Shown one piece after another: positions 1-64,000 of a stretch of DNA of 64,000 nt. Position numbers and translations under genes: made by a program. The stretch spans positions 1,674,001 through 1,738,000 of the forward strand of contig NEEC01000016.1 of assembly GCA_002189035.1 (NCBI GenBank), read 5' to 3'. Under the pieces are notes generated by a model, which did no database searches, was not told the DNA's origin, and saw nothing but the letters and a program-made list of their open reading frames with translations. Every line of letters begins with the position of its first letter. Position 1 is the first letter of the stretch. The stretch comes from Utricularia gibba. Its lineage: Eukaryota > Plantae > Magnoliophyta.

Positions 1-249
1 TAATGATGATAATACTAATGATATTGTCTCATATGGTAATGAACTATCAAGAGCAGATGCATTCAACACAGCAACAAAATGGTAACGTGGTCACATTAAT
101 CTTTTTTTTTTATATATTAGTCACTTTTTATTATTAATTATTTAACAAAGTAATAGTGCCTTACCTTAAATATCGCATTTATTTCTTTCTAGCCTTTTCA
201 TTGCAATCACAATTTAGAGTTTCTGAGGCTCCACCATGGCTTTCTTTTC

Positions 250-930
250 AACCTTCACTTATGTAGCAAGATTCAATGGATGTGTCAATTTTATATAGTC
301 AAAAATTTGCTAAAGATTCTTCTATCTTGGAGGTCAATCAAATGTTTCCATCCAAAGAAGAAGCTTTAGACTTTGTTTCTGAATATTCAATGGGAGTATA
401 AGATATATAAAAGTGATTCCAAGATGTTCGAGATTTAGTGTTATAGAGAGGCATATGATCCATATTGTCCTTGATGATGTGGAGTAGCTTATGTCAAAAG
501 ATATAGGTTTTTCCAACGATTTGGAAAAAAAATCACGACTTCATAGGAATATGCAGCTGAGTTTAATTGCCAAACATAGAAAATCATACTTACTCGAGGA
601 TGTTATGAAAGGTCTATCATTTGTCTCATTACATGTGTATGAAATATATGGATACAAGCTTGCATATCATAGGGCAGAAGTGGGCTATAATATTTTAAGC
701 TTGTGATGAACTTGATATCAACCCCAATGATGCAGTTCCCCAATGGTATACCATATGGATGTTGGTTAAAACATATCAGCATCAATTCAATCCATTGTAG
801 GATGAGATACAATGGCAGCCCACCATTCAATTTAGTGTATGATGAATCTCGAAAAAAAATTCTTGTGACACATCGTCCAAAAGAGAAATGCATTGAGGGG
901 GAAATGGATCGAGGAAAGGCAACATAAAAG
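250..930 (+). mobile_element. Degenerate MuDR/Mutator-like transposase remnant
   Basis: Broken frames give QMFPSKEEALDFVSEYS (MuDR N-terminal motif-like) and a C-terminal THRPKEKCIEGEMD resembling the MuDR GRPKKxRIxGEMD tail. Many stops; no TIR found. Confidence 0.45.
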
Positions 931-1339
931 AAAAAGATAAAGGAAAAGAAAAAAAAAGATAAATGAAAAGAAAAAGTTGATGAACAATCAAAACTTCTAG
1001 TACTTTCTTCAAGACAAAGGCTTAATTCAATTGAACCTCATTGATCTATGCAAGAAACAACCTATTGCGAAACCAGTACAACCAGCTAGATTTTCTATTA
1101 AAGATGCTTCAAGGAATTCAGTTCTTGATACATTTGGAAGATTATTTGAGTAAAGTCATCGATAATCAAATTATAGGTATGGGTGTGATATGAATCTTTT
1201 GTGTTATTTTATAATATTTTTAATGTATGACTATCTTCTCGTATTGTAATGATATATATTAGTATAATAGCCTTATTTTGTGTATTTTTTTTTGTTAAAT
1301 ATACTTACTTTGATATATATAATATTACACATAAAGTGA

Positions 1340-1770
1340 AGTACAAATAAAATTTTAAAATAAAAAACGGCACTCCATTTAAATAAAACCTAAGACTATA
1401 TTGATAATAAAAATTTAAAAAAAAAATACACTCTATCCAAAAAAGACCTAAACCCCTATTGATACTAAAAAAGTTAAAACAAAAGAAGTATACTTGATTC
1501 AAATAACACCTAAGAATTTACTGAAAATAAAATTTTGAAATTAAAAAAATACATTGGATCCAAATAATATCTAAGGATTGAATGAAAATACGATTTTACA
1601 ATAAAAAATGTAATCGATCCAAAAAATATCTAATAATCCATACAAATTTAAAATAAAAAAACTGTATTCGATATAAAGCTTTATTGATAACAAAAATTTA
1701 AAATAAAAAGAAACACTCCATCTAAATAAGATCAATATTGATAAAAAGAATTAAAATATAAAAAAATGTG
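1340..1770. repeat. Degenerate AT-rich minisatellite, about 8 units of 55-60 bp
   Basis: Recurring AAAATTTAAAATAAAAA..CACTCCAT.TAAATAA.ACCTAA....ATTGATAA-like unit. Confidence 0.55.
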
Positions 1771-1959
1771 TATACTGGTGTGAATAAGACTGCCCATAAG
1801 TTACCTTCCGCATGGCATGAGTTATCATAACCCACGAGGATCTTCTATTCAACCACACACGGGAACCCATGTCCGTGTGGAATTTCCTATACCCCTCAAC
1901 ATACTAACATAGCTAGTAATAGTATAATAAATTCTAACATGTAAAAAAATTCACATATG

Positions 1960-1962
<3 letters not shown>

Positions 1963-1998
<36 letters not shown>
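1963..1998. repeat. (TA)n microsatellite
   Basis: Direct reading. Confidence 0.95.
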
Positions 1999-2003
<5 letters not shown>

Positions 2004-2110
2004 TTAATTCAAAAATTAATTCAAAAATAAAAAAATAGTTAATTATAATATTCAAATTGTATTACTTATCATTCATTGTCATTTTTCATAAAAACAACAC
2101 CATAAAATCA

Positions 2111-2132
2111 ATATATATATATATATATATAT
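2111..2132. repeat. (AT)n microsatellite
   Basis: Direct reading. Confidence 0.95.
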
Positions 2133-3149
2133 TAAAGTTTGTATTTTTAGTAATTTATATATATGTATGAATAATAGTATACTAAATTATGGCAGTCTTT
2201 GACAATGTGATAAATTATTCAACAAAATATATTTTTATTAAAATATGAATATTTTTAGAATTATAGTTAAAGAAAAAAATATAAAATCTGACATAGTGTG
2301 TGACAAAATGGGTATAAAAAACTCACACACATAACATGCATCGGATAAAAAAATTATGAAGCATGTACAGCAGGGCGATTTTCTACTTAACTCAGATGCA
2401 ACGCTGCTGCACACACCACACCGTCAAAGATGTAATGCTCCTTCACTCTTCATCACTATGTTGGACGGTGATGTTGAAACTGAGAAAAATCAGAAGCACC
2501 AGGGACCTGAGGCAGAAGAGCGTGAGCCGAAGGGAAACGATGCGAGGGAGGAAAACTGTCGCAGAAAGTCCATCACCAGAAATCAGAGGGAAAATACAGA
2601 CACTGGACTTATTGTTATGGGCCCAATAAACAGTATACCAGGTCATATATGCAAGCAGAAGTTCGTTGAGCCCTGCAATGTCCCAAGCCCAATCCAGTAG
2701 AGAGCATCCTCTCCCACGAGATGACGGTTCTGCTGAAGGAGAACGGAAACAGAAATTCTCAGAGGATAAGATATCGCGAATCACACAACCTAACGGCTAT
2801 TTTTCTGTTCTATAAATATGGCTTCGTTGTAAAGTAGAAAAATGCTATTTTTGTAGCTGAAAAACCTCAATACAATATCCAAATCTCCAACAACATCCAT
2901 TCTCAAACAGCAACATCAGCAAAAATATCCTGTCAACCCTCATTACCACATTGGAAATCATCTATTCTACCACTGACCTCATTCAGACTTCCATTACACT
3001 ATGCATTAATTAATGCTGCACAGTCACGTCTCATAAAAAGTCATGTTATACTGAATTTTTTTATTATAAAAAAGGCATGAAACAAGAACAAAATAGATAA
3101 ATAAAAAACAAGGTGATGACATCAACGAAGCTTGTGAATTATGCAACTA

Positions 3150-5150
3150 ACACCACAAATCGAGTTATTCAATGTCCATGAATCACCGTTTCAGACTGCA
3201 TTATTATCGTTAGCAAAATACTATCACCGTCTACCCCAATGTCTTCGTAGCAAATCAACCTGAAACTCGAACCTAGTAATTGTTCAATTTTGCAAGCACC
3301 AAAACTATGCTAATTGCTCAGCTATAATTGACGTATGATGAGAGGTACTTTGCATTCTTCATATCTAATTAGGGACTCTTTAATCCTTTGAATAGCAACA
3401 AGGAACTTGCTAGATATGATGTCGTCCGTCCTTAATATCCTCTTAGTGGCCTTATAGAAAGTTTTTAAGATTTTTGCAATCTTGTCAATTTTTTCCCAAT
3501 CTTGGTGTGATGGATAATAAATAGATTTAGGATTCATTTCTGTAAAAATAGAAAAGAAATGTTTGTACTTTGAAGACAAGATCAACATTTTATATGTAGA
3601 ATTCTATCAGATTGACCAATCACAAATCAATTTCCTAACAGAAAATTTCATTTGATGAACAATTCTAGAAAACTTTTTAAATCTTGCTTCTAATGCAGTG
3701 ATATACTACACACTGCCTCTTATGACTTGAATGACATTTTTAATCTTTGATAATTCATCTTAAATAATCAGATTAGAAATGTGAACAATACATTTAATAT
3801 GAAACATTTTTCCTCCTAAAGGCAATCTACAAACACCTGAAAAGGTTTCTCTTAATATCTGAATCGCCACATCATTTTCGAAAGCATTATTAACTGCAAT
3901 AGAGAACATTTCCTCCAATTTCCTAATCTTTGATGCATCAACTCACTGATTCACCAATTTCTATTCCCGAATGTGGAGGGAGAATATCAATAAAACTGAA
4001 TAAATGTTTTTCAAGCTTCCAATCAAACACAAAATGATTTGTAACACACATATAAGATATCTCTTGTGATGAGTACTTCCATATATAAGTGGTAAGAGAA
4101 ATATTTCTTATCTTCTTCGAAAGTATTTTCAATTTTTTCTTCTCTTTCTTGTACATAGCCATATAATTATTTTTAGCTCTATCTTGATATATCTTTGTAT
4201 AGCTAAGTAGGTGAAGTTTCATTATAAATATAAATCTTTCTTTTTCAACCATATACTTGGTCTTGTCTTCATTAGTCAAAGTAATCTCCTCAAACGCCTT
4301 CCATACTGTACAAGTTTTTTTTTCTTTTCATTTCTTTGAAATAATCATTTTCATCACCGTCATTTTCTTCTTCAAGTGCAATAATACCATCATATATGTA
4401 AATTTCTTCTTGTTCGACATGAACACTTAATGATTCCTCTAAATCAAGTTTTCCTGATCTACATTCCTCCATGTATTCTGAATTTTCTTCCATCTAAATT
4501 TTAGAGAAGAAAATTTCGATATAATTAATAAAGGAATAAAAAAAATACATAATAAAGCAATTCAAAAACTTAAGAAATTCACAAATCCACAAACGATTTC
4601 TAACAGATCAAAATTTTTTCATACAATTCAAAAACTAAAGTAACACAAAAAACAAGAAACTCAAGCAATTTCTAACAATTTTGATAATCCAATGTTCAGT
4701 AATTTAATAATACATTTGACTAGAGAACAATCAAAATTTGAATCATGTTTTTAATAACAAAAAATATAAGCACTTAGCAAGAAATGCATGTAAATACAAA
4801 AATGAATTTATGCAAAATGTAGGCAATGTAAATAAATAAAAAATCTGATAGAATTCATCAATACTGATGTCCTCAATCGTTGAAGCACGAAAGCCTTGAT
4901 GAATTGAACCATAAAATCTGATAGATTAGGGTTTCTAACACATCTCTAAAGTCTAAACCCTTAATTACTCGAGTTAGGCTTTAAGCCATCGAGCCAAGCG
5001 CATGCTTGATCGGGCTCAGCCTGATTTAGTATATCAAGCTCGCTTGGTGGATCGAGCCCGAGCTTGGGCTTGTGCAAATCAAACTTAGACCGAGTCTTTA
5101 TCGAGCCAAGCTTCGGGCTGATTGATTAAGGCCTGGCCAAATTGCACCTA
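3150..5150 (-). mobile_element. hAT transposon remnant (RICESLEEPER/DAYSLEEPER-like transposase fragments) with one terminus
   Basis: Fragments IWKYSSQEISYMCVTNHFVFDWKLEKHLFSF..PPHSG and DWEKIDKIAKILKTFYKAT are typical of hAT transposases. Clustered TCGAGC subterminal repeats at 4960-5120 end in ATTGCACCTA (TAGGTGCAAT on minus) at 5150. Confidence 0.75.
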
Positions 5151-7680
5151 TACCTAGTAAACAAGAAATGTAAATCACATTAAAAAAGATTAAATCTAAT
5201 TGATTACTAGTGATCTATAATCTTTTATATACGTTACTATTTCACCTTCAAATTCCGATAAGGGATTGTTTGTTCTAATACCTACCCTCAAGTCGAACTG
5301 GCCTTGGATTCGATTAAGATTTGTTTGTTTTTATATAATTGTAAGTAGTACTCAAATCATAGGTCGATCTATTTTTTTTTTCATTTAAGCTCAATGCATT
5401 TCCTTATTTTATTTTTTTGTTATCCAAAACTCAAATCGGCACAAAACCCATCTTGACCACTCAAGCCCATGTCCAGAGGCAAACCCTTTGATAACATTTG
5501 AAATTAAGGATCCAATGGGTCAGACAAGCATATGTGAAGCTCAATTACATAAGAAACATAGATCATACAAGAAGATTAGATCCAACCGATTACTAGTAAT
5601 GCATAATCTCTTATATATGTAACTATTTCACCTTCAAATCAAAGGAAAACAAATGAAGTAGAAAGTCATATTATTCCACCATAGTAAAGTTTTTAGTGAT
5701 ACAAGAGGTTTAAATAGAATTCAAAGTAGAACACTTATAGATCCTAAAAATGCTCCTAAGAGGAGGATGGCTTTCTCTCTTGTTAACCAATCCCTATATA
5801 ACCAGAAGCAAACACAGAACCTGGAATCCTTTTGAGGAGGTAGCTAAGGGCATTTCGTTACTCTAATAACCAACTTTTTGAATTCTCAGTCTCCTTATCA
5901 CCCCACTTTCTTATCTCTCCCACCATCTTTATTTCTCCATTGAGTTGATTCTTCAACACCCTCCCTCAAACTTAGTTAGGGTGTAATATAAGTTTATTTC
6001 TAAGGTAGAGTAAGCATTCACTGGGCATTCTCTTAGTGAAAAGATCGACTACTTGGTGTTGTGCTGGAATATGTTGAGTAACTAAATAGCTCATGGTAAC
6101 CCTTTCTCGCACAAAGTGATAATCAAGTTCAGCATGCTTGCTTTTGGAGTAGAGAACTGGGTTCAAAGTGAGGAATAATGCACTTGTATTATCATAGTGC
6201 AAAAGAGGGGGTGAACTAAGTGGGATGTAGGTCGCTCAGTAGATATTGTAGCCATGTTAACTCTATCGCTATATTTGCCATTCCTCTATACTCTGCTTCA
6301 GTGCTAGAATGTGACATAGTGGGTTGTTTCTTTGAGCTCTAGGCAATGGGGTTTCCAACCATGAGAACACAATAGCCAGTCACTCATCTTTGAGTATAGG
6401 GGCAGCTTGCCCAATCAGCATCTGAGTATGTTTCAAGCTGTAATGGGGGTGTATTTGAGAAAAATTCCATAGTTCAAGGTGCCTTTGATGTTCTTTAAGA
6501 TCCTTGTAGCCAACATCTGATGATATACTATCGAAGAGTGCATGAATTGTGAAACATAATTCACATTGAATGTGATGTCTGGTCGGGTGAACGTGAGGTA
6601 TTGGAGAGCATCAACAAGAGCTCTAAATGCAATAGGATCAGAGAGTAGTGCTGATTCATGCATTAGATTGACCTTCGAGATCTGAGGAGTCAATGCTGGT
6701 GTGCAATCTTTTAATCCAAACCTGTCCAAAACAGAGAGAGCATAGTTTGTAGAAGATGCATCCCATCAGCAGTCATGTTAACTTGAATGCCTAAAAAATG
6801 GTGTAGTTCTCCTAGGTCCTTCATTGCAAACTCCTCGAATAGTTTTGCAATCAAGTGGTACATAAGCTATGAATTTGTTCCTGTAATGATTACACCATCA
6901 GCATATAGAAGTAGAATTAGTATTTCATTTTCAACATGAGAATAAAGAGTGAAGGGTGTGCCAAACTATAGAAAAAAAGCTATGCATAAAAGAATGACCT
7001 AAAGCAATCAAACTAAAGATGGGGCACTAGAATAAGTCCGTACAATGCCTTGGTTAATTTGCAAACATGATAAGGAAATTGTTTATACTTCATACCTGGG
7101 GGCTTGTTTCATGTATATGTCCTCTATTATTTCCATGGAGGAATGCATTTTTCACATTCAATAGCTTGACTTCCTAATTTTTAATAAGAGCTATGGGCAA
7201 GACGAATCGGATTGTACTAGGTCGGATTACTGGTGAGAAAGTTTTAGTGTAGTCTATCCCATCTGCCTAATCGAACCCTTTGGTAACCAGACAAGCCTTG
7301 AGTCGAGCACGGGATCCATCGGTATTTTGTCTTGCCCTATAAACTCATTTGTACCCTATGAAGTGAGTGGACTCATTCCTGGGCACCAATACCTAAGTAT
7401 TGTTTTTGTGCAATGCATCCAACTCCTCATCCATTCCTGTTGTCCAGCCAAGATGATTCAAGGCTTCCTTCATAGTTCTTGGTTCTATTGGTTTGCTGCG
7501 TAGTGGAAACATACATTAGGGGCAGCCCACTGCCATGGCTCACTCCCATTTTGAAGCCTAGAATTACTGTGGAAGGCGACGGTTCTTATGCAACATTAAC
7601 ATGGTTAGGAAAATGAGAATTTTTAGTATTATCTTGAGCATGTTTAGTAACTAGTGACTACATGTGGAGGGGTTGTTGAA

Positions 7681-8146
7681 TCAAGCTAGGCATGAGTCGG
7701 ACCCAGCGCGTTGCAGGTTGAATCCGCCGGGTCGGAAATTGATTTTATGACTCAATGGGTGCATCACGGGTTGACTTGGGATAGAGTAAATTGAAGTAAT
7801 TTAATGTCTAGGCACTACAATTTCATGTTTGCAGTGTCTAAGAGATGCACTGAAGCCTTTTATGTTTAGACACTATAATATCATGTTTGAGGTACCTAAA
7901 AAAAGTATTAAAACCCTTTGATGTCCAGACACTACAATTGTACATTTGCGGTGCCTGGAAGAGAGCACCAGCCCAAATTCATTGACTTGCCAAGTTGACA
8001 AGTTTAGGGTTTGATGTCTTGGAAGTTGACCAGTACTCGTGCACCTCTGACCCATCCCGTACCCATTTTGGATGGTTACGGATAATGGGTCGTCACGGGT
8101 CAACGCATGGGATATCCAGGTCGACTCGTATCCGTGCCTAGCTCTA
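7681..8146. mobile_element. 466-bp non-autonomous hAT element (MITE) of the same family as 56682-62332
   Basis: 8-bp TSD TTGTTGAA at 7673-7680 and 8147-8154. TIRs TCAAGCTAGGCATG / CGTGCCTAGCTCTA. The paralogous copia copy B has the empty site (near 33870). Subterminal GACCCATCCCGTACCC matches 62234-62250. Confidence 0.9.
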
Positions 8147-8403
8147 TTGTTGAATGGGTATCATTTAGGACTTGCTTATTGAGTTCTAGTAGTGAGTTGT
8201 CATCTTGTTTGACCAAGGGAACTTCATTGATTGTAGGTTGAACAGTTGGTGGTATATCCAATTGGACGGAAATAGGGAACTCAAATAGTTTTCTGGTGTC
8301 TTCAAGTGCTATTGCAGAAGTATGATAAGTCTTTTCCATATTTGAACCAACTTCTTGAGCAATTCCACATGGTAGTTTCTAAGTCCATTCGTCAAAGAGC
8401 TTC

Positions 8404-10888
8404 TGATAACGCATATTTTTGAGTAGCTCAATGCATAGAATTTACTCATTTTACGCTACAAAAATTAAGTTTTATTGCCTAGTTTCGTATTTTTGCGCAT
8501 AAGCACCGTAATTGTGTTATTTTAGTCAAAGGTTATGCTATGATAAAATATCTGAGTTGGAATTCTTGCATGTAGAAACGAAATTGGCCCCTCTTGATGC
8601 TCATTTTCTTAAAACTGCTAGACTTATTCGGGCACGAGGAAGTGGATTTGTTTTTAAGTCTCTTGCAGGACTTTGAGGGTAGGCACCTCCAGTGAAAGAA
8701 AAGGGAAAAACCCCTAATCAGACAGCCATGACCCAAAGGAATGAGAAAGTTTTCTACTGAACTGAAAGGATTGACATGATAAATGATAGGCTTGGGAATT
8801 TGCTAAGGAAGTGAAGGAACTAAAATAGGGAGTGAAGAACTCCTCCCTAACCAAGTAACATCGCTGCATTGTCTTAGTTTTATTTTTATTTTTATTTTAT
8901 TTTTTTAGGGCGTTAGTCTAAGTTAGGAGTAATTTAGTAGTTCGGTACTAGGATCAGGAGAATTTTGCAAGCTATTTGAGGAATTTTCATATGCACGCGT
9001 GATGCTTTTCATGAAGTACAGGATGCATGAATTTTGTTTTAACCATTTCTACACCTGTGAGCATGAATTTTAACCTACTTATCTTTGTGAGGTAGCAACA
9101 TGTGTGATGAATTCTGATTTGCGCAATCGAGATTTTTTTTGTGCAAGCTGACATATTTGGTTCTTTCATGGATACTGGTGGTCGAAAGGCTTGTAGAAAG
9201 ATAAAAAAAAAGAGGGGGTCAGAAAAGCATCATCACAAAAAAGCGATGAGACCCGATGTCTTGAAAAGCAACACACAATTAAAAAGCGTGTGTAGACAAC
9301 AGAGTAAAGAGAGAAGGAAGGTTATGAGAATGACTCAGAGGAGTTCAGTAGTAGGAAACCCTCAGGAGAAATAAAGGAGGGGAGCGAAAATTGCCTAAGT
9401 TAAGCTTGAAACTTTCACTACTCTTGATCTCTGTACAAATGAAAAAAAAAAATGAAAAGAGGAAGAAATGAAAAGAGACCATCCCTTTGAAAGCCTAATT
9501 GTGTCATGTTAGCTTATTTAATCTTTGAAGGCACTTATTTTGATGAAATTCACATGTATGCTTGAGTGATTACCCGTTTTGCACACTAACACTCTTTAAA
9601 TTCTTGCATTCTGGACTTAAATGTTAAGTGTCTGTATGGCTGTCTGGAAATCTCTCAATTGCTTACCTCCTATTAGTCTTAGTTAGGACTTGAGGACAAG
9701 TCTAGTGTCGTTGTAGCATAATGTGATAACGCATATTTTTGAGTAGCTCAATGCATAGAATTTACTCATTTTGCGATACAAAAATTAAGTTTTATTGCCT
9801 AGTTTCGTATTTTTGCGCATAAACACCGTAATTGTGTTATTTTAGTCATAGTTGGGACTAAATCATTTAGTCCCAACCTTCTAATAGTTTTATTCGAGCA
9901 ATGCAGTGTAGGTCGCAACACAAATCCCAAGGAGCCGAACATGCACAGTGTAGTGGCAGAAGATGAGTCCAAAAGTCTGAAAAATGGTGCACACAAAATC
10001 CAAGGAGAAAAAAGGGAGATTTTGGACAAAAAGGGGGAAAGGTGGAGAGAGTAGGCAGATCTCCCTTTGGAGACTCAAGACAAGTTTCTGGAGATTTTTT
10101 TGGAGGAAGAAGAAGGAGGGACGACGAACCAGAAGAACATAGCTTCTCTTGAGAAATTATTTTCGTTCTTCATGTTTAATGTTCCTAGCTAAGACTAGAT
10201 TTGGATTTCCTGTGTGAATGAAGTGTTTGTCCTACTTTTGCTTCATATTGTTAATTGTTGTTTAGCATTTGTAGCCAAGATGTTGCTTAGTATCTGCTAT
10301 GAAGTTGTTTTACTTTCCATTATCATGAGTAGCTAAGCACTTAGGGGGTGCCTTGGGGTAAAAAGGGGAGAAATATGCTAATACATCCTTAGACCTAATA
10401 AATCATAAGTCACACTACTTACTTAGCAAAACAGGATAGATCCAGGAAGGGGAGGTAGTGAAACCCAACTAACAACCCTAATTAGAGGTAGATCAAAGAT
10501 TAGGGGGAAAAACAAGAATCCGGGTAGACCTAGATCTTGTAAGTTAGTTGTATGATTTTTGATTTATGTGAGCTTGTTTAGTGATAGGCATACATCCCCT
10601 ATGAGTCCCAAGGCATCACCCATTCCATTCCAGAAACCACCGAATCCAAACTTGTTACCTTTTACTTACTGCATTCCATCGTAGATATGTTTTATTCCTA
10701 GCTAAGACCAATTTTACCAACGTGACATTGATTCCTTGCATTGACCTTCACATAGCAAGCACCTAGCTCCTTGTGTTCGACCCTAGTCCACTATGCTCAT
10801 AATTGTTTTATGCTCTAATGTGTATTAGATTATAAATTTATTTGATAGGAAAGTTTACATTTACGACGTGCGAATTTTTTGTTTTTCA
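8404..10888 (+). mobile_element. Internally deleted Athila-like gypsy element: about 127 bp of 5' LTR, 3' non-coding region, full 3' LTR (9724-10888)
   Basis: TG...CA ends, TSD GCTTC/GCTTG. 8404-8530 nearly identical to 9724-9850. CTTGAGGACAAG motif precedes the 3' LTR. Empty site in copy B near 34120. Confidence 0.8.
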
Positions 10889-11893
10889 GCTTGTAAATCA
10901 AACCTGACGAAAGTGGAGACACATCATTAGTATGCTTAAACAGAATTAGTCTCATGAAAAATCACATGACAGGAGGTATGATTTTTCTTGGTGATAGGGT
11001 CAAAACAATGATACCCTTTGTAACTATTGATATAACCGATAAAAACATAGAGTGTAGTTTCTCAAGAAAACTTGTTTGTCTTTATATCCGATAGATAAGG
11101 AAAACATTTAGCACCAAATACTCTCAATATAGAATAATTGGGGTGAGGGGAAAATAAGTATAAATAAGGTGACTCTCTCTTTTGTGAGATGGATGGTAGT
11201 CGGTTGAGCAAATACAAAGTTGATCCAAATGCCTCTACCTAGAGTAATAATGGTAAACCATTATAAAATAACAGTGACATTTCATGTTCGCGAATGGTTC
11301 TATGTTTCCTTTTAATCATGCCCTTATGTTTGTGTGTATATGGACAAGAGAAAAAAAATGATGCATTCATTGCTGCAAGAAATAAGATTTGACATCATTA
11401 TTAACAAATTCATCTCCATTGTCATTTTTTTAAATTTTAGCGTGCCTTTGAAATTGACCTTGAACATACTTTTCAAATTGAATATGCATTGACAAGGCAT
11501 GCATAATAATGAAAACCGGCATGAGACACGATTGATGCTGGGCCCCACAAATTACAGTATTTTTTTTTTCTAAAGGAGTAGTAGAAATAGAGTCTAATTT
11601 AATAATGGTAATTTAGATAGCATTTCAAATTGACAGCTATCATAGAATGTAGATTGATTTGACTTGTTCACAGTGATCAAGCCTTTATTTTTTAATAAGG
11701 GGACCATAGCATCTTGCGGATGTCCAAGATGCAGGTGCCACAAGTAAGATGAGCAAGAATTCAAACGATAAGAAAAATAGGCTGCTGGTGAATCTTCCAT
11801 CACATAGAGGCCCCTTCTATGTTGCTCTTTAATCTTGGGATGTCCCATAGCTTGTTCCTTTATAAAAAAAAAAAACTTTTGTCAATAAATTCA

Positions 11894-14478
11894 TGCTAAG
11901 TGTCATTTTGTTAACATCTTTTAGGTCATTTTTATATTTAAATGTAATCAAAGTTATTTAGTTAAGAGTCTATAATATAACTTTTAGGTTTTATCTAGAT
12001 TAACGTTATTATCTTAATTTATGTATTTTATTTAATATTTTTGTCTAGTTTTGTTTAAGTTTTGTTAGGGATGATAGCGTCATAGGAATTGTGAGAAAAT
12101 GAGCATCACATGGCGTCAAAATAGATCTTCTTAAACTGATATTTCCTTGATTTTCGGAAGATGGTACACGAGAGCCTTTAACATATGAGATCAGTAGCGT
12201 ACTAGTGTCAAAGTAGGAGCTCTCTTGCAAATCACTTTAGTCCATAGCAAGATTAGGGGGACATGAAAACTTGGATAAAAGTAGTTCAATTTGAGTTTAG
12301 ATGGGGGATTCGACTTTCACTTTCAGTTTCAATTTTAGTTGTACTTTATTTGATCTCTTTAAAGGATTTTTCCTCTAGCTCCACTCTAAAACTTGCTTTC
12401 GTTTTATTGCTTTGTATGTCTGTTCACAACTAAAAAGCTTTGTTTTTGGGTTGGAAGACTTCTAGCTCTATATTTCGCTAGTTAATCTCCACTCTTTTTT
12501 TGAATCCGATTGAGTTCTATGTCTCCATGTGATTATGTTACAGTATTTCTGTAATAGTTCCTTTATTCAAGATTTATGATTAGTTGATCATTGTCTGCAA
12601 ATTTTGAAGAGCAAGGTGGAAAGCACTAACCCAAGCCATTTTGATCAAAGGGAGATAATGTTTTGTGTGTGGGTGTACTTCAGAATTAATGGATAAATAG
12701 TGACATTATATCTTAACTCATTGACATTGGCAACACTTGGGCACACACACACAAGTTGACCATGAGGGTATGATGGTAGAACCTCTTATCTTCCCGTTTG
12801 TCCAAGGGGGAGCAATATAAATTAAGTACTCGAAAAGATCAGAAAAGAGTGAAGAAGCAACGAACGTAGTTTGGTAGGATTCCAATTCTAGGAACATCTC
12901 TTTAATTAAGGTTCATAGCTGTTGCGTGTCGTTTCCTCAAAAAATTTTCAATATTTAAATCATAAAACACCAAAAAACATAGTACGAGTATCGATCTCAG
13001 GGAGTTGTTTTTCGTGAAAAGTGTTTTGTAAGAAACTTCTACAAAATGTCACGGTTTTGTAAAAGGGGGTTTTTGAGATGCAAAAATAAAAGATACAACC
13101 TAAGTGATAGGCCTTGACTACGAGATGCAATTCCTGGGAATGAAATTCCATCTCCTTCCTTTGTCCATTCTTGCCTCGGTTTTCACTGATTTGCTTCGAA
13201 TAGCTGGTTATAAGAGTAATGAATAGCCTACTCTCCCTTACACTCTGATTGACAAGGAGGCACGGGAATAGCCTCATGTGATTCCCCCTTGGACGATTAG
13301 GAAGACAAGAGGATTGCCTTTGATTGCCTTCAAAACCGAATTGCGCGAGTGTGCCTAGCTATTGCCAATGGCCAGTGGCAGGTCTGAGGTCACAACCTGT
13401 CCACTGTTGCGGTACCAAGGCCACAAACAATCCGCTACTTCCCTCGAACTGGTAGGGTTGGAGTTGGTGCTCTTCACCTTGATCTTCACCAAAATCCGCG
13501 AGGAGTGGCCTGCTACTCATAGACCTTGACTAGGAGTCGTTACAGAAAGACTGCAACAAGATGCGCGGAAGTATACAGAATCCGAAATCAATTCAGCTAA
13601 GAACCGAGTGTATTGCTCAGGACTTGGAAGGAAATTTCATCTTCTCCTAGAAACTAAAAGGTTTTAACCTGAAAGAGCCATGGAAACAGAAACGAAAAGA
13701 AACTAAGTGTTCTTACTCCTTGAGAGGAAGAAGAACTCAAAAGTTCTAAGTACAAGAGAAAATGTTCAAAAGTGAATAGTTCAAAAGTTTGCAACTAAGT
13801 GCTCCAAGTGGCTTTTATGTCACTCACCACGTGCATTAACTCCTTTGGGTCTCCTTCCCATCATTCCTTCTGTTTTGCGTGTGCTAGTAGCTTTTCTTTG
13901 AGTGCAAGTTTGTCCCCAATCATTGCTGAAGACTCTGACATGCCGTAAGTCAGGAGCCTTGACTAGTGTCAGTCTTCCGCCCACAATCGTTCCAAATTGC
14001 GTACAAGACACGAAAAGTCAGACTCTCACCATCTGCAATATTCCTGTAACACTCCACGATAGTCTCCTGATATGTTTCAGTTAAATTGTGAGAAAAAAGA
14101 CATAAAATATATACAAAATAGGAAAATAGGATTTTCCTAATAAAATCAAATACTTAATAATATAATTCCTAAATTGGGCGACTTAATACATAATTAAAAC
14201 ATGATAATACCTAATAATTAACTAGAAAATGACACTTAACAATAGCTTAAGTTTCTTTCTATTTTTTGTTTGCAATTCTCATACTCAACCTTCATCATTT
14301 AAATTTCTAACACCTTTTACTTGACAAACCCGTTTATAAATCATGACAGTTGTATTCGGCATAACTTTAACTTTCATTATGAAAAGTAACTCTCTGTGTT
14401 CGACACCCACACTATACATTTTTTGTCTTACGAGTTTTAAAAATCTTTAAAATTTGTTGTGGAATGACACGCAATGAT
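11894..14478. mobile_element. Nested LTR-retrotransposon-derived insertion (mixed LTR-like segments, no coding domain)
   Basis: Absent from copia copy B, which reads AAATTCACAATTG uninterrupted near 36475. Starts with TG, contains the PPT-like AAGGGGGAG near 12806 and LTR-type composition. Internal structure unresolved. Confidence 0.55.
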
Positions 14479-15048
14479 TCACAATTGATAGGATAATCAG
14501 ATGTCAGCTGAAAAATAGAAAGCAAATTCTTAGTTAGTCTAGGAATATATCACACATTTTTTAAAGGCATGGTGGTTCCATATCTAATTACAACTCCATT
14601 GTTACCTGAAACATGACCTAAATGAATTTTTTTTTCATTGGTCATATGATTTGTGGCTCCTATGTCAGCAGTCCATTCAGTTTCTAGCAGTGTGTTGTGG
14701 ATGGTGAGATTTGCAAGTGTGTGTGGAAGTAGGGTTTCTTTCAGGCATGGCTTGAGGTCCTCTAATTGTTTTCATTTAAGTTTAATGCATCTCTTTGTTT
14801 TTTTTTTTTTTTTATCTGGAACTCGTACCAGGATGAAGCACATCATGGCCACCCAAACCATGCCAAGAGTCATATGGATACAATTGGAAATTAAGGATTC
14901 AATGAGTCAGATGAGTACATTTGAAAGGTCAAGTACATAAGAAACATAAATCACATTAAAAAAGATTAGATCCAATCGATTACTTATGATCTGCAATTTC
15001 TCATATATTTGATTATATCAATTTTGAAAAATTTATCAATATGGAATA

Positions 15049-15287
15049 GTAATGACATCAATACTGTTGGCACTCTCCCACAGTTGAGGACTTGTGGACA
15101 TGGGAATCCTTAACCGTTCTCAGTTATTTTGATAGAGATGAAGCAAACTTGGAGATGTGTTGCCCTAGCTCTTGAGAATTATGCTCCTGTATAGACAACC
15201 ATTTAAGAAAAATGAAATATAGGAACAGTGCAATGAGAATTAGTGTTTCATGCTCATATATGTAACTTACTATCCACCTAGACCCAT
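15049..15287 (-). pseudogene. AXR4-like gene fragment (end of exon 1, intron, most of exon 2)
   Basis: Aligns by eye to 40676-40920 of the intact gene, e.g. GATGAAGCAAACTTGGAGATGTGTTGC. Confidence 0.9.
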
Positions 15288-17310
15288 TGCTTGTCAAGAC
15301 TGGGTATTCGACCAGTCAAAGCTGACCGAGTTGAGGTGTTTGAGACACGTTTCAAGACTATCTACGGCACGTGTCAATCGGGAATTTCATGTGTTGAACG
15401 AGCGTCTGCTACGCTAGAAGATAATCTTAGAATATTGAAATAAGACTGAGTAATAAAGGCTACACAACCATTGGAAGTGGGCAAGCTAGTCAGCCCTGGT
15501 TTCGCGGGTTTGTTAGGTTGTTGAGATCTGAAACTTGGTCTCATTAGATCCTGTTTTTATGTGAAGTTTGTTACTTTTGAGTCTATAAAAGCTGATGTCT
15601 ACAGCTTGTGTTTGCATCCCTTCATTGCAATAGACTTTGTTCTTCTTTCTCTTATTCTTTCAATCCAAAACCCTCTTTTTTATTGTTGTTTTTTCCTTGC
15701 ACGATTTCATGTTAGAGTTCATCCCATTTTTCATCTAACAAGTGGTATCAGAGCTGGTTCGATATGGATGCAACTCAATCCGGTACTTTATGGAAATTCA
15801 ATGGTGAAGATTATGCTGTTTGGGCTACCCAAATGAAGGCATACCTCCAAGCAATGAAGCTGTGGGAAACGGTTAATGCACCAGTGCAATTAGAGCAGCT
15901 CCCTGCCAATGCCTCGCTGGAAAGAGTGAAAAGAGCTGAAGAATTACAAGCCAGAGAAGGCCAAGCGAATGCGGTACTTTATTCTGGTATGGAGACAGCT
16001 CAATTGTTGAGACAGCTCAGAAAAAGCAAGTGGAGACACTATTTACTGCTTGTTTGCTTAACCCTATAAAGCTTTATAGTGCGGCAAAACATGAGTCTCT
16101 ATGTGTAGCAACAATGCCAGACACAAGTTCTACCTCAAATACAGGATGGTTGGTCGACTCAGGTTGTTCTGCTCACATGATTGGTGATGAAAGGTACTTT
16201 GAGACTTTGGATTATTCAAGTACAGCAAGTGGGAGACTTAGAAATGATGAGCTCCTAGATGCCATTGGTAAAGGCACGGTCATGGTGCATACTTCTCTAG
16301 GGTTAAAGCGTCTGTAGAATGTTTACCTAGTTCCAAAATTGAGCATCAACCTTCTAAGTGTGAAGAAGCTAAATGATAGAGGATACTCTATCACATTTGG
16401 AAGAGGAACTTGTGTAATCTCAGATCCAAATGGTGATGTCATCTCCACAACACCGACAATCAGAGGTACTTATTTCTTACCTTGGACCTTAGTTCCACAA
16501 GAATCTGCTAACCCTGCTAGGCTGAACGAACATGAGAGATGGCATAAAGCACTTGGACATGCCAGCTTCCAAGTCCTTCAATCCATGAGTAAAGGTGGAG
16601 TCTGCAGAGAATTCCCAACACTAAGGTACCCTGATGAAATGAAGTGTTCAATATGTCTTCAAGGCAAAATGAAACAACTGCCATTCCCTCAACAAGCATG
16701 CTTCCGAGCGGAGACACTGATGGAGCTGGTACATTCTGATGTTTGTGGCCCAATGAGTGTTGAATCACTTGGAGGGAGTAGGTACTTCATTAGCTTCATT
16801 GATGATAAGTCACGTTATTGATGGGTGTTCTTTATGAAGTGCAAGTCATAGGCCTTTGAGCACTTCATCACCTTCAAGGCCTCTGCTGAAAGAGCCTCTG
16901 GAGAAAAGTTGAAATGCCTTCGTACAGATAATGGAGGCGAATTCAATTCCCTGACATTCAAAGAAGAATTAAGAAGAGAAGGCATCAAACATCACAAAAC
17001 TGTGGTTTACTCACCAGCACAAAATGACGTAGTAGAACGGAGAAATGCTACAATTATGGCCATGGCTAGATGCCTACTTTTGGAGAAGAAGTTGCCTAAG
17101 CACTTTTGGAGTGAAGTTGTTGCAAACACGGTGTACATCAAAAATAGGTTACTCACTCATAGCTTGAAAGGAGTGACACCGTATGAAGCATGGAATGGAA
17201 GATCACCAAACCTTGGTCATCTTAAGGTATTTGGATCTGTGGCTTATGTGCTTATTCCTGTTGAATGCAGAACCAAGCTGGATAGTAGATCTTTGGTTCC
17301 AAATCCAATA
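15288..17310 (+). mobile_element. 3'-truncated copia element: 5' LTR, PBS, partial gag, protease, integrase
   Basis: LTR TG(15288)...CA(15740); PBS TGGTATCAGAGC 15743-15754; gag FNGEDYAVWATQMKAYL; protease WLVDSGCSAHM; GAG-pre RWHKALGH; integrase LVHSDVCGP and RTDNGGEF. Contains stops and a gag deletion. Confidence 0.9.
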
Positions 17311-17981
17311 AAATTTTATGTTCGGTTTTTTGTCGTTGTGTCTTAAGTTTGAAGAATTAAGTAATACCCCTATTAAGATTATATCGTGTTTACGTCTCAT
17401 ATGCTTCAAAATGATGATGGTTATATTGTATTTATATCTCGTATTGTATATCATTATAACAACATTAGGGTCAAAATTAGTTTATTATAGTAATATAAGA
17501 GATTAAGTATGTAATTTTATAAGTTTGGAGATAAACTACTTATACAAAAAATAAGTTGAGAAAATTATGACATAATTTTAAAACTTTAAGATTAAAATTT
17601 TTATATTAACTATAACTTGGAATATTGCTAACAAACTCTACCTTTAAAATTTTTTACAAAATTTAAAAGATTTAAATTAAATAATATATTTAGTTATATT
17701 ATTAATGAGTTGATCTATTCATTTGATTTTAGAATGATGGTCTTTAAATTCCACACAGATTTTTCGGATATCAAATTTTTGTTACACAAGATCAAAGTTG
17801 GTCTGATTTTTTTACTTTGACAACGGAATACATGATGCATCGGAGACACACGATACCAGTCATATAATGGCTTTATTTCTTCATCAAGACCAAGCCAACT
17901 ATTACATACAACACAGTTCTGGGACTGGCAAAGATGGACATGATTTTGGGGAAATTTATTCTGAGAAATGCGGCCCGGGGC

Positions 17982-19582
17982 TCAGGCAAGAGCTAGAGCA
18001 GAAAGGCTGTAGGGGTTGGCAAAAGCTGGAAACGGTGTGGTGCAAGAAACACACGCCATCACCGCATTCAGATGTTCAGTGGGATGGAAGTTGTCGTAGA
18101 AGACGTATTTGGTTCTATCGGGGCAAGGGGGGACTGCTGAGTTTTTAGCACACTGCCCTACTGCAGCCGTTGTAGATTCCGTTGATTCCGATACCGCGCA
18201 ACAGGGGGCGTTCATGACAGTGAAACCTGCATCCCATTGGATTAGAACAATACACTGTAGCTGAAAAGTATAAGCTTTTTTTATTTTTTTTTACCTAGTG
18301 CAGGATTTCCAGAAGCAGAGATGGCGAAAGCGTTAATGTAAGTGAACTTGGTGCCAATCAACGAAGTACTAAGCTGAGTGACCAGTAATTTGAGCTTTTC
18401 GTTGAAGACGGCCACTGCGGAGTTAATGAAATCGACGCATGGAAATCCGTTGGTGGGAGGGTACAATTCTAGCTCCTGCGGTATGCATCCGATCAAACCC
18501 ACGTTGAAAACCGCGATCTTCCTCGCTCCCAAAGCGTAAAGAGTCTGCATACCCAAGACCGACATCATTCGTAAAATCGAAATTCAGAATGAAGATAGAG
18601 ATTGAGGTTGAGGTACTAGCCTGGAGTTGAGTAGAGTATTTGGTGATCAACTCATCTGCAAAGGCGCTAGGCGTGAATTGCTTTCTCAGGGGGCTGTCCT
18701 TAAGATAATAGTTGTTGATGTAATCGTTGCTGCCGATGTTGATTATGTATAAGCACTGCTGCAGGCTCTGAGAACTCAAGCCCGTGATGGGTATTGTTGA
18801 TTCATGATGCTTCAACTGCACGTCCATTGAATACCTTTCTCCCTGCACGAGCAAACAAGAGAGCTTTCTCCTCTTGTAATGATCACGCTTACAGACATAG
18901 GTTCTAAGCAGTAATGCTTTTAAGGTTCTTACCAAGTTAGCCCCGAATTCTCGAGGATCCCAGAGCCTCCCGACGCATAGTTGACGCCCTTTGAGGAGGT
19001 GCCCGGGTTGCCAGCCATGGATGCCCAGGAAGGAATAGAGGTCTGATATCCAAGAAATTGAGCTACACGAAGAAAAAAGGCATTCACAACAGTGTAACGA
19101 TGATCGGTGTGTGAAATTTGTGGTGAATGAAGATGAGGTCTTCGGATCTGGATTACAACAGACAAGTTTCTTTTTTTCTTGCATCAACCTGCGGCAAACC
19201 TCGTTGTCGGGGAAACATGTGTACTGATCGGGATCTCAGAAACTTCCCATTTCATAATAAATCTATTATCTGTCTTTTTAGATTTTCAAAATTTGGAATC
19301 AATGTGTCGTTTAGAACCTATGTAATCGGGGATGTTCTTCCCGTTGGAGAATCTTCCGGTGGGGGTGTTGCCGTCGCCGTAGTCGATCCCGTAGGGAGGA
19401 TAGTTGGCCTTAGCCTTGGTGAGCAGGTCGTTGTTGTTGCCGTTATCGAACTGGGAGTCCCCGAAGAAGAAGAGACAGGGGACCTGGGGATCGCCCCGAA
19501 CCAAGAACTTCGGCTGCATAGCGATGCAGAGCAGCATGGCTATCGCCATACGCACACACAGCTTCGCAGCATCACCCGCCAT
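17982..19582 (-). pseudogene. GDSL esterase/lipase copy 1, frameshifted; exons 19582-19318, 19062-18933, 18842-18621, 18544-18295, 18226-17982
   Basis: Motifs FFFGDSQFDNGN, GVNYASGG, NIGSNDY, FYDNFHPTE. Exon 2 is 130 nt versus 131 nt in the paralog, so the spliced CDS (1112 nt) is out of frame. This could be a homopolymer assembly error. Confidence 0.8.
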
Positions 19583-20037
19583 CTTCTGCTCCTTCCATCA
19601 CCCACAGTTGACAATACACATTAGAAAATTCGATACCTTTTGGTGGACTTGGAATAGAGAATGTGTCCCGCATGCTTGATTATGGACGTGTAGCTTCCCC
19701 TTCCACCAAGGCAAGAAGAAACGTTGACATGCATGCTATGGGTCATGTATGTGTCTTTTTGTTTGGTGCAGAATAAAAAAAAAAAAAAGAAAGTACAAAG
19801 GGATCTGTATAGGGGTTGAATTTTGAAGTTTGTACAAATACGACCAAAAAATGTGCCCAAAGTTAGCGTGCTGTTTTGAAAGCCAAGGAACTGCTTTCAC
19901 AGCTTAGGAGATTGACCATGTGTGTCTTAGACAGTCCTCGAACTCTACGCATGCAGCCTTGGATCTCAAAATGAACAGGTTTTCAGGTGAGTTTGGTGAG
20001 GTACGTGGTCTGAAAACAGAGGTGATGGAGGATGAAG

Positions 20038-20096
20038 ACACACTCTCTAGCCTTGTTTGAGACTGTATGCATGTGTGTACCCAGGGTCATCGTAAT
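20038..20096 (-). pseudogene. AXR4-like C-terminal fragment cut off by the copia insertion
   Basis: Matches 40623-40680 (YDDPGYAHAYGLRQGWSL region); stops at GTAAT directly followed by the TG of the copia LTR. Confidence 0.85.
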
Positions 20097-22849
20097 TGTT
20101 TAAAGTAAGAATCTGATAGGTCCGGCGAGTATGCATAAAGGTTAGTAAATAATAAATGTATATCACATTAGACAAGATTAGATTTAATCGATTAATAATA
20201 ATCCATAATTTCTTATATACGTGACTATTTCACTTTCAAATCCCAATGTGCAATCATTTGTTCTAATACCCACCCTCAAGTCAAACTTATCTTTGATCAA
20301 ATTAAGACTTATTTTTTGTTTTTTTATATAATTGTAGATAATGCTCATATCATAGGTTGATCAAATTTTTTTCATCTAAGTCTAATACATCTCTTTGTTT
20401 TTTTTTCTTATCCAGAACTCAAACTAGCACAAAACCCATTTTGACCATCCAAGCCTTGCCAATAGGCAAACACAATGATACCATTTGAAATTAAGGATCC
20501 GATAAGTCGTATGAGTACACGTTAAGTCGACGTACATAAGAAACGTGGATTACTTTTGAAAAGATTAGATCCAATCGATTACTAGTAATCCATAATCTCT
20601 TATATACATGACTATTTCACCTTCAAATCAAAGGAAAACAAATGAAGAAGAAAGTTGTATTATTCCACCATAATAAAGTTTTTAATGATACAAGAGGTTT
20701 TAATAGAATTCAAAGCAATGCAGTCACAAATCCTAAAAATGCTCCTAAGAGGATGGCTTTCTCTCTTGTTAACCAGTTCCTGTATGACTAGAAGCAAATA
20801 CAAAAACTTGGAATCCTTTATTTGAGGAGGTAGCTAAGGGCATTTCATTACTCTAATAACCAACCTTTTGAATCCTCAATCTCCTTATCACTCCACTTCC
20901 TTATTTCTCCCACCATCCTTACTTCTCCATTGAGTTGATTCTTCAACACCCCCCCCCCCCCTCAAACTTAGCTAGAGCTGTAAGATAAGTTTGTTTCTGA
21001 GGTAGAGTAGTCGTTCACTAGGCCTTCTCTTAGTGAAAAGATCAACTATTTGGTGTTGTATTGGAATATGGTGACTAACTAAATAGCTCATGGCAACCCT
21101 CTCTCGCACAAAGTGACAATCAAATTCAACATGTTTGCTTTTGAAGTAGAGAACTGGGTTCAAAGTGAGGAATAACACACTTAGATCATCACAGTGCAAA
21201 ATAGGGGGAGAACTAAGTGGAATACGTAGATCACTCAATAGATATTGTAGCCATGTTAACTTTGCTGCTATATTTGCCATTGCTCAATAATCTGCTTCAT
21301 TGCTAGAAGGCCAAATAGTGGGTCATTTCTTTGAGCTCTAGGCAATGGGGTTGCCATCCATGAGAACACAATTTCCAATCAATGATTTGCATGTATAGAG
21401 GCAGCTTGCCTAGTCAGCATCTGAGTATGGCTTCAAGCAGTAACCGGGGTGTGTGTTTGACAAAAATTCCATAGTTCAAGGTGAATTCGATGTACTTCAA
21501 GATCTTTGTAGCCAACGTCTGATGATATACTATTGGAGAGTGCATGAGTTGTGAATTCACACTAAAGGTGATGTCTGATTGAGTGAATGTGAGGTAATGG
21601 AGAGCACCAACAAGAGCTCTAAAAGTAGTAGGATCAGAGAGTAGCGTTGATCCTACATTGGATTCAACTTTGAGAATTGAGGGGTCAACGATGGTTTGTA
21701 GTCTTTTAATCCAAACCTATCCAAAGCAGAGAGAGCATAGTGATTTTGTAGAAGATGAATCTTTTTAGCTGTTGCGGTTAAGAATCGGTTTGTTGAAAAT
21801 AGCCGATTCTCGGGTAATAGAACTAATTTACTCGTATCCAATTAGTGGGTTACAGGTTTGGGGTGTCACTATGTTAATGAAAGACTTAAAAAGGGAAAAA
21901 TGATTTCTAATGTGGAAAACACCAGAACAGGGAAAATCATGGACTGGTGGAGCTCACCGAAAAAATGACTTCACTAAGGAGGAGGAAGAAAAGGTTACAA
22001 AATTGGATGTCATGAGATCAACCCATTTTTCTTTTAGTATTCTCTTATTTATAGGAAAGGTTGCCCCAACCAATTACTACGGGTATTAGCTACTTTCTAT
22101 GTCTGATTATACATATGGTCTTGTTGACAAATAACCATCGCTTGCTCTACTGCTCTTCTAATTCAGCTACTTTTCGGACCTTGCCAAAACAGCCGCCACT
22201 ACATAGCTCTCACCCTTATCGGTCTGACTGCATGTGATAGGCTATTAGAATTTGTCTACGACGTGCTCCCAACTGATTTAGCCTTCATACAACATGTATC
22301 AATTTAGTACTCCATCATTCAACCCCTTTGATTTTCCGATATTGATACTTGCGGTAAATCGACGAATAAAAATCACCAATATAGCTATTCATAGTATGTC
22401 GATTCCTATTGTGAGTTTTTTTCCAGTTTAGAATGGTTACATGTCGTGTTGCTCCCAGGGCATGCCATGTTTTCCCGCCCACTTTTTAGCACCTCAATCG
22501 TCATGCCATTTCAACTTCTGAGAAACTCCTCTAATAATAAACATTCTCCTACTCATCTTTTACTTTACCTTCTTTTACCATTCATTGGAGTCCTTAGCAT
22601 TCATCGTCGTTTGTGGTCTTTCACCGTCACAAACTCCTACCGGAATCCATAAACTTTTTTGGTATTCAAACCTTTCCTACTTTTCTCGGAAATTTTTTGG
22701 GGATTTCTGGAGTCTTTCTAGACTTTGATCTTTATTTCCTAGTTTTTTATCTTCTGCTAGGGTTTTCCTTCTTATTTGTAATCGAACGATCTATTGAGCT
22801 GAACATTCCTACCATCCAATCTTGGTACTCAGTCCTTGACGAGTACATC

Positions 22850-24720
22850 ATTACTCATGCCCACGATGCCGATATTATGTGGAGAGTCGGGGGAGAGCCT
22901 CTCCCCCCCCCCCCCCACTCCCCCTCTTTAACCTATCGATTATGATTGCTTACTTTGAAAGTGGTCTCCGATTCACCATTCATCCTCTAATAGTCTGCTT
23001 CCTTCACAGCTTTAGTATTCCGCTCTATTGCCTTGCCCCAAATTCGATTTTCTGCTTCACCACTTTCATCTTCTATTTAGCTAGCATGGAGCCGATAATG
23101 TCCTTAGCCGATTTTTTCCAACTTTTTAAGATTGTGGTGTGTAGGGCAAAGCCACTGATGCTTGATCATGCTCACTTCCAGTTCCGTTAATTTGAGGATA
23201 ACCCCGACTTGATACTTAATGCTCCTTATACCCACCATGATTGGTGGTCGTCTTTCATCTGAGTGGCACCTCCTTTGGGTTCTAAGTGGAATTTCCCCAT
23301 CATTCCTCCTAACCCCTTCAAAATAAAGCTCTTTAGTTCCTATTGACCCTCTACTGAATCCCATAGAGCCATGTTCCAAAGAATCTGTGAAGGGAATGTT
23401 CGTTACGAGTCTCATGCCTTGATGCTTACGGGGCAATCCTTGATAATTTTGGGCATTCTTGGTTTCGTGATAGCCAATTGCATCGATTTCATTCTGATTA
23501 ATGAGGCTGATTTTACTCTTTTTTCTTCGTCCCACTCTCGTTTGGAGCCTCTCATTCAAAGCCTTCTGTCCCATGATTCGGCTTCCCACCCCAATGTTCA
23601 TCTTCCAGCTCTCAACAAAAAGAAAACGGTTAAGACCTATGCTAAAAAACCCTTCAAGAAGTAAAGAGGTAGTTAGGTTCCTCTTTGTCGAGTTCTACTG
23701 CTTTGCTAGTCTAACCATCCTCTTGTTTCGGTGTGCAGTTGATGAAATCGCAAGAAGTTGGGCTCTGGAGACTTCAGTTGCTGCTCGCTTTATTGCAGAA
23801 ATGCATGAGGCTCTTGAATCGAACGTGCATCCCAATTCGGAGGTTAGTCTTCCTCCTAGTTTGCTTTACATTTTTAGATTCTGCTTTTACCATTATCAGC
23901 TTATTTTAGGCTTGTTCACAAGGCTTCACGTCCGACAATGCCGACTACCTCCTAGAGGGCGATAGGAAGGATGAAACTCCAAGAAATCTGGATCCGATTC
24001 CTGAGGCCGCCGTGGGGAAGGGGAAGGAATAGATATTGTCTTCCCTCGAAGTCGTTGAAGTACCTGACCCGATAATGGTCTTCAACTCGGTGGGGCCATC
24101 CACATCTCAGCCTATTGCTAGGGCACTTAGAGACTCCTCCTTCATTTCAATGCACATTCTTGCCGAGTTGAGGGAGGCTTTGGATGAGGTCATATTAAGG
24201 TCTGCTAGGATTTAGGCAGAATCAGCACTCTGTGGTATATGAGAGGTAATGTTCTTAGGTTTACCTAATTCCAAAGTATGCTTGATATCTTCATATGGGT
24301 GTCACTACTGTTTTAGGGCCTAACTCTCGGTTGAGGCCTCATTTAGGAGGTCGAACTTCTTAAGGTTAGGACTTCAGAGCTTGAGGCCATTATATTGATG
24401 AAGGATTCCAAAATTGATGCCCTTCAAGATGAGTAAGCGGACTTGGCACGAAGCAGAGTTGAAGAAGGGGCTTAGCGAAATGGGCAAGGCAATCGAAAAT
24501 GCTCTCTCTTAGAGGGGGAAGGTTTTAAAGTCAAGATTGAAGAGTTTGAGCCAGAGCTAACGCACACCAAAGGCCGTATCTTTGCACTGGAGGCCGAGCT
24601 ATGCAGTCACGAGTCATCTCAGCAGAGAAATTTGGACGACTTTGTTAGCTCAACCTATTTCTTGGAGCTATTCGACATTTACGCAGGCTATTTGATCGGC
24701 TTACTCCAATATCGGCAATT
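22850..24720 (+). pseudogene. Antisense extra ORF of the Tat element (Transposase_28/PF04195-like N-terminal domain), degenerate
   Basis: YFESGLRFTIHPLIVCFLHSFSIPLYCLAPNSIFCF...HHDWWSSFI*V, located between integrase and the 3' LTR on the opposite strand, as is known for Tat elements. Confidence 0.7.
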
Positions 24721-24828
24721 ATGTCAGTTTTCCAATATTTTCAAGCTCTTAATGATTAATCCTTGCTTTGAAGAAATCTCGGCAATTATGTCTTACAAAG
24801 GATGAGAATATGCAAGAGGTCATTTTGC

Positions 24829-25845
24829 AGGTGCTTGCAATGTGAAAGTTAATGCATGAAATCAGTGTCACGTTGGTAAAATTGGTCTTAGCTAGGAATA
24901 AAACAGAACTATGATGGAATGCAGTAAGGAAAAGCAACAAGTTTTGGGATTCGGTAGTTTCTGGAATGGAATGGGTGATGCCTTGGGACTCCTAGGGAAT
25001 GTATGCCTATCACTAAACAAGCTCACATAAATCATAAGCCATACAACTAACTCACAAGATCTAGGTCTACCCGGATTCTTGTTTTTCCCCCTAATCTTTG
25101 GTCTACCTCTAATTAGGGTTGTTAAGTTGGGTTTCACTACGTCCCCCTCCTGAATCTATCCTGATTTGTTAAGGAAGTGGTGTGACGTATGGTTTATTAG
25201 GTCTAAGGATTGATTAGCATATTTCTCCCCTTTTTACCCCAAGGCACCCCCCTAAGTGCTTAGCTACTCATGATAATGGAAAGTAAAACATCTTCATAGC
25301 AGATACTAAGCAACATCTTGGCTACAAATGCTAAACAACAACGAGCAATATGAAGCAAAAGTAGGACAGACACTTTGTTCACACAGGAAATCCAAATCTA
25401 GTCTTAGCTAGGAACAGTAAACATGAAGAACGAAAATAATTTCTCAAGAGAAGCTGTGTTCTTCTAGTTCGTCATCCCCTCCTTCTTCTTCCTCCAGAAA
25501 CTTGTCTTGAGTCTCCAAAGGGAGATCTACCTTCTCTCTCCAACTTTCCCTCCTTTTGTCCAAAATCTCTCTTTTTCCCTCCTTGGATTTTGTGTGTACC
25601 AATTTGCAGACTTTTGAACTCATCTTCTGCCACTACACTGTGCATATTTGGCTCCTTGGGATTTGTGTTGCGACCTGTACTGCATTACTCAAATAAAACT
25701 ATTAGAAGGTTGGGACTAAATCGCAAATTTAGTCCCAACTAAGACTAAATTGACACTACTACGGTACTTATGTGCAAAAATATAAAATTAGGCAATAAAG
25801 CATAATTTTTGTAACACAACATGAGTAAATTCCATGCGTTGAGTC
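24829..25845 (-). mobile_element. Truncated LTR of the same Athila-like family as 9724-10888 and 49154-50324
   Basis: Reverse-complement similarity to 9740-10770; both ends missing, no TSD. Confidence 0.85.
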
Positions 25846-28800
25846 ACTGATTTGTTGTAACTCTTTTTCATTCTCCTCTAATAAGCTCCTAGTTGGGTAT
25901 ATATACTTTGGCATTTTTCTTCTAGTAATTCCAACTCCAAGTTCCGCAATTCGGCAATGTCCGCTATATTGTAATGTTCAATCCGATAGCTCTTTAGTGT
26001 TAATTTGATTGGACATACTGCTTCTAACCCATATACAAACAAGAATGGAGACTCCTCTATGATGGTTTGTGGAGTTGTGCGATATGACAATAAAACTTCC
26101 TCTAACTAGTCCACTCAGGATCCGTCAAAATCTTCAAGTTTAGTTTTCATACCTTGCCTAAGCGTCCGATTTATAACTTCCATAAGGCCATTGCTTTAGG
26201 GGTGATATATGGAGGTAAAGTTATGCTTGATGGAGTATCTCTCTAGAAAAGCATCCATCTTACCTCCTGTGAACTGAGTCTCATTATCTGTTACCAACCC
26301 ATGGGATATTCTGAATCGGATAAGGATGTTTCTCCATAGAAAACTAATGACAGTTTCCTCTAATATTTTGGGCACATCTTCTGCTTCTACCTATTCGAAG
26401 AAGTATTCAATTGCCATGATCATAAATTTCCTTTGATCCGATGTTTGGGAAATGGCCCCATGATGTCTACTCCCCATCAGTTGAACGGGCATGAAAGAGG
26501 TAGAACTATGAGGTCATTAACCGGCTTCCCAGGCACATTTGCATGATGCTAGCATGCTTTGTACTTCTTTAAAAATTTGTAATATCATGCTTCATGGTTG
26601 GCTAGTAATATCTACTCCTTAAAGCTTTTCTGCACAGGGATTGTATCCCAATATGGCTACCGCACTCTTCCTCATGCAAATCGGTAATAAGTTTTTAGGA
26701 CTGCTCTTTCGTGATACTCCTTAGCAAGGGTACACAAAAGCCTTTTATAGAAGACTCCATCAAGCAGTATATATCTCTTTGCCCTAACTTTCAATCTTTG
26801 AGCTTCTAGTTTATTGGTCGGGATCTCTCCTGTTTGTAGGAACCGAATGTATGGTATCATCCAATCTTCATGGGGATTCAGCTAAGGGGAGATATCGTTC
26901 ATAGATTGATGAGAGATATGATTAACTGCTTGCAATGTTACTGAAGTCTGATCCTGTAGCCAAATTATCACACTTCCTCTTTCAGATCCTAGAACGCTAC
27001 AACAAATCTAGCCAAGCTATCGGCCGATATGTTCTTCTTGTGAGCCATGTGTGATAACACCAATTCTTTAAAGGTCTTTGCCAATTCCTTCACCTTAGTG
27101 CAATACTAGGACATCATGGGGGCATGAGTCTCATATTCGCCAGAAACCTGACATTGCCCAACAGAGAATCGGTATAAACATCGAGCTCCAAGACCCCAAT
27201 TACATGGGATTGACTCATTCCTTCAATCAGAGCCTCCTATTCAGCTATGTTGTTGGCAGCTGGAAATAAAAATTTCACCGTAAGGTAGATATGATCCTCA
27301 TTTAAAGTTTTGATGTCTATTCCTCCTCAAGATCCATTGAATGTCAACCCGTCTACATGCATAATGCATCAATCATTGACTTCCATGAATAAGTTAACCG
27401 GCCTTGTCATTTCAACTAAGAAATCAATGAGTGATTGAGCATTGATCGACGTTCTTGACCTGAACTCGATATCCATGATGCTAAACTCAACTGCCCACTT
27501 GGCCATCTTCCCCGTTGTCTCGGGACGAGAGAGTATATTCTTCATATGTTGATTCAAAAATACCACAACATACCGATTTTGAAAATATGAAGTCAGCTTG
27601 GTGGCCGCCATTTTCAAGGCCAATATAAACTTTTCAGTCATGGGAATATTGAGTTTTTGCTGGGAGGAGGACCTTGCTCACATAGTATACCGGCAAATAC
27701 TTTTCTCTTGATATAGTTACCAAAACTCTACTGACAATCATAGATTATATCGATAGATAAAGCCCCAAGGGCTCACCTTCTTTAAGAGCCACTAAAAGCA
27801 GTGGTGATGAGATATATTCCTTTAGCTTTTTAAAAGCAACCTAGCAATCCTTATTCTATTTCAACATGTTTCCTTTTTGGAGGACCTTGAAAAAGGATGC
27901 AAACTTGTCCATGGATCACAAGATGAATCAACTAAGAGTGGCCAGTTTTTCGGTAAGACTCAAGTACTCCTTCATTGTCTTCAGGGGTTGCATTTCGCAT
28001 ATCACCTTTATGTTAATGAGATTCACTTTGATTCCTCTTTTTGACACATAATGACCAAGAAATATTCCACTTCTTACTCCAAAGCAACACTTTAAGGGGT
28101 TGAGTTTCAGCCCATATGATCGACATAAAGAGAAACAAGAATCCAAATAAGCCAAATGATCTTCTCCATTCATAGATTTGACGATCATGCTGTCCACATA
28201 CACTTCCATGGAGTGGCCGATTTCGTTAGCAAAAATTTTGTTCGCAGAGCGCTGGTAGGTACCCCTCTACATTCTTCAGAGCGAAAGGCATGACCACATA
28301 GCAGTAGACCGCATTCTTGGTTTAAAACATTGTTTTAGACTGATCCTTTTCGGCAATGAAGATTTGATGGTAGCCGCAATAAATGTCCATGGTATTCATC
28401 AGTCTAAATCTAGTGATGGCATCAACCAACTTGTCGATCTTTGGAACCTGATATGGATCTCTCTCACAATAGACATTCAGATCAATGAAGTCAACACACA
28501 TTCTCCACTTCCTCTGAGTTTGGGGATGGTGATGGAGTTGACCATCCATTCTTAATACTAGATTTCCCTCACATAATCGGCTTGCAGCAGCTCTCCTATC
28601 TTTTCCTTGATGATTCTGCTCTTCTCCTTGAAAAAATGCCTCTACTTTTGCTGAATTGGAATGACCCCTGGATAGGTGTTGATATGGTGTTCAGCAACAA
28701 ATTGGTTAATACCTACAAAATCGATAGCAGTCCAAACAAAGATGTCAATATTCTTCTTCAATAACCTCGCTAACCTTTCCTCGAATTTGATGTCTAGATC

Positions 28801-31800
28801 TGTGCCGATTCGGGTTATCTACTATGCATCCTTTGGTACCAATTGCTATTGCTTATATCTCACTAGTTCCATGGCCCTTCTGGGGTGTTCCTTGTAGTCT
28901 TTCTCCACCATCATTATCCTTGGCTTCTTTGTGTATGGGTCTTGGCAAGAGGAGTCATAAAAAGATCGGGCTGCTAGTTGGTCGATATCCAGCATGCAAA
29001 TACACTTTGGGGTTGGAAACTTGATTTTCAAATGCACAGTTGAGGGGATCATCCCAAATTGATTGATCCCCTGTTGGCTAAGAATGATGTTGTAGGAGAC
29101 TTCTGAATCAAGTATTAGGAATTCCAGTCTCTCAATTCGATTTCATCCTACAACATCAAATGTCACTGGCAAGGTTATCTTTCCATCCGTCTTCATAGCC
29201 CTTTGATCGAAAACATATAATTCCATGCTTACTCAGTGAATATCCCCCTCCTTGGAGGATTCGAGCAATTCAGCCACTTCCTTTATCAATGAGGATCCTT
29301 CTCACCTTCGTGCTCTAGTATATTCTTGCAATTGCTAAAGGCTCATTCCGGGCTGTGGGACCAACTGGGACATCTCTCTTGACGAAACTGATTTCTTCTT
29401 TCCCCAAGTAGCTCTTTCGAGCTGGTTTCTTCCAATCTCACAAACTTATGGTTTTCTTGCTTTGTCAAGGTACCTCTTCCTTGTCTTTTCGGATTCATCA
29501 ATTTCGATCCCTCCTGACACCACATGGATTTCCCAAATGTAAGGTGGGCTATCTTGTACGTGGTTGACATCTCGTGAGGTTTCCAATCTTTCCCATCCTC
29601 GTTTTGCAGTCGAGTCCTCTTCTTTGCGTCTTACATTTTCTTGCGGCTGAGGCAGGAACTTTGGGTGCTAATTTCCAGTTCTTGGTTGATCACTTCGTGT
29701 TTGCTTATGACCAACCGATCCACCTAACCCTGAGTTGCAGCAATTTGCATGATAATGCTCTATCATCCTCTTCATTACCCAACAGTCGATGGTATCGTGT
29801 CCGGCTGTTTTTTATATCTCACAATAGATATTTGGTTTTGCAGGCTCCACCTAATACACCTCTCGATGCCTGACTAGCCACACGGCCCGATTCATTTTTT
29901 CCTTGTGCTACTGAACCGGAGTTATGTCTACTCAACTTCTTGCATCAGCCCTAAGGTCATCGTCGACCCGAATATATTTCATGATCTTTCTCAAGAGTTC
30001 TTTGGGATTTTTTTGATGGTGACTTCGACAAAATTTGTCTCAATTTTGAAGTCCCCAATGCTCACTTCATCACCTCCACTATTTCCTTGAGGTCCAGCTG
30101 CACATCTTTGGCTAGATAGTTGAATCGGTCGATGAACTCTCTTAAACTTTCTTTTCTGTGTTCATACCGAATGGAATACATTGATGCCTTGGATGGCGGG
30201 GCTTCAATGATAACAACATATCAGGTAGTGAAGAGCAACACCAACTCTCTGTAAGAGGCCATGCTATAGGGTTCTAGCTGCTTGAGCCATGTCTTTACTC
30301 CCTTCTGAAGTGAGCAAGCGAATAGTTTGCATTTTATGGACTCGATATGTCGAACCATCACCATCATCATGTCAAAATCGGTCATGTGGTAAATGGGATC
30401 CCTCCTCCCGTCATATGTTGGCAAGCCGTCCGGCACTCTAAATCCTCTTTTGGACTCTTCCCCGATGAGCTCATCAAAAAAAGAGTAAAAACATGGGGCA
30501 GTTGCTCTAGTTGATCCTTCCACTCTGCTTTTCAGGGAAAGGTCAATGACTGCCAGTACATCCCTGTGCCCCATGCGCACGCTCTATTCGAAGGCGTCTT
30601 GGAATCCCCAACCTTTTCTCACTACTCGCTCTATCTGCAAGCCAACCTGCTTCATCTTTACAAGAACTTCTTCCAACTCTCTTCTGAGTTCCTCTTCCCT
30701 TCTATCTAATATTTCTCTCGCCCTTTCCCTCCTATCTTTACCTGGCTCATAGATGATCATATCATGCCTCTTTCTTCTCAACATCTCCTCTTCAATTTCC
30801 GTCTCAGTATCCGTGAGGTATTCCAACACTATTGGCTACTTGATAGCTCTTCACTCCGTCTCTGGGTTTCCTCTTGCATGTTCGAGTTTAGACCCGAGAA
30901 TGATTTGATGTTCAAGAATATCTCCATCATCAAGGCCTTGAGCTGTTCTCGGTTTATGACCATTAGACCAAGATCCTGCATGCTAACACTTCCTTCGTTG
31001 CTGGCATTGATGATGGTTTGTCATGTTGAAGATTCAGTAGGTAATCTCTGGGGTTTCTCGAGTGGGACAATAAATCGAGCCCCATGGGCGCCAAAATGTT
31101 GTGGTTAAGAATTGGTTTGTTGAAAATAGCCGATTCTCGAGTGATAGAACATAATTACTCATATTTGATTTGCAGGTTACGAGTTTGGGGGTCGCTCTGT
31201 GAATGAATGAAATAAAAAGGGAACAAGGATTTTTTACGTGGAAACCGCTGATTGGGGAAAACCATGAAGTTGGTGGACCTCATCGGAAAATTGGCTTCAC
31301 TAAGGAGGAGGAAGAAAAGGTTACAAAAATTGGATGTCTTGAGATCAACCCCTTTTTCTTTAAGCATTCTCTTTTTTACAGGAGAGGTTACCCCAACCGA
31401 TGACTACGGATGTCAACTGCTTTATGCTTCTGATTGTACATGGTCTTGCTGACCGATAACTGCCACATGCTTTGATATTCCTATAATTCGGCTACTTTTC
31501 AAACCCATCCAAAATGTCCGCCGCTGCCTAGCTCTGACCCTTATCAATCTGTTTGCATGTGATAGGCTGTCAGAATTTGTCTTTGACATGGTCCCAACAG
31601 ATGTAGCCTTCATACAACATGTACTGATTTAGTACTCTATCATTAGCAATCATATTAACTTGAACGCCTAAAAAATGATGTAGCCCTCCTAGGTCCTTCA
31701 TTGCAAATTCCTTGAATAGTTTTGCAACCAAGCAGTACGCACACTCTGAATTTGTCCCGATATGATTATATCATCAAAATATAAAAGTAGAATTAGTATT

Positions 31801-32288
31801 TCATTTTCAACATGAGGAATAAAGAGTGAAGGGTCTACCAAACTACAGAAAAAACTATGCTTAACAAGAATGAGCTAAAGCAATCAAACCAAGCCCAAGC
31901 AGCCTGCTTAAGTCCGTACAACACTCTGTTCAATTTGCAAACATGATAAGGAAGTTGTTTATCCTTCATACTTGGGGGGTTGTTCCATGTATATGTCCTC
32001 TGTTATTTGGCCATGGAGGAATGCATTTTTCACATTCAACTGTTTGACTTCTAATTTTTAATAAGAGCTATGGACATGATGAATCGAATTGTGCTTGGTT
32101 GGATCACTAGTGAGAAATTCTTAGCGTAGTCTACCCAATCTACTTGATCAAAGCCTTTGGCAACAAGAAGAGCCTTGAGTTGAGTAAGGGATTCATCGGT
32201 ATTTAGTTTTGCCCTTTAAACCCATTTGCACCCTATGACGTGAGTGAACTTATTCCTAGGCACAAATACCCAAGTGCTTTTGTGCAGT

Positions 32289-33268
32289 TGATAACATGCA
32301 AATTTTTCTATTTTTACGCTATGAAAATTATAATCTTTTAATCATGTTTCAGGTGTTTATTTTATGCTTTTTATTATTCCATAAAATTTAGGAAATATGT
32401 GATTTTTGTGTATTGTTGGGCTAAATCCTTAAATTTAGCCCACTCCATGTTCTAACCCAAATGTGAGTCCAACAGTAAGTCGTGAAAAATAAGGAGAGAA
32501 GACAAGGATTTCGTGCAGGAAGCTACATAGCAAATGTGCAACCCAACAGAAGGGACAATGAGTGCACTTCTACAGCTGCAGATTGCAAGTCAGAGGCAGA
32601 AGCAGCACCATTGTTAGAGTATTGTACTTGCTTAGGGAATGGAGTAGAAAATATTTTTTTTTCGAAGGAGAGAGAGAAAGAAGAGAGCTTCAGCAACGAA
32701 CACACATGAAGTAGCTCCAAAAACAACAAACAACAGGGAGAAAGAAGGAGCTTTTTGGGAAGAAGACTGTCAACCTATAGAACATTACTAATACCCTATT
32801 CAGGGCTGTGAACAGTAGCAGACAAGAATCCGAACTATTTCTACTTTACTTTCATTTGCTGAATGTTTTTAGTTTCTGTAATTGACTTTCTCACAATGAT
32901 TCTAATATTTTTGCTACTTTATCTTGATAATATTATGTTTTATTTTCTACACATGAGTAGCTAAACTTAAGGCATCTTGGTATTAATTTGTACCTATAAT
33001 CAATATTTGTTCCTCTCCAGGTTGAGATTTGCTTTTACTTATTGAACTTGCCTACCACTGTTAGTTCGACCTAGACTAAGACTGAAATCGTTTTGAGATC
33101 ATGTGTGGACTAAGACACATAGCAAGCATTCATTTCTTATGATCAACCCTGAAATTCCACTGTACAATTAGTATTTTATTTGTGTTTTGTGAAGACTAGG
33201 GTTTACAAATTTATTTGATATGGAATTCTATTTTTATTGCAATGATAATAGGAATTTTCCATTTATCA
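32289..33268 (+). mobile_element. Solo LTR (gypsy, Athila-like), 980 bp
   Basis: TG...CA, perfect TSD GCAGT; empty site in copia copy A near 7412. Confidence 0.88.
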
Positions 33269-35014
33269 GCAGTGCATCCAACTCCTCATTTGTTGCTGTT
33301 GTCCAGCCACAATGATTCAAGGCTTCTTTCAAAGTTCTTGGTTCTACTGGGATTATTGAATGTACGTCCATATGTAAAGCGTACTTAGGATTCACCTTTA
33401 TTATCCCACTTTGTGACTAATTTCACATGGTTTATGTCCTCTGCACACAAGAATAACTAGGATTAGGAACAAAGGTAGGACTAGTAGCAATACTTGAGTG
33501 TCACGACTCGTTTGATTCTAATGAGGTTGGACAATAATAGATGTTAGATTGATGTTGTCAGCTACCTCTGAAGAGAAATCAGCACGCTGTGTAAGAGAAA
33601 CATCCATTTGGAGTAGTTCACCGCCACTATTGCAATGGCTCGTGCCAATTCAGGTTTTGGAATCGCTAGGGAAGATGAAGAGCAATTGGCTTGTTGTGTA
33701 GGGGAAACATCCATTGGGGCAGCCCACTGCCATGGCTCACTCCCATTTTCAAAGCCTGAAATTGATGTGGAAGGCGACAATTCTTCTGCAACATTAACAC
33801 AGTTAGGAAAATGAGAGTTTTCAGTATTATCATAAACCTATTCAGTGACTAGTGACTACATGTGGAGGGTTGTTGAATGGGTATGATTCTCGTACTGGTT
33901 TTTGAGTTCTAGCAATGAGTTGTTAGCTTGTATGACCAAGGGAACTTCATCCGCTGCAGGTCAAACAACTCGTGATATATCCAAGTGGGTGGAAATAGGG
34001 AACTTGGATAGTTGTCTAGCACCTTCGGGTACTACTGCATAAGTATGAGAAGTCTTTTCCATATTTGAACCAACTGTTTAAGCAATTCCATGGTATAGTT
34101 CTTGAGTTCATTTATTAAAGAGCTTGAAAATGAAACCTGATGGAGGTGGAGACACATCATTAGTATACTTAAATGGAAAGGTTGTCTCATAAAAAATCAC
34201 ATGACAGGAGGTATGAATTTTCTTGGTAGCAGGGTCAAAACAATAATACCCTTTGTGACTATTGGTATAACCATTAAAAACACAAAGTGTTGTTTCTGAA
34301 GAAAACATGTTTTTCTTTGTATCCCAGAGATAAGGAAAACATTTAGCACCAAATACTCTCAATATTAAATAATTCAGATGAGATGCAAATAAGTATAAAT
34401 AAGGTGACTCACTTTTTAGTGAGATGGATGGTAGCTAGTTGAGAAATACATAGATGTTCCAAATACCTCTAGCTAGAGTGATAAGGGTAAACCATGTGAA
34501 ATAACAATGTCATTCCATATTCAAAAATGGTTCTATGTCTCCTTTCACATCCATTGTTGGTTTGTAAAATTTTAATGTGCCTTTGAAATTGACGTTGAAC
34601 ATATTTTTCAAACTGAATAAATGTGATAGAGACAATTATTTTTTAGTTGAAAAAAACACATAAATCTAGAATATGCATCGACAAGGCATGCATAATAACG
34701 AAAACCGGCGTGAGACACTACTGGTGCTGGGCCCCAAAAATTACAATAATTTTTTTCAAAAGATACAATTGGAAGAGAGTCTAATTGAATAAATGGTCTT
34801 AGATAGCTTTCCAAATTGACAACTATCATAGAACATAGACTGACTTGGCTTGTTTATAGTGATCAAGCCTTTATTTTTTTAATAAGAGAATCATAGCATC
34901 TTGTAGATGTCCAAGACATTTGTGCCATAGTTCACACAAGCAAGAATTAAAATGATTTTAAAAATGGGATGCCAGTGAATCTTCGATCATATAGAGGCCC
35001 TGCCGATGTTGACT

Positions 35015-36409
35015 TGATAGCACAAAGATTTTCCTGATTTTATGATATGAAAATCACAAGTTTTTGATTATGTTTAGTTGTTTATTTTATAGTTTTAAAT
35101 ATTTTTATATAATTTAGAAAAATATGATTTTTGGTGTGTTAGTGGGCTGAATCCTTTGATATAGCCCACCCCATGTTATAACCCGATTTTGAGTCCAATA
35201 ACAACCCCAAAATCATGGAAGAAACCAGGATTTCGTGCAAGTCACCGTGCAGTAGGGAGCAATGAGTACACTGTCGCAACGACAGTCTGCAAGTTAAGGA
35301 CAGGAGCAGCAAAACTGATAGAGATTGTATTTACTTTGGGAAGTGAGAGACGGAGAAAATTTGAAGGAGAGAGAATCGCAAAGGGAGCTTGACCAACTTT
35401 AGCAGAACACACACACGAGGGGGATTCTCCTCCAACTCAAACATAACGAATCTTGAACCAGAAGGAGAAAGAAGGGCGATTTTCTGGAGAAGAACCTCCA
35501 ACGTGAAGGACGAAGATCAAGACTCAGTCCAGTGCTACTATTATGGCTTGTGAACAGTGGCCGACAGAAACCAGAACTATTACTGCTTTACTTTCGTTTG
35601 TAGACATTTTTAGTTTTTGCAACCAACTCTTTCACAATGTTCTTGACATTTTTGCTGCTCTATGTTAATGTTATCATATTTTACCTTCCAAGTATGAGTG
35701 GCTAGAACCCTAGGGATGCATTAAGATAAAGCATGGTGGGGTGGCTCTAAGATTCATAATGAAATTCATCATTGTTTCTTAGTTATTGTTTCTATCAATC
35801 CATGAGTAGACCTAAGGAGGGGAATAAGTAGCTTTACAACTGAGATTTTTGATTTAGAGGTAGATCAACAAATCAAGACAGGAGCAGTAGGTTTTAGTCC
35901 GGGGTAGAACGAGTAGAACCGGGTAGACTTAGTTTTATACACTTTGCATTCGGGTAGACCTAATTGCAATGTTGGTGATGATATTGGGAACTAACTTAGT
36001 CGAAAACATGATGAATGACCTAAGTAGACTTAGATTATTTGAAGTTGTGAGTGTAGAAACATAATAAATTAAATTAGACATTTTAGCACCACACCACCTA
36101 TAGACTCTTATGGCATCTTAGTATTACTTTGAGTTAGAACTAGTACTTGTTACCTTCAGTATTGAGACTTAAACTTGTACATTGAAATTGCTTACTACAG
36201 TTAGTTTAATCTTAGACTAAGAACTACCGTTATTCTGAATTTTGCATCTACTGAAACACTTGACAAGCACAAGCTTCTTGTGATTGACCCTGAATTCCAT
36301 TGTACATTTTTTGTTTAATTTGTATTTTATGAGAATTAAGGCTTATAAATTTATTTGATACAAAAATTTGATTTCATTGCAACGACATTGTTAAAATTTT
36401 CGTTTATCA
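35015..36409 (+). mobile_element. Solo LTR (gypsy, related to 32289-33268), 1395 bp
   Basis: TG...CA, TSD TGACT/TGCCT; empty site in copy A near 11825; shares the GGGCT.AATCC....TAGCCCAC.CCATG block with the previous LTR. Confidence 0.82.
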
Positions 36410-36906
36410 TGCCTTTTTATCTTGGGATGTCTGGTTGCTCGTTCCTTTATAAAAATAAAAACTTTTGTGAGTAAATTCACAATTGGCAGGATAATCAAAT
36501 GTCAGTTGAGAAATAGAAAGCAAATTCTTAATTAGTTCAGGAACATATAACACATTTTTTAAAGGCATAGTGGCATTATTTTGTTTCTGATTTGAAGTAC
36601 CAATGCCTATAATTGGTATAGAGATTTCGTCTCCAATTACAACTCCATCATTACTAGTCCACTCAGTTTCTACCTGTGTGTTGTTGATGGTGAGATTTGC
36701 GAGTGCATGTGCAAGCACGATTTCTTAAGGCATGACTTGAGGTCCTGTAATTGTTGTTGTTTCAGCTCAATACATCTTTTTTTTTATTATTCGAAACTCA
36801 GACGAGCACAAAACCCATTGTGACCACCCAAAATGTTTCAAGAGGCAAATGCTCTCTGTATACTTGATTAGAAACTAAAAATCTCATGGATCCGGTGATC
36901 ACACAT

Positions 36907-37305
36907 GGGACTTGTGAACATGTGAATCCTTAACCGGCCTCGGTGATTTTTGTAGGGATGAAGCAAACTTGGAGATGTGTTGCGCAGGCTCGTGAGAATT
37001 ATGCTCCTGTACAGACAGCCATTTAGGAAAAACAAAATATATGAACTGTACAACGAGAATTATGCTCATATATGTAACTTGCTACTCACCTGGACCCATC
37101 GCCCACCGGAATGCATCGAAAGTGTAATTTGTTGGCAGTTGCCCAGAACAAATCACATGAACTGGCAGGCCTTTTATCTCATCTCGATCACTCCGTTCAG
37201 ACGAATCAAAACTAGCGTTAAGGCTCTTTCTCATACTGAAAACTGCGGCTCCTCAATCCCTGCCCTTTAAAAGGATCCTATCAGCATCTGCCTCCGATTT
37301 ACTCA
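36907..37305 (-). pseudogene. AXR4-like gene fragment with two internal deletions
   Basis: Aligns to 40720-41169 of the intact gene including the intron; 5'-truncated. Confidence 0.9.
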
Positions 37306-38504
37306 ATGGACTTATGAGGAACTACCTGGGCTACCAATGAGGACGACGTGTAAATAAATCCATCCAGAGAAAACCCACGTAAAATGCAGAACACGAGAAC
37401 AGCACACAGGGAAGCGTTCCAGAAATGGGCAAGGTTTCCAACAGTGAGAGGCGTGCCTAAGGCTGTTGGTCGGCCGCCGTCTACTTGGCGTTCTGGGAGT
37501 TGCCCTCTGAATCCGATGAAAGTCAAAAGGGCATCTATCTCCCTGTATCAATTTGGTGTTGACACAAATGCAACCCCGCAGCGCCATTTAATGCAATTCC
37601 CCCACCTCAAAGCAAGGAGACGAAAGAGGGAAGGAAACAAATCAACATAACACTGTGGTACCTCCTATCAAAATTGAAATTATTATTCGTATTCCAAATG
37701 GTCGGATTTTAGTATATCTTATTATTTGTTTTTAAATTAAATTCTCTAATAATATCATATTATAATTTTAATTCAAAAAAAGATATGATTCGTAATTTTT
37801 TGCAAGTATTTTTATTCAAAAATAGATAATTAATACACATAAATTTTTAAATCAGAAAAAATGTATAATGTAAAAAGAAAAAATTGTAATAACATCATAA
37901 ATTTCGATCAATATAAAAATTTTAATTATTAAATTTTAAAATTACAAAAAAATAATTTAAGTTATCAAAACCATTCAATATAAATCTAACCAGTTTTTAA
38001 AATATTTAAAAATAAGATAGAGTAAACTGTTACTGATCTAAAACTCAATAAAATTTCATATTAAAACTTTTTGAATTCATATATGAAGTTAGATAAATTG
38101 AATATTAACTCTGTTAGAGTTATATCACATTTGTGTATTGTATGATTTAGCGGGACGATGATTATATCAAGTTTGCTATGATTCAAAATGATAATGATTA
38201 TATCAAGTCTCGTATAATACACTATCATAAAAACATTAAGGTTAAAATCGATTAATTTTAGTAATATGAAGAATTAAATATGTAATCTTATATGTTTGAA
38301 GATAAATTATTTATAAAATAAATAAGTTAGTAATCTATAACATGATGATGTGTAGGAGACCCATAATACAGTCATATAATGGCTTTATTTCTTCATCGAC
38401 ACCCAGCCAACTATTACAAGGTTCTGGGATTGGCAATGATGGACATGAGTAACGGTAAGTTTATTCTAACATCATAATTCGTATGAGAAATTCGGCCCCG
38501 GGGC

Positions 38505-40097
38505 TCAGGCAAGAGCTAGAGCAGAAAGGTTGTAGGGGGAAGCAAAAACCGGAGAAGATGTGGTGCAAGAAACATACGCCACCACCTGATTCAGTTGTTG
38601 AGTGGGATGGAAGTTGTCGTAGAAGATGTATTTGGTTCTATCGGGGCAAGGGGAGACTGCTGAGTTTTTAGCACATTGCCCTACTGCAGCCGCTGTAGAT
38701 TCCGTTGATTCCGATACCGCGCAACAGGGGGCGTTCGTGACAGTGAAACCTGTATCCCATTGGATTAGAACAACACAGTGTAACTGAAAAGTACAAGCTT
38801 TTATTTTTTACCTAGATCTGCAGGATTTCCGGAAGCAGAAATGGCGAAAGCGTCGATGTAAGTGAACTTAGTGCCAATCAAGAGCGTACTGAGCTGAGTG
38901 AGCAGTGCTTTGAGCTTTTTGTTGAAGAGGGACACTGCGGAGTTAATGAAATCGACGCATGGAGATCCGTTGGTGGGAGGATACAATTCTAGCTCCTGCG
39001 GTATGCACCCAATCAAACCCACGTTGAAAACCGCGATCTTCCTGGCTCCCAAAGCGTAAAGGGCCTGCATACCCATGACCGATATCATACGTAAAACCCA
39101 AATTCAGAACGAAGATAGAGATTGAGGAACTAGCCTTGAGTTGACTACAGTATTTGATGATCAAGGCTCTTGCAAAGACGCTAGGTGTGCATACCGATCT
39201 CGAGAGGCTGTTGTTAAGATAATAGTTGTTGATGTAATCGTTGCTGCCGATGTTGATTATGTATAAGCACTGCTGCAGGCTCTGAAGACTCAAGCCCGTG
39301 GAGGGTATTGTTAACGCATGATGGATCAACTGCCGGTCCATTGAAAACCTATCTCCCTGCACCATCAGAATAGAAAGCTTTCTGCTCTTGCAATGATCAA
39401 GCATACAGACATAGGTTCAAAGCACTTATGCTTTTCAGGTTCTTACTAAGTTAGATCCCGAATCCTCGAGGATCCCGGCGCCTCCCGACGCATAGTTGAC
39501 GCCCTTTGAGGCGGTGCCCGGGTTGCCAGCCATGGATGCCCAGGAAGGAATAGAGGTCTGATATCCAAGAAATTGAGCTACACGAAGAAAAAAGGCATTC
39601 ACAACAGTGTAACGATGATCGGTGTGTGAAATTTGTGGTGAATGAAGATGAGGTCTTCGGATCTGGATTACAACAGACAAGTTTCTTTTTTTCTTGCATC
39701 AACCTGCGGCAAACCTCGTTGTCGGGGAAACATGTGTACTGATCGGGATCTCAGAAACTTCCCATTTCATAATAAATCTATTATCTGTCTTTTTAGATTT
39801 TCAAAATTTGGAATCAATGTGTCGTTTAGAACCTATGTAATCGGGGATGTTCTTCCCGTTGGAGAATCTTCCGGTGGGGGTGTTGCCGTCGCCGTAGTCG
39901 ATCCCGTAGGGAGGATAGTTGGCCTTAGCCTTGGTGAGCAGGTCGTTGTTGTTGCCGTTATCGAACTGGGAGTCCCCGAAGAAGAAGAGACAGGGGACCT
40001 GTGGATCGCCCCGAACCAAGAACTTCGGCTGCATAGCGATGCAGAGCAGCATGGCTATCGCCATACGCACACACAGCTTCGCAGCATCACCCGCCAT
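38505..40097 (-). CDS. GDSL esterase/lipase copy 2, intact, 371 aa; exons 40097-39833, 39577-39447, 39356-39135, 39064-38812, 38749-38505
   Basis: Signal-peptide-like N terminus and all four GDSL blocks (GDSQF, GVNYASG, GSNDY, DNFHP). Exons sum to 1116 nt with consistent phases; intron 3 is GC-AG. Confidence 0.93.
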
Positions 40098-40622
40098 CTT
40101 CTGCTCCTTCCATCACTCACAGTTGACGATACTATATATAACCAGCAATGCTGCAGTAGGGTTGGGAGTTCCTGAATGATACACAACGAAATTCAATACC
40201 TTTTGGTGGACTGGGAACAGAGAATGTGTCCCGCATGCTTGATTATGGACATGGAGATTCCCCTTCTACCAAGGCAAGAAGAAACGTTGACATGCATGCT
40301 ATGGCTCATGTGTGTGTGACTTTGTGCATGGTACAGAATAAAAAAATGGTACAAACGGATCTGCATAGGGGTCGAATTTAGAAGTTTGTACAAATACGAG
40401 CAAAAAACGTGCCCACCGTTAGCGTGTTGTTTTGAGAGCCAAGGAACTGGTTTCACAGTTCAAGGGACAGGATTAAAAACAGAAGGATATGGAGGATGGA
40501 CCATGGGTGTCCCGGACAGTCCTGGAACTCTACGCAAGCAGCCTTGGATCTCAAAATCCATAGGTTTTCAGTTGAGTTTAATGAGGTACCTGGTCTGAAA
40601 ACAGAGGTGATGGAGGATGAAG

Positions 40623-42142
40623 TCACAGGCTCCAGCCCTGTCTGAGACCGTATGCATGTGCGTACCCAGGGTCGTCGTAATGACCATCAGTGCCGTACTC
40701 TAGGCGCTCTCCCACCGTTGAGGACTTGTGCTCATGGGAATCCATAACCGGCCTCGGTGATTTTGGTAGGGATGAAGCAAACTTGGAGATGTGTTGCGCT
40801 AGCTCTTGAGAATTATGCTCCTGTACAGAGCCATTTAAGAAAAACAAAATTTAGGAACTGAGCAATGAGAATCAGTGTTTTATGCACATATATGTAACTT
40901 GCTACTCACCTGGACCCATCGCCCACCGGAATGCATTGAAAGTGAAGCCTGAGGGAGGGTAGAGGTAATTTGTTGGCAGTCGGAACTCCATTTATCCGAC
41001 CACTGCCCAGAACAAATCACATGAACTGGCAGGCCTTTTATCTCATCTCGATCACTCCATTCAGACAAATCAAAACTAGCGTTAAGGCTCTTTCTCATAC
41101 TGAAAACTGCGGCTCCCCAATCGCTGCCCTTTAAAAGGACCCTATGAGCATCTGCCTCCGATTTACTCACTGAATTCATACAGCATGATGCAAGTACCCG
41201 TTGGAACAGCACCGTAAATTCCATAGAAAACTCCCTCACCACAGGTATTTGAAATAGGGTAAGGGGAAAAGCTGTCGCACTTGGCACACTGTCTAAAAGA
41301 AACAAACTTCTGATGGATCCACGGCTTTCTAAGATCCAATTTGCTGTCATTGCCAATGCTGAATCATGCAACACTAAATCCACAGGTCCTAGACCCAAAG
41401 CATCAACTACTTGCCCCAAAATGTTGCCCATTTCTTCACCTCCCAAATCGATGGGCTTAATGCTCTCTTTCTTCTGAGGCTGCTCCTTAATTTCCTCAAA
41501 ATTCACATATCCTTGTTCCACAAGCTGATCGAATCCCCAAAATAATCCCTTAGTCTTGATATCCTCAATGACCCCCCACAATCTCCTCAAAGGGCTACTG
41601 TATCCCCCACTTTCCTCAACCACAACATAAGATCTATCAGAAAATCCGGAACCGGGTAAATCAACAGCCACGACGTGAACATTCATTTGAGCAAGGTATT
41701 TAACAATGTCACGGAAAGAGAAGGAACTGCAGCCCATACCATGTATAATCAGGACGCGGCTTTCCGAGTCGTAAGGGCCTTGCTGGAGACAAAAGATCCC
41801 AACTTCCTGTTGACTTTGGGCCATATGGACCTTGATCGTGCGGCCATTTGAGTAGTGATCTCGCACTTCATCGGGAAGATTAAGGAACCATGTCTTGGGG
41901 TCTCGCGGTGTGATGACACGGAGGAGTACGGCGGCAAATGTGATAAAGAAAACGATGAGAGCGAGGTAGAACCACCAACGAAACGCTCTCGCCGTGGCCG
42001 GTCCCGGTTTGCTTGTAGACTCCGATTCAATTCTCGATTCCGGGTTACTCTCGTCATGAAGCGGCGTCGAGCACTCTGAGCTCTCTCTCCCAGCAGCCAT
42101 GACACTGGAATGGCAGAGAGTGGAAAACTCCGACCACGCCAA
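40623..42142 (-). CDS. AXR4: AUXIN RESPONSE 4-like ER membrane alpha/beta-hydrolase-fold protein, 476 aa; exons 42142-40910 and 40820-40623
   Basis: Single TM segment (WWFYLALIVFFITFAAVLL), motifs HGMGCSSFSFR, DLPGSGFSD, GLFWGFDQLVEQG, HSGGRW and the C-terminal HAYGLRQGW characteristic of AXR4; GT-AG phase-0 intron. Confidence 0.9.
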
Positions 42143-42680
42143 GAATCAAAGTTGGTCGGTAAGCAGCAAAGTGAAGCTCAACAGTGCAGCCGAAATAGCA
42201 CCGTGATTAGGTCAAATCGGTAGGCCGAGCTAACAAACGACGACGTATAACTTTTCAATAATTTATTATATTGTTTTCCAGAAAAAGCCACGTCATCAAC
42301 CCATCCATTGGTACGGAACCAGTCAACCTTTTTTTTCCTCATTTAATTCAAAACGTCGGCGAAAAGCAGATGTCGGCCCACCAAACACCACCGAATCCCC
42401 GAACTTCAGATTTCGGACAAATTAATTAAAGTTAAAATTTTACCCTAAGAATAGTAAAAACAAAAAGTCTATAAATGACAACGAGACACACAAAGTGGAC
42501 AAGTATTTCCTGTCCGTGCAGGAGAGGTGAAACCCCCTTCCCTGCCTGACACACCGCATGCGTCCACGTGATACAAAACTCAGTTCAACTCTTCCTGGTC
42601 AGACATTTGAACTCCCTCCTTTTCTGCTCTATATAAACAAGCCACCGCAGTAGCGCCCCAAAATTCTGCTGTCCTGTGCT
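42143..42680. promoter_or_regulatory. 538-bp divergent promoter between AXR4 and CYP94B-like
   Basis: G-box CACGTG 42565-42570, TATATAAA 42630-42637, CCACGTCA 42288-42295, GGCCCACC near 42375. Confidence 0.65.
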
Positions 42681-44224
42681 GTGCTGATGCAGTTCTTCTG
42701 CCTTTTCCTCCTCTTCCTTCCTTCTGCGATTCTAATCGCCCCGGGGATTTTATGGCGCTCTGGGGTTTCGTTTCCAGAATTCGTTGCCAGCTTTCTTTCA
42801 ACAAGAACCGCCGCCGCCTCCTCGCATGGTACACCGAGTTGCTGTCGGAGTCGCCGTCGATGACGTTCGTCCTCCACCGCCTCGGGGCTCCGAGGACGGT
42901 GGTCACAGCCAACCCGGAGAACGTGGAGTACATACTGAAGACCAACTTCGACAACTTTCCAAAGGGCGAGTCCTTCACTGAGCTGCTCGGAGATTTTCTG
43001 GGGCATGGGATCTTCAACGTGGACGGTGAGATGTGGAGGATCCAGCGCAAGATAGCCAGCTACGCCTTCAGCGCCAAGTGTGTAAGAGAATACCTGGAAC
43101 ACGTTCTCGTAGAAGAAGTGGAAGACCGACTGATTCCTGTTCTCGGAGAAGCTGCTGATAATGGACAAGTCATAGACATGCAAGAGGTTATACTTCCTGC
43201 CATGTTATATAATTATTTTTTTTCTAATTCTGAAAAATATATTATTAATTAATATTTATTTATGTGCCTTAGGTTTTGAAGAGATTTGGTTTCGATGCTA
43301 TCTGCAAAGAGACGCTAGGGATGGACCCATTGTGTCTGCAACTTTCAGAGCCACCGCCGCGGATCGTGTCCGCACTCGACGCCGCGTCGGCGATCTCCGC
43401 GATGCGGGGCGCGTCGTGTGGCATGTGGAAGGTGAAGAGAGCATTGAACGTGGGAAGGAGAGGGAGCTGAAAGAAGCTATCGGGATAGTGCATGAGTACG
43501 TTGAATGGATCCTGGAGAAAAAGAAGGAAACGATGGAGAAAGGGGATGCCGGCGATTTGCTTTCGAGGTTTCTGAAATCTGGGCTTCCAGATGGGTCGTG
43601 AGAGATATGGTGATAAGTTTTCTCATGGCCGGGAGGGACACCACCTCTGCCGCCATGACGTGGCTGTTCTGGCTGCTGACGGCCAATCGGGAGATCGAGA
43701 AACGGGTCATTGATGAAGTGTCCGCTGCGGGTGCGGCGGAGATGAGGTTCGATGATCTCCGCAAGATGAACCTCCTGAAGGCGTGTTTGTACGAAACGAT
43801 GAGGCTCTATCCTCCGGTGGTATGGGACTCGAAACATGCGGCCGAGCACGACGTATTGCCCGACGGTACGGTGGTTAGTAAGGGTGATAGAGTGACGTAC
43901 TTCCAGTACGGAATGGGAAGGATGGAGAAGCTCTGGGGAAAAAATCGGATGGATTTTTTTCCCGATCGGTGGTTGGACGAGAAGGGAAGTTTTCAAATGG
44001 GGAGTCCATTTAAGCTTCCGTGTTTTCAGGCCGGCCGGAGGGAGTGCCTTGGTAAGGAAGTGGCGTTGATTCAGATGATATTCGTCGTTTCCTCCGTCCT
44101 CCGCTGCTTCGAACTCGTCCCTGTATCCCCAGGAACGCCTGTCCTGGTGCCGATGCTGACGGCCACCATGGCCGGCGGGTTCAAAGTCCGCGTCCGGCGG
44201 AGAATGATCAAGAGCAGTGAATAA
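42681..44224 (+). pseudogene. Cytochrome P450 CYP94B-like (JA-Ile/fatty acid omega-hydroxylase family), two exons (intron 43187-43272), three 1-nt frameshifts
   Basis: NRRRLLAWYTELL, VTANPENVEYILKTNFDNFPKG, GIFNVDG, SFLMAGRDTTS, ETMRLYPPV, heme motif FQAGRRECLG. Frame switches near 42783, 43456 and 43594. Could be a functional gene with assembly errors. Confidence 0.85.
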
Positions 44225-46039
44225 ATGTACTTTAATTTTTTTTTTTGTGTGAAGCACACTGTAACGCCTTTCCTTATGATTAATATACTAATTTTTTATT
44301 CCATAAATCAAATTTTATTTTATGATAATTAATTTTTAAAAATCACTTTATTTTTATAAGAAGCTATCTCAATAATAATTATTTGTTGAGAATTGATCCT
44401 AAAATTAAAATTATAATTGTATCTTTTTTATAAATAATTATAATTAATATTATCATTAATAGTTTAATTACTTTAATTTTTAAATTATAAATTTAATATA
44501 AATATATTAAAATAAAGTAATAACATAAATTATATTTGAAAATATACAATCTTTTTGTAATATAAATAGTATATAAAAATATTTTTAAATTATAAATTTA
44601 TAAATTATTAATAAATATAGATAAATATATCATTTAATTATTAAAATCATTTCTTATTTTTGATATTTTAAATATGAATTTATTCTATAATAATTATTTA
44701 AAAAAAAAATTCAAACATATATCAATTTTATTTTATCAACATTCAATTCTGGATTGATTTTACATACGTAGCATAAATCTAATCACATAAAAAAAGGTTT
44801 TATTCTAAACATGGAAAATTCGCAATTAAAAATAGTGATGGTGGGTCCCATGGGAACCATCCATTCCAATAGCAATAGCACTCACCGCATTTTATATTTA
44901 TTATTAAATTAAAGGCGACTCGACTCCTACGTATGTCGGTTGTCAATGACCGACTACTTCCCGCGGGGACCACAGCTCTCCTGGAAAAAGAAATGCCACC
45001 CACCGCGTACCTGGTCCAAATCGATTTTAGCGTGGAAGATTTGTATCCATTCATTAATATTTGGTCACCCACTTTAATAATAACATGCAGTTTGAATGAT
45101 ATATGTTTGATTGATACATTAAGTTAAAATAAAATATAGAAATATCAATCAAATTATGAAATATATCCAAATTGGATTAATTATTCTAAAATTAGAAATA
45201 CCAAATCTAAATATCAACAAACTTAATATTTAATACACTAAGTGATTAAATAACAGCAACTACAAAGGTTGAACACACAGTCAACACCTAGTTTTAGTTA
45301 TTCCGGCCAGAGCCCGCTCGTGCTTCAATGAATATTCAACGCTTGACTTTTATCTTTGACTAATCAAGTAGTAGTTTAACAAGGGAATATAGAATTGAAA
45401 ATAATGATACTCTTTTGGAATAGGAGGATCATAAAAATTAAAATAAATAATATTAGTCAATAAATACATTATATTAATAATATTATACACTATTAGTAAT
45501 ATCACTTTGTGGATCACGTCACCAAAGATAGTGCTTTAGAAATGCATGTTACAGAGCACCATCGCTCCGATATAGCGCACGCGCCTCGCTGCTCCTCCCC
45601 TCTCATTCCGGATGGCATCTCGGTGGCTCACTGCGTCCTCCTATTACCTTCTTCCTATATATACCCTCCATCATATTTAATATCCTGCATATTCAAAATT
45701 TTGATCAAAAAACATTTTGATTACAAAGCTGAGATTGTTAAATTTTCATATATTTTTTTATATTCATAAATTTTGATATTTAAATTTTTTATTACAGTAG
45801 AATAATTAGGTTAGTTATTTAATTTTTTTCTTGTGTAATTAATTATTTTTTTTATTAATTTGTCATAATTTTTTTATTGCATATATGATACTTATAAATT
45901 TGTTTTCAATTTTTTATACATTGACGTAAGATTTTTTATGAATAATATGTTTTTATTATTTTTAATTATAGACTAATATATTTAATTTATTAATTTATTA
46001 TACTATTTGTTATTAAATATGTAATGTTTTTTTTTGTAG

Positions 46040-47600
46040 ATTGACATATACTCACATTTAAGAGTTCATAGTTCTAAGGATCCGAGGTTGTTGGATATGT
46101 AGCAACATCACATTATTTATGGTTTATTACAGGGATTAGATACAATTCAAAAACAGCTATAAATTCTTGGCAAGCAGATCATGGGAGGATAGGACTTCGA
46201 GATATCTCGATGATTGAGATTTTTATGGGGTTTTTAAGACATTATGAATGGAACTAAACTTGAATCTACTCACAACTCTAGTAGATAGATGGTGTTTAGA
46301 GACACACACCTTCTTCTTACCATCTGAAGAGGCCATGATCACTCTCCAAGATGTTTCTATACTATGGGGTCTTCGTATTAATGGTATACCAATAATTCGC
46401 ACTTGCACAAAACACACAACACAGCAATGACATAAACTATGTGTCGAATAGTTTGGATGGGAGCCCAAGGAGACATTCATTGTGGTGATTCACAATTCAT
46501 TATGACTAGCATTCAGACATACATTGATGATACATACGTTGCTATCACAACGAAGATTCATGAGGAGGAAGTTGTATGTTTTGCTTGTGCAGTTATATTG
46601 TTAGTCTGTTGTGGAGTTTTTTTCAGGATGCAACCGGTAACCATGCCAAGTTGAATGTCCTTGATTGGATGACAGTTCAAGATCGCTGGATGGCCACTAG
46701 TTGGGGATAACTGTTTTGGTGAATTTATATCATGAGTTTGATTTATGTGCGCTTAGACACATTACAATGGGTGGTGCCCATCGTCTTCTTCAGGTTCCAT
46801 TTTTTGCTTATTCTACTAATATTATATACGTAAAATTTATTATATTATAATGTTTTTATATAGCTATTGGCATATACTTAGATCTCATCTCTATATCCTA
46901 TACTGAAGCGTCATTTCCCATACGATGTATATTGGGAGGGCGAGGGGTTCAAACCGTCCGTGTATGGTTGGAGGTTCGAAGGTTGGCTCGACCACTCAAA
47001 TGTGGTCTTCCACAAGTTAGAGCCAATCCGTGACACACTTAAACCGTACGTGCATATTGTCATGATATATACTTCATTGTTTTTTGAACAGTTTGAGTGA
47101 ACTCCTTACGAGGATATACATTTACTATGTGTCTCGGAATGTGATCGTCTGCTTTGGTAGTATGCCGATCCAATGATATATGCATCTCGGGTGGAGCCTC
47201 ATTGCGTTGATCGAGCTTCTCACCAATTTGGATGTGATTGTGTTATTCCACCCCCTCCAGATTGATATCCTGCAGAACATAAGTTTATCAGAGACTCCTA
47301 CAATACTGATTGGACATTGGAGCATGCTGCACGCATAGCTTTATGGGCATCTAGGCACACTCACATTCTCCAATTGCATGACATCCCCACGGTGTTTGAG
47401 GCGGCATACATGACTTGGTATAGGCTGTACGCGTTGTTGTATCTTGGAAGAAGACGAGAGAAGAGTGATGGATATTGAGGTGGAGATGCAGAGCTGATAG
47501 CTTATGCGGTAAAATAAACCTTTGTGCAAATATGAGTTAGATCGTGTAAACTGATTTTTGATATCTTCTTTGTTTTCAGGTCACACAGCTAGACAGATTT
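46040..47600 (+). pseudogene. Plant Mobile Domain (PMD, PF10536, MAIN/MAIL-like) gene inside the MULE, degenerate
   Basis: LLTTLVDRWCLETHTFFLPSEEAMITLQDVSILWGLRING is the hallmark PMD motif; later SWG..VLVNLYHE, GGAHRLLQ and FE*TPY fragments; stops and frameshifts. Confidence 0.88.
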
Positions 47601-48149
47601 CGTGTCGGGGATCAAGAAGCAACGTGGGCATATGAGGGCCTTAGCCAACAGCTTGGATGGAGCTAGTCGCTCATGCCACATCACTCACTGCTACCTAATG
47701 ATGATGACCATGCATAGGTCCACATGCACCAAGCATACAAGGATTTCAATGTAGAGTTGTTTTTGCAGTATGTGGCACCAACAAATAGACCATGACATGC
47801 AAGGCTCCTTCTTCCTATGTGCGACCATCACTCTTGGCTACGACTCCGTTATATCCTTGGCCGCCTCCTTACCCAAAGTTCATGATGCCCCATGCAGGAT
47901 CGAGCCAATCTAGTGCTGGGAGGAGACATCCGTATTGTAGATTTCCATTTCCACCACTATATAGTGGTCCACATAAGGCGATCCATCCATCATCATCAGC
48001 ATACACATGAGTAGATTGTTTTATCGTTATCAAATAAGCTACTTTTGAGAAAGTAGTTTGAAAACAATCATAAATAAAATATCCAAAATAAATAACTCCA
48101 ACTAGCAATTAATCAAAGTTGTTCAAACCAGAGAAAACCAATTTATCAG

Positions 48150-51100
48150 ACTATTCTATTGGTAGTATATTCACTCCCCAATCCATCTCGCTGTGTATGC
48201 TTGTACAACGCTGTCTGCCAACAATAATCCAACGGCATGTAGGATTATAGGATCCAATCCAAGTAGGAGACATAGATATCAAAGTCAAGAGGGTTAAAAA
48301 CCTCTTCACTGTATGTTTGTCAAAAAGCATGCAATATATCAAGACTAATCATGAGATCGTCATCACTTACCTTCACCTTTTTAACAGCACTAATAGCATG
48401 AGAGCATGTAACATTATACTTAGCCCATTTTCTTTAACTATAAGTCTGATCACAAAGCATCACTCAATAGCGATAGCATCTCCCTTTCCCACGGCTGACG
48501 ACTTCAATCTGAAATGACATATTCATAGTCTCGAATTGACCCACCTTGTGTGTCTTAGCTCGTTCACATGCTCTGTCCCAAAAATGTTTTGCCTCATCTG
48601 AAAGCATCTGCATGCATGGATAACAAGTGTTATACATAAAATAAAATAATAAAACATTAAAAAAATTCAAAATTAAGTAACCTCAAACATAATAATTGAT
48701 GGTTTTCTATGATCGAGGTGATCTCCTCTTTACGCTCGTAGAGGATGGTAGCTGACTTGCACAATGTAGTCTCAACAATTGTATTTGAGGGAAACCGACG
48801 ACAAACCTTGAAAACGTTGTTCATGATCTCCATTGCATTAGAAGTTAGATTCCCATAGCATCTGCCTGAATCATATGAGAGTGCCCCCACTCTCATATGG
48901 ACCATTTTCCAGCTCAAAGAACCATGCATAAACCGTCGGATTTTTCTTTTGAATCCTTTGAAGGTATATCATCATCTTTCTTGGATCATAGAACGCTTCG
49001 ATATTGTAAGCCATTTGCTAAAGTATTTTGCTTCCAAATTTCTTGTTAAAGTTGGAAACATAATGACACAAACACCAAAAGTGGGTCAGACTGCCTTCTT
49101 GAAACCCAGCATAATTCCTCATAGTTGCAAGCATGCCTGCAACTTTGTCCGAGTGATAAACGAAAAATTTGTGCAACGTCGTTATATTGCGATTTTTCCT
49201 ATCAAATAAATTTATAAACCTAATTCACATCAAATCATATGAAAAATATGAGTATAGTGGACTAGGGTCGAACACAAGGAGCTAAGTGCTTGCTATGTGA
49301 AGGTCAATGCGAGAAATCAATGTCACATTGGTAGAATTGGTCTTAACTAGGACTAAGACAGAACTATAATGTAATACAGTAAAGAAAAGTAATAAGTTTT
49401 GGAGCTCGGTTGTTTCTGGAATGAAATGGGTGATGCCTTGGGATTCCTAGGGAATGTATGCTTATCACTAAACACGCTCACACAAATCATAAATCGTACA
49501 ACTAACTCACAAGGTCTAGGTCTACCCGGATTTTTGTTTTCCTCCTAATCTTTGGTTTACCTCTAATTAGGGTTGTTAAGCTGGGTTTCACTACTTACTC
49601 CTCCTGGATCTATCCTGGTTTGTTTAGGAAGTGACGTGACTTATGGTTGATTAGGTTTAAAGATTGACTAGCACATCTATCCCCCTTTCACCCCAAGGTA
49701 CCACTAAGTACTCAACCACTCATGTTGAAGATGAACGAAAATAGAAAAAAAAAACATCATCCATAGTGTACTCATTTCACAGTCGAATACCAGAAAGCAA
49801 ACAAGCAAGTAATGTAAAATGTCAACAGAAACTAGAAACGTCGCTAGCTACTCTTAGCTAAGAGTAATATTCCTCGAAAATAGAAAATAGTCTTGAAACT
49901 TTGGCTTCGTTCTTGTTTGTCTTCCTCCTTACTCCCCAGAAAAACCTTCTTCATAAAGAATGTCGTGAGTCTCCAATGAGGGAGATTTGTCTTTTCTCTC
50001 CATCTTATCCCCCTTTTTGTCCAAAATCCTATTTTTTTCATCCTTGTATTTTGTGTGTACTCCTTTTCAGACTTTAGGCCCATCTTCTGCCACTACATTG
50101 TTCATATACGGCTTCTTGGGATTTGTGTTGCGACCTGTGCTACATTGTTCAAAGAAAACTATTAGAAGGTTGGGACTAAATTACGATTTAGTCATAACTA
50201 AGACTAAAATAACAGAACTACGGTACTTTGCGCAAAAATATAGAACTAGACAGTAAAACTTGATTTTTGTAGCACAATATGAGTAATTTGCATGTACTCA
50301 ATCACTCAAAAATATGTGTTATCACCGAGATTATACTAGCCTGGCATCAACAAAAAAAGTGCTCATCTAGCAAATCAATAAAACAAAGATATGCATTTCT
50401 ACTCTCCTCGTCGACAAATGCATAAACTAGTAGTAGAATGTGATCACCTCGATCCTTGGTAGTAGCCACGAGCAACTTATGGTCATAAAGTCCATATAAA
50501 AAGGTAACATCAACCATAACAACAGACCCCCAAAACTTGAATACTCGAATAAAGGGACCTTATGCCCAAAAGAGATAATGCATGATTTTATGATCCTCTC
50601 TTGTAATAGTGGGAAAGCAGTCCCATGAGACCACTATACTCGAATTGGCTTGCGTGATTGCCACCAATAATACAGGTAGCTTTTTCACCGATTATCCCCA
50701 TGTTCTATAGACGAACTCAAAAGAAAGTTGGGCACCGTACAATGCACGTTCATAAGTAATCTTCTTTTGATATTTTTCAAAAATACATTTTCGAATATCT
50801 GCAGCCTCAATCTCTACAACAAAGAAAAATTATTAAAAATATAAACTATGTAAAAAAGTTTAAGAAATATTTAAACTATACCTCATTATCTATATGCAGT
50901 ATGCATAAGTTTATATCCAATGAATAAATCAGAAAAATTGCAATGATGCACTCCATCCATGTATGCCATGCAAGTATGTGGAACGTCACAAATCGAAACT
51001 TGCCAAATTCCATCATGTGCAGATTGCATAATCCTTATACGACAATAACACTTAGATCCATGTTAGCACGAGCATATTTGTCCTCCCAGAATGTGGGCTA

Positions 51101-51470
51101 ACTAACCGGAACAATGAATTCATATCCTCGTTTTATATGATAGTGAGCAACATAATATTAGGAATGAACTTTACTAGCAAATGCAATTCCCTTATTCAAT
51201 ACATGTAGCTTTGTATCGTAGCACTTATATTTGTCATTATATTTAAATTCCTCGAATACGAAAGTGTTTATCGAATTGTTTTGGATAGAGGGTATTCCTC
51301 CCTCATGAAACATCCCAAAGAATCGTCAAAAACGAGATCCAGACAATTGTACGGCACGAAGTGCCTCAATTCCGGTCTCTAATGCTTCGTCCTCACAAAC
51401 ATTTGTTGGCAGGGCTTCAGAATCCTCACTCGATTCGGTATCTCTACTGTCATCATCAAAGTCGACCATA
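48150..51470 (-). pseudogene. MuDR-type transposase of the MULE, split by a solo LTR
   Basis: Fragments FWA*GPFIRVF, GRCYGNLTSNAMEIMNNVFK and a SWIM-like region at 48150-48520; many stops. Confidence 0.75.
49154..50324 (-). mobile_element. Solo LTR, 1171 bp, same Athila-like family as 9724-10888
   Basis: TG...CA with perfect TSD CCGAG (49149-49153, 50325-50329); reverse-complement homology to 9724-10888. Confidence 0.92.
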
Positions 51471-52356
51471 TTTTAAAAAAAATTAATGATAATAATTTAT
51501 TATATTAATATTTAATCTCACTAAAATTACCTTCTATAAGTAATCCTTTAGCTATTTTCACACTTAAGTTGTTATAATTATTTAAAGATAATGATAATTG
51601 AAGACTCGAAAATATACTTACAATATAATTAATTATTACAAATATAAAAAAATAGATAGATATTAACATATGTAATAAAATAAATATCTTCATAATTGAT
51701 ATTTGGCATATTGATGTAAGATTCTGAAAAAATATACGAACTTTCACCATCATTGTAAGTCAAATCAAATGACATTCCTAAAAATTCAAAAAACTTCTAA
51801 TGTATTTATTCATTCTAAAATAATAAAACAAGTATATATAATTAATTATTATATAAGTATTACAAAAGATCAAAAATTTAAATAGATAAAATTACAAAAA
51901 AAAATTATATTACTAAAATTTTCAACTTAGATTCTACTCAACTCTAAAAATGAATAAAAAAACTTGTGAAGATATAAGATATATATAAAAGAAATATGGA
52001 CATAACAAATCTAAAGTGCAATCAATGATAATGAATTCTCTAAGGCATGCAATGATGGCACCACCTATTCCCCATAACAAATCACTATTAATAACAACAC
52101 ATAATATTATTAATATAATATTTTTACTCATCAATATTATTTATGTTAATTTTTCTAGGAGGATCATGCGATGAACTAGGAGCAAAGCTGACTGAAAGAG
52201 CACTCATCCAGGCAATAGTTTGTGACGATTTCTCAAGACGGGGGAATGAAAGGGGGCAGGAGGAATCAATGAGAGGATATCCCTTCAAATCCTGGATGTC
52301 TTTTTAACTCGGCAGGACAAGGCATGAGATTAACTGCTGCGGAGAACCAAAAAGGA

Positions 52357-52949
52357 TCACTGCTGTTTCACTTCAGCCTTCTTCTTCTGCCAGAGTCTGT
52401 CCAGAGCACTGTCAGCTTCACCCTGGAACAAGAGCATCCTCAGTCCAGGCCAATGAGAATAACAAAAGCTTTTGCAGGCGTTTAGTGACCACAATTCCCA
52501 AATGTGGAATCTTTCAACCAAAGGTAGAGGTTATTGATGCTTGACTGCTAAAAACAACCGAGGATTCAAAAGCACACGACAGACAATATATACAGACAAC
52601 ACGAGTGCAGCAAGCATATATATCCACAACAAGCTCATAGCGTAATTCCAGGCACGACAGGCAACAGAGAGACAACGATCATACCTGTGCACGAATGAAT
52701 CCACAGAGTGCGAAAGTGGAGAACTGTCCAGTGTAACGGCCAGTCTCATCCAAGTGCCCAATGTTGATCTGGACAGAAGCATGGTCCTTGGAAGTGATCA
52801 GCCTATTTGTCGCGGAGCTGCATACGAAAAACAAGGGATTCGGGTGGGATATCCGCCAGGCATACTTGATATGAAAACAAAAATAAGGGGAAATGCATAC
52901 CACTTCCTGGGGATGTAAAGATCCATATTTTGTCCTCCTCGTTCTGCAT
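52357..52949 (-). CDS. RPS21: 40S ribosomal protein S21 (eS21); exons 52949-52901, 52817-52685, 52422-52357; one G missing in codon 6
   Basis: MQNEE(G)[76 protein letters not shown]. Exon 1 is 49 nt instead of 50. Splice sites are canonical and the rest is fully conserved. Confidence 0.92.
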
Positions 52950-53338
52950 CTTAGATAAATCTTTTAACAGACAGGAATAAAGTCACACCGAATCACTACA
53001 ACCTGAAGCAACACGATCAAGTTACCATAAAGTCCACTAATACAAGAACAGTAACGACGACTGAACTAGCGCTTACGCAAACACCATTGAATCGAAACAT
53101 TGCTTGAAATCGAAAAAGACAACGACAAATTACGAAACTTCAAGAGCAGATTCAAACGCCAGAACTTACGGGCATTAAAATTAAACTGCATACTTTGGCC
53201 AAATTAACCAAAGGCAAAAACACACAGAACAGCATATAATGAACACAGGAAAAACGGATACATGCGAGGAGTAATAATTTACCGGACAAGAAGACGAATT
53301 GCAGAGACGACGGCCGCGACGGCCGAAAGACATCGCCC

Positions 53339-53373
53339 TTTATATAGTTGGGTGGGATGAAACAGAAACCCTA
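53339..53373 (-). promoter_or_regulatory. RPS21 core promoter: TATA box and telo-box
   Basis: CTATATAAA on minus at 53339-53347; AAACCCTA at 53366-53373, typical of plant ribosomal protein promoters; a 5'UTR intron donor near 53282. Confidence 0.7.
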
Positions 53374-53681
53374 GCTGCAAATAACTGAAATTATCCCAAA
53401 ATCAAATTACACTCTTTTCTTTAAAAAAAAAAAAAACAATTATACTACCCCGTATGTTTGGGCATCATCGTATTCAACGAAGTTAGAATGCAGCAGAAAC
53501 TTTGGGTGCTTTCTGTGTTTTGTTGGTTACGTGACTTCATGCCGTAAGGCTTCAGTGAAGCATCGGTATATGTAGTATATACCTCACAGACATTATTTTT
53601 TATTCTCATGGAAGTTTTCCGAGTCTTAACACAGGATTGGAAGAAAAGCAGGTGGTCACAGACATTGTTAGCTGATTGTAT

Positions 53682-56417
53682 CTACAGTCTGCTCTTGGCC
53701 TTGGAAGCAGCAGCAGCAGGAGCCTTGAAGCTGGCGATCCCAGTGATCTCACGTCCGGTGACCAGAGTGTTGATGTCGTAGGTGCCTTCGTAAGTGTAAA
53801 TGGGCTCCAAGTCACAGAAGGCCTGAACAAGTAAGAAGCATGAGGTTAACAAAGAAACTGTAACAAAAATTGGGCAATGTGGAGGTTCAGGTTGAAACCT
53901 TTGCCACTAGAAAATCGGCTAAGATTCCATTGCCGCCAAGCAGCTCCCGCCCAAGAGACACAGTTTCCCTTGCTTTGGAGCTGATCCATGACTGAAGGGC
54001 GGTATGCGAAGATCATGACATGTCAAAAGGCTATCGTGCCCACATTTGATGAAAAACGAAAGAAGGAGCGAGCGGGTTCTGACCTTGCCCAAGCTGGCAT
54101 GGCCAGGAGTCATCTTGCCACTCTCGTAGAGTTTGCAGAGGCGCCAACCAACGAGAAACATCGCCTGTATGTTGCCCAGCATCTGAACCAGTTTCTGCTG
54201 ATTGAGTTGAAAAGCAGCTAATTGAGCACCAAACTGCTTCCTCTCCTTCAAGTACCTTTTAGCACAAATGATCAGGTTCAAGTTTAGAGTATACAGCTGC
54301 TGGTTGCATAAGAGAGCAAAACAACAAAAAACTACGCTGGCAAGGGGATGGTCGAATTTGATGGTTCCTAAATTACCTATGGCACATATCATAAACACCC
54401 ATTGAAATTCCAATTGGCTGCCAGGAAACCATGACCCGAGAAGCTGCAAGAACCTGGCTCCAGAAATGAGGAATCATATGAGAATACAATATGGGACTAA
54501 GAAAATTTTGTAAGAGAGTAAACTTAAGTTCTTCAGCCTTGCAAGGATACCTTGTTGGTGTCCTGGAAAGAATCAACTCCGGGCAATCTATCTTCATCGG
54601 GAACAAAGACATTCTTCAATAGAATATCTCCATTTTGAACGATTCTGAGGCCAATCTTGTTCTCGATTTTGGTAGCTTGTAAACCAAGCGCATTCTTCTT
54701 CACAATAAACCTACAACAGATGTAAATCAATAATATACACATGATGAACACGGTAAAAGTTGTTTACAGCAATCAAAAATGGTTGAGTCAAGCAATGAAC
54801 GAGTGTTATCATTTTTCACTCACCCGTTTATCTGATTCGTAGAAGTGTTTCTTGCGAAGACAACTAAAATATCTGCAAATGTGCTGTTTCCTATCCAACG
54901 TTTCTGGCCATTGAGTATCCAACCTCCTCCAACCTGATTATTAGAAGAATCATATGACAGGGCAAGTTAAGTTGTATACAAAAAACAAAAAATCGACAGT
55001 CTCTTAGCAATTGAATATCAATGAAATGAGATAATAATTCAAAAGCTAGACCTTTGTTGCGGTTGTTCCCAAACCACTAGCATCACTCCCATAGTCAGGC
55101 TCTGTCAGAGCCTACACAACACAGGGTGGCAGATTTAGAAATGCAAAATGACGAGAGTAAAAAAAAAAACAAATGAATAGACTTGGATTTTAAACTCACC
55201 CAACATGCTATGGTCTCCAGTGATGCAAGAGATGGTAAATACTTCTTCTTCTGCGCCTCCGATCCACAAAGTGCTATCCTTGAAAGATGGTTACAATGTA
55301 AAGATTATCACCAAATAGGAGTCTCAACCAAAGTAAACACTACATCTCCCAAAAGAAAACAAACAAAGATGGAACAGCGCCCGAACTCACCAATAGTCAT
55401 CATTCCTAAAGATGAATGAACCAATATGAATGTTGAACAGCTTGCATCAACTCTTGCAACTTCTGCAGTGGCAACCGCACTTGCGGTAAGGCTTAATCCA
55501 GGGCACCCATAACCCTGTAGAAGCCAAGTTGGATCCCAAAACGCAAAACTGATGCATAGTAATCCTTGGAAGTGGCAAAGAGAATCGAATGAAAACCTTG
55601 ATAGTGCCACCGGAAACACCAAGTGCGCCTAATTTTGGTACAACTTCAAAGGGAAATTCTGCCTTCTCCCAGTACTGCCAAGAAACGATTTAGGAACACT
55701 GAGTCAAAGGTGCTTTTTCCCAATAAACAAAAAAGATCAGAAGTGAAGAATAATAAATTCAGAACTGTATGCATTGTTAACTGCAACATCAGCACAGGAA
55801 AAAAAAAAAAAAACACCTTTGCCGCTATTGGAGCTACTTCTTTTTCCATGCATTCTCGTACTCTCCTTCTAAGAGCTTGCTCCTCGGGAGTCAACAGATC
55901 ATCAAATTGATAATAGTCCGAGGCTGTAATCCACAAATTTTAATTAAGTGCCCTGCCCCACAAACGACTCAGGGATCAGAATTCGAACAGGCATAAAAAG
56001 AAAAGGCAAGATTACCGCACGGGGGGAAAATAGAAGCTGGAGTTGCTTGAGGAAAAGCGATCTGAACATCTATGGCAGGCGAATTGAAGTAGTTGCTCCT
56101 TACCTCCGCAGGCATATTCGCTGCACATAATTAACCGGTCATATCAATGTGCGAAGCCGCATGCCCAAACCAGACAGCCAGATCACAATTAACGAGTTAC
56201 AAGGAGCATCAACAGCACATACAAAACAGAAGGAAAAACCTCAGTCTAAAGCCCTGGAGACACGCCAAATAAAACCAGCGAGAAACCAGTAGAAACGTCA
56301 GCTTGTTACAGATGCAGAAAATATGACGTGGAAGAACCGTCAGAGCTGGAAAGACGGATATATAAGAGAAAAATGGAAGCAAAATCAGATACGAACACCG
56401 GATAGAATTGTGACCAT
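53682..56417 (-). CDS. ACX4: Peroxisomal short-chain acyl-CoA oxidase 4, 13 exons: 56417-56399, 56120-56016, 55923-55817, 55674-55597, 55514-55391, 55273-55200, 55111-55052, 54933-54824, 54710-54551, 54453-54377, 54255-54084, 53991-53899, 53822-53682
   Basis: [80 protein letters not shown] and a C-terminal SRL PTS1. Splice phases consistent; the first 19-nt exon is the least certain. Confidence 0.95.
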
Positions 56418-57035
56418 GACAGCTTCCGGCACACAGTTTTCATTAAAAACAACCAGTAGATTCGACACAAAGATTAGGCCTAGGGAGTAGCGGCAGCAGC
56501 AGTAAAAAATAGATGAAATTCACCTGATCCAAATGCTGAATCCAAAGACGAACGCTTTTCAACTTCTTTACATCATCCTAATCCCAAATCCAGGAGGCAC
56601 TTCTTTTCCCATCCATTCCGCCATGTTTCCGGTTCCGATTTCTTCTACAAAGCAGTGCCGTACGCTAAAGTTCATTGAATCTAGAGGTGGGCACGGATCC
56701 GACTCGGCCGATCACGCGTCGGACCCATCGAGTTGAAAATGAAATCTCTGATCCGTCCCAAGTCACGGGTTACACGGGTCAATAATTTTTTTTTAATTTA
56801 ATAATATTAGACATATTCATTGAAATCCTCGTCATCCTAATGAAAACACATACTTTTCACAGTGAAAACACACACTGCAATTCGCCGCTCGACACACTGC
56901 AAAGCAATTTCACCATTTTGTACATCGTCGCAAAAATTGCCCGAAAAGCTTGAAGGCGCACGTTGGCAAGGAGCTGGAGAAAAGGTTTGTGAGGTGGTAG
57001 TTGAGATTTTGAAGGTTCAACACACGTCGGAGACG

Positions 57036-58818
57036 ATGCGCACATCAGATAAATTGTGGTTGCGGTTCATAATGCCCGACAACTTCTTCCTATGGGATAA
57101 GGAGGATGAGGAGACCATCGATGGTGACCTTCCACTGCGGGTTGGACCATTGGGGTTTGCGGTTAGTACGGAACACTTTCGATGTGGCCTAAGATTGCCC
57201 ATTGAGCCATTTTTAGCTGAATTATTGAATTGTCTAGAAGTTCTCTTGTCTCATTTAACTCCTCGTTCGGTCGCATATGTTTTATCATTTATGAGCATGT
57301 GTGTCGAAGAACACCTTGTACCTGCTCTTCCAGTGTTTTTCGCAGTTAGCATATGTAAGAAAAATTGGAGAACCAATCACTTCTCACTGAAAGGAAAGCC
57401 AGGTATAACATTGGTAGAAGATGTGCATAGTGGGTATAATGATTGGTGGACCAGTTTCGTGTGGGTGTCCTCTTCGGAAGAATTAGATTTTCCCACACGA
57501 CTTGAGGCTACTTCTACTGTTGGGAAGGCAAAGGGTATGGCTTTTTTTGCGTATCACAAGTAAAACACTCATTCCAAATTTATTTTACTCACTTAATACA
57601 TTTATTGTAGGGTTTGAGAGGATACCCCAAGAAGGAGTAGATGCGCTCCTTGATATTTTCGGTAACAAGAGTAGATCTTTGAATGATATATTGCCACCAT
57701 ATGTCAATGCCATAGGGACTCGTCACTTTTGGTGTGGTCAAATTAGGGTATCTCGTAAATGCCCACAAGTGCATGTTGAGGAAGTTGATGAGGAGGCTGT
57801 AGGAGAGTCTAGTAATAGCACTCAAGTCCATCACGAGAGTCAGCAGATAGATATTAGTCATCTACTAGAAAAAAATAGATCACTTCGTGAAAAATTGGAG
57901 TGGTATGAGAGTCGATGGATATATGGTGGCCCTTCAACCGCTGTTGTGGAACCTCCTAGGAAGTTAATTGTGTTAGATGTGAATGGTGTGTTGGCTGATA
58001 TTGTGTTTCGAGGTCGCTCTCAAAGACCGCCACGGAAGCCTTATACAGTCATCTATGGTAGATATGGTAAGGTGAATGTAATTACTTCAGTGCTTGTACA
58101 CTATATGACTCTGATGTAATGCTTTGTGTTTCTAGTTTTTATAGTTTTCCTATGACCTCATGCCTGACAGTTCATTGAGTGGTGTATGGAGCACTTTGAC
58201 ATGCGGATATGGTCATCACGGGGCGTATAATGTTGACATCACAAAGTTTTTTGATATGGGTGACTCATGTTAAAACTCTATTATAGGGCACAACTTCATG
58301 AGATAGTGAAGTGGGTCTTTGGCTCTACGGAAGCCAACAGTTTGGCTTTTGTATGGGATGCCTCAAAAACGAGTGAAACAGATGTGCGTGCTCATGACAA
58401 TCGTGCGAAGAATGTGATGCTAAAAGAGTTGGAGCACTTATGGCATCCAGATGTAGGATTTGAAGGAAAGTACCATAGTAACAACACACCTCTTATTGAT
58501 GACTCACCATTCAAGTCAATTAGGAATCCAGTAAGTGATTGTAATTCTCTAAGCATTATATGTTACACTCTTGTGTTAACATACTTACTAGTTGCAACTT
58601 GTGATGTTCAACAGCGTGATAATGCCATCTTTCCTATACCGTACACCCATAAGAATACGGAGGAAACTGCCTTGGCTAAAAGAGGTGAGATACGAGACTT
58701 CTTGAAGGGGCTGTTGGTGACCTCAAGTGTGCCAACTTTCGTGAATGAGCATCGTGTAGGACAAGCCCCATTGGATTCTGACCATCCACTATGGGATCAC
58801 TACAAGTCACTTGCTTGA
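57036..58818 (+). pseudogene. Cargo gene: Transposase_28-like domain fused to an FCP1/NIF HAD phosphatase-like domain; exons about 57036-57534, 57611-58066, 58145-about 58226, 58287-58530, 58615-58818
   Basis: GLRLPIEPFLAELL..LTPRSVAYVLSF..DWWTSFVWV, then LIVLDVNGVLADIV, VFL*PHA*QFIEWCMEHFDMRIWSSR, FVWD, LKELEHLW, NTPLIDDSPFKSIRNP, AIFP, GQAPLDSDHPLWDHY. Three of four introns are phase-consistent GT-AG. TGA stops at 58153 and 58165. The start may lie further upstream (ORF open from 56862). Confidence 0.82.
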
Positions 58819-58999
58819 TATGGTATGAAACATAGCATATGTTGAGAGAAGATACACCAGCCACACTTATTTCTAAATTTCAAGACCATGCTTGTGGTGT
58901 GTTTTCCATTGGAACATTGATTTTGTTTTACAGAATATTCGTAATGCAATTCTACCTCTTTATGTTTATGATGCTCGTAATCATTGAACCCTCTTCATG

Positions 59000-59600
59000 T
59001 CCAGGCACTACAATGAAGTGTTTGCGGTGCCTGGTGAATATTGAAGCCTCTGTCTTCCAGGCACCGCAGAGGCATGTTCACTGTGCCTGGACAACACTGA
59101 GGCCTCTAGATGTCCAGGCACCACAATGGCATGTTTGCAGTGCCTGGACAATATTGAAGCCAATGTCTACGAAGCACCACAAAGGCATGTGTTACGGTGC
59201 CTGGAGAATATCGAAGGTAGTGCCTTCCAGGCACCGCAATGGCATGTTTGCGGTGCGTGGACAATATTGAAGCCAGTGTCTATGAGGCACCGCAATGACA
59301 TGTTTGCGATGCTCCGACAATATTGAAGCCAGTGTCTATCAGGCACCACAATGGCAGGTTTGGGGTGCTTCGACAATACTGAAGCCATTGTCTATCAGGC
59401 ACTGCAATGGCATGTTTGCGGTGCCTGGACAATATTCAAGCCAGTGTCTATCAGGCACTGCAATGGCATGTTTGCGGTGCCTGGACATGAAGAGGCTTCA
59501 ATGTATTCCAGGCACCGCAGGGATGTGATTGCGGTGCCTGGAAGGCATTGAAGCCTCAATATTGTCCAGGCACCGCAAACATGCTATTGCGGTGCCTGGA
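59000..59600. repeat. Tandem array of 11 palindromic units, 56-bp period, consensus CCAGGCACCGCAA-TGGCATGT-TTGCGGTGCCTGG plus a constant linker
   Basis: Units start near 59001, 59057, 59114, 59170, 59227, 59283, 59339, 59395, 59451, 59508, 59566; the last unit and its linker are inverted. Confidence 0.92.
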
Positions 59601-59788
59601 AGAGATACTCAAGTGTTTTTATGCTTGTGCACTGCCAGAAAAATTTCACATGACATTACAAGTTTCCCCTCCACCTTATTTTAGGCTTGGGACTGACTGT
59701 GTCCAAATGTGGACACTGGCGGAGTTAAAAACTTGTGTTTCGGTTAGTACACGTATGAAATAGCAAATGAATAAATAATATGGTAAGG

Positions 59789-61817
59789 TCACTCATTCTT
59801 AGAGGTGGAACTCCCTTCACCACCATCATCATCGTCCATGTTGTCTTCAACAAAGGCTTGCATCCTCTGCTCTACAACTATCCAATCCTTTAAACAAACA
59901 CATGCTTCAAGAGTGGCCCCGGTCAAGCTTGACCTTCTAGGAGTGAGAATCCTACCACTCAAGCTGAAGGCGCTCTCTGATGCCACGGTAGATGCTGGGG
60001 TGCCAAAACATCTCTAGCCACCTGTGCCAATGTAGGATACACTGCAACTTGTGATTTCCACCAATTCAAGACGTCAAAGTTATCACCCTTAGCTTGGAAC
60101 TGGTGGGTTGCATTGTATAATGCCATCTCGCTGGCCTTGGTGATCATGCTAGGAGATGCCGAAATCATGGAGTAATAATCATCTGCAGAAGAGGAGATAC
60201 CTCTATGCAACTCCTCACTCCCAACCCGCGTATTGGACGCTTCACGCTCATATAAGTCATGCAAATAGGTTAAGGCATCTAAAGCAGAGGTATACATTTT
60301 TTTTTGCATCCGGCTTAATATTAGGAAGTCCAAGAGATGTAAAATAATCACAAAACAAATTTAAACCAGTTTGCAAATCGGCTGCCTTCACCCTGGGATC
60401 AAGCATGTTTGCAACCAGAAATAATGTAGGTATAGTCTCAAAATATTTCATGAATTTATGAACCATAAATTTTACAATATCAGAGACCAATTCCACTTTG
60501 AAATATTTTTTAAATGTAGAGACTATGGCAACAAGGGTAGACAACACAACATGTGTGGTAGGATAGTAAACACCACTAAATAACCTAGTGTATTTATGAA
60601 AAATCGAAAGCAAGTCAACCAATATGTGAAACTTAGCATACACATCATCATCAATCACAATATGTAGATCGGTATGCGTAGATAAAAACAATGAAACAAC
60701 TTCTCTATAAGGAATAAAAGATTGAAGCATGAAAAACGTAGAATTCTAGCGTGTGGGCAAATATGTTTTTAGAGTTCAGAATGGTAGACCCTTTAACTCA
60801 CATAGACGCTTGAACGATGCCCTTTTTGTACTAAACATCTTCACATGATAAACTATCCTACGAACACTAGCCAAAGCAGCCTCAATATTATTTTCATTTA
60901 GTGCATCTTGTACACATAAATTCAAAATATGGCAAATGCATCTTGACCTAAAGAAACACCCACCTAAAACGGGATTCATAGATGATTTCAACATGGATGT
61001 TGCAGTAGTGCTATTGGAGCCATTATCAAGATTTATATTAAATACACGATCAATAATTGAATACTCAATACATATGGAAGTAACAAGTTCGGCAATTTGT
61101 GCTCCTTTGTGTGGAGAATCCAAAGGTCTAAAACCAAGAATTCTGTTTTGTATAAACCAATTGCAATCAATCCAATGAGTAGTTACAACTAAATAATTCT
61201 CACCATTAATACCATGCCAACCATCACAAGTTAAACCAAATTTGCATTTCATAGATTGAAAATCAGAGATCAAACGAGATTTTTTTTTTTCAAATTGTTT
61301 AAATGCAATTTGAACAGCTTTTCTCCTAGACATGGGAGCAAATCTAGGTTGCAATATAGATTGATAAAAATATCTAAAAAATGGATTCTCTACCTCTACA
61401 AAGGGCTTTTCACTCGCAATCAATGTAAGTACATAATCAATTTGAGCAGCATCAAGATCAAATGAAAAGGTTGAAACATGTCCATGCATAACATTTAAAG
61501 TAGGTTGTCTCAATGAAATATGTGCCTTGTCTATATGCTTATTTCTAATGTGGCTAATGAAATTAGAAGTTGAAATGTTCATGCCACTTGTCGTGATTGA
61601 AATATGTGCCCTTACCATGGTCATACACCATTCCACAATACTTACAACATACCTTTTTGGCCTCCTTGTCGTGATTGAAATGTTCATGCCACTTGATGCA
61701 TGAAGCATCTCGTTTTTTTGAGGTAAAGGAGATATCTTCCCCATCACCTGACAATTCAATATCACACTCGGGATGTTGCTCGTGTGAAGGTGTCACACTT
61801 TGATGTGATTCTTCCAT
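59789..61817 (-). pseudogene. hAT transposase (BED zinc finger, DDE core, dimerisation domain), frameshifted
   Basis: WHEHF..CKYC..TSNFISHIRNKH; LTCDGW, YLVVTTHWID, RCICHILNLCVQD; MLDPRVK; WWKSQVAVYPTLAQVARDVLA; ASESAFSLSGRILTPRRSSL..LEACVCLKDW. Split over several frames. Confidence 0.92.
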
Positions 61818-62979
61818 ATTTGATTACCTGAAGGCTGAAACACAATCAAGAGAAATAAATCAATTTCAAACTTTATATACACAACTCTAAGCCGTAGATA
61901 CACACGGTTCCATTTTTCTTTGGATAGTCGCGCACATACCTTTTCGAAGGTCTCCAGACACCGCAAAGCGGGTGGGTTTTACGGATTCAGCTCCAATTGT
62001 TGTCCGAAAACCTTCCAAAATTCAGAATTCGGCTTCTAAATGCACAATGAACAGTACAAGCCTTTGAATATTTTCGTGTCTTCAAGCGAGAGAGGCACAA
62101 CTCATTTGATAATTAGGTTATGGGCTGGCCATGTATTTATATTCTTGTGAGTCAGCCCAACACTTCTTAACACACTACATGCCAGGCCCATTTACACTGA
62201 CCCGCCGAGTCGACTCGTACCCGTAGACCACCGACCCATCCCGTACCCGTTTTTGACGGTTACGGGTGGTTGGACCCGTCACGGGTTGACCCGCCGGATA
62301 CACGGGTCAACCCGTAACCGTGCCCAGCTCTAATCGAATCTCACAGAATATAGAATAATTAAAGACAAATTTGAGCTCCAAGAACAAGGAGACAACTGAT
62401 ATGGGCTGGGCCTCTTCAATTTCGCCCCGACCCCGATCAACTGTTTTCTAACGGCTTTTAATTTTTGTAAATTGGTTTAGATTGGGGCCACATTACAAAT
62501 TCTAATGACGGATTTACATAAATTTGTATTTTTAAATTTAAATATATATAAATAAATATATATATATATATAACAATTGGCTTGTGCTTGTAATAGATTT
62601 ATCTCTTAAATCCACGTCTTTCATTTTCAAGCTCTTGATTGAGTTTAGCATATAGACTTTAAATCACTATTTTTTTATATCATAAGTTTGTTGGATGATA
62701 ACCTTGACTCAGATAAGAACTACTAGGCAGTTACTATGGATAAGATTAGGAAGTTGTTATAGTTACTAAAAGTTATTAAGATAAATATCTCAATCATGTG
62801 CACATTAATACAATGACCAAAACCTATAGTAATTTCTACATTCCTTTTCCTTGTTCTTTGGAGCATTTTCTCGAATACATGTTGTGCAAAATCAGTAGCC
62901 TTTGATCCCCAGCCTGTATGTTTCTTCATTGACCAAAACCTACCGTACAAGCATACTTGATGTGATTAAGAATACACAA

Positions 62980-64000
62980 TTCCTCCAACAAAGTGGTATC
63001 AAAGCAAGCTAAGATTCTATGGTAACCAATAGCGCACTTCCAATCCCCACACTCACCAAAGAAAATTATGAGAATTGGAGTTTGAGAATGCAAGCCTTGT
63101 TTGGCACAATGAACTGATGGACGTGATCTCAATAGCACCTATTGCTAATGAGGCTGTAGCATAGAAAAAGGACCAGAAGGCCTTGTCATTGATCTAGAGG
63201 CATTGGATGATAAATTATTAGAGAAAGTGGCAGGTGCCACTACACCAAAACAAGCATGGGACATGTTGACAGCTTAATTCCAAGGGGTAGATCGTATGAA
63301 ATGAGTAAGATTGCAAACATTGAGAGGTGAGTTTGAGGTGTTGAGGAATAAACCAGGAGAATCAATATCATATTACGTAGTTCGAGTGCAAGATGAACGT
63401 GTTGTTGAAAAAGTCCTGAGATCTTTGGAGCATAAATTTGATCATACTTCAATGGCAATTGAAGAGACAAATGATGTCACTAACATGGCCATCGAGGAAC
63501 TTAGTGGTTCCTTAGAAGCTTATGAAGCAAGATTAAAGAGTAGAGAGGACTCTACATCTACAAAACTACTCAAAGTTAAGGATGATCGTGGGAAGGAAGA
63601 ACAACGAGAACACTTCCCTTGTGGAAGAGGCCACGGTCGAGCCTCTTATTACCGTGGCAGAGGTAGAGGAGGAAATTCTAGGAGGAATTCTAACCAAGAG
63701 AAAAATTCAGAATTTTCTTATCAACATGGAAGAGGAAGGTGGCATACATGAGAAAGAGGAAACTAGATACAAAGAGGTTCCTATAACAGCTCAAACACCT
63801 CAAGGGAAGTGGATAAAACAAGAGTAGAGTGTTATTCATGTCATAAAAAAGGGCATTGCTCTTGGAAATGCATAAATAATATAGGAAATCATCAATCTAA
63901 TTTTTTCTCAAGAGGTCTCAAAAGAAGAATCTGAGCCACTCTTACTTATGGCATTTGAAGAAAAGAGGAACTGGAATTTATGTAAAAAATGGTACTCAGA
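62980..64000 (+). mobile_element. Copia element 5' part: LTR end, PBS and degenerate gag, running off the window
   Basis: LTR end ...TCCTCCAACA (62990), PBS TGGTATCAAAGC 62994-63005, ATG 63019, LTKENYENW, RLQTLRGEFE, VVEKVLRSL, zinc knuckle CYSCHKKGHCSWKC; multiple stops. Confidence 0.88.

Follow-up and report, generated by a model that had tools for sequence, protein, structure and literature searches.

A hAT transposon copy of Utricularia gibba with a spliced second gene predicted to join a TRP28 domain to a NIF/FCP1-like HAD region

The stretch of DNA analysed, referred to here as the window, comprises 64,000 nucleotides of Utricularia gibba (GCA_002189035.1, contig NEEC01000016.1, positions 1,674,001–1,738,000 of the forward strand) and contains a transposon with two convergent genes separated by a palindromic array (Table 1). 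The element is a hAT transposon by its ends and by its transposase. It is bordered by an 8-bp target site duplication (TSD; 7/8 positions shared) and by short terminal inverted repeats (TIRs; 15 nt, 14/15 complementary), and clusters of the subterminal motifs ACGGGT/ACCCGT were found at both ends, with nine of the 18 occurrences in the window lying inside the terminal 300 bp. A preliminary description of the locus had called the TIRs and TSD intact; both are present, the term being slightly generous in view of these mismatches. Pfam searches of the transposase gave matches above cut-off to PF14372 (hAT-like_RNase-H, 31.8 bits) and, on two pieces, to PF05699 (Dimer_Tnp_hAT, 30.7 and 33.5 bits), and both the RNase-H-like insertion region and the C-terminal dimerisation domain expected of hAT elements are thus present. 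The RWNST hallmark was also recognised, reading R-stop-NST with a Trp-to-stop change at 60746–60748.

This copy of the element is dead. The transposase carries at least five lesions, including a 33–36-nt duplication at 61575–61610, a stop following GLPF and frameshifts near 60260–60350 and at about 59996, while the second gene (gene 2) is interrupted by two stop codons within exon 3 together with a frame break of 1 nt. Several of these lesions are found in the window copy alone or in a minority of family copies: among DNA contigs of other copies the duplication is absent, the Trp codon of RWNST is kept (C at 60747) and some contigs hold one more G after 59996. Between the genes, exact dyads of the array occur seven times against 0.2 expected and nowhere else in the window. 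The last two units are inverted, and the hairpins have energies of −12 to −18.5 kcal/mol (z −3.2 to −6.4).

Table 1. Features of the hAT element and its flanks (positions within the window).
Feature	Position	Strand	Basis or remark
TSD, left: ATTGAATC	56674–56681		7/8 against right copy
Whole element, hAT transposon	56682–62332		TIR pair, TSD and transposase domains
TIR, left: TAGAGGTGGGCACGG	56682–56696	+	pairs with right TIR at 14/15
Gene 2, possible leader exon/transcription start region in left subterminal region	56702–56751	+	run X6 record 16
Gene 2 exon 1, TRP28/Transposase_28 domain	57036–57534	+	ATG at 57036; Pfam, language model, X6 records 17 and 18
Gene 2 intron 1, GT-AG, 76 nt	57535–57610	+	missing from X6 record 18
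Gene 2 exon 2, acidic/coiled linker, then HAD-like domain start (motif I LDVNGVL)	57611–58066	+	
Gene 2 intron 2, GT-AG, 69 nt	58067–58135	+	
Gene 2 exon 3, HAD motif II region (IWSS)	58136–58222	+	two in-frame TGA
Gene 2 intron 3, GC-AG, 64 nt	58223–58286	+	removal puts exon 4 1 nt out of frame
Gene 2 exon 4, HAD motifs III (K) and IV (IDDSPFK)	58287–58530	+	conserved frame from 58288
Gene 2 intron 4, GT-AG, 84 nt	58531–58614	+	
Gene 2 exon 5, coding part	58615–58818	+	stop at 58816–58818
Gene 2 3′ UTR	to 58950	+	transcript contig continues to this position
Array of about 11 palindromic 56-bp units, dyad GGCAC-N18-GTGCC	58982–59606		between 3′ ends of the convergent genes
hAT transposase pseudogene (gene 1)	59789–61817	−	Pfam matches, three-frame layout, comparison with other copies
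TIR, right: TAGAGCTGGGCACGG	62318–62332	−	reverse complement against left TIR, 14/15
TSD, right: ATCGAATC	62333–62340		7/8 against left copy

Gene 2 is oriented on the plus strand and is transcribed from the element's left end into its interior, towards the minus-strand transposase. The preliminary description had proposed a convergent gene of five exons, and its exon and intron positions were recovered exactly; the first intron agrees in phase as claimed, and the one splice phase left unresolved there proved to be a genuine frame break of 1 nt where exon 3 meets exon 4. The two TGA stops (58153–58155 and 58165–58167) had been ascribed to deamination of CGA. Both codons do read TGA, but the second is CGG and not CGA in most other copies by depth and in the transcript contig (C at 58165, G at 58167). 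These are the only stops in the 494 codons of the spliced frame; the two alternative frames contain 30 and 51, shuffled sequence (n = 2000) gave a mean of 30 (minimum 14), and exons 4–5 are free of stops across 148 codons. The coding frame was therefore kept until recently.

The splicing of gene 2 was followed in run X6, which is probably an RNA run (a guess as to its type); the DNA copy counts given below come from other runs. Record 18 of this run, approximately 96% identical to the window copy, aligns to 57398–57533, 57610–58065, 58135–58221, 58286–58530 and 58615–58950. It overlaps over exon 1 with a second contig which spans the TRP28 core, and record 16 aligns to 56702–56751, followed by 40 unplaced letters and then 57063–57161. 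Only gene 2 is covered by X6, with the array and the transposase uncovered. As all four introns are removed from this probable-RNA contig, gene 2 is spliced as predicted in what is probably the transcript of a sister copy, and the predicted junctions, for which RNA data had been put forward as a check, are borne out to that extent; it should be noted that a processed retrocopy would yield an identical contig. Three placements of the intron 3 junction fit the contig, and GC-AG was chosen as it alone is a known splice-site type. Exons 3 and 4 have the same lengths in the contig as in the window copy, without gaps, and so the transcribed sister copy also has the exon 3/4 frame break and its mRNA, as aligned, is unable to encode the full fusion.

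Copies across the family were assessed with DNA runs from two independent studies. At 85–99% identity, 937 contigs of run X5 and 201 contigs of run X1 were placed on the element, in each case over all 30 bins, with internal-deletion joints typical of DNA transposons among them. At the positions listed, 9–17 distinct contig variants were counted for gene 2 exons and 6–13 for the transposase, and the two genes are about alike in summed depth and variant numbers. Gene 2 is a component of many family copies, a one-off capture being ruled out by the number of its exon variants in both studies. The possibility that gene 2 is private to the window copy was rejected, with DNA contigs in this identity range spanning both genes. 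The preliminary description had suggested looking for other copies with the same fusion and an open frame; gene 2 is present in multiple copies, but none with an open full-length frame was seen, and the sole transcript contig shares the frame break. The wider claim of a chimeric accessory gene, not random debris, is partly supported.

The protein encoded by exon 1 matched PF04195 (Transposase_28/TRP28) at 34.2 bits (E 3e-8; residues 44–102, profile positions 3–62 of 69), above the Pfam gathering cut-off of 26.2 bits and in agreement with its earlier assignment, and language-model look-alikes returned the same family (0.97). In Retand/Tat Ty3-gypsy retrotransposons the TRP28 domain occurs in antisense ORFs, and it has been predicted to bind DNA; it is reported from transposons only, with similarity outside transposons described as unknown (Vicient, 2025; PMC11963269). 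A second, weak TRP28-like ORF lies elsewhere in the window, at 22879–23187.

The segments of exons 2–4 that we take to be HAD motifs, from general knowledge of these enzymes, follow the canonical NIF/FCP1 order and spacing. Motif II (S/T) is found in IWSS, motif III (K) in the segment MLKELEHLW and motif IV (DD/DN) in IDDSPFK. Motif I departs from the catalytic DxDx(T/V): it reads L-D-V-N-G-V, retaining the nucleophile Asp, with Asn at the second Asp (DxN, general acid/base position), just as the preliminary description had read it. That description had also proposed a complete FCP1/NIF-type HAD domain. Its DVNGVL, DDSPFKS and HPLWDHY are all present in the translation, but PF03031 (NIF) gave zero matches, even at E 10, to each single exon piece and stop-free ORF, and phmmer searches of single exons against the PDB returned nothing meaningful. 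Among language-model look-alikes, NIF families made up 99/100 for exons 4–5 (0.93) and ranked first (0.88), ahead of other HAD phosphatases, for the last 57 residues of exon 2; a TIM50 cluster was included for these two non-overlapping parts. A single-sequence AF2 model of exons 4–5 had a pLDDT of 37. No relatives of exon 2 were found among 1.84 billion representative sequences, and phmmer and word-index searches detected neither protein relatives nor a host parent gene of the kind that Pack-type capture (transduplication) would imply; fragments captured in that way would also lack a maintained frame, whereas that of gene 2 was kept until recently. The motif order and the look-alikes, the latter taken as a lead only, suggest a NIF/FCP1-like C-terminal part.

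Gene 2 is likely to be a transposon accessory gene. The best explanation of the locus as a whole is probably that of a dead copy from a multi-copy hAT family with two convergent genes, of which gene 2 is an accessory and not passive cargo. The reading frame preserved until recently, the retention of introns and promoter context with correct splicing, the depth of gene 2 in DNA runs about equal to that of the transposase, and the fact that TRP28 is unknown from host genes (PMC11963269) argue against hitch-hiking cargo, in which an ancestor captured a chimeric gene or fragment once, from another transposon carrying the same gene (e.g., PIF/Harbinger or MULE), and amplified it passively with no role in transposition. 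This is nevertheless a possibility, if a doubtful one, as a captured ancestral gene would likewise end up in many copies, and the exon 3/4 break in both the window copy and the transcribed sister copy means that gene 2 was already defective in at least one subfamily when that subfamily multiplied or was transcribed. Moreover, hAT elements are classically single-gene and normally require the transposase alone.

It is hardly probable at all that gene 2 came from another transposon or fragment nested in the window copy and is foreign to the family structure. No second TIR pair, LTRs or TSD occur around 56900–58950, family contigs cover both genes at similar summed depth with similar variant numbers, and X6 record 16 starts at 56702 within the left subterminal region of the hAT element, although TRP28 genes are found in other element types and the weak ORF at 22879–23187 would fit such an origin. 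A further reading, that of a truncated working protein (the TRP28 domain and linker plus the opening third of the HAD domain, with exons 4–5 as a relic 3′ UTR), draws on the CGG in place of the second stop in the transcript contig and on the shared exon 3/4 junction, which ends the frame seven codons into exon 4. It is very unlikely, since one third of the Rossmann-like HAD core cannot fold by itself and exons 4–5 are stop-free and NIF-like in their look-alikes.

Gene 1 is an ordinary hAT transposase. With gene 2 regarded as an accessory gene, its protein would begin with a TRP28 domain and end with a NIF/FCP1-like HAD domain, the two being connected by an acidic linker. TRP28 would bring the protein to DNA, possibly to the 56-bp palindromes of the element itself, and the DxN domain, as a phosphatase of slow or no activity, would bind a phosphoprotein; obvious candidates for this partner would be the Pol II CTD and small-RNA/silencing factors. 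The net effect would be to favour expression of the element. A bolder proposal, which we consider rather unlikely, is that TRP28-HAD is a portable trans-acting module swapped among retrotransposons of plants and three or more superfamilies of DNA transposons, with TRP28 recognising element-specific palindromic arrays and the pseudo-phosphatase trapping a host phosphoprotein (Pol II CTD, silencing or small-RNA component) and so keeping the element transcribed. If true, it would be a second anti-silencing system beside VANC with another mechanism.

Accessory genes determine how transposons cope with host control and, to our knowledge, few of those in plant transposons are understood, VANC being the main worked example. 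A literature search found no published description of a TRP28-HAD fusion or of such a hAT gene, in line with the preliminary description, and what appears to be new here is a TRP28 domain spliced to a putative CTD-phosphatase-like domain in a transcribed gene of a hAT family. TRP28 in a hAT family ties class I to class II elements through one common module, and the predicted DNA-targeting domain, the putative phosphoprotein-binding domain and the candidate cognate repeat offer a biochemical handle.

Gene 2 shares with the Retand/Tat TRP28 ORFs the same Pfam domain, its place in a transposon beyond the core enzymes and the adjoining tandem-repeat arrays, and differs from them in its class II hAT host, its spliced multi-exon structure and the HAD-like fusion. 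The TRP28 study contains neither "phosphatase" nor "hAT" (0 occurrences) and describes TRP28 neither with a phosphatase domain nor in a DNA transposon (PMC11963269). The VANC proteins of Arabidopsis VANDAL (MULE) transposons are anti-silencing proteins which bind motifs arrayed in their own element and remove DNA methylation (Hosaka, 2017, PMC5735166; Sasaki, 2023, PMC10398659). Gene 2 is similarly a non-transposase gene of a DNA transposon family with short motifs arrayed in non-coding DNA, a private array of palindromes occurring together with it in the window element, but TRP28 and HAD-like domains are both absent from VANC; that its protein might bind the 56-bp palindromes and bring about a VANC-like loss of methylation is pure conjecture. 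With NIF/FCP1/SCP HADs (PF03031; plant CPL/SSP, TIM50) it shares the order and spacing of motifs I–IV and the segment between motifs I and II, and it is set apart by DxN in place of DxDx(T/V), the lack of single-exon Pfam or PDB matches and the fusion to a transposon domain inside a transposon. MAIL3, a domesticated plant host gene, joins a plant mobile domain to a PP7-like phosphatase of the PPP family; it is alike in combining transposon-derived and phosphatase-type domains in one plant protein, whereas gene 2 still resides in transposons and its domain is HAD-type. Among plant DNA transposons, known second genes include PIF/Harbinger ORF1 (Myb-like), CACTA TnpA and the ULP1-protease genes of MULEs and CACTAs, and gene 2 resembles all of these as a family-wide extra gene while differing in domain content. 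PIF/Harbinger ORF1 likewise stands beside the transposase as a family-wide second gene (PMC2528002).

The terminal inverted repeats, target-site duplication, transposase domains and five exons bear out the structure given in the preliminary description, namely a hAT element at 56682-62332 carrying a spliced second gene (gene 2) convergent to the transposase. That this spliced, chimeric gene is family-wide in its hAT family is well supported. Nine of the 18 ACGGGT/ACCCGT motifs in the 64-kb window fall within 300 bp of one or other end of the element; motif clustering of this kind at transposon ends is the usual picture of transposase-binding repeats. The transposase (59789-61817, minus strand) is divided into four ORF pieces which, all above the Pfam cut-offs, contain PF14372 (hAT-like_RNase-H) and both halves of the PF05699 dimerisation domain. 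Its three-frame layout has a BED-like CxxC...HxxxxH start, a CDGW motif and the hAT hallmark RWNST, in the form R-stop-NST. A sequence search of the PDB with a 329-aa transposase ORF gave no match. At least five lesions have inactivated this copy of the gene. As reads from other copies are without the duplication, have C at 60747 (a Trp codon) and, in some cases, have an extra G after 59996, several lesions must be either unique to this copy or present in a minority of copies only. It should also be mentioned that a 154-nt contig of X15, a run guessed to be RNA, lies on 61556-61740 in the 5' part of the transposase and matches perfectly except for the absence of the 33-nt duplication; a transposase transcript of a sister copy is one possible source, DNA carry-over another.

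Features of the two-gene hAT element (window positions)
Feature	Position	Strand	Sequence or motif	Remark
Left TIR			TAGAGGTGGGCACGG	15 nt; 14/15 vs right TIR
Right TIR			TAGAGCTGGGCACGG (reverse complement)	14/15 vs left TIR
TSD	flanking 56682-62332		ATTGAATC and ATCGAATC	7/8 identical
Gene 2 exon 1	57036-57534	+
Gene 2 exon 2	57611-58066	+
Gene 2 exon 3	58136-58222	+
Gene 2 exon 4	58287-58530	+
Gene 2 exon 5	58615-58818	+
Gene 2 in-frame stops	58153-55 and 58165-67	+	TGA
HAD motif I		+	L-D-V-N-G-V	second Asp of DxDx(T/V) = Asn
HAD motif II		+	R-P...F-I-E-W...I-W-S-S	segment
HAD motif III		+	M-L-K-E-L	Lys
HAD motif IV		+	I-D-D-S-P-F-K	N-A-I-F-P-I follows the motif
Palindromic array	58982-59606			~eleven 56-bp units, between transcript 3' end (~58950) and transposase stop (59789)
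Transposase lesion	61575-61610	-		33-36-nt duplication
Transposase lesion		-	...GLPF	stop after motif
Transposase lesion	60746-48	-	RWNST	Trp-to-stop
Transposase lesion	near 60260-60350	-		frameshift
Transposase lesion	~59996	-		frameshift

The four introns of gene 2 (76, 69, 64 and 84 nt) have an A+T content of 65-72%, which exceeds the 56% of the exons. Three are GT-AG; intron 3 (58223-58286) is GC-AG in this copy, the only one of the three placements fitting the transcript junction that is a known splice-site type. Two stops occur in 494 codons read in the exons' own frames, compared with 30 and 51 in the other two frames and a mean of 30, never fewer than 14, in shuffled sequence. Until recently, gene 2 was genuinely protein-coding. 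Both TGA stops were found as previously noted. Their proposed origin by deamination of CGA comes close without being exact: the second reads CGG in a transcript-like contig of X6 (a run whose RNA label is a guess), and each of the two stops arose by a transition affecting a cytosine in CG or CHG context.

Exon 1 matched PF04195 (Transposase_28; E 3e-8, 34.2 bits, Pfam cut-off 26.2), as had been claimed, and its language-model look-alikes were PF04195 clusters (0.97). This domain has been named TRP28 (Vicient, Mob DNA 2025, PMC11963269). A 103-aa ORF elsewhere in the window (22879-23187, plus strand) scored 19.9 bits to PF04195, below the cut-off, with a BLASTP match to exon 1 over 38 residues (E 2e-4), and is probably the decayed remnant of a TRP28 gene belonging to another element. 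A further ORF of 420 aa (40880-42142, minus strand), with an alpha/beta-hydrolase fold (PF00561, 28.1 bits), appears to be a host gene, whole or fragmentary, with no relation to the element.

The phosphatase half of the predicted fusion fared less simply: PF03031 (NIF) gave no match on single exons or stop-free ORFs. Starting at the end of exon 2, the translation contains the HAD motifs in canonical order and spacing, a series which we take to be the NIF/FCP1 pattern. Independently of this motif reading, 99 of 100 look-alikes of exons 4-5 were NIF families (0.93, 196 shared features), a TIM50 cluster among them, and the last 57 residues of exon 2, which do not overlap exons 4-5, gave NIF (0.88) followed by PNK3P and MDP-1-type HAD phosphatases. 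The C-terminal part of gene 2 is likely to be a HAD domain of NIF-like type whose enzymatic activity is probably weak or absent, with family membership short of proof. Models by AF2 without an alignment were unusable for both exon 1 and exons 4-5 (pLDDT 37 each). Searches by phmmer against the PDB were empty or returned coronavirus nsp9 at E 0.35, a chance match. A phmmer query of 1.84 billion representative sequences with exon 2 yielded just four low-complexity repeat proteins, dismissed as chance because their Pfam domains are unrelated. Word-index protein searches with the 233-aa exon 1 ORF, the 183-aa exon 4-5 ORF and exon 4 alone as a region found neither relatives nor a self-match; these blanks say little, since fusions as long as ~490 aa fall outside the length range searched, and masking of transposon genes is common. 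A metagenome scan for exon 4-5 peptide patterns was blank.

A 1260-nt contig of X6 lies on 57398-57533, 57610-58065, 58135-58221, 58286-58530 and 58615-58950, with 49 mismatches (~96% identity), and has all four introns exactly removed at the junctions that had been predicted. A processed retrocopy would explain such an intron-less contig and is the only alternative to RNA. Neither the repeat array nor the transposase has any X6 coverage, whereas the DNA runs cover all 30 bins, and this pattern fits gene 2 RNA from a sister copy. A second X6 contig (57132-57426, the TRP28 core) overlaps the first inside one continuous exon. A third contig, a short one, begins in the left subterminal region and consists of 56702-56751, 40 letters without a placement, and 57063-57161. 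Such a structure is a hint of a leader exon followed by a 5'-UTR intron within 56702-57161, with transcription possibly starting just inside the left TIR. A bacterial promoter and terminator scan of the left end, irrelevant to a plant, found nothing. The splice phase left unsettled in the preliminary description proved to be a real mismatch: exons 3 and 4 are each in good frame, and the 64-nt intron puts them 1 nt out of phase. The corresponding pieces of the X6 contig are likewise 87 and 245 nt and gapless; the expressed sister copy is therefore out of frame at the same junction, and its product would end 7 codons into exon 4, which tempers the idea that the subfamily currently makes a full protein.

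A one-off capture in this copy, which would have refuted the preliminary description, fails as an explanation, because many variant contigs of both genes were placed across the element from DNA runs of two different studies (937 in X5, 201 in X1; 85-99% identity over every element bin). At the variant positions listed (40 of about 1270), 9-17 distinct contigs covered gene 2 exons and 6-13 the transposase, and the summed DNA depths of the two genes were similar. Internal-deletion derivatives were also present (57203>58371, 59049>60732 and 60220>61939, among the 15 of 79 joints listed, which do not include the junctions of the X6 contig). About one difference in two is C>T or G>A, a share expected for methylated repeats. 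The gene may, less probably, have been captured ancestrally and then amplified passively with the element.

Each unit of the array between the two genes contains a palindrome, GGCAC-N18-GTGCC, with 12-14-bp arms, the last two units being inverted. Seven exact dyads were counted against 0.2 expected, with zero elsewhere in the window, and the hairpins are stable (-12 to -18.5 kcal/mol). A metagenome scan for the 21-nt core was blank. The array could provide binding sites for a protein that binds DNA as a dimer, or could act as a barrier separating the convergent transcripts.

A role of gene 2 in anti-silencing or transcription is conjecture. New here are the confirmation of all four introns at transcript level, the evidence for many copies, and the occurrence of the exon 3/4 frame break in the expressed copy as well. 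The literature searched yielded no paper in which PF04195 and PF03031 are combined and none on a phosphatase-like gene carried by hAT elements, and an Arabidopsis atlas of transposon products has no mention of phosphatase, NIF or hAT. Vicient reports TRP28 in antisense ORFs for 97% of the Retand clusters with recent activity, with DNA binding predicted and no similarity known outside transposons (PMC11963269). Phosphatases and hAT elements both go unmentioned in that account of Retand TRP28, whereas here TRP28 is joined to an HAD-like domain within a hAT element.
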